This document shows positions 1-64,000 of a stretch of 64,000 nucleotides of DNA, piece after piece (the stretch's first letter is position 1; each line of letters starts with the position of its first letter). The notes below the pieces were generated by a model. It was not told the origin of the DNA. It ran no database searches and saw only the letters and a program-made list of their open reading frames with translations. The DNA is from Guillardia theta CCMP2712 (lineage: Eukaryota; Protista; Cryptophyta), in contig NW_005434545.1 of NCBI RefSeq assembly GCF_000315625.1, positions 65,669 through 129,668 of the forward strand, read 5' to 3'. Both the position numbers and the translations under genes were made by a program.

Positions 1-2
1 CG

Positions 3-2948
3 CTCAAAAGTTACAAACAGGTTCTTCGTTTGAATCCTGCATGCCCTCCTGAAGTTCGCCTGGGCCTTGCTCACTGTTACGCCGCTTTGAAACTAGACGA
101 CTATGCTTTGAAGGCCTTTGAGAGAGTTGTAGAGCTTTCTCCGAACAATGTGGAAGGTCTTGTTGGCCTCGCCATCATCGAGATGAACAGAGATCCTCCA
201 GCCAACTTGACGGAAGAGCAAGAAGGCACCTTCGTTCGTAGGCAAGTTGCCAAGTCGCTCAAATATCTGAAGCGAGCATACCAAAACAATGGAGACCAAA
301 ACGCTGTTGTTCTCAATCACTTGGCCAATCACTATATCATCGGAGAAGAGCTTGAGAAAGCTCACAGCTTGGCTACGATTGCCTACAACACAACTGATGT
401 TAAGAAGATCAAAGCTGAGAGCTGTTATCATATTGCAAGGGTTTACCATCTCAGGAAGGACTTTGATCAGGCGCACAAGTATTACAACCATGCAGTCAGT
501 TTCTGGCCAGACTTCTTGCTTCCTCAATTCGGTTTAGGTCAGACTTTCACGCATTACAACAAGTTCTCAGAGGCGATCCCCTGCCTGGACAAGGTGCTCC
601 AAACCCAGCCGAATAATTACGAAGCACGCAAACTCATGGGCTTTCTGTGCTCCAAGCTCGGGGATACTGAGAAAGCTATTATGCACTTGCGGAAGATCAC
701 AGAGTTTGAAATCGAAAACAAGATTGATGAGGAAGTGTGGATGGAGTTGGCACAACTTCTTGAGAAACAAAATCCTGCAAGATCCCTTCAGCTTTACCAC
801 AAGGCAAGGGAAGTTCTCAAAAGGAAAAAGCTGCCTGTCAACACCAGCATCTTGAACAACATAGCTTCTCTCTACCAGAAACAGGGCGATCATGCTAAGG
901 CCATGAAGTTCTACGAGAAAGCATTGTTCTCGTGTGGAATTCAAGTCGAGCCGGGCAGCGGCACTGTCAAGGTGGTTGAGAGCATTGACTTGAATGATGC
1001 GATGAAGGGCCAGGGTGTCACGATCTTGTACAATTATGCTCGTCTGCAGGAACAGAAGCAACAGCACAATATTGCCTACAACATTTACCAGACGATCATC
1101 AAAGAACGGCCGAACTACATGGATGCCTACCTTCGAATTGCTTCCATTTGCGAGACTCGTGGAAACAATAGGGATGCGTCAACCTGGCTCCTGCTAGCCC
1201 TGCAGGTCAATCCGAATCACGAGGAGACTCTTATCCATCTTGCAAAGCTGGCCATGAAAATCTTGAACTTCTCCCGTGCTCAGAAATACCTGGAAAAGAT
1301 TCTGAGCAGGAACTCGAATCATGCTCTTGCGAATGTGCTTCTTGGCAACATATTCTTTTCTAGCGCGAAACATGACGGAGACAGTCAAGACACAGACAAG
1401 TCTCGAAGTAAGTACGTTCAGTACCTCTCTCGCGCTCTTTCCTTCTATTCTCGAGTGATCGAGAGTGAGGGCGGTACCAACCTCCTCGCCGCCAATGGAG
1501 CCGCCACTGTGATCGGGCAGAGTGGTCGACTTTCCGAAGCAAAGTCCATCTTCGCACATCTGCGCGAGACTGCTCCTCATCAGCTTCCAGATGCCTGGAT
1601 CAACCTTGGACATATCCACTTCCTCCAAGACGAGTTCACTCAGGCCATCAAGATTTACAAGGCGGCGCTGGATAGGTTCTTTGATGGGCACGACGTTGGG
1701 CTCCTGACCTCGATCGCGAAAGCTGAGTTTTATCTCGCGGACAAGGGGAAGACCCTCAAGGCATCCAAGGACTCCAAGGAGGACAAGTTCATCGCCTTCG
1801 ACCGCAACCTGCTCTTCCAGTGCCGCAGAACTCTGCAGAAGGCGATGCATCTGGCCCCTCGTGACTGGTCGCTGCAGTTCAACATGATCTTTGTGTTGTA
1901 CGCCTCCGCTCAGAAAGTGATCGAGGGAGTTCGACAGGCCCACATGGACTACAGCAATCAGAGCCATGAAGATAAGGGTCTGGAAGCCCCCGAGTATACC
2001 AAGAAAGACCTCGAGCAGGTCGGACATGACGTGATGGTCATGCGACGTATCGCCGGCCTCTTGAGCAAGATCGACAGAGAGAATGAATTCCCCAAGGACA
2101 AGAGGCTCAAGTCGGAGCAGTACGAGCAATGGGGAGGGCAAGTGCACGAGCTCCTCCCGACGTACATGGAGGCCGTGGAAGAGATGCAGAGGTCGTATGA
2201 AGAGAAGAAACAAGTGATCCGACTAATGGAAGAGAGGAAAGCGAGGGAGCTTGAGGAGAAGCAGGAGTTGGAGCGACAGAAACGTCTCCAAGAGAGAGAG
2301 AAGTTGGTCCAACGTGCCATGCTGCTGGAGGACCATAAGAACAGGCTGATCAAGGACGACGACTTCTTGAAAGCAAAACCGAAGCAGACGAGAGCGAAGA
2401 AAGAGAGCGAGATGGATGACTTCATCGACGACGAGGCTGGGAGGTCGCGACTCGACAAGAACAAGTTCAAGGCCAAGGGTCAGACGGACGAGACCAAGGA
2501 GCTGATCAAGTGCATGGAGATCTTCCTGGCTCCCTCAGACAACGAGGACGCAGACGACAACGAGGCTGAGGAGATTCAGAACTTCCTGTCAGATGACGAG
2601 GCTCCCGCAAAGGATGAGGAGGAAGAAGACAAGAGGAAGGAGCCCGAGGAGGAGCCGGAGGAGGAGCACAAGGCTCCTCGGAAGCATCGGCGGCTGACCC
2701 ATGGGGGCAGTGATAGCGACGACTCGTCTGAGTCGGAAGTGAAGAACTACAAGAGGCAGGAGAACAACGATTCCTCGGAGCAGGCGGAGGCTCCTGACGG
2801 CACGTCGACTGAGGAAGCGAAGGAAAAGGCGGCGGAGGAGGCGTTCCCAAGGAAGCAGAAGCGGAGAATGGAGCTTGATGAAGACTCGAGCGAGGAGGAG
2901 GCTGGAGAGGCCAAGAAACGTCGCCTCGAAGATGGAGAAGACGATTAG
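3..2948 (+). CDS. CTR9: RNA polymerase-associated protein CTR9 (Paf1 complex), 5' truncated by the window edge
   Basis: The frame is open from position 3 (LKSYKQVLRLNP). It has many TPR repeats, CTR9-type segments NLLAANGAATV and DAWINLGHIHF..AIKIY, then a coiled coil and an acidic/basic low-complexity tail. No intron is visible in this part. Confidence 0.92.
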   Translation, partial: LKSYKQVLRLNPACPPEVRLGLAHCYAALKLDDYALKAFERVVELSPNNVEGLVGLAIIEMNRDPPANLTEEQEGTFVRRQVAKSLKYLKRAYQNNGDQNAVVLNHLANHYIIGEELEKAHSLATIAYNTTDVKKIKAESCYHIARVYHLRKDFDQAHKYYNHAVSFWPDFLLPQFGLGQTFTHYNKFSEAIPCLDKVLQTQPNNYEARKLMGFLCSKLGDTEKAIMHLRKITEFEIENKIDEEVWMELAQLLEKQNPARSLQLYHKAREVLKRKKLPVNTSILNNIASLYQKQGDHAKAMKFYEKALFSCGIQVEPGSGTVKVVESIDLNDAMKGQGVTILYNYARLQEQKQQHNIAYNIYQTIIKERPNYMDAYLRIASICETRGNNRDASTWLLLALQVNPNHEETLIHLAKLAMKILNFSRAQKYLEKILSRNSNHALANVLLGNIFFSSAKHDGDSQDTDKSRSKYVQYLSRALSFYSRVIESEGGTNLLAANGAATVIGQSGRLSEAKSIFAHLRETAPHQLPDAWINLGHIHFLQDEFTQAIKIYKAALDRFFDGHDVGLLTSIAKAEFYLADKGKTLKASKDSKEDKFIAFDRNLLFQCRRTLQKAMHLAPRDWSLQFNMIFVLYASAQKVIEGVRQAHMDYSNQSHEDKGLEAPEYTKKDLEQVGHDVMVMRRIAGLLSKIDRENEFPKDKRLKSEQYEQWGGQVHELLPTYMEAVEEMQRSYEEKKQVIRLMEERKARELEEKQELERQKRLQEREKLVQRAMLLEDHKNRLIKDDDFLKAKPKQTRAKKESEMDDFIDDEAGRSRLDKNKFKAKGQTDETKELIKCMEIFLAPSDNEDADDNEAEEIQNFLSDDEAPAKDEEEEDKRKEPEEEPEEEHKAPRKHRRLTHGGSDSDDSSESEVKNYKRQENNDSSEQAEAPDGTSTEEAKEKAAEEAFPRKQKRRMELDEDSSEEEAGEAKKRRLEDGEDD

Positions 2949-3103
2949 GATCCTCGATCTATACCTCCTCATCCTCCTCCCCCCTTACGAGTTCCTGAAG
3001 AGTCCACAACGACCGATTGAGATTTTAATCTTAAGACCTTGAAATGAAGCCAAGATCGCAACTGCCGAGTCATGCGACAGCCCTCGCTCGCTTCCTCCTC
3101 ATC

Positions 3104-5313
3104 TCAGAATAAGTGTTTCCCCTTGAGCGATTTGCCACCTGCCTTGTCCTGCCGTTTGGCGATCGCCTGCTCGTCCGTTCTCAGCTCGTCCATGTGCTGC
3201 AGCACCCACGTCTTCTTCCGCTCGATCTCGCGCTTCATCCCCTCGTTCGCCTGCTGGGGCTCAGCAAACCTCCCTCCCGCAGCCGCGAGCTTTTCACCTG
3301 GTTCCTTGCGAGAGCCGCGTCCAACTGAGAGAGCTGCGGGCAGTCAGAGGACGAGCAAGGAAGGGAAGAGAGGAGGAGGAGGAGGCAGAACCTGCTGCTG
3401 CGCCAGCTGCATTGCCTGAAAAGCTTTCAGAGCTCCAAAAGGAGGGGAAACGGTCGAGAACGAGGCAGGGGAGGAGAGGAAGAGTAGGTGGCTGTCTTCA
3501 CCTCTCGCGTATGCAGCATCGCAGTCGCCAGGTCTTTCCCCTTGATCCCATCCACCTTGGCCCTGCCACCATCGTGACAACCTGCATCCTCCCCGACCAG
3601 CACGAGAGTCACCGTCCCATCGCCTTCCCGTACGCGACCATGGCTCCTGAGCTGAGCACCTGCGAGGCTTCGGGGGTTCCTGCAGCCACGTCATGCCAGG
3701 ACAAGGATCCCCTACCGCTGACCTGAATTCCACCCCTGCTCATCCTGCAGCTCCCCTGCTCCTCCAGTCAGACCGCCCAGAGGTGAGCGTGGTGGACCTT
3801 CTGCTCTCAGCCGCTGAGCCTCTGACGTCCACTTCTTTCGTCCTCCTCTCCTCCTCTTCCCGCTTCCCTCCTGCCCCATCGATCACTCTCCTTCCCCTCG
3901 TCCCCTCAGCCTCCCACCTCCTCTTCCGTCACTTGCTCCATCTTGTCGTCTGCAAGCCATCAGAGGTCGCCGCCTCCTCCAGCACGCGCACCTGACACGC
4001 CGACCCCCGTCCTGTTCGTCTTCCACTTGGCAAACACAGGGTTCATGATGCCCTCCCCTTCCTTCCCGAGACCGCTTCCATGCACGTACCCCATCCTCCT
4101 CCTGTCAGCACCTTGAGCTTAGCCCTCCTCCTCCACTTCTCCTACATGATGCGACTAGCAACCCCTCTTGTCCCGCTCTCCCACGCTCCGAACGCCTTCG
4201 CAACGGTGAGGAGGAGAGCTGGGGTCCAGCAAGGCCTCACCTTGTCGCCCCTCATGGCAGCAGGCATCGAGAAGATCTCGAACTCTGCCGCCAGTCAGCC
4301 TTCCTCTATCTCCTCTCTTCCTCGCACGTCACCTTGTTCGCTTCCCCTTGCTTGCGATGAGACTGAGGAGAACTGCCCTGCTGTGCTGCTGCTGTGCTCT
4401 GACATGTCGTCCCCGCTGCTGTCTGCTCTCGCTGTCATCGACAGCGATCCGCCCTCCCTCCTCTCCCTCCCTCCTCTCCCTCCTTCTCACCTTCTGCCAG
4501 CGACTTGCTCCTCTCTCTCCCATACCCAGCTTCAGCGTCCAGTCTTCCCAGTCTTCTCTGCAAGTCAGCCAAATTGAGCACGTGACCTCCTCCGCTTGCC
4601 TGCTAAGAAGCTCTTTCTTCCTTTCCTCTAGCAGCTCTTGTTTCCTCCTCTTCCTTTCAGCGTCTGAGATCCGTTCCTCCCCGTCGTCATGCTGTGCAAG
4701 AGGAAGAGAGTGAGGCAGAGAGGAGGAGCCGAGTCCAGAAGCACCTTGTACATGCGCACAGGATTCCTCTGCACTATCATCTCCCTCCTGAGATCTTCGG
4801 GGTCTAACTTTCCTCCTGACGCGAAGTGCTTGCTGAGAAGCTGCTCCTTCGCCCTACGGGATGCCTCCGACGATTCTTTCTCTGGTCGCGGCTTCTTCTT
4901 GTCCCAGGCTTCATTGCTGAACATGTCATCGTCGCTGAGTCCTTGTCAGACGATAAACCTGCTCGAGGCGACAACCATACCTGCTCACCACGTCCTCCTG
5001 CTCCTTTGGTTCAGCTAGTTCCATCCAGATCTTGTCTGCCTTGGCCTTCTCTTCCTCCTTCACAGTCTCGCTCAGAAGGCTGATCGCTTCCCGGAGGTTC
5101 TCTCTGTTGCAAAGGTGAGACAGCGAGGAGGAGGAAGAGGAGGAGAGGTAGACTTGCTCACTTCAACAGCTCCAAGTCTTCTGAGGGCGGCAAGAGAGAA
5201 ACATGAGCCAGTTGCTCTTGATACATCTTGAGGGTGCTCGCGGCGTCCATCGCCTCCCCCTCCTCTCCTTCCTCTCCCTCCCTCTCCTCCTCCCCTCCCT
5301 CCTGTCCTCCCAT
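3104..5313 (-). CDS. Hypothetical multi-exon coiled-coil/low-complexity protein
   Basis: Minus-strand coding-like segments include MGGQEGG..MDAASTLKMYQEQLAH and LSKHFASGGKLDPEDLRREMIVQRNPVRMYK. The terminal exon reads ..EIERKKTWVLQHMDELRTDEQAIAKRQDKAGGKSLKGKHLF* (stop at 3104). The start and internal exons are uncertain. Confidence 0.5.
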
Positions 5314-5470
5314 GCGGATTGCAAGGGGAGGGAATCTCGAGCTCGCCTCAATAAAAGGAATCCGCGCTCGCCTCAGAGTTTCTGCCGTTGAAAACCATGG
5401 CGGACGCTCTGGATGAGCCGCTTCCATCCAGGTACGAGACGGAGGAGGAGGAGGAGGAGGAGGAGGAGGA

Positions 5471-5507
<37 letters not shown>

Positions 5508-5814
5508 CAGATGAATAAGAAGGGGAAGAAGAGGAAGAGGAGATGAAGAATCTGAAGGAGATATGATAAGGGCAAGGTGATGAAGTAAAGGGCGAAAGGA
5601 GGCTGGTAGGGAGAGGGTAGGATGAAGGTGAACGAGCAGGGAGGAAGTAGGATGAGAAATGACAGATGAGTGTAATGTGCAAGTGAGCTGGCAATCAGAA
5701 AGGAGATGTTGCTGCTTGTAGTTGCTCGATGACTTGTGGTTAGAGGCAGATTCCTGTTGACACAGCTGACGATCGTGTTGGTTCAGGTCTAGGGGCGACG
5801 AACCCCCAACAAAT

Positions 5815-8469
5815 ATGGCAAGACAGCAGTTTTTCTTTCCTCGAACGTTTTCAGTTTGCACGATCTTTGAGATGCTACACCTGCAGCCCTACGAGCCTCA
5901 CCTCAAGCAGAGAGTCAGCACAGGCATGCTGGACCGGTTGGTCATCCCTGACACCATCGCATTCCGCAAGGGGTTTCCGGGATACCCCCGATGGTACCTG
6001 ACGTCTGTGGTGGACATGGGGATGATCAAGAGAAAGAACAGCTTCAACGTCACTCCCCGCAAGATCCTTGAAGCCTTCACCATCAAGAAGTCCAGGCAGC
6101 TCGGGCGAGGGAGCTCGGGGATCATCGCGATGCTGATAGAGGACGTGCAGTCGAGCTCATCCATGGCAGGGGAGGAGGAGTTCGGGAAGGTGGTGGTAGA
6201 GTACCTGGATGAGGTCATGCTCAGAGACTTTCTGCAGCACAGAGCAGGGACCTTCAGCGGGATCCTGCAGAAATGGGTGGAACCTAAAGGACCGGCTAAC
6301 AGCATGCTGCATGCTGCCTGGCACAACAACGTGTGCAAGGTCGACAGCGTCACCAACGTGCGATCGCTGAGGGACAGACGATGCTCCATGTACGAACGCG
6401 CCGTCACCTTCGATGGAGGGAGCAGCTTAACTCGCAGAGACCCTGTGCCGCTGCTCCTGCAGAAGGAGCTTCAGGGCCTTTGCTCGAGCATATCGCGACA
6501 CGTGGGGGTGGTGACGGAGCAGAAGGTTAGCGTGTGGGGCATCCAGGGATACTTCAAAGTGAGGGGCGACGGGAAGGTCGTATTCCTGTGGGCAAGCAAC
6601 CTTAAGATCTCCTCCTCCCCCTCCTCCTCTTCGACTTCCTCCTCTGCTGACGCCTCCTTCGGCAACCGCATCTGCTCCCCCACCATGAGCGCCCCGGGGG
6701 AGGTCAACTCTGCAATGAGCACGATCAGGAGCAGGACGTACGTTTGTCCCGTGTCGAACAAGGTGTGCAGGTGGGAGGAAGCGAAGACTTTCATCAGCTA
6801 CAAGATGATCATCTTGGAATGGAACTCGAGGTTTCCCCCAGACAGCCTCTCCCTCGACTTCCGGCCCTCGTCTGCAAGGGTTCTAGAGGGCAGGAGGGCC
6901 CTTGAACCTCCTCCTCCTCCTCCTCCTCCTCGCCCTCTCTCTGCCAGGATCTCCAACCACCGCCCGTTGTCAGCCCGCGTCCTTGTCGACGGGAGAGCAA
7001 CGGAGGGGAAGGGAGCGACGGGGGACGAGCTGCGAACGTTGACGGAGGGCGGGGAGGAACGGCTGAGCGAGCAGAAGTGCATCCCTGAGCTGATCAGGAA
7101 GCTGGAGAACCTGAGCGACGTCAGTCTGTACAAGGCTCGGCTGCGAGATGCGTCCTTCCTCTACAAGCAGGTCAGAGTGTCCGACGAGGTCGCCAAGTAC
7201 TTTGCAAGCTTCGCTCCCTCAGTCGCCTCGCCGCGGGGGAGCAAGAAGAGCTTCGGGCTCGGTCACTTTCTTGACCACGAGCAGGAGCCTCGTCCTGCCA
7301 GCTCCCCTGTCTTCTCCTCTCGCACTCAGAGCACTGAGAGCACCAGCCTCTTCCGCTCCTCGTCGCTGCTGTCCGGGCAGGGAAAGGAGAACGAGAGAGT
7401 AATGGCCGGAACTGAGTTGCAGCACAAGACAACGTTCATCCCTCCGCTCAAGATCCCCCGCCTCGATCGAGCCTCCTCCTCCCTCCCTCTGGACCCCGTC
7501 AGGGTCGCCGATCGCCTCCTCTCCCACCGACAGCAGGCGGCATTGGCGCTGCACCTGCAGCGATTTCGTGGCTCCCGCGAGCAGCCGCCAACAGAAGAGA
7601 AGGAGAGCAGGAGGAAGCGGGAGGGAGGAGGCTGGCGGAGGAGCCACCAAGACTTCTTTATGCTCGAGTCCCTCAAGGCCCGGGTGCCCGAGAGGGTCAA
7701 TGACATCCGGTCGGGAGGATGGAGTGAGAGGAAGGAGAAAGAGGAGAGGAGCGAGGTACTGGTTCCTACAGCACCCAAGGAGCTGAAGAAAGGAGTAGGA
7801 GGTCTGGCGAGTGTGAGAAGGGTTGGGGTGGAGAAGGGGAGGAACGAGGAGGACTTGTACGCGATGCTGGTGCATCATGAAGAACAGGAGCTGCATGAGA
7901 AGGAGAAGCTGAAGCAGTTGATCGCTGAGGCCAGGAGGGACCTGCAGCTCATCGAAGAAAGTCAGTCGATGGAGGACAGCATGGAGAGTGTCGTGATCGG
8001 ACCGATGGAGGACAAGACCGATGAAGAGCATCAGGACAATGAGGAGGACGAGGAGAGGGACGAGGGCGACGACGACGACGACGACGACGACGACAGGGAG
8101 GGAGAGGAAGGGCAAGGAGGTCACAGGAGAGAGGAGGGAGCTCTTGATCCTGACGACTTCGCCTCATCAAGCGACGCGGAAGTTCTTTCAGGCGCGTCCT
8201 TGCGCTCCTTGTCGTCGGGTCAGGTGGACACGGAGGCCTTCACGCGAGAGTTGGAGGAGCGACGGGCGGCAGGCATGGAGAGGGGGAGCGATGTGCCTCC
8301 CCTCGACGAGTTTGTCCTCTCCGCTCTCGAGAGCGTCACCAACCTACCGGCTCACCTTCACCGCGAGCTGATCAACGACCTGCTGCCCGAGCTCGACCCC
8401 TCCGAGCAGAGATACTTCTTCGACATCCTCGCGGATTGCCAGGGGTTTGAGGAGGATCTAGGCGTTTAA
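5815..8469 (+). CDS. Uncharacterised 884-aa protein with a globular N-terminal domain and a disordered/acidic C-terminus
   Basis: Uninterrupted 884-codon ORF. The N-terminal ~330 aa look globular (IPDTIAF..P.WY, GILQKWVEPKG..NSML.A.W). Confidence 0.75.
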   Translation: MARQQFFFPRTFSVCTIFEMLHLQPYEPHLKQRVSTGMLDRLVIPDTIAFRKGFPGYPRWYLTSVVDMGMIKRKNSFNVTPRKILEAFTIKKSRQLGRGSSGIIAMLIEDVQSSSSMAGEEEFGKVVVEYLDEVMLRDFLQHRAGTFSGILQKWVEPKGPANSMLHAAWHNNVCKVDSVTNVRSLRDRRCSMYERAVTFDGGSSLTRRDPVPLLLQKELQGLCSSISRHVGVVTEQKVSVWGIQGYFKVRGDGKVVFLWASNLKISSSPSSSSTSSSADASFGNRICSPTMSAPGEVNSAMSTIRSRTYVCPVSNKVCRWEEAKTFISYKMIILEWNSRFPPDSLSLDFRPSSARVLEGRRALEPPPPPPPPRPLSARISNHRPLSARVLVDGRATEGKGATGDELRTLTEGGEERLSEQKCIPELIRKLENLSDVSLYKARLRDASFLYKQVRVSDEVAKYFASFAPSVASPRGSKKSFGLGHFLDHEQEPRPASSPVFSSRTQSTESTSLFRSSSLLSGQGKENERVMAGTELQHKTTFIPPLKIPRLDRASSSLPLDPVRVADRLLSHRQQAALALHLQRFRGSREQPPTEEKESRRKREGGGWRRSHQDFFMLESLKARVPERVNDIRSGGWSERKEKEERSEVLVPTAPKELKKGVGGLASVRRVGVEKGRNEEDLYAMLVHHEEQELHEKEKLKQLIAEARRDLQLIEESQSMEDSMESVVIGPMEDKTDEEHQDNEEDEERDEGDDDDDDDDDREGEEGQGGHRREEGALDPDDFASSSDAEVLSGASLRSLSSGQVDTEAFTRELEERRAAGMERGSDVPPLDEFVLSALESVTNLPAHLHRELINDLLPELDPSEQRYFFDILADCQGFEEDLGV

Positions 8470-8498
8470 ATAGCATGTGAATACGAGGAGAGGGGATA

Positions 8499-8735
8499 TG
8501 AGAGGTTTGATACAAGTAAAGCTCGTGAGAGGTTTGATACAAGTAAAGCTCGTGAGAGGTTTGATACAAGTAAAGCTCGTGAGAGGTTTGATACAAGTAA
8601 AGCTCGTGAGAGGTTTGATACAAGTAAAGCTCGTGAGAGGTTTGATACAAGTAAAGCTCGTGAGAGGTTTGATACAAGTAAAGCTCGTGAGAGGTTTGAT
8701 ACAAGTAAAGCTCGTGAGAGGTTTGATACAAGTAA
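8499..8735. repeat. 27-bp minisatellite (TGAGAGGTTTGATACAAGTAAAGCTCG), 8 full copies plus a 21-bp partial
   Basis: Identical head-to-tail units with no spacers, lying between two convergent stop codons (8469 and 8749). Confidence 0.97.
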
Positions 8736-8748
8736 GGTTGAGATGTCT

Positions 8749-11700
8749 CTATCTCATGGAGATTCTTCTCTGCAAGTCCCTGCGCAGGCTCAGCAGCCCA
8801 ACGAGCTCTTCCTCCCTGACGTGGCTCGTCTTGGACGGGATGCTCGGCGCTTGCAGGATGGGGAGCTTGACAGCATCGGGGCCTGACACTGAGTTGATGA
8901 AGGAGGCGGCAGACGCTCGCGCATTTCCTGGTCGCTCCAACACCTTGACGTGCTTGCGCTGGGTCTTGTCCGCCTGCTCAGACTCCAGGGATCTCAGCAC
9001 CTTGCCAGGCTTCAGCGACGAGTTGAAATGCTCTGCTGCAAACGCGCGACTGAGAGCCTTCAGCTGCTGCTGGCGATGCAGCAGGAGCAAGTCGACCTCG
9101 TACGAGAAAGGAACAGACGGGAAGTCTTCCTCCGCACCCTGAGGCTGCTGCTGCTTCTTGACAGACTTGGCGGGAGGCTCCGGCGAGGTCGAGAAGGATA
9201 CTCTCCGATCCTTGCGCTCCTGCGTCTTCGCCATGGAAGCCTTTGACTCAGCAAACGAGGTCTCGACTTGCTCTGCTCGCCCGGACGGTCGCTCGTGGTG
9301 GCTCGGGGAGGAGGAGGAGGCATGCAGGTCTTGTCGCCTCTCCTGCCTGCTCTGCATCGGAGACTCCGCGTACTTCTTCTTGCTCTCCAGGTTCCAACTC
9401 TCCGTCATCGTCTCCTGCAAGCGTTCGCTCGCAACATGCGCGGTCTTGCTCAGGTCTGTGGAAGAGAAGGTGGACGACAGTTTCATGCTGCTCAGACTGG
9501 TCGTGCTCGCGATCTCAGGGCCTGCAGTGTCCTCATGTGCTACGATCGGACCCGTCGACTGCTCGAGGGTCGAGGCTGCGAGATCAGCAGAGGGAGCGGA
9601 GGTGAACAAGAGCTGGAGGCTATCGAGGACTCCAGCGAGCAGCTTCAGGTGATCCTTCGCTTCATCCTCGTCCTCCTTGAGCGACAGCGAAGAATTGCTG
9701 GGAGAAGTTTCGCCGGAGAGAGCGAGGTAGCTCTTGTCAAAGTCATCTTTCAGCGCCGCAAACCGCGACATCAGATGGGATAGCTGCTGGGGTTGCATGC
9801 TCGGCTTCTCAGCAGCTCCTCTCACCTGCTCTTCCTCCACCTGCACACGTGCTGCGTCGACCCTCTTGCCTTGGATGCGTCCAGCTGCCTGCTCCTCCTG
9901 AGCTGCTTGCTCCTCCTCAGTCTCCTGATCGTCGACTTGTACCTTGCGCTGCTGCCTCACTCGCTGTCGAAGCCCCGCTGCCTTCATTGCCAGCTGAATC
10001 TTTCCCTCTACTGCCTGAAGCCTCTCGCTGTAGCCCTCGAGGTTTCCTATCGCCAGATCTGACATCTGAGACATGTCTTGTTCGTAAGCATGCAGCATGT
10101 CATGGATCAGCTGTTGTAGCTCAGTACTGCCTTCAGCCTTATCGTCATCTTGTCTTCCTGCCAAGTCGTCGCTACTTTGTACATTTTCGCTTGTTTGAGC
10201 TTCTGCCTCTGACTGCGTCGAAGCATCTTGCATGGAGACTTTGCTGGCTTCCAGTTCCTGCATGAGACGATGTTCCATCTCTTCCTTCTCCTGCTCCAGG
10301 CTCAAGACTCGCAGCCGCATGCGATTCATTTCCGACGATTGAGATTCGAAACAGTCTTGAGCAGAGTCGAAGATGTGAGAGATATCCTCGGTCAGCGCAT
10401 CGATGTGGAAAATACGATCTGTGAGCCCTCTGACATAGAGTCGGAAGCTTTCTAGTCTTGTATGAATATCCTCAGTTTGATCATCGATCTGATCCATACT
10501 CTCAGAGGCCTGCAAGGAAGCAGCTTCTATCTCCTTCAATTCCTCGCAGAGTTTCTTGTGATTGTCTTCCAGCTCGTCTATCACTTGTTGTTTCTCCCTC
10601 ACCTCTCCTTGGTAAACCTGCAACCTTGTCTCCACCTCTTTCATCTCGGCATCTCGCTGCTCCAGCTGGCCTTCAAGAGAGGTCACGTCCCCTCGCAACC
10701 GCGCGATCTCATCGTGCAGCTTCTTCTCGGATTCAGCCATGGAGAGCAGCTCTGCCAGGTCTTCCGTGAGCCTCTTCGTCGCTTCCGTCATGTCGCCTTC
10801 GATCGCGTGGATCTCGTGCACAACCTTTCCCAGCCGCCTCGTCGTCTCTTCTTGTTGAGATCGCAGCGCTACTAGCTCTGCCTTGTGATCCTCTTCTTTG
10901 GTTTGAAACCCGTCAACGACGGCTTGCAGCGCATTCACCTGGTCCGACAGAGCTCTCCGTTCTTTCTCTCGCTCCTCTGCCAGCTGCTTTAAGACGACCA
11001 AGTGAGCTTCCCTTTCTTTCTCTGCTATGTGCTGAATTTGAGATTCCTGCAGCTCATTACTGAATACAAGTTACAAGAGAGCTTGTCGCACCTTCTCCTT
11101 GAGGCCCTTCTGAAGCGCGACTACTTCTTCTGAGAGCTCCTCCATCTTCTTGCTGTAGTTCTGACGGTTTGAGACCACCTCCTGCTTCAGCTCTTGGATC
11201 ATCCCTTCCTTGGCATTGAGATGCTCTTTCTGTTGATTGATGGTAGCTTCGCACGCGTGCAGGTTCTCGTAGACCTGGTTCAGTCGACCATGCATGTCTG
11301 TGTTGAGAGCCTGCTGGCCCATCTTGGACAAGACCGACATGATGGCCGTGAGATCTTCTCGCATCTTCACAACCTTGGGGAACAACTGGCTGATCTCGCT
11401 GTCCTCTGACACTGGCGCGGGGTGAGGGGCGTTCAACAGCTCGTGGTACTGAGACTTGGATGTTACCATTGGCAGAGGCCAGACATTCTCGTAAGTTTCA
11501 AACCACTCGCAGAACTCGGCTAACTGCTCCTCTCGCTCTTCGCCTGGAGAAGCTCGTCACTGTCTCAGCACACCGCAAGTCTCTCACATGACTCGAAGTA
11601 GGAGAAGATCGAGCTGTTCAGAAGCCTCCTGCTGTCTGCCATCCAATCCTTCTCCATCCTCGTCGCCTCCTCGTGCCCATCATCCATGAGATCCGTCGAG

Positions 11701-12126
11701 TTTGCGATCGCCATGTCCACCCGCGACTTCACATCTACCAAGATGTCCATCTGCTGCTGTGCTTGGAACACAAGAGTTCGAGCTCTGTCTTCGCTCAGCC
11801 CGTGCATGTATGAATCTACAATGGTCTTATCGTCTGCATCCGAGTCCTTTCCTTCTGTCTTCTTCAGCGCCTCATCGCGTATTGACTTCAAGATGGTGCT
11901 CTTTCCTCGCTCTTTCGAGTGATTGGGCCCTGAGAACAGCAACGACAGGTGTCAAATCAACCGGCAGGAAGGACATGGTAGCGCTGCACCTTTTCTCATA
12001 TCATCCTTTCGAAGTATCGATTGAAGATGCTTCGTGTTCTTTATGGTAGACATCCCCTTCGTGAACTCCGCTGTCTACAAAAGTTGCGGTCAGAGAGCAT
12101 TAGATCGCTTGTATCACCAACGACAT
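8749..12126 (-). CDS. Large coiled-coil protein, multi-exon
   Basis: ORFs 8749-11001, 11071-11469 and 11565-11942 are heptad-rich and E/Q/K/L-rich, and can be joined by short GT-AG introns. The putative start (MSL) at 12126 is uncertain. Confidence 0.65.
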
Positions 12127-12756
12127 CTTGCCCTCAAGTTCACTTCTGATTCTTCCTCCTGGGGCTGAACCTATCTCTCTTATCCGCGTCTTTCTTGTTT
12201 CCCCATTTGTGACAGCCACTCTGATCTCTCTTGCTATGTTTCCTGGCCTTGTGTCCTCACAGTCACTAAAGACTCTTACCTTCTCCCCTCTCCCTCCTCT
12301 CCCTCCTGCTCTACCCGACGCTCCCCCAACTACCACTGCGCATATCAAACCGTTACTACTGTCAGACGTCCAGACGTGCCAGGGCAGGAGGCAGTTACGG
12401 GTGCTGCCTTATCGATCTTCCTAGCTGGTACCCGAGGCAAGCTCGCCGTAGTGGCCGGTATCGGACAAGTTCCGAAGAAAGGCCGTCTCTCTAAAGCGAT
12501 AATTGAAGGCTCGCCCCGATTCAGGAGGGCAGCACCGGGTACACCACCTAGTACCATGATGATGAGACTGATGAAGAGAGCATGCGGGAGAAGTTGAGAG
12601 CAGCGGCACTGAGAGGATGAAGGAGGAGTCAGGAGAAGAGCGAAAGCGATGACGATGATACGTCATGACCAGAGCTTCTTCGCTACTCCTGCAAGCCCCC
12701 GAGAATCCTGACGCTCCTCTTGCTTTCAATCTTACTGGGACAGACCTTGAAACAAG

Positions 12757-17279
<4,523 letters not shown>

Positions 17280-17478
17280 CAACACTGAAACTCCTCGTCC
17301 TCGTCCTCGTCCTCGTCCTCTCCCCCTCACCATCCTCCATCCCTTGCGTCTCCTCCTCCATTCTTTCCTCCCCCCCCCTGCATCCCTCCCTCCTCCTCTC
17401 TCGCGAGATATTGCAGAACATTTCTTTGAGATATTCTTCTCCTTGTATTCCATCCCACTTCCTCCTCCTCCTCCTCTC

Positions 17479-20400
17479 TCATTCCCGCATTCCTCCCTGA
17501 AAGAACTTCAACCGAGCTGCCCGAAGCTCATCGCGCGTCAAAACCTTCGCCTCCTCTCGCTTCTCTTCCCCTCCTCCCTTGTGCTTGTGACCTGGATCCT
17601 CCTCCTCTTCCTCTTGGTCGATGATGATTACTTCATCTCCTCCTCCTCCTCTTCCTCCTCCATTCTTCTTGCTACCACCACCCATTTCTTGATCACTCCT
17701 CTTCCCTCCCCCAACGTCTTCAGCAGGATCATCGTCAATGATAATGACTGCTTCGCTTTCCCCTTTCCCCCCAGCTCCAGCTCCAGCTCCAGCTCCAGCT
17801 CCAGCTCCAGCTGATCTTTCTCTTTCCCCTTTCCACTCTCGCTCGTCTCTCCTCCCCCCCGTCCCCCACTCTCCCCACATCCCCTCCTCCTCCCTCCTCT
17901 GTCGCTCCTCCCTCCTCCTCTCCTCTTGCATCGACTGAGCCACCGCCGCCGCCACCTCGTGCTCCTCTAGCTCCTTAAGCGCCTTCATCTCCTCCTCTCG
18001 AGCAGACTCGATCATCGCTGCCATTACAGCATCCTCCATCAGCTCCTCCTCCCTCACAGTGAACGAGTCCTCCCTGCCCCCAACCTTCATGTTTGGCCGC
18101 TGCCGAGACAGCAGCGCTACGGTGTCGTCCTCTACCGGGACCTCAGCGAAGAGAGAGTCTACCAAGCTCTTCTTGCCGCCCACCAGCCAGTCAGTCATCC
18201 TCTTCTTCTCCTTCTTCGCCTCCTCCTCGGCCTCCTCCTCCTTGTTCGTGACCGTGCAGGAGATCTTGCGGATCTGAGACTGGAGGCCGTTGGGCACGAG
18301 GACAAGGAGGACGCGCTGGTGCCCCCGCGAGTCCTCGAGGGTGCCGGAGACGGGGCAAGAACATTCGAACACCTTCCACTTGGCAACCCACTTGAAGCCG
18401 AACGAGGAGGAAGAGGAGGAGGAGGCGGAGGATCCTTTCTGCTCGCTGAGTTTCTTGTTCAGCTCCTCTGCCTGCTCTTTGCGGTTCTCGAGTATTCCTC
18501 CTCCTCCCCTCGCAATCATCACCTTCGCCTCCACCTTCACCTCAAAGTTCGCGCGACGGCGACCGCGGTTGATGGCCGAGCAGACGGCGACGCCTTGAGA
18601 GAGAGTGACAAGGAGGAGACAGTCGCCTCCGAGGTCGTAGAGGCGATGAGAGAAGGGATGATAGATGTCTCGGATGTCGACCCTCCTCCTCTTGGGCAGC
18701 ACGAGGCCCTTGTGGAAGACGCGCAGGGCGAGGGGAGCATGAGACTCGTGGAAGGCAGCGGGCGCGATGCTGACCTGCTGCTCGTAGAAGAACCGCAGCG
18801 TGAAAGGCTGCGCCTTGCTGACCTCAGCAGCGAGAGGAGGAGATCCCAGGTTGAAGGGGAGCACGAGGTAGTCAGCATCGCCGTCCTCCAGCTCCACACT
18901 GAGCACGCAACGATGGCTCCCCTGAGCTCCAAAGAGGCCACCACAGAGCACAGACTCGACCCCTCCCTCCCTGTTGAGCTTGGCAACGAAGAGGCTGACG
19001 TCTCCTGGCTTGTAGCTCTTCTTCCGATCTGCTCGACACCACGACCCTCTCCTGTTCGGCTGCAGGACCATGACGATCATCCTTGTTGGCGTCACCGTTC
19101 GTACCCTGTAGATGTCTCGGCACACTCTGAGCGGCGAGGACTTGGCGCAGAAAGAGTTCTGGAAGGACCGAGCCTGCCAGTCCCTGTACGCGAAACAGAC
19201 GTCCACCAGCGAGAAGCCCATCACAAAGTGGGTGAAGTCCATCCTGACAGGACGAGGGAGTCAGACACGTCACTCATCTGTCTTGCCTCCTCCTCCTCCT
19301 CCTCCTCCTTCTCCTTCTCCTTCTCCTGCTCCTCCTTTCCTTACCAGAAAGTCCCGTCGTTGACTCCCGTTCGCTCTAGCCCTTCACAGATCATCCCGCT
19401 CCATTTCTCCGACGCGTCGCTCCAGTCGCCATTCCACTCCCCAACCCCATGAGGGTTTCGTATCCTCACCAGCCGCACCATCCCGTCCCTCCCCCTCCTG
19501 TCAGGCACCTCCCGGCACTCGAGGATCGAGTACGCATGGTTCCCACACAGACCCACTTCCTTCAGCTCCGCGTCCCCTCCCGTCGCGCATCCCATCGGGA
19601 ACCCCTGAGACTTGAAGTAGAGCAGCTGGTCCCACAGGTGCTCCATGCTGAAGTCCGGGCTGTCGAAGTTGATGGTCAGCGTCGGAGCCCCAGTCAAGTC
19701 CAGCAAAGCCTCAGCTATCTCTCCTCCTGAGATCGCCCGGTAGCTGCCATGGGCCTTGGCATACGCCTTCTCCAGCAGGCTCACCCACAGCTGGCAGTTC
19801 TGTCCCCTAGAGAAGGCGAGGTTGGTCTCCAGCGCGTGCTCGGGCCTCCGCGGGCTCCTCGTGCAGGGGAGCTGATCGTCGACAAGGATGGTCTGCCAGG
19901 ATCCGTCGAGGAAGAGGCGAATCATGTAGCAGCCGTTCGCGTTGGGAGCGGTGTCGTAGAAGAGCTTCGCAATGAGATCGTGTCGCTCTGCTACGACTGC
20001 CAGAGCAGACAGAAACCAGCAGTCTCCTATCCCCCCCTGCTGCAGGTCCTGCGCTGAGAACCCGAAATCGGTGACGAGGACGAAGGAAGGGAACCGTTTC
20101 CAGGTGTAATCTCTGATGGACGACCGCCTGTTGTCAGCCCAGGCAAAGAAGCCGCACTGCCTCTCCTCGCAGTGGTAGTACGGACGCCCTTTGTTGGGCG
20201 TATCCTTCTGCACGATGGACGACTTGGCTACCTTGTTACATCTACAGTGAGGAACGGCACCCGGACGAGTCTGATTGGTCGTCGGCTCTTGTGGACCCTC
20301 GATCGACTTCCTCTCAGGAGGAAACTCTGCGTCGTTCCATGGCACCGAATCCTGCAAGATCGCCCGCAGTTTCACAAGCTGCCCCTTGTCCCAGCTCTCC

Positions 20401-20579
20401 GACTCCCCGCTCGCTTCCCGCCAGTCGCCTGCCTCAGCCGCACCATGGAGCGACTTGCCCTTCTTGGTGGGATCATCTTCATCGCAATCCTCTTCTCCTC
20501 TCTTCGTCTTCTTCCGCATGAAATCGTCGATGCTCCTCCCCGCCGCCCCTCCTCGCTTCTTCCCATCCCCATGTGCCAT
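17479..20579 (-). CDS. SOL/CAPN15-like calpain cysteine protease with GRF zinc finger, UIM-like, SIM-like and p97-binding-like motifs; 2 exons (intron 19244-19344)
   Basis: Catalytic motifs QGGIGDCWFL, NHAYS and RNPHG, plus WVSLLEKAYAK and GTFW|MDF joined across a GT-AG intron. The zf-GRF is CRC..TPNKGRPYYHC...CGFFAWAD. Confidence 0.9.
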
Positions 20580-20939
20580 CGGTCTGAAACCACAATCTGG
20601 GAACTTGCATGGGTGGGTGGTCAATTCATATCTATGGACGGGTATAAATGCGGTTCTTTGCACCGGTTCAATTTTAAAGTTCTACTTAAGAGGGGTAGGG
20701 GACGAGTCTCTTTATTGGTGGGCGATCCCTTCACAAAAAGAAATGAACAAGTAGTGCAACCAAGGAGAAGGAGGAGGAGGAGGAGTCACTGACAGAGAAG
20801 AGAGCGGAACAAGGTGAGTGACGGAGGAAACAGGCGATCAGGTCCGATTGACAGCAGATGCAGAAGATCGAGAACGCATTAGAGATCAAGAACACAGTGG
20901 AAGCGTTTTCATGAGGGGTATTTGACTGCTCCCCGCGCC

Positions 20940-22242
20940 ATGTCGTCTCAAGCTCCGCAGCCATCCTTCGTCTTGCGAGGTATGACCTTCATGATCGTCC
21001 CCCAGTTTCACTCCCTGTGCAGGCCATGAGGCCCTGGTCCATTGTGTACAGATCTCTCCCTTCGATCCTGCTTTCCTCATAGCCTCCGACGATGCCGGCA
21101 AGGTGGTTGGGTGGAGCCTGCAGACGAGGAGATCCTTGTTTTCCATGCAAGCATCCGACTCTCCCGTGCTAGCAGTTCGCTGCCTGTCGAGATCGACGGT
21201 CTTGACCCAGGCCAAGGACGGCATCATCAACCTATGGGACGTCGAGTACTCGGGCACCCCCAGTCATCGTCTGGCGGAGGGGTCGATCAAAGGGGAGCAG
21301 CACACCTTCTGCAAGTGCGACATCATTCGGGATGACGGCAAGGCAGCGCAGCTCGTGGCGTTTGCGCAGGGAAGCGACGGGATTGGCGTCTGGGACCTCC
21401 GAAGCAGCGACCCGGTCTCAGTCCTGAAGCCTCCTGGCAGCAAACGCTCCTCGGGGTTCTGTACGGCGATGGTTGCTGTGGGGGACAAGCATGTGGTTGG
21501 AGGGTACGAGGATGGCGGGGTGAGGCTCTTTGACCTGAGGAAGAACCTCGCAGTACTGCAGGAGCACGTGCACAGTGATCCTGTCTTCGGCCTGGACGCA
21601 GTGCGCACGAGGTCTGACAGGTCAGGCGCGGAAGCCTTTGCCGTCATGTCCGGGAGCGCAAATGGAGAGCTGGTGCTGTCGCGGCTGACAGCGAGTGACG
21701 GTGGAGAGAGGGACATGGTTTTGACCGAGAAGGGACGGATGCAACTCAAGGTTGTCGTGAGGGCGAGGGAGAGTTGCGGAAGTTGAGGAGGAGCAGGAGC
21801 AGGAGGAGGAGGAGGGGGAGGAGGAGAAGATGTTGTGAATGTTGGTGGGGTGAAGGTTTTGATTCTTTCTTGACTGCCATGCAGTGCGCTGAAGAAGCTC
21901 GTGGTGTCAATCATTTATGCGCTCGACCCGACGGCAAGATCTTCGGTGCCGCATGCTGGGACGGGAGGATCAGGATTTATGGTAGGAGGCGAACTAGTGG
22001 CGGGAGATGGCACGTTGCGCTGATGAAGTCCTTACAGCTGTCAAGAACCCGAGGATACTGGCAAGCCTGAAATGGCACAGCAAGAACGTCCAATGCATAG
22101 GTAGCACTATACTTCACGTATCGTCTGCTGACCAACCCACGCAGCATTCTCTCCCGATTCTCAACTGATGGCAACCGGATCCGACGACACCAGGATCGCT
22201 GTATGGGAGATATTCACAGAACGAGGGAAAGAGGAAGTTTAG
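20940..22242 (+). CDS. GNB1L: WD40 protein of the GNB1L/ASA1/DSE1 family
   Basis: The spliced N-terminus MSSQAPQPSFVLRG|HEALVHCV resembles GNB1L (P.P.FVLRG). Other segments are GGYEDGGVRLFDL, RPDGKIFGAACWDGRIRIY, LASLKWH and the end MATGSDDTRIAVWEIF. Confidence 0.8.
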
Positions 22243-22364
22243 TTTCAAAAATGTTGGTAGTTTTTCGTATTCAATTACATATCATCGCTGTCGCTCTAGC
22301 ATTCCTTGCTGTTCTTTCTCACTTTCAGATCATTGGTTCATCCTCATGACATGTTTCGATGTCC

Positions 22365-22415
22365 CCATCGCCATCGCCATCGCCATCGCCATCGCCATCG
22401 CCATCACCATCACCA
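22365..22415. repeat. (CCATCG)n/(CCATCA)n hexanucleotide microsatellite
   Basis: Read directly; intergenic. Confidence 0.9.
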
Positions 22416-22947
22416 TGGCGCCCCACACATCCTCGTCGCCCTACCTCGCATTCCTCCTTTTTGCAATCCCACTCGAGTCCCCTTGTGGCTGTTTACCACC
22501 CCACCACCGATATCGAAATTCTAGTACTACCCCCTACAGATAATTGTCCTTACCATTGAAAACCACCCGTATGATTGATACCCCACCCCCCTTTTGTCCA
22601 CTGAAGTTGTTTGTTGCATCCCGACACGTTGAAGCAGCGCGGGCAAATGGCGAGGGGGGAGGAGGAAGGGAGAGGGCAGGGAGGACAGTGCGAGTACGAG
22701 GAGCTGCTGGAAGGATCGAGAGAGAAGAGAATGGGGAAGGGAGGCAGGAGAGGAGGAACTGTATGAAGGTTGCAAGTAGTGGCGGAGGAGAAAGTGATAG
22801 GAACTGTTGGTGCGAGGGAGAGAGAGAGAGAGAGGAACAGAAGATTACAGGCTCACGACTGACAGATGTTGCAGATTGCTAGGAGTCGATACCGGACAAT
22901 TGCAGAGCCATCGCTGTGGAATTCCAGAGGAAATCAGCGCAGCAACC

Positions 22948-25595
22948 ATGTCTAAGGGAGGCAACATGGAGGACCTTGACGTGCTGGTGAAGAAACTTCG
23001 AGCCAAGTTTGAAACCCAAGAGACGAGGTGTCCTCGGTGATGTGAAGGAAGTGTGTGATGAGTATGTCAGGGGGTACTCATGGAGGATCGCTCAGATGCA
23101 GGGGCTTCGCCGCATGATTATGGTGAACCGAGTCGAGACGAGTTCGAACTGGAGCGCTGACATGCTTGTAGAACCATGAGAGCGAATTCCTTGATGCTTT
23201 GGCAACTGATCTCAGGAAACCTTACATGGAAGGGCTGGCTGCTGAGGTAGGACGTGCTCTCGCTCCTCGATGAATCACGTTGGTTTTGCTTCAGACCGCC
23301 TCTATGCTCGGGTCAATCGATTACGCCATCAAGAATCTCAAGTCCTACATGAAGCCTCAAAACATTCAACCTCTTGCTCTGACGTACCCCAGCAAAACCA
23401 CTGTGAGTGAAAGATGCAGATGTTTCTCTTCATGTCAATATGTTTGACTTCAGGTTCGATATGAGCCTTTCGGAATCGTGCTGATAATCGGCCCTTTCAA
23501 CTTTCCGTTCATGCTTGTACGGCTATCTCCCATTGTTTCGCTTTCCTGATCGACTTCACAGACACTCAAACCTTTTCTTGGAGCGATCATGGCAGGAAAC
23601 TGTGCTGTGATCAAGATGAGCGAATACTGTCCAGGTAAGGATGCGAACCACTTGATGAAGGAAGGACTGATGCAGCACATGTCAGCTCTGACTTCTGCAC
23701 TGAAGAAGTATTTTCCAATGTATCTAGACACAGAGTCGTGCAAGTGAGCCGTCAGGAGAGAATCGAAGCTCCCCTCTGACATCATCTTGTAGAATAGTTG
23801 AAGGAGGAGTAAAAGAGACGGAAGAGCTACTCAAGCGTCAGTGGGACTTCATATTCTTTACAGGAAGGTGACGTTATCAGTTGTTGCTCTTGGTTGTTTC
23901 CCTTCTGATCATTTCTTGCTTTTTTTCAGTCCAAGAGTAGGGAAGATCGTCGCAGAGGCTGCAGCACAGCACCTGACTCCCTACGTATGTCCTTTCTGAT
24001 CGTTCGCTTTCTCACTTACCTCCATGCAGATTTTGGAACTTGGTGGGAAGAATCCAGTCATTGTAGACAAACATGTAGAGGTAGATGCTGGTGTTGCTCT
24101 CCTTTTTTCGCGTCAAGTTTTGTCTTTCTCAGGACCTTGAGGTGGTCGCAAAAAGATTGATATGGGGACGATGCTACAACTCTGGTGTCCTTCACATGGT
24201 TGACATTTGCACGCTTTGACTTCTTTTCAGGGCAAATTTGTTTGAGTCCAGAGTACGTCCTTTGTCATGAAGATCACGTGGAAAGACTTATCTCATTGCT
24301 GGCAAAAGTGAGTGGACCCAAATCCCCGACGTCGTTGCTAAACTTACTTCAGTACATCCGAATTTTCTATGGAGAAAATCCACAAGAGTCTGCAGACTTT
24401 GGAAGGTGTGACCGCTGGTGCTGAGGAGGCTGATAGTTTAACACTGATGAAAGGATGGTCACAAAAGAAGCAGCAAACAGAGTGAAGACTCTTCTTGGTG
24501 ACAGAAAAAATGGCAAGGTGACGCGCAGTCCTTGTTCGATGTGACTGGTCTAATTATTCGCACGATCGCAGATCGAAGCAGGAGGGAAAGTGGACGTGGA
24601 GGACCGTTATGTCGCGCCAACAGTGAGTGCATGAACATGATTGTGCTCGTGTGATGAGGAGCAAGATTCTTTCGGACGCGGACTTTGATTCGCCGATTAT
24701 GAAGTCAGAGACTTTCGCTCCTGTTCTCACTGTCAACAGAATCAAAAGGCCAGGACGCTAACCTGCGATGTCTCTTTCATTCACGTGCTGCTAGTTTGGA
24801 TGAAGCTGTTTCCATCGTCGGAAAAGTCTCAGGGAAGTCACCTTTGGCTCTGTATGTGTTTAGCAGCCGAAACTCCTTCATCGAGGTTTTTCCTTCTTCT
24901 TTCAAATTCTCTCTCTTGTTGCTTGCCACCTCAAACGTACATCCCCATCTCCCAAGCTTTGTCCTCTCCGAATCTCCCAGCCCCCTCTAACTCCTCGTTC
25001 TTGCCTCAGGAATGTTTCTCCCGCATTCAGAGCGGGGGCGCCGTCGCCAACGACTGTCTGCTCACTGGCGTCAGCCTCGAATCTCCCTTTGGAGGGCTCG
25101 GGACCTCAGGCTCGGGATGCTACCATGGAAGGTCCGCACCTCTCTGCTTCCTCGTGGTCCTCCCCTGCTCCTTGCTTCACGTCTCCGTCTGTCTTGTTCC
25201 CCCTCCTCGCGTTAGGGGCGTGCATGACGAAGGGTCCAGGTTCTCGTTCGAGTCTTTCTCGCACAAGAGGACTGTGGTACAGAAGCTTTTCAACTACAAC
25301 AATATGGTAGCCACTGCTTCTCTTCCTCGCGCCCGTCCTGATTCCCGCCTGCCAGATTTGCGACCCAGGTCTTCGCTATCCACCTTTCTCCCAGCAGAAA
25401 GCTAAGTGGTTCAAGTGGGCGTGTAAGAATGTCGGCATCCTCCCTTCGGTAGGGAGTAGCTGGACATGTTTCACTTGACACGCCTTGACACGGCTGTAGG
25501 TCTCTTGGAAGCAACTCGCTGCGATCTCCGTGTTCCTCATCGTCTCTATTTATCCTCGTGGACTTCTTTCCCTTATCCGGTCGTGGATCGTTTGA
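22948..25595 (+). CDS. ALDH3: Aldehyde dehydrogenase family 3 (fatty aldehyde dehydrogenase-like) with a C-terminal membrane anchor; about 20 introns
   Basis: Motifs EPFGIVLIIGPFNFP, GAIMAGNCAVIKMSE, ELGGKNP, NSGQICLSPEY (catalytic Cys), PFGGLGTSGSGCYHG, FSHKR and LRYPP. Hydrophobic tail LAAISVFLIVSIY. Confidence 0.93.
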
Positions 25596-25711
25596 AGCCG
25601 ATCCTCCCCCTGGACCCCCTGCCGTGTGCGTGTGGTGGCGTAAAGTTTGTGCTACAACGCATTCAAAGAATAAGAACCTACATACACAACATCCCTCTCC
25701 TCCTTATCAGC

Positions 25712-28315
25712 TCACGGGTGTGGAGCGAAGGGGTTTCTGGTGGCGAAGCGAGGAGAGCCTGCGGTTGGAGTCGTCAGGAACTCCCGGCTACCAGCTAGCA
25801 GCGGCGACTGAAGTCCAGCTGGTGCAGGAGAAGCATCTTGTTGCAGCACGAGGATCTGCGGCTTCGCCATGGCAGGCTCCTCTCCCTTCCCTGTCACGCT
25901 CTTCCCATAGCCCGCCAGACCAGAGCCGAAGCCACCCCATGGCAGGGTCGACATTCCGCCTCCCGTCCCTTCTACGGTGTGTGCGCTCGAGGGGTTGTGC
26001 CCTGGTAGCGGCAAGGAGCCAAGCTGTCCTGCCGCGAGATCTCGGAACGGGCTCCTTTTCGGCTGGAAGACGATGATCTCCTCCTCCTCCTCCTCCTCCT
26101 CCTCCTCCTCCTCTTGTGCCTTCCGCTCCTCTTCGCACTCGTTACGGTGCCAGGCAGGAGCCTGTTCCTGATGCTCCATGTTTGTGACCATCATGGCGTC
26201 TCCATCGTGGTGAGCGGAGCTTCCGTGCTGCATCATCATCGGAGGATTCAAGGAGGTTGCAAACAGAGCTGTTTGCTTCGACAGAGAGCCAAGGTCCTCT
26301 TCCTCGTCCACCTGGACCATTTGGTCCCCGAACGTCTCCTCGTTGACCTCATCCTCGTCTGCCCCAGCAAGCCCCCCATAGTCCTTCAGCTCCTCTTCCT
26401 GCTCTACTCCAACGGACGACAGCTTCTCTTCGACTCCTCCGTGCGGGAGGGCCGCATCCTCCACGCTGAAGATCGACTTGACAGGATCATAGAAGGCCAT
26501 AGGGCGAGGCTGAGCCGACAAGCTAAAGAGCAGCTGGGGAAACAAAGGCGGTCAGGGGACCAGCGCTCAAGACTGACCGAGCTCACCTTGAAGACGCGCG
26601 TCAACCTGACCCGGTAGAGAGCTTCATCGTCCTTCAAGGGTTCTGCTCCCACCAGGCTACCGTTCTTCAGACAGTGTCCCAGGCTGTCGAAGTGAGGAGC
26701 TAGAGGCCGGAACCCTGCAGGCACGACGCGTCAGCCATGGTCGTGGTCTCCACGTGCGATGATGGACCTGCGACGTTGAGGTCTTCCGGGAGAAGAACGT
26801 CGGCCCTCTCGCTGCCGAAGTCCACCTTCCCATCGAAGCAATCCTTGGAGATGTTGAACAGGTCAACCAGAATCTCAACCAACATGTTGCGGTCTGAGAG
26901 AAGCTCCTGCCCGACCTCGTCAACCCTCACGAGCCGCAGCGGGTCGTTGAGCTTCTCCCTCGCATGAGAAAACCAGACGCACAACATGGCAACAGGGGCA
27001 ACGTAGTAGGAGCTAGCCAGAGCACGATGAGCGATTCTCGTCGATACCTGCGGGAAAGACCAAAAAATCTTCAAAAACTAGCAGCGGAGAGTCGAGGGTT
27101 GCCTGGAACATGAGCATGTACGCCTTGCTCAGAGCCAGCTGGAAGTCTTGAGGGTCTCCGGGGAGCTTGCTCTCGAGCTGATGGATGCAGAAGATACAAG
27201 AGATCACCTGCATGGCAGAGAAGATTGAGAAACTGCCGCAGCCTCATCGCGCGCAAAGAGAGAGTACCATCTTCATCAACGTCTCCGAAGCGTCGAACTT
27301 AGATTCAAGAACCGACGTCAGGTGCTCGATCAACAACTGCAAGACGATCATGAACTAGTCTAGCAGCACAAGAGGCATGCACACTGACGTTCTGAGCTCG
27401 CTCGTACTCGTGCAAGTCCTTCATGGTGAGTATCATGCTCACCAGCCGAACGAAGATGGTTCCCACGTTCCACAACCTGCTGCTCTCGTCGACAATCTGG
27501 CGCTCGAGCGCCTTCCTGCGAGTGAGGTCCTCGTACTTCTTCTTGTTCTTGTCGAAGACCATCGTCAAGTTCTTGTTCGCCGTCTCAAACGGATCCGAGC
27601 ACAGCAGGGCTCGCGCGTAGTGGTACATGGCAGCGAAGTCATCCTCTTTGTACGTTGCGATCACAGCCAGCTGATTGTGCGGGTTCCCACTGTCATGACA
27701 GAGGAGAGAGGCAAGGCGGTAGAGATCCTCAACCTCCTCCCATCCTCCTTCCCCTCCCTCCTTGTACATCTCCCGGTACCTCGTCAAGTCGCCAAGGTAC
27801 ACCAGCGTTCGATGGCAGCTCATGCGCATCTCCTGCTTCTTCTCGTCGGAGTACAGCGATGGGTCGACCGGGCGAGCTTCGCTGGCAGGAGCAAACTTGA
27901 TTAGCCCTAGGGGAAGCTGACAGACGTGCCAGAGACTCTTGAGGACTCCCATGTAGAATCGGATGATCTCCTCCAGGAATCGGACCAACGCCTTGTTGGT
28001 CGCAGCTAGCACCTGCGCCGCTCGTGCACTCTTTGTGGGGTCGGCCATAGCGGCTTTGCTCCTCATGCTTCGTTTCCGGTACTCATCAATCCGCTTGTAA
28101 ACAACCTGCTTCCACAGGTTCTGCTCGGCTGCGAAAGTCGATCCAGCCCTTCGGTGATCGAAGATCTCTGCCTCGAATCTCTTCAAAGCATCGTTCCTCT
28201 CTCTCCTGTCGTCTCTTTCGTCTCTGTCTTCCGTGTCCCTCCTGTCCCTCTTCTCCCTCTCCTCCTCTCTCCTCCCCATCCCATCCCTCCCCTTCTCCTG
28301 CATCCCTGCTGCCAT
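25712..28315 (-). CDS. SMG7: SMG7/EST1-family nonsense-mediated decay factor (14-3-3-like EST1 domain, no PIN domain seen)
   Basis: Motifs EQNLWKQVVYKRI, CHRTLVYLGDLTRY and GNPHNQLAVIA..AMYHYARAL...PFETANKNL. Later LKDDEALYRVR and EEEIIVFQP resemble plant SMG7. Confidence 0.82.
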
Positions 28316-28970
28316 GTGCACTGTTACTGAGCACCCCTACCCCCATTATATCAACAATCTAGCTTCTCTGGGTGGGTAGTGACCCACCCTTCGAAACTCG
28401 AATTCTCGTTTGGGACTCAGCAGGGTACTCGTTCAAAGTTTTGTAAAGCTGGTGGAGATTGCAGGTAGGGTCATTGATGTACCCACCACTTTTACTGAAA
28501 ATAGTACTAAAACAAGGGGTCAAATGAATCAGTGGGTGGGGTAGGTTTCCATGGATAAGCTAATGTGCGGTGAAGGAATGGAGGGATGCCAAGGTACCAA
28601 CGGAGATGCTGGGCGATGAGCAGGGAGAAGAAGAGAGCGAGGATCATGAAGAAGAACAGAGTGATGATCAGGATCCGGCTAGGAATGAGGGGCGGGAGCA
28701 AGGACAAGTGCAGTGGAAGGAGAGAAAAGGAGGAAAGACACCAGGATGATTTGATAGACAGTGGTCGTATGCTTACTTTCAATGTCATAGGATATTGGGT
28801 GCAGAGGTTTCGTCCCATGTTTACTTTTATCTGAATGCTGGCTGGTTCAAGTGTACGTTTGATGTTAAGTCATGATGCCTTCCCCTTACCCACTACGCCC
28901 CCCACGAGGTTCTAACAAACTCTCTCACAGACAAAGCGATGGTGTAAAGGAAGGCCGCTGCTATCTTGAA

Positions 28971-30928
28971 ATGTGGACTAGACAAGCGATCTTTGCTTGC
29001 TTGCTTGCTCTCAACATTTGGGGGGTGGAAGCGTTTTCATTGAGCCTCTATTTCACAGCGAGGAGAACAGTCGCATCAAGCGGGGTATCCAGGTAGGGAC
29101 TCATCGTGACTCATCACTCCGACTCGCTCTCTTATCCTTCATGTGTGTAGGTTGCTCGACCAGAAGTCCACCTGTTGTCTTGCTGCCAGCCACTACCCAC
29201 TGCCGGGTGATCATGGGGGTTTATCGAACGATGCCATGACATGTCAGGTGTGTGTAGGATGCAGGGGAAGCTACACACACCCTTACAAGCAGCTGGCACC
29301 TCAGTCGGAAGGCTCTGAAGAATGTCAGACATGGAAAGTCCTGCAAAGGTTGCCGGACCAGAGGGCATGCGCTGGGCTGTTCCTGAAAACGCTCTTCCTG
29401 CTCCTCCTCGTTCTTTCTCCCTTACCGAACATCGCCGATGCTCACCCGGTGCTGATTGCTTGTGGAGAAGCTGAGATGTCTTTGCTCACAAAATCACAGT
29501 CGGGGAACATATGGGGACATGGCGCCGGAGCCCTGACTGCCGCTGGCTCGAACAAGCTATGGAATGAACTCTCGGAGACGGTCAGTCTGCTAAGGCCATG
29601 GTTTCTGCTGACACGTGTGTGTTTGTTTGTGCAGGAATTGGAAGCTGCTTCGAAGCTTGGATATGATGAGCTGACTTGGGACCTGGTGAGATAGTCTGTC
29701 CTCTGCGTGACATCTGCTCTGGTGATGATGATTCCCAGGACGGCAAGGTGCCCGTGGATCGACTTCTATGGAAAGACTTGACAAGGGTACGATTGAACAA
29801 TAGCTGTTTGTGCTTGCAAGAGAGATGAGATGTGTCACTTTGAGATGGCAGAGTCAACAAGAGGCGGCCAAGGTCTTGAACTTCAACCAAAAATTCTGGG
29901 ATGAGGATGTCTTTGTGGATATCTACGAGCGAAGGTGGACTTATCTTTTGCTTCTTCGTTCAAGTCTCCCCTGAAGAGCTCGTGACCTCTCCACCTTCTC
30001 AGTTGGAACGAGTTGACAGAGGAGCAGAAGAAGGCGGCAAAGGTCTTGGGGTACTTCGATTTATGCGCTGCTTGCAGATGATGTGCGTTGTTAGGTACAA
30101 GAAATCTTCTTGGAACAAGAACCTGGATGTCTGGAGCGATACTGTGAGTTGGAAGCAGCTAAACGCGAAGCAGAAAGAAGCTGCAGGTACAGACTGATCG
30201 TCCATTCTTTTCTGTCTGGTGACTGCTTGATCCAGGTATCATCGGATACACGGAGAAGGAATGGAATGAGTCGAGGCATGTCTACGACAAGGAATGGGTA
30301 AGACTCTGACATATTCCTCGTGATCATGACGCCTTGCTGATTTCTGGCTCCAGAATCAGCTGAGCCCTCAGCAGAAGGAAGCTGCCAAGACTCTTGGGTA
30401 CACCGTGAAGTAGGTGGTGGTAGACTAGAGCTCATGTCGATTGACAAGGAAGTTCAGGAGGTGGAATGAAAATCAGCATGTATGGAGCGACGATGTGTTG
30501 TGGAAGCAGCTCAACGACAAGCAGAAGAAAGCCGCACACGCGCTGGGTACGCGACAAACTTGAATGGGTTAGATGTGCCATAGAAGGTTAATATGCAAAC
30601 AGGATTCAACGAGATCTCATGGGATCGGGCCACCAAGACAGGGTATTTTGTACCAATTTCATTTCCTTCAAGTCTCTCACTACCCCATCAGCTCTCACTC
30701 GTATGATCGTGAAGAAACTCGCAAGAAGCAGGAAAGACAATCTTGGCTGGTACGTGTGCAGACACAGATCCAGATCCCGAACTGACACCTCAATGTGGAG
30801 GTGGTAAGATGGAAAAGCTGGATCTGGAAACAGACTATTGGTAAGTGGTCTTAAGCACTGAGACGCTGTTGTGATGAATAAGAACAGGAAAGAAGTACTG
30901 CTGGGTGCGAGGAGCTGTTGGCGGTAAC
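28971..30928 (+). CDS. Trp-repeat protein with a putative plastid (possibly thylakoid-lumen) presequence, multi-exon
   Basis: Signal peptide MWTRQAIFACLLALNIWGVEA|F. About six repeats of WxxLxxxQKxAAxxLG[YF]xxxxW lie in 29560-30625. The 3' end is uncertain. Confidence 0.65.
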
Positions 30929-31151
30929 TGGGTTCGCAAGATTGTCGGAGAGCAATATGATTTCTTCAGGGGGTCAAAATACTGCAATTATCCGAATTGA
31001 TGACCAGTTGCCTTTATGCCACGTCCTGCCCAGATGCGTGGCGGAGTGGATTGTAATCTAATTCGATGACGCCAAAGGAATCCAGTGTAAAAATGTAAGG
31101 TCGAGTAATACAGCAAAAACAGGGTACAAGAACGAGCATCGTGCTTCATCT

Positions 31152-31679
31152 CTAGTCGAGCTCCTTCCCACCCGCTGGCCAGGTGATCGATCTCAATATT
31201 TTAGTGCTGCATTGGATGTCCTTGGGCAGCTGGACTACCGTTGGAAACGGAGTTTTGCCGAAGCTTCTCACCTCTTGATCGCACGAGTTTCCTCTCACTC
31301 TCAGTGTCGGCCGTACACACGGTGACAGGAGAGGAGGAAGACAATACGTCTCCGGCCAGGACAGCACACATTTGCGCTGGGAAGGGGTCACAAGCCCAGC
31401 AGCCTGTCGTGCCTCCCAGTACCCTTGCCGAACAGCAGGAGCAAGCGAGTGCTCAATTATGTCCGCCGAACAGAGACGGAGGAGACTTTCGGTTCCACGC
31501 AGGGAATGGCCCAGAGCTATGCACAAGAAGATATCGCTCAGATCCGTGTTTTCAAACAAGTCCTGCTCGGCCTCTTTCAAGCTGCTTGAGGTATCATCCC
31601 TCGCAATAGTTGTCAAGCTGCTTGAGGAGGCTCCTGCACCGTCAATACCGGTGGAAATAGATATTGAAAGAAGCTGCAT
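31152..31679 (-). CDS. Hypothetical protein
   Basis: 175-codon ORF with no recognisable motif. Confidence 0.3.
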   Translation of the reverse strand: MQLLSISISTGIDGAGASSSSLTTIARDDTSSSLKEAEQDLFENTDLSDIFLCIALGHSLRGTESLLRLCSADIIEHSLAPAVRQGYWEARQAAGLVTPSQRKCVLSWPETYCLPPLLSPCVRPTLRVRGNSCDQEVRSFGKTPFPTVVQLPKDIQCSTKILRSITWPAGGKELD

Positions 31680-32685
31680 GTGAGGCGAAATTCAAAGAAT
31701 ACAATCCCGTGTGGATTTAAACGAGGGCAGGAGGGAAGGAGAACAAGAGCTGAAGCGCCTGAAAGGGAACGTAGAGGAGGAGAGAGCTTCTTGTCAACTT
31801 TGATGGAGGAGAAGGAGAAGGATGTGAAGTCAGTGAGAGGAAGGAGGGAAGCAAGAGGATGGGGGAGGAGCAGCGAAGTATCCCTTAACAGCGCATGCAA
31901 CTGCACAGTGACCGATAGGGCGGGAAGTCAACAAGTGAGATTATAGCTCTAGCGGACAGAAGGAGGGGTGGTATCAGTGTGGGGGGTGAGATACTGAAAG
32001 ACCATCAAGAATGTAGGGTGGTCATTGGTCTTGAAGTGGGTAGTGTTGAATGAGAAGGGGGTAGGGGTTATCCACGGGACAAAAGCGTGCAGGGAAGGGC
32101 TTGCAGGGGGGCAAGGGAACATGTGGGGGTGGTAGGATATCGATGATAGGGTGGGGTGGATGGATGGTGAAATATGCTAGGGGTGGTACCAGATCCCCGG
32201 ACTTGAGGGAAGTGCAGGGGTACTCAAGTAGAGAAAAAGAGGGTAGGGGTCATTGAATATACTTTTGGGGGTAGGGGTGCACTTGGAGTGAAGGCGGGAA
32301 ATCCCACGGGAATCTCCAGGAATCTGAGGGAATCTCAGGTCTGGCGGGCATGAGCGGGGATGAACCCAAGTGAATGAGGGGGATGAGTAGGGGCGGGGAG
32401 GGATGAGGGGCAAGCTTAGAATTATTCGCTCCCATGGCCTGTTGGACGTTATTGGCGGCCCTCGCCGTGTCGACGGCGAGAGGATGGGAGATGCGAGGAG
32501 AAGCGGGAGAGAAGGCCTGCGAGATGAGAGGAGGAAGAAGTACAGGGAGAGGATGCGACGTGGGAGCGGTGAGGGACCGAGGAGGCGCAGGAGACATGGG
32601 TCTCGGTGTGGGGAAGGAGGAAGGGGTGGGGGCTGGCGCACAGGATGTAAGGCGAAAGTTTGGAGGAAGGAAGTGGGTGGTTCAT

Positions 32686-34113
32686 ATGAGTACATCATAC
32701 ATTGAGAGGAAGTGGTTGATCATATCTGCATGCGGATTGATCATCGTTGTTTCCCTTGCCGTCTACTGGCAGTACGTGAAAGACTTCATGCCCCCGCTCT
32801 GGGCAGCGCCGATGGTGGCGCTCATCCTCATGGTGGGCTCGTTGTACGATGTCGAGTCCTCGAACATGCTGAATGAGTTTCTGGCGTTCATCATCGGGAT
32901 GGTTGTGTATGCTCTCACCAGGACGATCACGAAGAAGAAGGTCCTCAGCGACAGGCTGTGTCACTGCAGGCTGTGCAACCGGGAGCTCCACCAGCTCGAC
33001 CTGCTGGGCTCTGGCAACTTCGGGTCTGTGTACAAGGCGAGAACAACCTTCCGGGCGTCAGAGGGAGCTAAGATAACCTGCGTCGTCAAGAAGGTCAAAG
33101 TCGACTTGGAGCATGATATCAACGATGCCAGCGAGGCGCTGCAGGAGGTGAAGAGCTTGATCAAGCTGGACTCTCACCCGTTCATCGTCGCCTACATGGA
33201 CGTCTGGCTGCACCGAGACAACCCGGCCAACGCCTTCATCCCCCCTACAACAGAGTTGTGCTTGATGATGGAGTTCTGTCCCAACGGGGACTTGTTCGAC
33301 CGCCTTGAGAAGTTGAGGGAGAGCGAGGGTGACGAGGCTGAGAAGTTGACCGTGAACAAGATCATGACATGGTTTGCTCAGCTCACTGATGCTGTCCAAT
33401 TCTTCCACAGCAAAGGCATCACGCACTGCGACCTCAAGCTCGAGAACATCTTCTTGACGGAGGACGACAACGTCAAGGTCGGAGACTTTGGCCTCTCCCT
33501 GCAGTTGAGGAAACGATACTCAGCGCTAGATGCATCGAGCAAGGACAAGAAGTCACCCAAGGCAACTTCAAGTCGAGCAGCAAGACAGGCAAGGCGACCG
33601 GATGTGGACATGTGGGGGTCGACAAACATGAGCTCTCGAGGTACCCCGGACTACATGGCGCCGGAGTGCTGGCACGACAACTCCAAGTACACGTCCAAGG
33701 TGGATGTCTGGAGTGTCGGGGTGATCCTGTACATCATGCTCACGGGCAAGACTCCTCTGCACCACCTGGACCACGGGGACGACGAAATCTTCCTGGGAGA
33801 GCTGCTATATGATGAGGAGATGCGGCGGCGGTACGACTACGACAAAGAGCTCGAGGTCGCCCTCCGTCTCGTCTCGCAGAAGAACTTGCAAGGAGCCATC
33901 CGGCACATGCTCCGGCCAGAGCCCGCAGACCGACCGATGATGAAGCAAGTGATGGGCGAGCTGAAGCTGTGGAGGTACCTCAACGAGAGCCGAGGGGCGC
34001 CGCGAGGGAAGAAGCGATCGAAGCATGGGGCCTCCTCGTCGCAGATCGACTCGGCAGCTGCGTTCGCTCATCGAGTCTTCGATGGAGTGGTGAGGAGATG
34101 CAGCGTGACATGA
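32686..34113 (+). CDS. Ser/Thr protein kinase (NEK-like, non-RD) with three N-terminal transmembrane helices; intronless
   Basis: Motifs LGSGNFGSVY, VVKK, MMEFCPNGDL, HCDLKLENIF, KVGDFG, GTPDYMAPE and DVWSVG. Hydrophobic stretches precede the kinase domain. The ORF is open from 32434, so the true start is uncertain. Confidence 0.92.
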   Translation: MSTSYIERKWLIISACGLIIVVSLAVYWQYVKDFMPPLWAAPMVALILMVGSLYDVESSNMLNEFLAFIIGMVVYALTRTITKKKVLSDRLCHCRLCNRELHQLDLLGSGNFGSVYKARTTFRASEGAKITCVVKKVKVDLEHDINDASEALQEVKSLIKLDSHPFIVAYMDVWLHRDNPANAFIPPTTELCLMMEFCPNGDLFDRLEKLRESEGDEAEKLTVNKIMTWFAQLTDAVQFFHSKGITHCDLKLENIFLTEDDNVKVGDFGLSLQLRKRYSALDASSKDKKSPKATSSRAARQARRPDVDMWGSTNMSSRGTPDYMAPECWHDNSKYTSKVDVWSVGVILYIMLTGKTPLHHLDHGDDEIFLGELLYDEEMRRRYDYDKELEVALRLVSQKNLQGAIRHMLRPEPADRPMMKQVMGELKLWRYLNESRGAPRGKKRSKHGASSSQIDSAAAFAHRVFDGVVRRCSVT

Positions 34114-34613
34114 AAGAACTTGAGACTGACTCTCCCTCTCCTTCTCCTCTCCTCCTCCTTCCCTTCTCCCTCTCCTTCCCTCCTCCCTCCCTCTTCCTTC
34201 TTCCTCCATTCCCTTCTCCCTCTCCCTCCCTCTATCTGTTGCACGCTGTTCGTGCCTCCTTCTGCTTTGCTCCTCGTTCCCTCTCCGTCCTCTTCTTTCA
34301 TCGTCTCGTGATCCCACAGGCCTCGGCAAGCGCCAAGGTCTTCAACGTAGTAAGTGGAGGAGTCAGCAGGAAGAGCGACGTGAAGAGGTGAGGAGGTGGG
34401 GGAATCGCGCAGCTGACCACCAATGGCAGCGCGTCGGAGAGGGCGGCAAGAGCAAGAGACGGGCTGATCAGGAAGGGACCCATCCGAAAAGAAAGGTAGA
34501 GGAGGGAGAAGCAGGGAGAAGCAGGGAGGAGGGAGGGAGGAGGGAGGGAGGAGGGAGGGAGGCAGTGGGAGGCAGTGTTGGAGAGAGGGGGCATGGGCCT
34601 GTCTCATGTGACC

Positions 34614-37600
34614 TCAGGATCCGTCGGAGGGCGAAGAATGAGAACAAGACAGAGGGTTGAGCAGGAGGGCAGCCTGGGATCGCAAAGATAACATTCGTAT
34701 GTACAACAAACATGATGCTTCGCATGTCCGGCATGGACCAGATGAACATCGCAGAATAAATGAACATGTCCCCTCACGTCTCATCCCGGTCCGGCCCGGC
34801 ATGCACTCGGCTGCGAGACTCGGCGGAGTCGAGGAATCGAATCGCTACCTCAATCTGCTCCTCGAGGGACTTGAAGATCAGGTCCATGACCCCTGCCACC
34901 TTCCTCTCCAGCCCCTCGATCTTGAGCTCCTCGTACTCCTCCTCCTTGCGCTTGCAGGAGGAGGCGTCGAAGGCGTAGATGACGGAGATGACAATGCCTG
35001 GTGACATCTGTGAGGACCAGAAGAGCAGGCAGGAGACGACAGACCGCAGTTCACAGCAGCAGCAGCAGCATCGTAGGGATCCGTGAACGCTTGGAAGGCA
35101 ACGAAGAGGAAGACAAGGGCGAGGGTGACGACAGAGGAGTAGAGGAAGGTTGCGACGAGAATCTTGAAGTCAGAGAGACTGAAGTCAGAGAGAGCCTGTG
35201 ACATCTCGTCATGCACGACAAAAGAGCGAGGTAGAGAAGCAGAAGAAGGAAGGATGGATGGAAGGAAGGAAGGGAGGAGGGAAGGAGGAGAACAAGGAGG
35301 AGAATAATGGGGAGGAGGAAGCGAGGAGAATCAGGAGAATGAGGAGATTTCGAACCTGCGCTAGATTCTGCTTCGTGGCGAACTCGAGTAGGGTGGGGCT
35401 AACGGAGATCTGTGACTTCCGCTGCTCGATCCTGACCTTGATCGCCTGCTTGACCCGCCATTGGAACTGCGTCAGCCGGATCCAGTAGCGCAGCGACGTC
35501 ACGGCAACTCCGACGATTGCGATGAGGTAAGGTGAGATCTTCCGGGGCAGGACCATGGTCCCGAAGAAGATCCAGATCCCGTTGAGGAGGAGGAGGAAGA
35601 TGGAGAGGAGGGACAGAACGAAGTACGAGATGGTAAAGGCGAACCTGACGAGCTTCCAGATGAGCGCATGCTGGGGCATCGAGAGGTAGAAGGAGGAGAG
35701 CTCGATGGCAGCCACGAGCATCTGGGTGTAGGCGAGGGCGTCGAGGATGACGGGGAAGAGGTTGGCCTCCTGTGCGCACTTGCACTTGTTGGGGGCAAAC
35801 TCACACCTGGTGGTGGACATTCCCATCTTGATCTCAGCGCTGGTTTTCATCACATACCTCAACAGACAAGTCAGACGCCGCTGGTTCATACCCTCTCCTG
35901 CCTCACCAGCTCGGCATGCTTGCGATGGTCATGAACACGATGGCGTCGATGATCTTCCTCTGCAAGCTCTTGGACCTCCCGCTCTGTCGGCAGCTACGTC
36001 AGCACAGGCCTGCACCTTGCAAGGCGATCTCACCGGAACCGCCAGACCCTCGAGAACGTTGAAGAAGCCGGTCTTGGAGATCGTCTCCTCCTGCTCCTCC
36101 TTGCTGTACACAATCGTTGCTCGCTCCCTCCAGATCTCATCCTCGTCCCTCGTCCTCCCATCCTTGCGGACCCGACGGATCTCGTCCAAGAGCACGCTCA
36201 GCCCCTTCATGTCGTAGAGAATCTCCTTGCGCAGCTTCAGGATCCCCCGGTACCCCCAGGCTGTGAAAAGCCCCGTCCCCAGAGCTGCGAGGAGGAAGGC
36301 GATGGAGCCGCTGAGGATGTAGAAGGAAGTGATGGACTCGTACATAGCCGGGTCCAGCGGCGTCACGCCGATCTGGTTCGTCTTGGGGTCCAGCTTGAAC
36401 ACCTTGGCGTTGCCGACTGTCGGGCGGAAGACGAGGAGGGAGGTAGGAGGAAGAATCCTAGAGCTGCCCGGGGGCCAAGTCTGGAGCACTTCGATGATCA
36501 TAGACCGCATCGTTATGAGCCGCTTCGTGAAGTTGCTCCCCTGGCTCACCACAGCTGGGCAGAAGCCCGGGTCCAGCTGCATGCTCACCCCGTCGCGCGC
36601 CGGGTGCAGAAGGAAGGAGGTAAGGATGTCCGTGAGCCACTCAGGGATGACGAGGTACCTGGGGCCCTCGATCCACAGGAACTCTCCGTCGATGGACTCA
36701 GGGGCGCCAGGGCCGGTGAGGCGGATGGAGAACCAGGGGACGAGCGGGCGCTTCTTGCCTTCGATGTGGAACTTGCGGTCGATCAAGTTCATGTCCTGCT
36801 CCACGATGTTGGACTTGACGAGCGTGCTGACGTCCCTCGAGACGGCCTCTGGCGGGTTCCCCTGGTACGACGAGACGCTGGGGACTGCCATCGCACGTCA
36901 GTACTGACCCAGCACCCACCCCAGCTGGAGCCTACCTGTGAAGTCTGTCAGGGCCGCCAGGGAGATCTGTCCCGAGATCGAGGTGAAGTTCCAGATCTGA
37001 TCCAAGTTGCCTGACTTCCAGGGCATCGTGACCGGGTTGATGCAGATGCCGCAGAGAGGCTGGTTGACGATGGGAAAGAGATCCGCCTGCATGCCGAGTC
37101 TCAGCCATCACATGTTTCACGTGGGGGGAAGGGGAGGGAGAATTGTCGGCAGGACGGGGCTGGAGACACGAGGAGCAGGTCAAACCTTTGCATAGCCATG
37201 GCAAAACTTGAGGCAGCACTTGCCCGCAACGTCGCAACTGAGAGTAGGCGGTCAGAGACAAGAGCGCGACCACAGCCGTACGTTCTTACTTGGCTTGGAC
37301 GGGAACGATGGTGGAGCCGTCGAGCGGGGAGATGCGGCTGTGACTGGTGAAAGCAACCATCTCACAGGCGGGCTTGCAGAGACACTGTAGGCTGTCAGTC
37401 TGAGTGCAGGCTTTGCGATCGATGCATCCAGGGACGGTGGAGGTTTTGTTGATGGCGCAACGAGGACAAGGGTAGCGGTAGAGGTTGGGGCAGAAGTCAG
37501 CGGGAGGGCTCATGGCAGAGCCAAGAATCTTCACAGGGGCCTTGGAGCCGCTGGTGTCAAGGTAGTCGCACGTTGTCTCGCAGGAGTCCTGGAGGTACAG

Positions 37601-40600
37601 AGACCCTTGCGCTGCTGATAGGCAGACCTTGTTACCCGACTTCTGCCAGTACTGGATGGAGGTAGAGCGGGTAGTCGTGACGACGAAGTCAGCCGTGATG
37701 CTGTTGAAGGTAGCGGTCGGGATGGCGCCTCCTAGCCCGAGGTCATGGGCGATGAAAGATCCATGGTCGATGTTGATGTTAATGTTCTTGGCTGTGACGT
37801 TCTGCACGCGGACGTTGACGTTCTTGCCCTGGATCGCGAGGGTGTTGGGCCCGAACTCCATGCCGAAGTTGGGGGTGTCCGAGTCCATGGCGCCTCCACG
37901 GATTGACGTGATGTTGTCACCGACGGCGATGAAGGTCATGGCAGGCAGCACGTAACGGTCAGGCACGAGGATCTGCACGTTGCAGTAGTAGCCCATGAAC
38001 CTGCCGGCATCGGGTCGGTTGTTGGTGACGTCGAAGGTGGCGGCAGTGGAGCAGGTGTCCGAGGCCAGGGTGATGAGGGGGTCTTTGAACTTGTAGGCGA
38101 ACCGAACCTTAAGCGCTTGCAGCGAGTTGTCGGGGGGAGGGAAGATGGAGGCGGGCATGAAGCGGACGTTGCAGGTGTCGAGGCTGAACTGCACGGAGAT
38201 GGCCTGATCCAAAAAGAACTCTGCGTTGTAGTTGCACTCGGGATGGTAGTCCGTAGTCATGACGCCGATGATGTACAGGAGGAGGAGGAACGCTCCAAAC
38301 AGGACGAGGAAGAACTCGACGAACTTGGCTTCTGGAGGAGGCCGAATCTGAAGTTTGGTCGCTGTGATGATGAGGTCGATCCGCTTCTTGCGCAGGTAGT
38401 TTTTTAAGTTGCCGTGCCGCCGCCGCAGCCAGGAAGTCAGCATGTAGATCAAGACGCCAGCGACCACGAGCGCAGCTGCTGTGCCGACGGCGATTGGGAT
38501 GATCTTCAACTGGGCGACTTCGCACTGGCCGAAGGTCCTCCCGTCTCTTGCACTCACCACACACTTCTGGAAGGTGGGGCCCGAGCTCGTCGAGCCAATC
38601 ATGCACTTGCCCTTTCCCCCGCAGTCGCCCGGGCAGTAGACGCACTCAGCCTTCTGGTTGCACTGCAGACAGCACTCCTTCTCTGTGATCCCCGTGCATG
38701 AGATGGCGCAGGTCGCCGGGATCCCGACGTTGATGTCGACGATGACCGACGTCATTCCTGCAACGTCCGAGACGTGTGGGGCCGCGAACCTGTGGTCCTG
38801 ACATGGCTTTGCCTGCCCGCACTCGTGCTCTCCACTACATTCGCCATAGTTGCCGTTGTCGATGGCGGTGATCTTGATAGGGACATACCCGGTGTAAGTC
38901 ACGCTGGAGTCGTAGAAGAGCTGCTTGCTGATGATGTTGGTGTCAGAGATTGTCCCTTGCATCGACAGCGTGTACAGGCCGCTTGCGTCCTTGGCCTGCA
39001 GGTAGGAAAGCGACGAGACGACAGACTGGATCTGAAACTTGCCGGCCGACGGCCTGTCGACCTTGAGCAGGAGCGTCATGTTGCCGTAGGGGACGTCGTT
39101 GATGTCCACGTCCATGATGTCAAGAGCCGTGGACGTGACGCTGGAGGAGATTGGAGGGAAGATGGAGGCGTTGACATCGGAGCACGACACTCCCTCTATG
39201 AACATCGAGTTGGAGTAGTCGACATAGCACCGCATCCCCTTGGTGTACTTGAGCAAGTTGGTGGGGTAGGTGATGACCGGGGGATCGTTGACCGGGACAA
39301 CTCGGATGTCAAGGTTCTGCACTACTCCGTTCAAGACGGCCTGCTGGTTGTTGTAGCATTCGTCCGTCATTCCTTGGTCCGTCACCCAGATTCTGAGCCT
39401 GTCCAGCCCGTTGCCGTTGGGCCGACTCGAGTAGGTGAGGTAGCTCTTGTTGAGGCCCTCCTGGATCACTTGCTTCTTTGCTCTCAGGATGATCCTGCTC
39501 TGGTTCCTCATGCAGGCAACCTGGTCGGGACATGGGACGGCGCAAAGAGAAGTCCTGAAGGTAAACCGAGACCTGAAAAACGACCGTGAGCGAAAAGGAG
39601 CAGGAGCAGGAGCAGATCAGGTCTTACACAGCCAACTTTGTAGAGGCTAGCTTCGTGCAGTCTTCAAAGGAGTATTGGGTGGCGTTAGTAAGGAAGACGA
39701 GCCCTGCGAGGAAGTCTCGCCCCGGCGGCGGGTAGAAGGAAAGAAATCCTTCCTGGACGCTGAGCTCGACGATGAGCTCTCCAGGATACACTTCTGTACT
39801 TGGATTGCAGATGGACGGGATGGGGCAGGGGCACTCTGCACCACCAAGACACAAGCAGGGCTGTCCGCAGATGCAGCCGCGAGCAGAGAAGACCGCACTG
39901 ATGCCGTTCCCCTGACAGCAATGGCGGCGACCAGTGGAGCTGATCAGAGCAGCTTCGTCTGAGTCGACGTCATCGATCCACAAGACGTCTCGGCTGACAA
40001 CAAAGACAGTGTCTTCGTCGATGTCGATGTACCGTCGATACGTGCCGTTGACAATGTCCGACAACTTGACCACCGTGTCCAACATGGGCTTACAGTATGT
40101 GTCGTACCTGTTTAGCAAAGGTCAGACCAGAAGAGCCCTACAAGATGATAGACTGACGCTTTGCTCGTGACGCTGATGTGGAGGCAGTCGTACTGAATGT
40201 TGATGGACTCGTCGATCGGAATGAGCCGTGGGAGGTTGACGATTGTGGAGGGATCAGCTTCGTACACGCCAAGGATCTCCTGCTGCACAGACAGAGCTCG
40301 GCCGATCACGGGAGGATCGTTGACGGAGTCGACCAGCACCGAGATGACGGTAGAGCCTTTGAGATGTCTCGTGGTGAAGTAGTTGTCACCCATATCTCCC
40401 TGATCGTCCACCTCGATCGTGATCGACTCGGGTATCCCATACCGAGTGTTGAAGTTCGGATCACTCAGGTATGTCAACCCCTTCAGCGCAAGATTGAGGT
40501 CTGCATAAGTTCCCGTCAGAGACAGGAACTTGTTTCCCACTCCGAACTGGGGCCCTCCGTAAGCATGCAACCCGCTCGGTCTTGTGTTTCTTGATGTGTA

Positions 40601-43600
40601 CCAGTCTCGTCCATACTGGTTGTAGCTGATACTACAACCATCCATAACGTCCACCGCGCACTTGCAGCAGGTCAGTCGGGTCTCAGGTCCGCACTGTACA
40701 CTCGCATCGCAGCTCTGCCTGGCTTTCGCGACTGCAAGGAATGTTTCGTTCAAAAAAACCTTTCCGTTGGCTACCGTGATGTTGAGAATGAATGGTTTGT
40801 CGGCGAAGTCATAGTCCATGTAATCGGGATCAAGAATCTGAACCGGCAGGCAGTGGTACATCAGGACCCCATAGATTGCTCGTCTCACGTTCGCGTCGGG
40901 GCACTTGACCTGCGCAAAGTTCTCCGGGGAGAAGGCGAACTTGACATCTTCAACGGCAGAGATGAAAGTCGGCGAGTCAATCTCCGGTCTATCGTTCACC
41001 GCGGCAACACGGATGTTCACAGTCTTGGTCGTGATCTTAGGGTCCCTTTGTGAACCACCAGAGTTTCCGTTGTCTCCCGCTATGATCGTGTAAGTGTCCA
41101 AGTCATCGCTCTCGATCTTGAACGTCGCGGGGTCTCGCTGAGCGACAGGGATACGGTACCGACGGTTGTAGTTCAGGTCCGTCAGATACAACACTCCGTC
41201 CAACACTCGATTCATGTCAGTCAGAGATCCGAACCCACTCAGCTCCTTCGTTCCAGACGTTCCCAGCGTCTCCAAGATGGAAGACAAGGCTGTACCGTCA
41301 TAAGCAAAGATCGAAGAACGACACAAGTTCGAGCCTGGCCCCGTGTACGTGCAACTCTGCCCTGACCATTTTTCGTTCCGAAAGATAAGCGGGATCGTCG
41401 AAGCATCCTTGTAAGGCCCACAGACCCCAGGGGCAGTGAAAGCTTTCCCGATGCCGTCAACGATCGGAGCCCCTGGGGAGCAGCCGCAGAGGCTGAAGGG
41501 TTCGCTCTGACAGTCAGCATCGACTGAGCAAGGTTTTGTGAGGTTTGCACAGCACCGGCAGGTACTCGCTTGTATCGCCCCCCCCTGCACGTAAGGGCTA
41601 CACTTGACCAAACTAGTCGAGGCGCAAGTGAGGCAAGGTTTGCCGGATTGACAGTCGCTGCAAGGCTTGCCAAATGAAAAATTGTTGGGCGGCATCATCA
41701 CAGGTAGCCCGCCACACGTTCGATCCTGAGAGGCTATCACACCGAACGTGTTCCGTCGGAATTCATCCCACTTGTTACGAGACCTGATCGAAGTTGAAAC
41801 GACAGTGAGCAAGACGACATAGCACTGGAGTGCAGAGACCTGTTGAACTTGAGAAGAAATTGAGCGTTTGGACAATCACTCCGGATGTCGCAGACGCAGT
41901 TGACCTCGTTTCCTGCGCTTGCTTACAGAGCGAAGATTTCAATCAGCATTCACGTACCAGTAGGGCAAAGAGAAGTTCCCACGTTAGCCAGAGAGCAGAC
42001 GCTCTTGAACTCCATGGAACCAACTCTAAAAGAGTCCGTTCCCAGACTCAAATCGCTGACAAACTTGCACCAGTCAGCGTTGTAGAAAGAAGGCAGCCAT
42101 CCAGCGATAGAGAGATAGCTGTCATATTGAGAAAAAGTCAAAAGACGACAACTCTCCGAGTTCATTCATGAAATTACCTTGTCTCTTTGGTGAAATTCAA
42201 GAAAATGTTTCTGAAATAATTCAAATATAGATTGCCTCTCGTCACTGATATTGTGATGGACATCTTGTTCAACTGATACTGATTCTCCGCTGCTTTCTGC
42301 CAATCTAGATCTGCCAATGATGAGACGATGACTTCGTTCAAATCTACGTCCGAAACAACGATCCCCTTCAAACCAAACACTATGTCTTCCTGGAGGTGCG
42401 AAAGTTAAAGTGAGAAATCATGACAAAGAACTGTTCACCTGGGCAGCAAATTCAAGAAAATCAGAAGTGATGACAGGTGCATCATTCACAGCAACGATCG
42501 TAATAGGGATCTGAGTCGAAACGATCTCGGAGACTCCGTCGGCTCCCGTACTTCCCTGATCTGATACGGTCACTGTGATGTACTCGACCTGTCCTCTGCA
42601 TAATTCAAAATCAGCGTGAGAAAGATCTTCGATCTGAGATCCACGTACCCCGTCATAGTGTTGTAGTTCAAAACTGTGCTGCCAGGCTGATTCACCATGG
42701 TTTGACTTTCAACTTGATAGAAGAGAACTTGGATTGCAGAGTTCACTCTCGCCAGAAAACCGCCGAAGCCGAGCCGACTGACCCCATCTGTACCCTTCTC
42801 ATCCTACAGAAGCCAAATTCAGAAGATGAAAATGTTGGAGGGCTGATGCAAGTACCTGGTAGACAGCAAGACCAACTCTTGTGTTCAAACCCGTCATGCC
42901 CTTCAAGGTAGCAACGTTTGCGTCGACCTTTTTGCATTCTGGAAATGCATAGGTACACTCTTCGAAAAGATCTATATCGTCGGCTTTGGTGTTGGGAATA
43001 GCAAGAATTTTGTCAGTATCCTCGTATCTAAAAAATTGACCGAAGTGGCATTCCTCGAGCGTAGATAAAGGATTTGCAGTACAAATAGGACTCTTCTTCC
43101 ATCCTGTCGTCGGATTCACGAGAGTCGGAGCATTGTTGACATCCACGATATGTACAATTTGGCTGATATTTGCCACCATCTTGCCCAGCATTTCAAGTGA
43201 TATTGTCATCTCTTCAAAAGGTAGCTTTTGTGCCGTCTTTGCACTCAAGTATCTTGATTTCAACCTCAGAAAGTTTTGATTCGGCTCAGCTTTGTAAGTC
43301 AAATTTTGCATCGCTGCATCCACCATTGCATAAAGGCCGCTGAACTTCAAGATTCTGGCCTTGGGCAACAGGTTGGTCTCTTGAACGAAAGAGAACTCTA
43401 CACTAGACAGAACCGCTGCGGAGGGAAACTCAGGGATGAGATTACATGTCTTGATGCTGGGGTTGCACACAGTGCACACCAAGTTGCCTGCAGCAGGGTC
43501 TGTCGCAAAGTTGGTGGACTGATCGGGACAGTACTTGTCAAGGCCATAGATTGAAACGGCTCCCCAATGGACCTTGACCGTAACGGTTATGATTTCGGTT

Positions 43601-44184
43601 CCATCATATGCAATTGGATCTATCGAGGGCACAGGATTTTCTTGAAAAAAGCGAGTTCCGACAGCGCTCCAAGTGTCTTCACGTGCAATCACCACAGGCT
43701 TACACTCTGCTGGCCAGTTCTGACCAGGAAACCCGTTGTTCCACTCCGCACATGCGTAGACCCCGCTGCTCATGCAGTCGCAAGTGTCTTCCTCGGCTTT
43801 CATTCTCTGCGTCGCACACGTAAACTGAGTGGAAGTATCAATCGTGCAAGTCTTGATTTCTCCCCCAGTCCATCTCCATACAGGTTTAAGCTTATTCCAA
43901 CCTCCGTCGTCGTATCCTATGTAGTAGCTGCCACACCAATACTTATTCACATGCGCACCAGGTGCCGCTTGCAGAACATAATTTACAGGACCACCACACA
44001 AAGCTCCAGCTAAAGTCGTGTATAAGGTTGATCCGCATGTTGTTGTCCCCTCGGGACAGCAGAGGCCAGGATTGCTTCCTGTCGTACACTGACCTTCCAC
44101 GAGTGCCAGGCGGAGGAGGAAAGGCAAGAACCTGAGAGCCTGGCTTAACGTAGCTCTCAGCATGATGAGCGGATGTTTGGACAT
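34614..44184 (-). CDS. Giant cell-surface multi-pass membrane protein with cadherin-like repeats and Cys-rich/PSI-like modules
   Basis: Signal peptide MSKHPLIMLRATLSQALRFLPFLLRLALVEG. Five VN[DN]xP motifs with DxD and DxG partners, Cys-rich inserts, then several TM clusters. ORFs 42799-44328, 40112-41875, 39624-40118, 37286-39511, 35929-36891, 35209-35889 and 34878-35216 are collinear. The 3' end is uncertain. Confidence 0.75.
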
Positions 44185-44478
44185 GCTGGTGGTCAAGAGG
44201 GAACGAAGAGAGAGGGGAAGAGAGGAGGAGGGGAGTGCGGGAGGAGCGCGGCATACGCCGTCCCCGCTGCCGCCGCCATTGACTGACCCCTGACGCTCGA
44301 TGCGGACAGACGCGCCAGGCCAACCCAAGCAATGACAAACCGTTGCAAGACGGTTACAGAAGGTATGGACAGGTTACAAGTTTTCATCACCGTTACAGGC
44401 TTTACTCACAGATGATCTGCACTTTGATGCGTTATTTCCGTTACTTTCAAGATGCGGGGATGAGGGCCCAGGGCGAAC

Positions 44479-45472
44479 ATGGTGGTGGTGGAGGTCGGCG
44501 GGCATGGGGTGAGGGTGGAGATGTACCAAGACGTGAAGAACTCAGGTATGTGGGGCAGGCATGCTCTTGCCGCCCTCTCAGCGAGAAGCCTTCTGCCTTG
44601 CTCCCTCCATCACCATCCTGATCATGACGGAACACTCACCTCAAGTTGCGATGTCCTTTGCTCCTTGACGGAGAATTCTGAACCTCACTGAAGTATCGTG
44701 CTGTTAAATTAGCTGCATTGAGGGAAGAGATCATCTCGAAAAAGCTACAGGTTTCTCTTCTCGATGCGAAATGGTGAGTTTGAATATGTTCTTGTTGGAT
44801 CCTAAATGTCTTTGACCTGCGCGCTTTCATAGATTTTGGATGTTTTTCAAGTTCTGATAGCTGCCAAGAAAGCGTTGTACTCCGCAGACAAAAACAGTCT
44901 TGCAACACATGGTTGCAATGGAAACAGGGTGAATTCGGCAAGGATTGACTGATATTCAATCGCACAGGTCTGCACACTGAACTCATCTACTGCTTGTCGG
45001 GACAGAGGAGTATTTCGGCAGCTCTGAACACGTTTGGGGTACAGGCCGAGAGGTTCCATCGTACATGTTCGCACGTGAGAGGATGATGATGCTTGCAGCA
45101 AACATGTGGTTGTAGTCGTCATCGATGATGACGGAGAGACCTTCAATACGATTGCTACACTAATAGACGGAAAACATGTGAAGAGCGATGCTGCTGGTTT
45201 GCTGACTCTGTTGTAACACTCATTGTAGGGTAACCTCGATGTACTGAAAGATATCAGCGACACAGAGAAGATCAAGAAGATGTGCGATTGATCTCACACC
45301 ACGACATAGTCCTCATTGCATTTTGTGCGCAGATATAAAGTAACGGCAGAGGAACTCTCGCACCCTTCGTCTTCACTTTTGGATTCAGTGGTACGTCGAA
45401 GATTTCGCCATGGCGAGTTGTTTACCTTGGTCATCCCAGGTCACGAGGATAGCAGCACGAGATTCTCTATGA
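44479..45472 (+). CDS. CGI121: EKC/KEOPS complex subunit CGI121/TPRKB, many short introns (only fragments appear in the ORF track)
   Basis: The spliced product reads MYQDVKNS..LREEI..ILDVFQVLIAAKKA..LATHGLHTELIYCLSGQRSISAALNTFG..KIKKIYKVTAEEL..LLDSVVTRIAARDSL*. This follows the TPRKB pattern along its length. Confidence 0.88.
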
Positions 45473-45552
45473 TACATGACTTGCTTTATCTGAAAAGCTC
45501 TTAAACGTGACTGAATATTGTCTCACTAAATTCCATCGCCTCGGAAATCCTC

Positions 45553-48500
45553 TCACGAACTTTCGAACTTCCGGGCCTTGAGTTTGTCAAATCTGCAGGC
45601 TCTCATTATTCAGGAGATTGCTGTGAAGTCATCAATGCCGACCCACCTGATATGCTCTCTGTCGAGGCAGTCGATTTTTCCTCGACCACGAAATTCTTGG
45701 AAGAGTTCGATCGTCTGCCAGCAAGGTCATCTACAAAGGCCTCCAAGGTGTGTGTGTGTGTGTACAAGAAATCTGGCTTCGAGGACAAGGGCCTCCTCCG
45801 AGGAGGTGACACTGATCGGACGGTCTCGCGGCCCTTGTACGACGGTTGGCCCGACAGGGGTCTTGCCCTCGTGAGCCTCAGCTTCAGCTCATCCTGTAGC
45901 TCCTTCATCTCTTTGATCTGCTCCCTTCAACGCAAGTCAGCACGACACGGTTGACCCCGCAGGACATACTTGGTGGGGAAGACAGTCGGGGAATCAGGAG
46001 GAGTCCGGCTGGGCGAAGCTCCGTCGACATCGCCATCGAGCTCCAATTGTAACGCTGCTGTTGCTTCCATGAGCGTGCTGATGAGCAAGTGAGTCGGCAA
46101 AAGAGTCGCGGGAGGTGAAGCCATGGCCACTCACCGATGTATCTTGTCGTTGACTTGTTTGAGAGCCCCGCTGTATTGAAAGTCGTCTCCCACTTCTGCG
46201 ACTCCGTAGTGAAAAGGTCGAGAGGACAGCGCCAGATCAAACTTGGCAGTACACACCGTGAGCATTCTCAGCCTCTGCACCGTCTCTTGGTGTCTCTGGT
46301 TGGAGATTCCTCGATGAGGTCTGTATCATCGTCGACATGAGGTAGTTGGTGTCCTTAGATGCAGACTCTTCTGCCGGGAGCGACGGCTGCGAGAAGTTGA
46401 GTTCTTGTGTACTCAAGCAGTCGAATCAGATTCAGTCACCTTCCTCTCACTGTTTCCACGGAGTTTTGAAAGTACAGAGGCCACAGCACCATCGCCTTGC
46501 TTGTATTCGACTGCCGCGGTAGCGTCTGCCAAGAAGATCAGATTGTCCTCTTCAACTGTGTCCTCAGACTTTGAGATCCAGCGCTGAGGTCTCGATTCTT
46601 TATCTGGAGCAGCAAACGTTCAACCGATGACGAGAGGGGGGAGAAGGAGACGTTACCTGATCCATGGCCTTGTCGCGAAGCGTCTCTTGGTAGTCTGGCT
46701 TTTGTGGTGCGTAGATGAGACTGTGCCTGCATAGGAAATGAGACCCATTCGCTTATGAGGTATGTCAGTGCAGCTTACATGGATTCGTAGACATTCTTCC
46801 TTGCGCTCTCAAGAGCTTCTTTCAGATTGTTCAACGTCTTTTCAAATTCATCTTCGCAATCAATCAATCAATCAATCAGTGGGCATCTTCGAGAAGAAGG
46901 CGTCACCGATGGACAAGATGCTTGCCAACTCTTTGTATTGCCTCTTCTGATCCAGAGTCACCCCCCCGCGGTCCAAGATCTCGTCGGTTGCGTTGCTTCC
47001 ATCCCCAGACTGCAATCAGGTCGCAACATTCACACTTCCCTTTCAAATCTTCTTCATGCCAACAGCCGACCTGAGTTTGTGCTCGAGCACCTCGGATGTC
47101 CTCGTTGTCTAGACTGTCTACAGCCTGAACATCCAAGTCTGTGAAGAGCAAGGGAGTGGCAAGGATTCTACCGTGAGGTACTTTCTTATGCTCTCTTCGT
47201 ATCCCTTGAAACTACAAATAGGGTTTCCTGCCACACAGTTATGCTGTTCACGCACGTATGGACTTTCAGACCTTCGAGTTTCAGATCGATCAGCGAGGTC
47301 AGCCCTGCCATTAGCTCCATCTCTGAAAGAAAGAAGGCGATCAACTTTGCTCGTCCCATGGCTGGAATTGGAAGGAACCTCGTAACTCCGCCAAGTTGTT
47401 TCCGCTGAGGTCAAGAAATTCCAGGCCAGGGCAAACCTAGCATAGCGACCCGATCAGCTCAGGCGGCAAACGAAGCAAAAGAACGAAAATCACCGTTAGG
47501 AGGGTCTCTGAAGCCGTTGTCACTTGATTGTGTGAGATGTACAATTCTGCTAGGTGAGGAAGTCTAGTTGTCGAACGTCAATCACAACTGCGCAACAGGA
47601 GGATACACTGACTTCGGCAGCCCACGAATGTCAGAGATGGCGTTATGGTCCAATCGAAGAATTTCGAGATTTACACATGTCTTGAGACCCTGACAGGAAC
47701 CGAATCAGTCTTGACGGGTTGAGCTTCACCTGATGTCTTGCCTGGACTGACGCTATCTCGTTGTTGGACAGATCGAGCTCACGAAGTCTGGCCAGCGCGC
47801 TCATGCCCTCGATGACTCGAATGCTGGAAGTCAAAGGAGGTCAAGACTTGGCATCCGACACATGATGCGGGACACCTGTTGAAAGACATCGAGAGGCTTT
47901 CAAGGCACTTGAGCATACCCAGCCCTTCCAGGCGTGTCAAGTGATTCTGAGAAGCGTCAAGCCGCGTCAGCATGACGAGGGAGTCCAGCCCGCTGATCTG
48001 TGTCAGGTTGTTTCCGTCCAAGCACAAGGTCTTCAATTTCTTGTTGTCTCGCAGACTTTGCTTGCCGATCGTCTCAACCCTATTGATCTCTAGGTGGAGA
48101 GCTTCGAGCGCAGTCAGCTTCATGATTCCATTGAGCACTGTAATCTTGATGGATGTGCGTGTAAGTCAGGGACAGATCAATTGAATCATTCACCTTGTTA
48201 CAAGTTAGCTTCAGTTCCCTCAACTGGTAAAGGGACTCTAGTCCCTTCATGGATGTTATCCGATTATACGAAAGATCTAAATTACGAAGCATGTGCATCT
48301 TATTCAATCTGGTGATATTCGATATCCTCAATCCCACCAGAGAAAGGGATAGGAGGCGGCCAGCATCCGAAACGTTGGAGTTATAGAGTGCCTCGTCGAT
48401 CATCTCTCCTGAGATCTCCACTATGTTCTTTTCCTCGTCTTTCTCATTCTGAAAGAAACCCAAGCCTCCGTTCGGACGGTCGCGCTTGAGGATTTCTTGA

Positions 48501-48643
48501 AAGTTGATGGCTACCGAGGCTGAGGACCTCAGGCTGAGGTTTGATTGATCCAGAGACTTGCTTGCCCCTTCCTCGTCCACCGCCTCACTCGCACTGTGTG
48601 ATTCATCGAGAGACAAGGGCATGTTTGCAGGAACTGATTCCAT
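45553..48643 (-). CDS. SDS22-type leucine-rich repeat protein with a disordered/coiled C-terminus, multi-exon
   Basis: LRRs LRNLDLSYNRITSMKGLESLYQLRELKL, LKTLCLDGNNLTQISGL and LRELDLSNNEI. The 3' end (FDKLKARKFESS*) is tentative. Confidence 0.75.
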
Positions 48644-49383
48644 CGTGTGTTAAGTTAGATCTTACGACACATCATGCTGTTCCAAGGAGACCTGGTGGAG
48701 ACATCATATCAGGAAATACCACCACACAGCATTCCATTGTGTTTAATCTGCCATTTGTCCTTCCTTCCTCTCCCTCACCCCCTCTCTCCCTCTCTCCCTT
48801 GCGATCCTCGATCGAACCCTCGAAACTTGCTCCTTCTTTGGATGCTACACCACCTCTCCCATCTAACTCTCTCTGTTCCTTTTGGGCCTAGGTGATCAAA
48901 TCTACTTGTGATGTGCTCACATCAGCTCTCCTGTTCTCTGACTCTCCTCGCCATCATCATCGAAGCCCTCCTGCCCCTACCCCTGCTCCCCTGCTCCCAA
49001 ATCGCCATGGTCAAAATTTTTCAACCCGTTGGTCAGAGAGGGGATGAGGTTGGGTGTATCGAGGTTGAGGGCGATGAGTTCCGTGGGGATCATGGCGAAC
49101 CCTCAGCGCATTGGTGAGATGCGGCGGGATGGCGGAGGAGGACAGGAGAGGGACATGGGACGAGGATGGGGAGGAAGAAGAGGAAGAGGAGAGAGGTTCT
49201 GCTCGCCTCCCAGCCTTCCTGTGCTCCCCTTCCCCCCCCGCCCTGCCCCCTCTGCTGTTAAGAAGATGGCCCCTGCTCGCTGTGTGGCGTATCTATGGGA
49301 GGGGAGATGCGAGGGCCCGCCATGGAGGGCGAGATGTCAGTCGAGTCTGAGCACTTTTCATAGACAAGGCAACGTTGGACAAC

Positions 49384-50493
49384 ATGGGCAAGAAGGAGGT
49401 GCTGGAGGCGCTGCAGTCCATTGCGTCCCTTCAGTTCCTGCAGGACTTGAAGCTGGCAGGTGCTTGCTGGCCCTAACCGACCTCGAGACTCAGAGCTGCT
49501 TCAGGTTCCGCCAGTAGCGTGCTCAAGAAGGCGAACAAGGACAAGCTGGTCGAGGCCTACGAGCTCTGCTTCGAGAAGGGCGCGTTTGGCACGGAGGAGG
49601 AGCGACAGGCCGAGCGACTTGCGCAGGAGATGGAGAAGGCGAAGCTCGAAGAGGCAAAGAGCGCCAACCAGGCAGACAAGAGTACTAGATGCCGTGTTGC
49701 GACATGACAAGCTGATGACGCGGCGAGCAGGCAAAGATAAGGAAGAAGCACAGGAGCAAGAGCCCAAGGGGTACAAACTCGTTATGATCAGCAAAGGAAA
49801 CAAGATGAATTATCCCAAGAAAGGCGACAAAGTGAAGGTGAAGGCATCATACGTACATTCTTGAAGCCGACGATGTCTTCAGGTCAACTACCATGGAACG
49901 CTGCTTGACGGGACTGTCTTCGACAGGTCATTCCCATTGCAGTTTGCTCAGTGCGGATTGTAAGCGTGCCCGCAGCACCACAGATGAGGAGTTTCTCAAG
50001 AAGAACAAGAGGAAGGCTCAACCTCTGACTTTCAAGGTGTTGCCATCAAGCCGGGGAGGAGAATGGGGCGAAGAGGACTGACTGAGAGGCGATGCTGAGG
50101 CGAAGAGGACTGACTGAGAGGCGATGCTGAGGCGAAGAGGACTGACTGAGAGGCGATGCTGAGGCGAAGAGGACTGACTGAGAGGCGATGCTGAGGCGAA
50201 GAGGACTGACTGAGAGGCGATGCTGAGGCGAAGAGGACTGACTGAGAGGCGATGCAACAGGTTGGCTCGAACCAAGTGATCAGAGGGTGGGACGAAGCTG
50301 TGCGGGAGATGAGCGTGGGAGAGAAAGCGACGCTCACCATCGAGCCGTCATGGGCGTACGGATCCAAGGGAGTGCCTGAGGTCATGCCCCAGTCACTCAA
50401 GGGAGGACGGAGGAAGGTGACGTACTTGTGCAGGCCGGGATCCCCAAAAACGCAACTCTCGTGTTCGAGATGCACCTTGTCGGGATTATTTGA
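49384..50493 (+). CDS. FKBP3: FKBP25/FKBP3-type peptidyl-prolyl isomerase (N-terminal basic helix bundle plus FKBP domain)
   Basis: KKEVLEALQ..FLQDLKLAG....VLKKANKDKLVEAYELCF resembles the FKBP25 N-domain. FKBP segments are YPKKGDKVKVNYHGTLLDGTVFD, KKNKRKAQPLTFKVG..QVIRGWDEA, EPSWAYG and IPKNATLVFE. The true start may be slightly upstream. Confidence 0.9.
50067..50255. repeat. 32-bp intronic minisatellite (GGCGAAGAGGACTGACTGAGAGGCGATGCTGA), 5 copies plus 29 bp
   Basis: Identical units inside the FKBP3 intron 50037-50260. Confidence 0.96.
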
Positions 50494-50686
50494 GGGCTGC
50501 CGGGCTGGCAGACGTCTCAGTTGTCAAGTCTTTAATGATTTTCACTCCCACAGAAGAACATATCATTTCAGTCTTGTGAACATTTTCATAGCACTTCAGT
50601 CTTGTGAACATTTTGCTTACAATAAAAAAATAATCAACACTCATAACCCTTCTATAGAACGTCCAGGCTGCGAATAAACTAGTGAG

Positions 50687-53041
50687 TTAATGCCCCTCCG
50701 CTGCAAGATCTCCGACGATATCCATCGCTTCGTCGCTGACCCGCGAGGCCTGGAGGAGAAGTCAGAGCTGCATGTCTTCTCAGACAGAAGCGAAAACCTG
50801 CATAGCAGACCGCGAGAACCCGGTGGATGAGTGACCCTCCGAGCTTCTTAACCTCTCCGATCTGAACGAAGAATCTTTCCTTGCTGCTTTCTGCTTTTCA
50901 GCCTGATCCCCCGCCTGCTGCTTCGGAGATGCTGCTGCCCTGCTCTGCTTCACCTTCGGCAACTCTCCATGGCTCTTGGCGAAGAAGATAGCTGCTGCCT
51001 GTTGAACATGGATGTGAGAAAACTGAGTGCCAAGAAAGACAATTCAAGACCTCGTCCTTCTGCTGCTGATTTCCAGTAACGAGCCAGTCCTGGAGTTGAG
51101 CATCTGTTGGTCCTTTACCCTCCGCATACTAGGATTGTACTTTGTCAAAAACAAGGGGGTTGGAACACCCAAGGGTCACCTTCTTGATGGCTTCCTCATC
51201 TATGGTATGGGAGTCCGGACAGATACGACTCACGACAACACAAGCAGAGTCACAACAGCGCTTCGCCTGTCAGGTTTGTGTCAATGAATAGAAGCGCAAA
51301 TTCTGCGTGTCTTACCCCCTTGATCATCTTCGGTTGTTCAGTATGTTGTGCGAGGAGTTTGTGTTTCTTCGCTTCTTTCTTGGCATCCTTGACGACAGGG
51401 TAGCTGTAGTTGTCCTGGTCACATCCAAAGTCGTCCTCGTCATTGCATTGTCGTCACCTGTGATCCTCTTCGTGCTTGTACAGCATGGCAGCAGCTTCCT
51501 TCTTCTGAGCGTGACTGCCCGAGATGAGATACTGGGAAACCAATCACGTCAATCGGATCGTGCGCCATCAAATGTTCAGATCAATCACTTCAATCAGCTC
51601 GTGCTGGGTGGCATCCTTCGGGATCGCTCCAGCTGGTAAGCTCACAGCTTTGGGAGCCTCGACTTTTGCTGATGACACAACTTTGCCCTTCAATGCAGGA
51701 TGTAGAGTTCTTTCCACATTCTGCTGTTTCGAAGCGAGCTTCTTCTCTGCATTGTGAACGGAGGTTATTGATCATTCTAGATTCCAACATTCTACAACAC
51801 AGACCTGCGGTGCTAGGATGCAATGGCTTTTGTGCCGCGTTTGCAGCCGCAACGCTTGTTTGTTGAGCGTTGCCTGAAGTCCGTGCCCGACTGTGCGCAA
51901 TTGCTGCTGTTGCAACTAGAGAGCATAGTGAATCAGTTTCCATGTCACATGGTGGTGCAATAAAAAGTCAACCTTCTTGAGCAGCTCTCTTCAGCGTCTC
52001 CGGCACAATATGAGCAGAGAGGAAGCTTCCTGCATCAGATTCCTGGGGATTCTTGTCGAGAGCAGCATTCTTTTCGACCTTCTCATTGCGCTGCTTCTCC
52101 GCCTCAAGCTTGGCGTTAATCAGCTTCTCCTTCAATTCGGCATTTTGAGCTTCTTCCTTGGCAAGCTTAGACTCCAATTCCAGCTCCTTCATCCTCAGCG
52201 TCTCCGTCTCGACATCCGAAGTTTTCTTCGCATCTTCTCCATGCTGAGCTGAAGATTCCTTGGCACTTGACAGCACTTGGCGCCTGTCAGGATGGGAAGA
52301 CAGAGCACCAGCATGGGCGCCCGCATGAGACGAGCGGACTGATTTGCCTGCGGCTGGATTATTCTCGTTCATGGTGACTGTCCCGGCACTACCTGGATAT
52401 CTTTCCTGATGCAATATCTTCGCCCAAGCTTTGTTGCTGCCAGAGCCCCATGCTGCAAGCTCTGCTGCTGCTTCGCCAGGAGACTTCGCATCTGCCCCAG
52501 GTTGGAATTGACCTTGAAACACTACCTGAGACTGCATCTGAGGGGCAGAGGCAACAATGGCATTCGAGAGCATGGAGTTGTGCTTTGACAATTGATCTGT
52601 TGCTTCCATTTCGATCTTTCGCTCCATCTGCTCCATGGCACGTTCTTCAGCCACCTTCTTCATTTCAAGTCTGGATAAAAGTTGTGAGAGGTATAATCTT
52701 TTTCTGAGGAAGTTTGAAGATGAAACACCTTCTCTGCGCCAATTCCTTTCGTTCATCATTCAATCTCTGCTTTTGAATGGCGAGCATGGAAGAAGATTTC
52801 GACTTCTTTGCCCTCTTGTTAGCAATCCTGCAATACGAGGATCCAATCTTAATGCCGACAGAAGAAACATGATAGGTATTCACCAGTCATGAGATAGTTG
52901 CTTGTCGAATGCTCGAAAATCTATCTGTCTCAACGAGGTTGATTCTCCCACACTCCCTTGGTTGTTGACCCAACATATGGCTATGATACAGGCAACAGCC
53001 AACACACTGGCCAGAACGACTCTTATCTTCCTGGAGTCCAT
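50687..53041 (-). CDS. Hypothetical type II membrane/secreted low-complexity coiled-coil protein, multi-exon
   Basis: Signal-anchor MDSRKIRVVLASVLAVACIIAI, the A/K/E/Q-rich ORF 51968-52759, and a terminal exon ASRVSDEAMDIVGDLAAEGH*. Confidence 0.55.
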
Positions 53042-54260
53042 CGATTCCTGACGGCTGCGAACATCAAGTTAACGACATGTCGGATTTGTTTTCCTTCCTC
53101 CACCCCCCGCTCCCCACCTTCCCCTACTATTCCCACCTTTTCGCATGATCTCTTCCTCAAACTCCTCATCGCCATCTCCCCTCTCTCCCTCCATCACCTC
53201 CCCCTCCTTCCTTGTCCACTTACCCCTCAGGCATGGACGAATATCGTTCTATTTCTGGTATGGCCCTCGTCCCCACTCATAATAATCATCACCCTCATTC
53301 TCATCAGAAATTTTCAAGCCCCTCATCTCCCCTCAGTCCCATCTCAAGACGTTATGAATTATGGGGTGGGTGGTAACAGCTCAAGTCCGATAGGTACCCC
53401 CAATTTGTCCTTTCCAATGATGGGTACTTTTGGGATTGTGTTGGGGTGCCTGCCTCCAAAGGGAGGGTCATGGTGGAGGCGGGGGGGAAATGGGGGGTGG
53501 GGGTGCAAGGGGAGGCGGGGGGCCATTTGGTGGTGCGGCAGCATGGCGGAGGGTTGGAGCAGAGAATGGCGCTAGGGACGGAGGAACGAGTTTGTGTGTG
53601 GAGAAGAGTACAGTGAGGTAGCTCAAGAGGTAGGTGATAAGGGTGAAGCGAGAAGAAACAACGAGGAGGAGAGCATGTGGAAGGTGGAGAGGAGGGAAAA
53701 GTGAACTAGAGGGAGTACGGGGTAAAAAGTCGCAAGGAGGGAGGAAGGTTTGTAGTTGGGAGGCAGGACGAGAAGAGCTGTAGAGGGATACGATATCTGA
53801 GGATAAATGAGTAGGTAGTGAAATGGGTGGGAAGAATGAAATCGGTGCAGAGGGCAAAGAATGAAAGATTTAACGGACATTCGCGTTTAGACGAATTAAT
53901 GTTTGAGTAGAGACAGCAATAAGAGAGAACGACAGGCGAAATCATGGACTAAGACGAGCCATATGCTGCAAAGTGCTACTGCCTCCTAGACGTGGTGATA
54001 TCACATAACATAAGTAGAGGGCGGATCGAAATAATCAGGGATATCTTCAAAAATACGATTGAGGGCTTCAGCATGTGGAGTACGAATGGGTAAATGAAAT
54101 TGCCGTAAGATGCAAGATGAATAGGTAGAAGCATATGAATAGAGACGAGAAGAAAAGCAAACACGAGAAACAGGGTATGAAGACATCCGACAAGCTCTGA
54201 CATCACAGCAGGAGTGCTGATTCGAGCTGAACAATGAAATAATCGGTGTGGTTGACGCAA

Positions 54261-57200
54261 ATGGAGCAACCAAAAAGGGCTCACCCCCGAGGACGTGTCA
54301 AACCGAACCTTGCTCTGCTTGGCAAGAAGGTGTTTGTCACTCCGACAGACAAGTCCAGCCAGAACGAAACCGCTGCCGATGAGTCTCCATTGCCGGAGAA
54401 CTCCAACGAGGGCGAACAGAACGTAAGCCTACCAATATCTTGCAACACAGAGTGCACTCAAGCATCGAGCCCAAAGTCAGTTCAGGAATCTGTGAATGGG
54501 GAGAAGGGCGATCTCCATCAAAGCCCTGACCCCAAGGAGTCGGACGTTCATAGTGCACGTAGCACCCAAACTGCCGATGCTCCATCGGGTGCCGGCAACG
54601 CCCAGCAACAAGTATCAGAAAGGTCTGGCTCACAAGTCCATTCAGACGGTGCTGAGAATGCAGCCAGTAGCGGTATGGTCTTTGCCTGTAAGGTCTGCCT
54701 CCGTTGGTGTGAACGTGAACTTGCAGCCAATGGTGCCAATGACGCCCAAGGCGGGTCGGAGGCAGAGAGTTCAGCGACGAGCCAAGGTGACTCTTGTTGT
54801 CTTGTCTCGATCTCATCTCAACATCCTAGCGAAACGTGCGCATCCTCGAGGGCGAGTAGCGCCAAAGATCGGAAGCAAAGTCTTCTCAGCTCCATCGGCC
54901 AGCAAAGCAGCAGGTGTGTACCAGCGCCGGTAGCTGATTGACCCCTCACATCCTCCTCCCTGCTTTCTGTTGTTTCAGAACCACCCGAATCTCCGACAAG
55001 GGCTGAGACGAGTGAGACGCAGCTGGAAGTGGTGATCCTCTTGCGGATTCACCGGGTGAAGCAGACCAGTTGACTTTCCTTGACCAGCCCACACCAACCG
55101 CCAATGAGGAGTCAGCTCCAGCTGCTGATCACGGAGAGCCCGAGGTAAGCGATCAAGGCTTTCTTCTATGAGCCTCTGCCAACCCTCTCTCAGCAAATGA
55201 CACAGGTTGACCAGGTCAGCTCAAGTCCAGCTGCCCAAGTTGAGGCTGGATCTAATCAGTCAGGTACTCGCGTTGTCAACTTTACGATTCGGATCTGACG
55301 TGCATTGCATCTTTGCAGAAGCAAAGAAAAGCCGAGCTCATCCTCGAGGAAAGTAAGAAGATGTGCATGGATGTGCCTTCTCTGAACCGTCGATCTTTAT
55401 CCGTGAACTTGGTTAAACTATCTCTTGTTGTAGAGCCGTTCCAAAAGTGTTCAAGTCAAATGCGAAATCTGCTCAAGACGCTGAAAAATCAAGAGAGAAA
55501 GTCCCTAGCACAGATCAACAATTACCGTCAACGAATGAAGGCGAATCAGGTTGTCAGTTGATCTCGATTGTGTCGAAATTAGGATACTGCATATCGTGTT
55601 TTGCTTCTCTGTTATGTCCTGGTTTCTGGAGTGTGTGTAACTTTTGTATTTAAGTAGCTGCTGAAGGCTCTGAAAGAGATACGGTTGCAACAACAAGAGA
55701 AGAAGAAACAATCTCGTCAGCAAGAGGGCGAGATCCAGCTCAGTCATCGCGACAAACAGCTTCGTCATCAGCTGCACGAAACTCGGCTGGAGAGGGGGAG
55801 GAACAGTCCTTTGAATTGGACGCCTTGGCTTCCGCAGGTACGAGAGACACTTGATCGTGAAGTGAAAGCCATTCATTTCATTCTTCCTATCCTTATCGTT
55901 TCTTTCCTTGCCACAGCGAGCGCTCAGTTGAAGGAGATAAGTTCCTCAGCCCGTCGATCTCAGGAGGGCGCCAGGCCTTCTTCCTTGCCTCAAGACAACC
56001 AACAGCAAGACGAGGATCCGTAGCTGCTCCTCTTAGAGACTGGCCGTTGCTCATCGTGAGATGCAGGACGTGTGCATCGGAGGAAACGACGAGGACAAGG
56101 CGGGCTCCAAAGAGAAATCGAAACTCAACGGCAGCTGGAGATGTTCCCAGCTCGCTTGCATCGGGACAAGTGAGTTTGACCATGAGGGGCCTCCGGCGAT
56201 GGTTTGACAGGCTGGTTTCGATAGAGGGACGAGTCTGAACCTCGCACTGAAGTCTCGCCGTCTGGCACAGCACAAAACAGTCCAGCTGAGAAACCAGGTG
56301 GGCAGAACGAGCAGATTGGAAGGGAGGGGTGATATTGTCAAGCAGGCCGGAAGAAGAAGTCGAATAAGAAGAAAGCTGCAGCAGAATCACACAATGGGGA
56401 CGGAGACACACAAAACGATTCAACAACGGGCAATGAGGGTGCAAGTGTGAATGGCAAGGCAGCAGAAGGAGGAGGTTGAGAACCGATTTCATGACGTCCT
56501 CTTGACAAGTCGCAGCAGGAAAGAAGCGAAAGGCCTCGGCCAAGGGCAAAGGCGTCTCCTCTGAAAGCAACGACCCCAACGCAGAACCAGCCTCAGCTGT
56601 GCAGCCTCAGTCACCCACAGCAGACTCTACCTCAGGCAGCACGAGCAAGAATGTCAACGGGGGCAGGAAGTCAGGTGGTCTCGTTCCTCCTGCTAGGGGA
56701 TCTTGACGTGCTCACTCCGCCATGGCAGAGAAACCTCGGAACTCGCGACCTCCTTCCACCCCCGAGAAGTCGGTGGAGCAGCGGACGATCCGCGAGCTCA
56801 TGCGTGACCCTTCCTACGGCATGCCCATGTCGGCTGAGGGGCAGGTCGCCCATGCCTTGTGTTGGGCCTCGTGCCCGGTGGCTCTGACTGCACATGCAGG
56901 CCAGGGCAGAGAAACGGAGGAAACGAACTGGAGAACCGAACCAGCCGACGAGCTTTGTACGTGATTGAAGCAGACCACGAGGAACCCTGACGCGTCTGAA
57001 CTTGACAGGAAAACGACGCGCCGGAGTCCCAAGTCGACAACTCAAGTGTCATGGCCCCGCAGGTGCGCCTCTCCTCCCCCCCTTGTCGCCGCCCGGTCAC
57101 GTGACCTGCTGCAGGTCCGGACGGTCGGGGGGCGCATAGTGATCGATGACAGCAGCTTGACGATCAGCAATGCGACTGAGAGGTGAAGTATCTTGTTCCA

Positions 57201-58396
57201 TTCTCGTCTCCTGGTCTCATGCTCTGCTGCAGCAATCTCGACATGTCAGATGTACGATTTGACTGACCTTCCTCTCTCTTACATCAGCCTGCGCCCTTGT
57301 CCCTCACCTGCTTGTTCTTTTCTTTCCTCTCCTCCCTCTCTCCTCCTCTCTCCCCCTCTCTCCCCCTCTCTCCCCCTCTCTCTGCCTCTTCAACTCTCTC
57401 GTTCCTACTAGCGCCTCGTTCACTGCAGCAACAGATCGTTCTTGACCAGAGCGGTCGCGGAACCAACGCCTGGAGCAAGAAGAGGAAGGTGGGAGCTCCA
57501 GGTTTCGCTCTCCATGCTCACTCGTCGTCAGCATTGCGACCGTTGGACGGCAGAAGAAACCGAAAGATTTTACGTCGGGCTCAGAAAAGTAGATCTTCTT
57601 CCCTGCGAGGTGCTGGCCACTCACACTCTGCTCCTCAGTTCGGCCTCGACTTCCAGCTGATCGCCTCGTGGATGGGAGATCGGCGAAACGACAGGCAAGG
57701 AGGAGGAGGAGAAGAGGAGGTGGAGGAGGAGGTGGAGGAGGAGGAGGAGGAGGAGGTGGTGGTGGTGGTGGTGGAGGAGGAGGAGGAGAAGGAGGTGGTG
57801 GTGGTGGTGGAGGAGGAGGTGGTGGTGTTGTTGTGGTGGTGGTGGTTTTGTGGTGGTAACAGAACCACAGGAGACACGTGAGGAACAAGTTCAAGAAGGA
57901 GGAGCGACTCAACCTCGCTAGGATAAACCAGGTGAGACCTCTCCACGTCTTCAGCTCCTTCCTGCCCCTTACCTGCCCTCAAGGCTATCGCAAACCGCAT
58001 GCCCGTCAACGACGAGGACTGGAGGAAGGTGCGTCATAGGAGAGTCTCAGTCCGCCTTGTGAGACTAGTCCAGGTGAAAGGACTCGGACCGGAGACGCTC
58101 GGACAGAACTCCAAGTGGGTGGAGGAGGAGGAGGAGGAGGAGGAGGAGGAGGAGGAGGAGGAGGAGGAGAGACTTGAGACGAGGGAGGATAGCAGCATCA
58201 TGCTTACAGCCGGCTTCCAGGATTCCGGCGCAAACGCCAGGAGCAGAGGAGGCTGCAGGTCTTCCAGGTATACGCACATGCTGAGGGCTGTTTATCATGC
58301 TCATCCATGTTCGAATCAGGAACGCCGAACGCTATGGAGCACGAGAGCGGAAGCGACTTGCCTGAAGACGATGCCAACGAGAGCGACGACTATTGA
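54261..58396 (+). CDS. BDP1: TFIIIB B'' subunit BDP1 (SANT/Myb domain), multi-exon
   Basis: QVRTVGGRIVIDDSSL, then the spliced SANT domain RWTAEETERFYVGLRKFGLDFQLIASWM..RQVRNKFKKEERLN..RINQA. There is an N-terminal RVKPNL motif. Linkage of the 5' exons to the SANT exons is inferred. Confidence 0.8.
57698..57846. repeat. (GAG/GTG)n compound microsatellite in a BDP1 intron
   Basis: Read directly; it interrupts the SANT-coding exons. Confidence 0.9.
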
Positions 58397-58829
58397 GAGG
58401 AGGAGCGACCTGTGTACTTGTAGAATACTATACCGTAACTAAACACCAGCTGCAAGCCGTTCAATGTGTAAAGCTTTCCGGTGACGGTGTGGCCCCCTGC
58501 AGAAACTTGAAAGCCAGCTAACTTGCCAGAAACTTAGAGTCGGCCATGGCGCGGCCGCCCCGCCCGCGCTGCATGATGGGTCTGCCTTCAGTGTGAGTGC
58601 CAGGGCCCTGCGGCGGCGGGCTGACTCAGTTATGATCATCCTTGTTGGGCGGCCCGGGCTGGCACTCCGATGGCAGCGGCCGGGCCCCGGTTCGGGGCCC
58701 TGCTTGCGCCGGGCCCCGACCTGGTGGGGCTCCCTGGTGCCCGACTGGTGCCCGACTCACTGGCCCGACACCGTAAAGGATGAGTGGGGATGGGGGACGC
58801 ATAAGTATACTGGAAAGAATGGTGGCGTG

Positions 58830-59508
58830 ATGGCGGGGAGGGAGGGGGGCGAGCGGGGAGAGGAGGATCTTTCTTCTCTTCCTCTTGTCTTGTGGAGCAC
58901 AGACGACGAGTCTGAAGAGAACTCGGTAGAGAACGAGCACGAGGAAGCAGCACGAGAGTTCAGCAGAACTTTTTCTTCCCTCCTGCCCTCCAGCAAGCTA
59001 GGATTCGTCACCTATGTGGTCCGGGGAAGGGACGGGGAAGGATACTCAGCGCGAAGGGGTCAGCTCACAGAGGATTGCAGAATTATTCCGCTCCATGGCA
59101 AGTATGAGAGTTCGAGCACAAGGGTGGATGGCTCAGACAGGATACCACGAGCAATTCGAAGTAGCAGTGTGGATAAGATCTCGACTCTGTACGACTTTGA
59201 TGTCTCAATCAGCCTCGAGCAGTGGCTTTCTCTGGTCAAGCAGGAGAGCAGTAGGAAGGCTCCTCTTTCCAGGAACTGGCAGTGAGTCACGTAGACACGC
59301 TGCGTGCAAGAGTTGAAACTCGTTCATGTAGGTCACTTCCGATCGACGAGCTGAGGCAGCTAGCGCTCGAGCGAGGGATGGGAGAGGACTCCAAGGAAGC
59401 GGAGCGAATCAAGTTAGTGAAGTTCTTGCGTGAGGTATCTGCATCCAACGCCGAGGTTTCATCGAACTGACTTTATTGCAGTGGGACCGCGAGTACAGAG
59501 TCCGCTGA
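58830..59508 (+). CDS. Small hypothetical protein with a C-terminal SAP/HeH-like helix pair
   Basis: Spliced end WQSLPIDELRQLALERGM....ERIKLVKFLREWD*. Confidence 0.55.
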
Positions 59509-59609
59509 TGCCTGCTGGTCGTTAGATCCGCGGGTTCAAGAAGTCAGGGATTGGAATGCGAATCCTGCGCGCCATGTAAGAATGTATCCATAAAGACACA
59601 GACATCTCG

Positions 59610-61476
59610 TCACTGGAATCCGTTGGTGAACAACTTGTGTGCGATATCCAGCGCCTGGCAGGGGTGGACTGGGTCAAGTTCTACCAACCCCGAGAATGGC
59701 AGCAACCTTCAAGGCCCAAGGGCGCGCTTTCTCCCAGAACTCCAGGATCTGCGTGTTCCTCTCACTCTCAACCCCCTCTCCTTCCTCGCAGCAGTAACCT
59801 TGTTCTTCATCTTCTCATGCGCCTTGGCTGGAGGGAGAGGCTTCTTTGCAGTAACGTACCTGCCCCGTGGTGTCAGGGTTGTGGGTGATCTCGTTCAGCA
59901 GGAAGCAACGAGGCAACCACAGGCTCTCCCTACCAGGTTCGCTTCACATTGAAATCGTCGCGCGGAGATGTTCCATTCGGGCTGACCTGGGAGGGGGTTG
60001 GAATTTCAGCCTTCACAATATCGAAGAGCGGGAGGTATTCTGAGTCACATAGCTCAGATCCCATCCTTCTGCGATCTCTGGATTGCCGAGCTCCTACGAG
60101 AAGGTGAACGAGACAAGTCGAGGGAAAAGCTCCAACTCAGCAGTACACCTGTTCAGCTACGTCTGTCCAGCCCCAAGTCTCCAAGAATCGTGCTGGGGAG
60201 TCAGTTCCCCATTGCCAACGGCTCCCATTCGTTGCCGCCGCTGCACTCACAGCACTCAACCCGATCCCTTGCGCAAACATGTCAAGACCAGACATCTTGT
60301 ACGATCGCAACTTACGGGACCCGGGTGCTGTTACGTTGGAAATCTGGGTCATGATCCTCTGCACATCGTCTTCTACCTGTTGGCACCACGTGCATCAGAA
60401 GATAGGGGGCAGGACATTTGCGGGAGGTTCAACTCACAAAGTAGTAGAGAAATCCTTCGAGTAGGAAACACGATGGGTATTGTGACTGGAAGCCGTATCC
60501 TGCCGTGACTCTAGTCAGACGGACCTCAGCTCGTAAAGGGCCCTCACTCTTCAATACGCTCATCCAGTCCTCAACCATGACGTCAACGCCGATACGGAAA
60601 GTGAGCGGGAGCTTCATGCTTCGGGCCTTCAAGTACCAACGCACGTGACAAGTCAAGTTGAGTCGTTCAACATGGCTGTGGTCACCATGTGAGAGTCCAT
60701 CCCGGCTCGTCTCAAGATGCTGTTCTTCTTGTTGATGATCTCGGGGAGGTCAAGCTCCCAGATCGTCAGCCGCTGCCCGTCCATCAGCTCTCTTGGCGTC
60801 GAGGGTGGAACCTCCGCCCAACGGAAATCCCGACCCCGCAAAGCCCTCGCATCAAACCCGGCGCCGATCAACACAACCTGTTGGTGTCATGTGATGCGAC
60901 AGTAGAGAAGCAGCTGTAACCTCTTACCTGCTTGATTCCAAGCTCATGTACTGCTTCGAAGATCAACTTATCAAAGAATTTCGTCCGAACGGCAATGCGT
61001 GCAAGCTTTGGGGGTTCTAGTTTGACAGTTTCCTCAAGCTTCGAAGGACACGTATCTCTTGCAAACAGAGCTGCGTAGGGATCGTCGATAAAGGACTGAT
61101 TCACCAAACTAACAATGCAACCACCATCAGACGCAAGGATACGGAGCTTTCTCAGAATCAATCTTTACCTCACTGCTGCTCTGTATGCAGCTATGGAGCC
61201 CGCTGTTGCTGTGATGTTCAATCCAGTGTCCTCCAAGTACCTATCTGCTCCCTTCCATGCCCTCCCTGCTGATGGTTCGGCCATGGTGGAACTTCCGCCC
61301 CTTAGAGCCTTGAGTGCATACTGTGCTTGCAAACAGGAGCCCGCAGGAGCATCGCAGTTCACTGTTCCTACACCGAGAAAGACAAGGAGGAGGAGATGTT
61401 GCGGCCATGAGCTCTTGCTTGCTCTATATTCTTCTCTCCCTCTTCTCACCATGTCGCCTCCTCCGTTCCCCGCCAT
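59610..61476 (-). CDS. SAM-dependent methyltransferase of the LCM superfamily (Rv0731c-like) with an N-terminal targeting sequence
   Basis: Segments TAGSIAAYRA, DDPYAALFA, IAVRTKFFD, QVVLIGAGFDAR, WELDLPEII..K, FLLEGFLYY and WQWGTDSP, joined across introns. Confidence 0.87.
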
Positions 61477-62098
61477 GCCGACAGGATCTGGCAGGAAAGT
61501 AGACCGGGCGCCCGAACGTCAGTGGAAAGGCAGCAAAAATATATGGTACATAATGTAATATAAGTTATATACTGTCCTGGTCCATGTCCAATTTAATTTG
61601 CTGAGGCGGTTTCCCCTTCTTCCTCGCTCATTCTTTTAGTCAGCGCACTGAAAAATGGTGACCAGGTAGCTCGCCCATGCCCTCGTCCTCCTGTCATGCT
61701 TCTACCCCCCTTCCTCTGTCCTTGCCGTCCTCGACATCCTTCTCTTCTGCGCCTTCATCTCTCCCCTCCTCCTGCGTTCTCCTCCTCTCTGAGTTTCCTT
61801 GGTTTCGTCGTTTGTTCTGGCGTGCAGGCTGTGACCTCTCTATCGTCTGGTATGATGATGGGAGGGATGAAAGGGAGGACGGACGAGAGGGCATGAAATA
61901 TTTCATGTCATGCGATGTTGGACTAGAAGTGAGGGGGAGATGGAGAGAGGAGACACAGACACAGGCACAGGCACAGGGAAAAAGTGGATCGAATCAGATC
62001 GCGTTCTAGCTGACAGCTCTTCGTGTAGGTGTGGAAGAGACAGCTCCGGAGACTGTGATCGGATGAAGATGAAAGCAAGATGAGGAGCTAATAACGAA

Positions 62099-63519
62099 AT
62101 GTCGAGCAACCCATCAGATCCCTTCACACTGTGGCTGTCCAAGCTGGACAGCATGTCATCAGACTTGCAAACTGAGCAGAGAGAAGTTGGGCTTGCTGGG
62201 TCAGGCATGGACAACCTCAAGTCATGGTTCACCGACTCGATGCCGGCACAACTGACCAACAAGCATCATTCGGATGGAGATCTGATAAAATCACTGCAAA
62301 AGCTGGTGAGACCTTTGTGATGATGAAGAGAAGTTTGTGACTTGGGTGCACTGAACGGCGTAGACGGCGCGAACCTTCGATCCTGTGGAGCCGATGTCGT
62401 GCTTCCATCCTCCTTCCATCTTCTGCTGACGCGCTCCTTCAACAGGAAATCGAATAGCAACAGCTGGCCCTGGCCATCTCAACAAGATCACGACGCCAGA
62501 GAACAGCCTGTAATTGCACGTGTCACCGAGTATCATGAGCTGAAATTTTGAAGTTGCTGGCCAAACTCAAGCCGAGTGGTCCGCCGAAAACTCTTTGCAG
62601 GTTCAAAAGAGGAGGAGGATTGGTGTGCCTTGTTATCGTTGAGCTCGCTATGCAACAGAGATCTGCCCAAGAAAACTTCCAATCCTTACGCTCACAGCGT
62701 GCTGCGCACTCCTTCCGCCGTGGCCATGGCTTCGAGAATAGAGGCCGAGGAAAGGATTCGTTCCCTTGAGATCTTCGTCTGCCTCATTTTCCTCTCTCCA
62801 GGTCTTTGTCGAGCAGCCCAACTCTTGGCGCACGCCTGATCCTACCCCTCGCTATTCAGCTCGAGAGCATCGCAGCGAGGAGGTGCTGAAGACTTCAAGG
62901 AGGTGAGCGAAGGGGAAGGAGTGAGAGGTTGCAGAGGATAGACAAGGATCAACGACGGGAGGAGCGCGGGAGTGCATCAGTGTAGCGTTTCGCTGTCATG
63001 GTTGACTGTGCTGGACAGTTTGCACAGTGCTTTCAACTCCAAACTCAATTCCAGGGACGATATTACCATCCTGTCCGGAGAAAGATTTGTAGAGAGTTTG
63101 GATCTCCCCAAGTCAGCCAGATCTCCGAGCAAGTCTGTAGATCTCGAAGGCATCAAGAATCAGGTTTTCATCGTCCACTCGACGCCGAGTCAATTGACAT
63201 CATTTCAGGTTAGGAAGCTCTCGTCGCACTTGTCTCCTCAAACGCGATCTTATGAGTGAGTCAATCATGAGTGGATGAGTTTTACATACTGTTGTGCTGA
63301 CTTCGCATGGTGCGCTTCAAGAAACGGTCCCATGACACCATCATCCCAACAGCAACTCTGCCGAGACATCACGCCAGGAATGAGGTGAACTAACTGTCAT
63401 CGCCGCTTTGATGTTGATTCAAGCTTGCAACTTAGGAACGGGGAGCTGTGGCATCAAGACCTTCAAAAACGACTGGAGAATCTCCTCTCACCCCTCAACT
63501 CATGGAAATGACCGCATGA
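62099..63519 (+). CDS. Hypothetical multi-exon protein
   Basis: Exon-like segments flanked by GT/AG run from MSSNPSDPFTLWLSKLD to ..PQLMEMTA*. No family was recognised. Confidence 0.45.
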
Positions 63520-63680
63520 GTCCATATTCTTTCACTTTACATTTCTTTTCTGTAAAACAACAAAATATCCCCTCTGAGACATTTGTATGCGAAAACCTCA
63601 AACACTGCTCATATGTCGCTCGCTCGCAAAATCAAAACATACATGGACGCCTTTCCAAGTTTTATTTTCAAAAAATTGGC

Positions 63681-64000
63681 TTAGATGATTCCAATCTTGT
63701 TGGCAACATCGAGAGCATCAAAATCCTGTGTCAAGCGCACATATGCCTTCTTGACCCCGTCCGGTCGTACAAGAGTGTTAACCTTGGAGCAGGAAATATC
63801 GTACATCTTTTTAACTGCTTGAGAGATCTGGCGCTTATTGGCACGGACATCGGTGATGAAGACAAGGGTGTTGTTGTCTTCGATCTTCTTCATCGCAGAC
63901 TCAGTAGTTAGAGGGTACCTGCATCTCCGTCACACAGACCACCTCCTCTCCCTCTCCTCCTCTCTCACTTAATAATCTGGAATTGGTCGAGCTTGTTAGC
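63681..64000 (-). CDS. RPL23A: 60S ribosomal protein L23a/uL23, 5' truncated; intron 63919-63968
   Basis: [10 protein letters not shown]|[49 protein letters not shown]. Confidence 0.97.

Follow-up and report, generated by a model that had tools for sequence, protein, structure and literature searches.

The 64,000-nucleotide stretch of Guillardia theta CCMP2712 DNA that we analysed (the window, to which all positions refer) carries a gene for a calpain in which a GRF zinc finger sits inside the protease core, and the core is followed by a SOL/CAPN15-type scaffold and a tail of short motifs resembling binding sites for ubiquitin, SUMO, PCNA and p97. We propose that the protein is a candidate nuclear, PCNA-, ubiquitin- and p97-coupled cysteine protease that would clear chromatin in the manner of SPRTN and Wss1, a function which we infer and to which we assign a probability of about 0.55. 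Judged from sequence, the module set of the proteases that remove DNA–protein crosslinks (DPCs), namely PCNA, ubiquitin/SUMO and p97 motifs joined to a DNA-binding module, appears to be present in the GRF-calpains. The idea of a calpain serving DPC repair or chromatin clearance came from an initial annotation of this DNA; it gains from the conservation of UIM, SIM, p97 and PIP motifs and from a PIP site in the sister clade, while of its supports the N-terminal PIP-degron fell away and the first UIM proved weak.

Gene structure and transcript support

The protein of 999 residues (412 + 587 codons) is encoded by a single gene of two exons on the minus strand, as are all features described below. 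Exon 1 (19345..20579), covered at 19390-20579 by a contig of RNA study X1, encodes the basic N-terminus, the GRF finger and the calpain protease core, and exon 2 (17479..19243) encodes the end of the core, two beta-sandwiches, the motif tail and the stop codon. The 101-nt GT..AG intron between them (19244..19344) splits the Trp codon of a GTFWMD motif, and exactly positions 19344-19244 are missing from the assembled RNA contigs of two independent studies (X1 and X3). Together the RNA contigs cover 17911-20579 and 17403-17588. One spliced contig extends to 17911 and thus across both UIM-like helices, while the contigs at 17403-17588, which have no splice of their own, include the terminal motif. 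Of the stretch whose exonic status the initial annotation wished to see checked against RNA (17479-18050), the parts from 17911 upward and at 17479-17588 are therefore covered; positions 17589-17910, which hold purine-rich repeats and both SIM-like motifs, have no cover among the RNA contigs listed. Since the reading frame is open throughout 17589-17910 and inspection of the sequence found no pyrimidine-rich splice acceptor there, this segment is probably coding. A raw-read RNA run (X11) gave repeat-derived matches only and is uninformative on strand or level. Searches, alignments and structure models were made exon by exon.

A GRF finger within an intact calpain core

Pfam identified in exon 1 a Peptidase_C2 domain (PF00648; E 3.8e-62, 210 bits against a family cut-off of 23.8) and a GRF finger at residues 110-150 (E 1.6e-12). 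The finger, of the four-Cys type (20133..20252), is an insertion in the core, because the first conserved calpain-core motif (DxxFP...SIxG; 20295..20339) precedes it in the sequence alignment; its placement at the start of the protease core had been noticed in the initial annotation, as had the intact catalytic triad. Alignment with calpain-9 places the triad at Cys187 (20019..20021), His348 (19536..19538) and Asn375 (19455..19457). The structure model of exon 1 (mean pLDDT 88) superposes on calpain cores with a TM of about 0.66. By the calcium-site numbering that we take to apply to the calpain core, some of the calcium-site acids are retained in the sequence and two are replaced (by Gln and Thr); with part of the site kept, calcium would perhaps tune the protease rather than trigger it.

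The modelled finger fits those of NEIL3 and APE2 with an rmsd of about 2 Å, and its sequence matches 7jl5 with an E of 2e-13. It retains the Val, Lys, Gly-Arg and Trp of NEIL3-type fingers, and among 47 relatives there is almost no variation in the zinc cysteines, the Val, the Gly-Arg or the Trp. The Val and Trp are DNA-contact positions in NEIL3 (PMC9561275), although one further contact Arg of NEIL3 is lost and is Ser in the G. theta finger. The resemblance to the NEIL3 and APE2 fingers thus extends to sequence, fold and the conserved Val, Gly-Arg and Trp, but the G. theta finger differs in being a single four-Cys unit on a protease.

A SOL/CAPN15-type C-terminal scaffold

Exon 2 gave no Pfam match. 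In its structure model, two beta-sandwiches lead into helices and a disordered tail. The first sandwich (18760..19179) is the calpain beta-sandwich (CBSW, domain III), with a Z of 9.4 to a mu-like calpain and to the calpain-7 C2-like domain. The second (18241..18651) received no name from Pfam on exon 2 or from Foldseek against the PDB, and proved homologous to the SOL/CAPN15 C-terminal (SOH, CalpD_C) region: the sandwich pair matches the calpain-D/SOL C-terminal region in a structure atlas with a TM of 0.72 (by target, 262 residues), and HHalign relates exon 2 to the SOL C-terminal region at 99.2% (E 1e-19). An SOH region therefore follows the core, matched at both profile and structure level, and by these matches the scaffold is of the SOL/CAPN15 type.

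This result alters two points of the initial annotation. Its convergent assembly did not start from scratch, the scaffold being that of the ubiquitin-directed SOL/CAPN15 calpains, and CAPN15, which it rightly brought in for comparison, is a homologue over the C-terminal region and more than an analogy, since the protein is built on the same scaffold. The two have in common the CysPc, CBSW and SOH scaffold and ubiquitin-binding appendages, these last only putative in the G. theta protein. They differ in that CAPN15 bears an N-terminal NZF array where the G. theta protein has a GRF insert and a C-terminal UIM/SIM/VBM tail; neither Pfam nor the sequence gave N-terminal RanBP2/NZF fingers in the G. 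theta protein, and NZF fingers occur in a few of its relatives. A conserved basic loop within the CBSW (19009..19035) was considered as a SPRTN-like basic region and was not counted as one, classical calpains having a basic loop at the same place.

A catalogued architecture and its phylogenetic placement

The architecture itself has been known since 2012, when Zhao et al. listed a Zf_GRF-CysPc calpain of 999 residues for G. theta (JGI 118521) and recorded such calpains from SAR, Hacrobia and Plantae (PMC3563603). Equal length and architecture make JGI 118521, which also has an intact triad, almost certainly the gene analysed here, and the G. theta protein is accordingly a member of the Zf_GRF-CysPc calpains on a SOL-type scaffold. 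Zhao et al. gave no function for Zf_GRF-CysPc and did not mention SOH, UIM, SIM, PIP or p97 motifs (PMC3563603). The novelty claimed in the initial annotation survives in that we found no paper proposing a crosslink role for a calpain, although the architecture does not share in it; the searchable literature yielded neither the conservation of the motifs nor the loop PIP described below, nor homology to SOH, nor the hypothesis of a repair role.

The search for GRF plus Peptidase_C2 architectures across eukaryotes that the initial annotation had suggested returned hundreds of GRF-calpains with exon 1, and the UIM, SIM and p97 motifs, whose conservation it had wished to see checked, proved conserved in the clade to which the G. 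theta protein belongs. Full-length relatives were taken from a HMMER search, a word-based search with exon 2 having given one relative only. Those with names belong to green algae, dinoflagellates, Mesostigma, a red and a brown alga and a chytrid fungus; compared with the set of Zhao et al., the chytrid and Mesostigma are additions, as is the division into two groups that differ in PIP placement. A tree of the core, computed without the His-Asn loop, groups the GRF-calpains in a single clade (96/98) separate from the NZF-type CAPN15/SOL calpains. The G. theta protein falls in a subclade, A (93/93), while the remaining GRF-calpains (B) have no resolved base. Placement of the SOL set is not settled against three long outgroup rows, and a fast tree nests two SOL rows among the GRF rows. 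Several GRF-calpain relatives carry the database name 'calpain-15'. A link to the Plasmodium calpain, suggested in one review, was discarded, Zhao's table giving CysPc-C2L for that calpain.

Short motifs of the G. theta protein

The sequence contains all motifs quoted in the initial annotation, no more than a few codons from where it had placed them. The N-terminal basic segment (residues 7-27; 20499..20561) contains two basic clusters 12 residues apart, a spacing that agrees with the bipartite NLS consensus. The PIP-like motif inside it (20517..20540), first read as a PIP or PIP-degron, lacks the Gln of the strict consensus (Q-x-x-hydrophobic-x-x-aromatic-aromatic), has a strict PIP counterpart in 0 of 26 orthologue N-termini and lies between the NLS-spaced clusters. 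We thus abandon that reading, and from sequence a bipartite NLS is the more likely identity of the segment.

A second PIP-like site, after the core (KKRMTDWL; 18172..18207), fared better. It too lacks the Gln in G. theta, yet the site is conserved: Q-x-x-L-x-x-aromatic pairs occupy it in orthologues, with the hydrophobic-x-x-aromatic pair in 17 of 24 clade A proteins (1.8 in shuffles) and the Gln in 9 of 24 (0.1 in shuffles). Because its homologue in SOL calpains is an L-x-D-W element and the Gln is missing in G. theta, the site may be structural; Gln is found at this place in vertebrate CAPN15 as well.

Of two UIM-like helices claimed, one stands. Helix 2 (17923..17967) fits the family UIM profile, with a score inside the family range that 0 of 300 shuffles reached, whereas helix 1 (17995..18051) is degenerate and not distinguishable by score from shuffles, 24% of which reach its value; in Pfam neither G. 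theta helix matches on its own. Both SIM-like motifs (17728..17751 and 17596..17634), which lie in the segment lacking cover in the listed RNA contigs, were recovered as described, and the SIM pattern arises in 0.12% of tail shuffles. The terminal helix (17500..17535) is VBM-like: it keeps 8 of the 10 positions that make up the p97-binding VBM consensus EhRRRRLxhh (PMC5389986), with two Arg replaced by Ala, and the VBM-like pattern appeared in 0 of 5000 tail shuffles.

Motif conservation in two clades

Motifs after the core were counted in 26 full-length clade A proteins and compared with shuffled sequences. UIMs were found in 24 of 26 (1.2 in shuffles), SIMs in 15 (1.5) and strict PIP boxes after the core in 9 (1.4), and Pfam detects a UIM in 8 of 32 clade A orthologues. 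At the locus of the closest full homologue, a canonical PIP box at the tail site is followed by several UIM-like helices. Among 28 orthologous C-termini, seven end in a canonical VIM and five in a VBM-like motif, none having both (12/28 with either). UIM, SIM, p97 and tail PIP-like sites thus occur in orthologues far above shuffles, and the lack of tail conservation that the initial annotation had named as refuting its idea is not what we found. The sequences had been seen before these motif patterns were selected, and the relatives are not independent, so the shuffle counts overstate significance.

Clade B places its putative PCNA site elsewhere. Of 51 proteins, 26 have a strict PIP in the loop that joins the catalytic His to the catalytic Asn (0.1 in shuffles), and 57 of the 72 loop motifs share one offset; no strict PIP follows the core in these 51 proteins, and the motif tail of the clade A type is absent. 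Conversely, none of the 26 clade A proteins has a strict PIP in the His-Asn loop. A family-wide PIP-degron was rejected, the full TD plus basic +4 pattern occurring in only 3 of 72 loop motifs. Pfam finds UBA_4 in 15 and Smr in 2 of 55 clade B proteins, with occasional PUB, CUE, UBM and RanBP-type fingers, and the poly-ADP-ribose finger PBZ and zinc knuckles in 3 of 32 clade A proteins each; PBZ and PUB domains are each limited to single lineages. The zinc knuckles or Smr domains of some relatives suggest RNA and count against a DNA-crosslink reading.

CAPN15/SOL controls contained no GRF finger (0/104) and no loop PIP (0/104), while ubiquitin-binding NZF fingers were present in 92 and SIM-like motifs in 36 of the 104. 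From these controls, ubiquitin binding appears to be a trait of the entire SOL group, and the putative DNA finger, loop PIP and PAR module mark the GRF clade. The SIM-like and ubiquitin-binding motifs of CAPN15/SOL also count against a crosslink-specific reading. We consider the motifs of GRF-calpains to be under selection, for which the strongest evidence is the apparent use by different lineages of interchangeable parts for the same partners.

Proposed role and competing explanations

Our model begins with nuclear import through the basic N-terminus. The PIP site would recruit the protease to PCNA, the UIMs and SIMs to ubiquitinated and SUMOylated chromatin proteins and, in some relatives, PBZ to poly-ADP-ribose. 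Its targets would be proteins crosslinked or trapped on DNA at sites of replication or repair, where the in-core GRF finger may bind single-stranded or junction DNA and position or license the active site. The terminal VBM/VIM would engage the N-domain of p97, which would unfold or extract the substrate, and limited cleavage would leave a short peptide on the DNA for bypass or trimming.

A sizeable minority of our confidence goes to a different kind of enzyme, a CAPN15-like regulatory protease directed by ubiquitin and p97, nuclear and PCNA-associated, which is not a DNA-activated repair enzyme for crosslinks: in signalling or turnover it clips specific proteins of replication or chromatin that bear modifications, and it uses GRF as a mere tether. 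Homology to CAPN15 across the whole C-terminal region fits such a protease, as do the cutting of a ubiquitinated substrate at one site by CAPN15, the limited cleavage general among calpains and the occurrence of PUB, UIM and SIM-like motifs in SOL-type calpains; we nevertheless think it the less probable, as GRF, PIP and PBZ are limited to the GRF clade, and it is DPC proteases that characteristically combine a DNA finger with the full set of motifs for PCNA, ubiquitin, SUMO and p97. Quality control of RNA–protein crosslinks or stalled ribosomes, with GRF binding RNA, appears improbable. RNA enzymes do include some with GRF fingers, CUE-Smr proteins do act in no-go decay, and zinc knuckles (3/32) and Smr (2/55) are found in relatives with UBA or CUE, but these RNA-type domains are sporadic, and chromatin is indicated by the PIP boxes found in each of the two clades and by PBZ, the SIMs and the NLS-like basic motifs. 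Slightly less probable still is an ordinary calcium-regulated cytosolic calpain in which low-complexity look-alikes or structural helices account for the tail motifs. The charged, low-complexity tail, the weak UIM1, the failure of either G. theta UIM to match Pfam and the SIM region without cover in the listed RNA contigs would suit it, and it is opposed by the Pfam UIMs of 8 of 32 orthologues, the exchange of VIM and VBM at one position and the PIP boxes at two different positions.

The chromatin-clearing protease may be generalised to the whole family, though we do so tentatively, at somewhat below even odds: GRF-calpains would be old, eukaryote-wide, DNA-dependent cysteine proteases removing DPCs, a fourth catalytic class, with the PCNA site placed twice independently on a scaffold shared with CAPN15. 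Crosslink proteases comprise metalloproteases (Wss1, SPRTN, GCNA), serine proteases (FAM111) and an aspartic protease (Ddi1), and to our knowledge those acting in crosslink repair are all of these three classes. The words calpain and cysteine are absent from the text of a DPC-protease review, a full-text literature search gave nothing joining calpain, PIP box and GRF, and no such role was found in the available portions of the literature on calpain and SPRTN, CAPN15 and DNA damage, or calpain and Ostreococcus S phase. If our proposal is true, a calpain adds a catalytic class to the crosslink-repair proteases, an architecture catalogued without a function since 2012 acquires one, and genome maintenance is described in algae and protists, where it has barely been studied. 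Human CAPN15, a developmental-disease gene, would come to be seen as related to a chromatin protease.

Relation to SPRTN, Wss1 and CAPN15

SPRTN carries, beside its protease, a PIP box, a ubiquitin finger, a p97 motif and a zinc module that serves unpaired DNA, and Wss1 uses VIM and SIM (PMC9240642). Like these enzymes (PMC9240642, PMC7782752), GRF-calpains appear to couple a protease to motifs for PCNA, for ubiquitin or SUMO and for p97, with GRF where SPRTN has its zinc-containing ssDNA-binding module (ZBD), of which it is the putative counterpart, and UIM where SPRTN has UBZ. The likeness is one of predicted design and not of family membership: GRF-calpains are papain-fold cysteine proteases without homology to the HEXXH metalloproteases SPRTN and Wss1, and exon-by-exon Pfam searches found no WLM or SprT metalloprotease domain in the G. 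theta protein. CAPN15 is a ubiquitin-directed protease whose demonstrated substrate, E-cadherin, is a membrane protein (PMC12805371). Elsewhere the G. theta genome contains a Wss1-like (WLM) gene, which has HEXXH and VIMs, as well as two SprT-like matches. Replacement of Wss1/SPRTN by the GRF-calpain is ruled out by the presence of both families, and the GRF-calpain would thus be an addition to them; overlap in function is described for DPC proteases in the DPC-protease review.

A PIP box within the protease domain of clade B calpains

Members of clade B, which comprises the GRF-calpains outside the subclade of the window's protein (clade A), harbour a canonical PIP box within the protease domain at a constant spacing from the catalytic His, as in P0043, P0150 and P0217. 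The hosts are red and green algae, together with stramenopiles and one chytrid, and this in-core motif appears not to have been described before. No such PIP box next to the catalytic His is present in the G. theta window calpain.

The chytrid protein, P0150 from the fungus Irineochytrium annulatum, carries N-terminal repeats resembling ubiquitin-binding UBMs. It widens the GRF-calpain family to opisthokonts, outside the range of the 2012 catalogue (Zhao 2012, PMC3563603), though its presence in a chytrid may be due to transfer or contamination.

Added domains in related calpains

Three GRF-calpain relatives (P0011, P0016 and P0021) have a PBZ finger inserted in the protease core, C-terminal of the catalytic Asn, a placement shared with the E. 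huxleyi protein listed in Zhao 2012 (PMC3563603). The predicted proteins P0217 and P0226 combine UBA, GRF-calpain and a C-terminal Smr nuclease-like domain, the last representing either a real fusion or gene-calling read-through.

Among SOL/CAPN15 calpains, which lack GRF, vertebrate CAPN15 (P0300, P0312, P0362) has Q-x-x-L-x-x-W close to the C-terminus, where the homologous site in clade A carries the PIP-like motif, and a SIM-like VIDLT is present in many SOL proteins. These motifs raise the question of whether CAPN15 may bind PCNA or SUMO. Because SOL-type P0213 contains a PUB domain and P0275 contains UIM and PF02825 (WWE), p97- and PAR-linked appendages are recurrent across the SOL group.

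Genomic context in G. theta

The G. theta genome also contains a WLM gene of the Wss1-like kind, which bears HEXXH together with VIM-like motifs, as well as two SprT-like matches (L001, G000:C20:697222-697817; L004; L005).

Within the window, a spliced WD40 gene (20862-21786, plus strand; 43-nt intron at 20978-21020 in the transcript contig), similar to GNB1L/ASA1/DSE1, is arranged head-to-head with the calpain gene. GNB1L/Asa1 has a supporting role in the biogenesis of PIKK kinases. Approximately 280 bp separate the calpain ATG from the start of the WD40 transcript contig, and a common promoter is possible. On the calpain's downstream side lies a TPR and glycosyltransferase-41 (OGT-like) gene (12757-14535, plus strand), with a long (GAT)n-type microsatellite (16060-16500) between the two.
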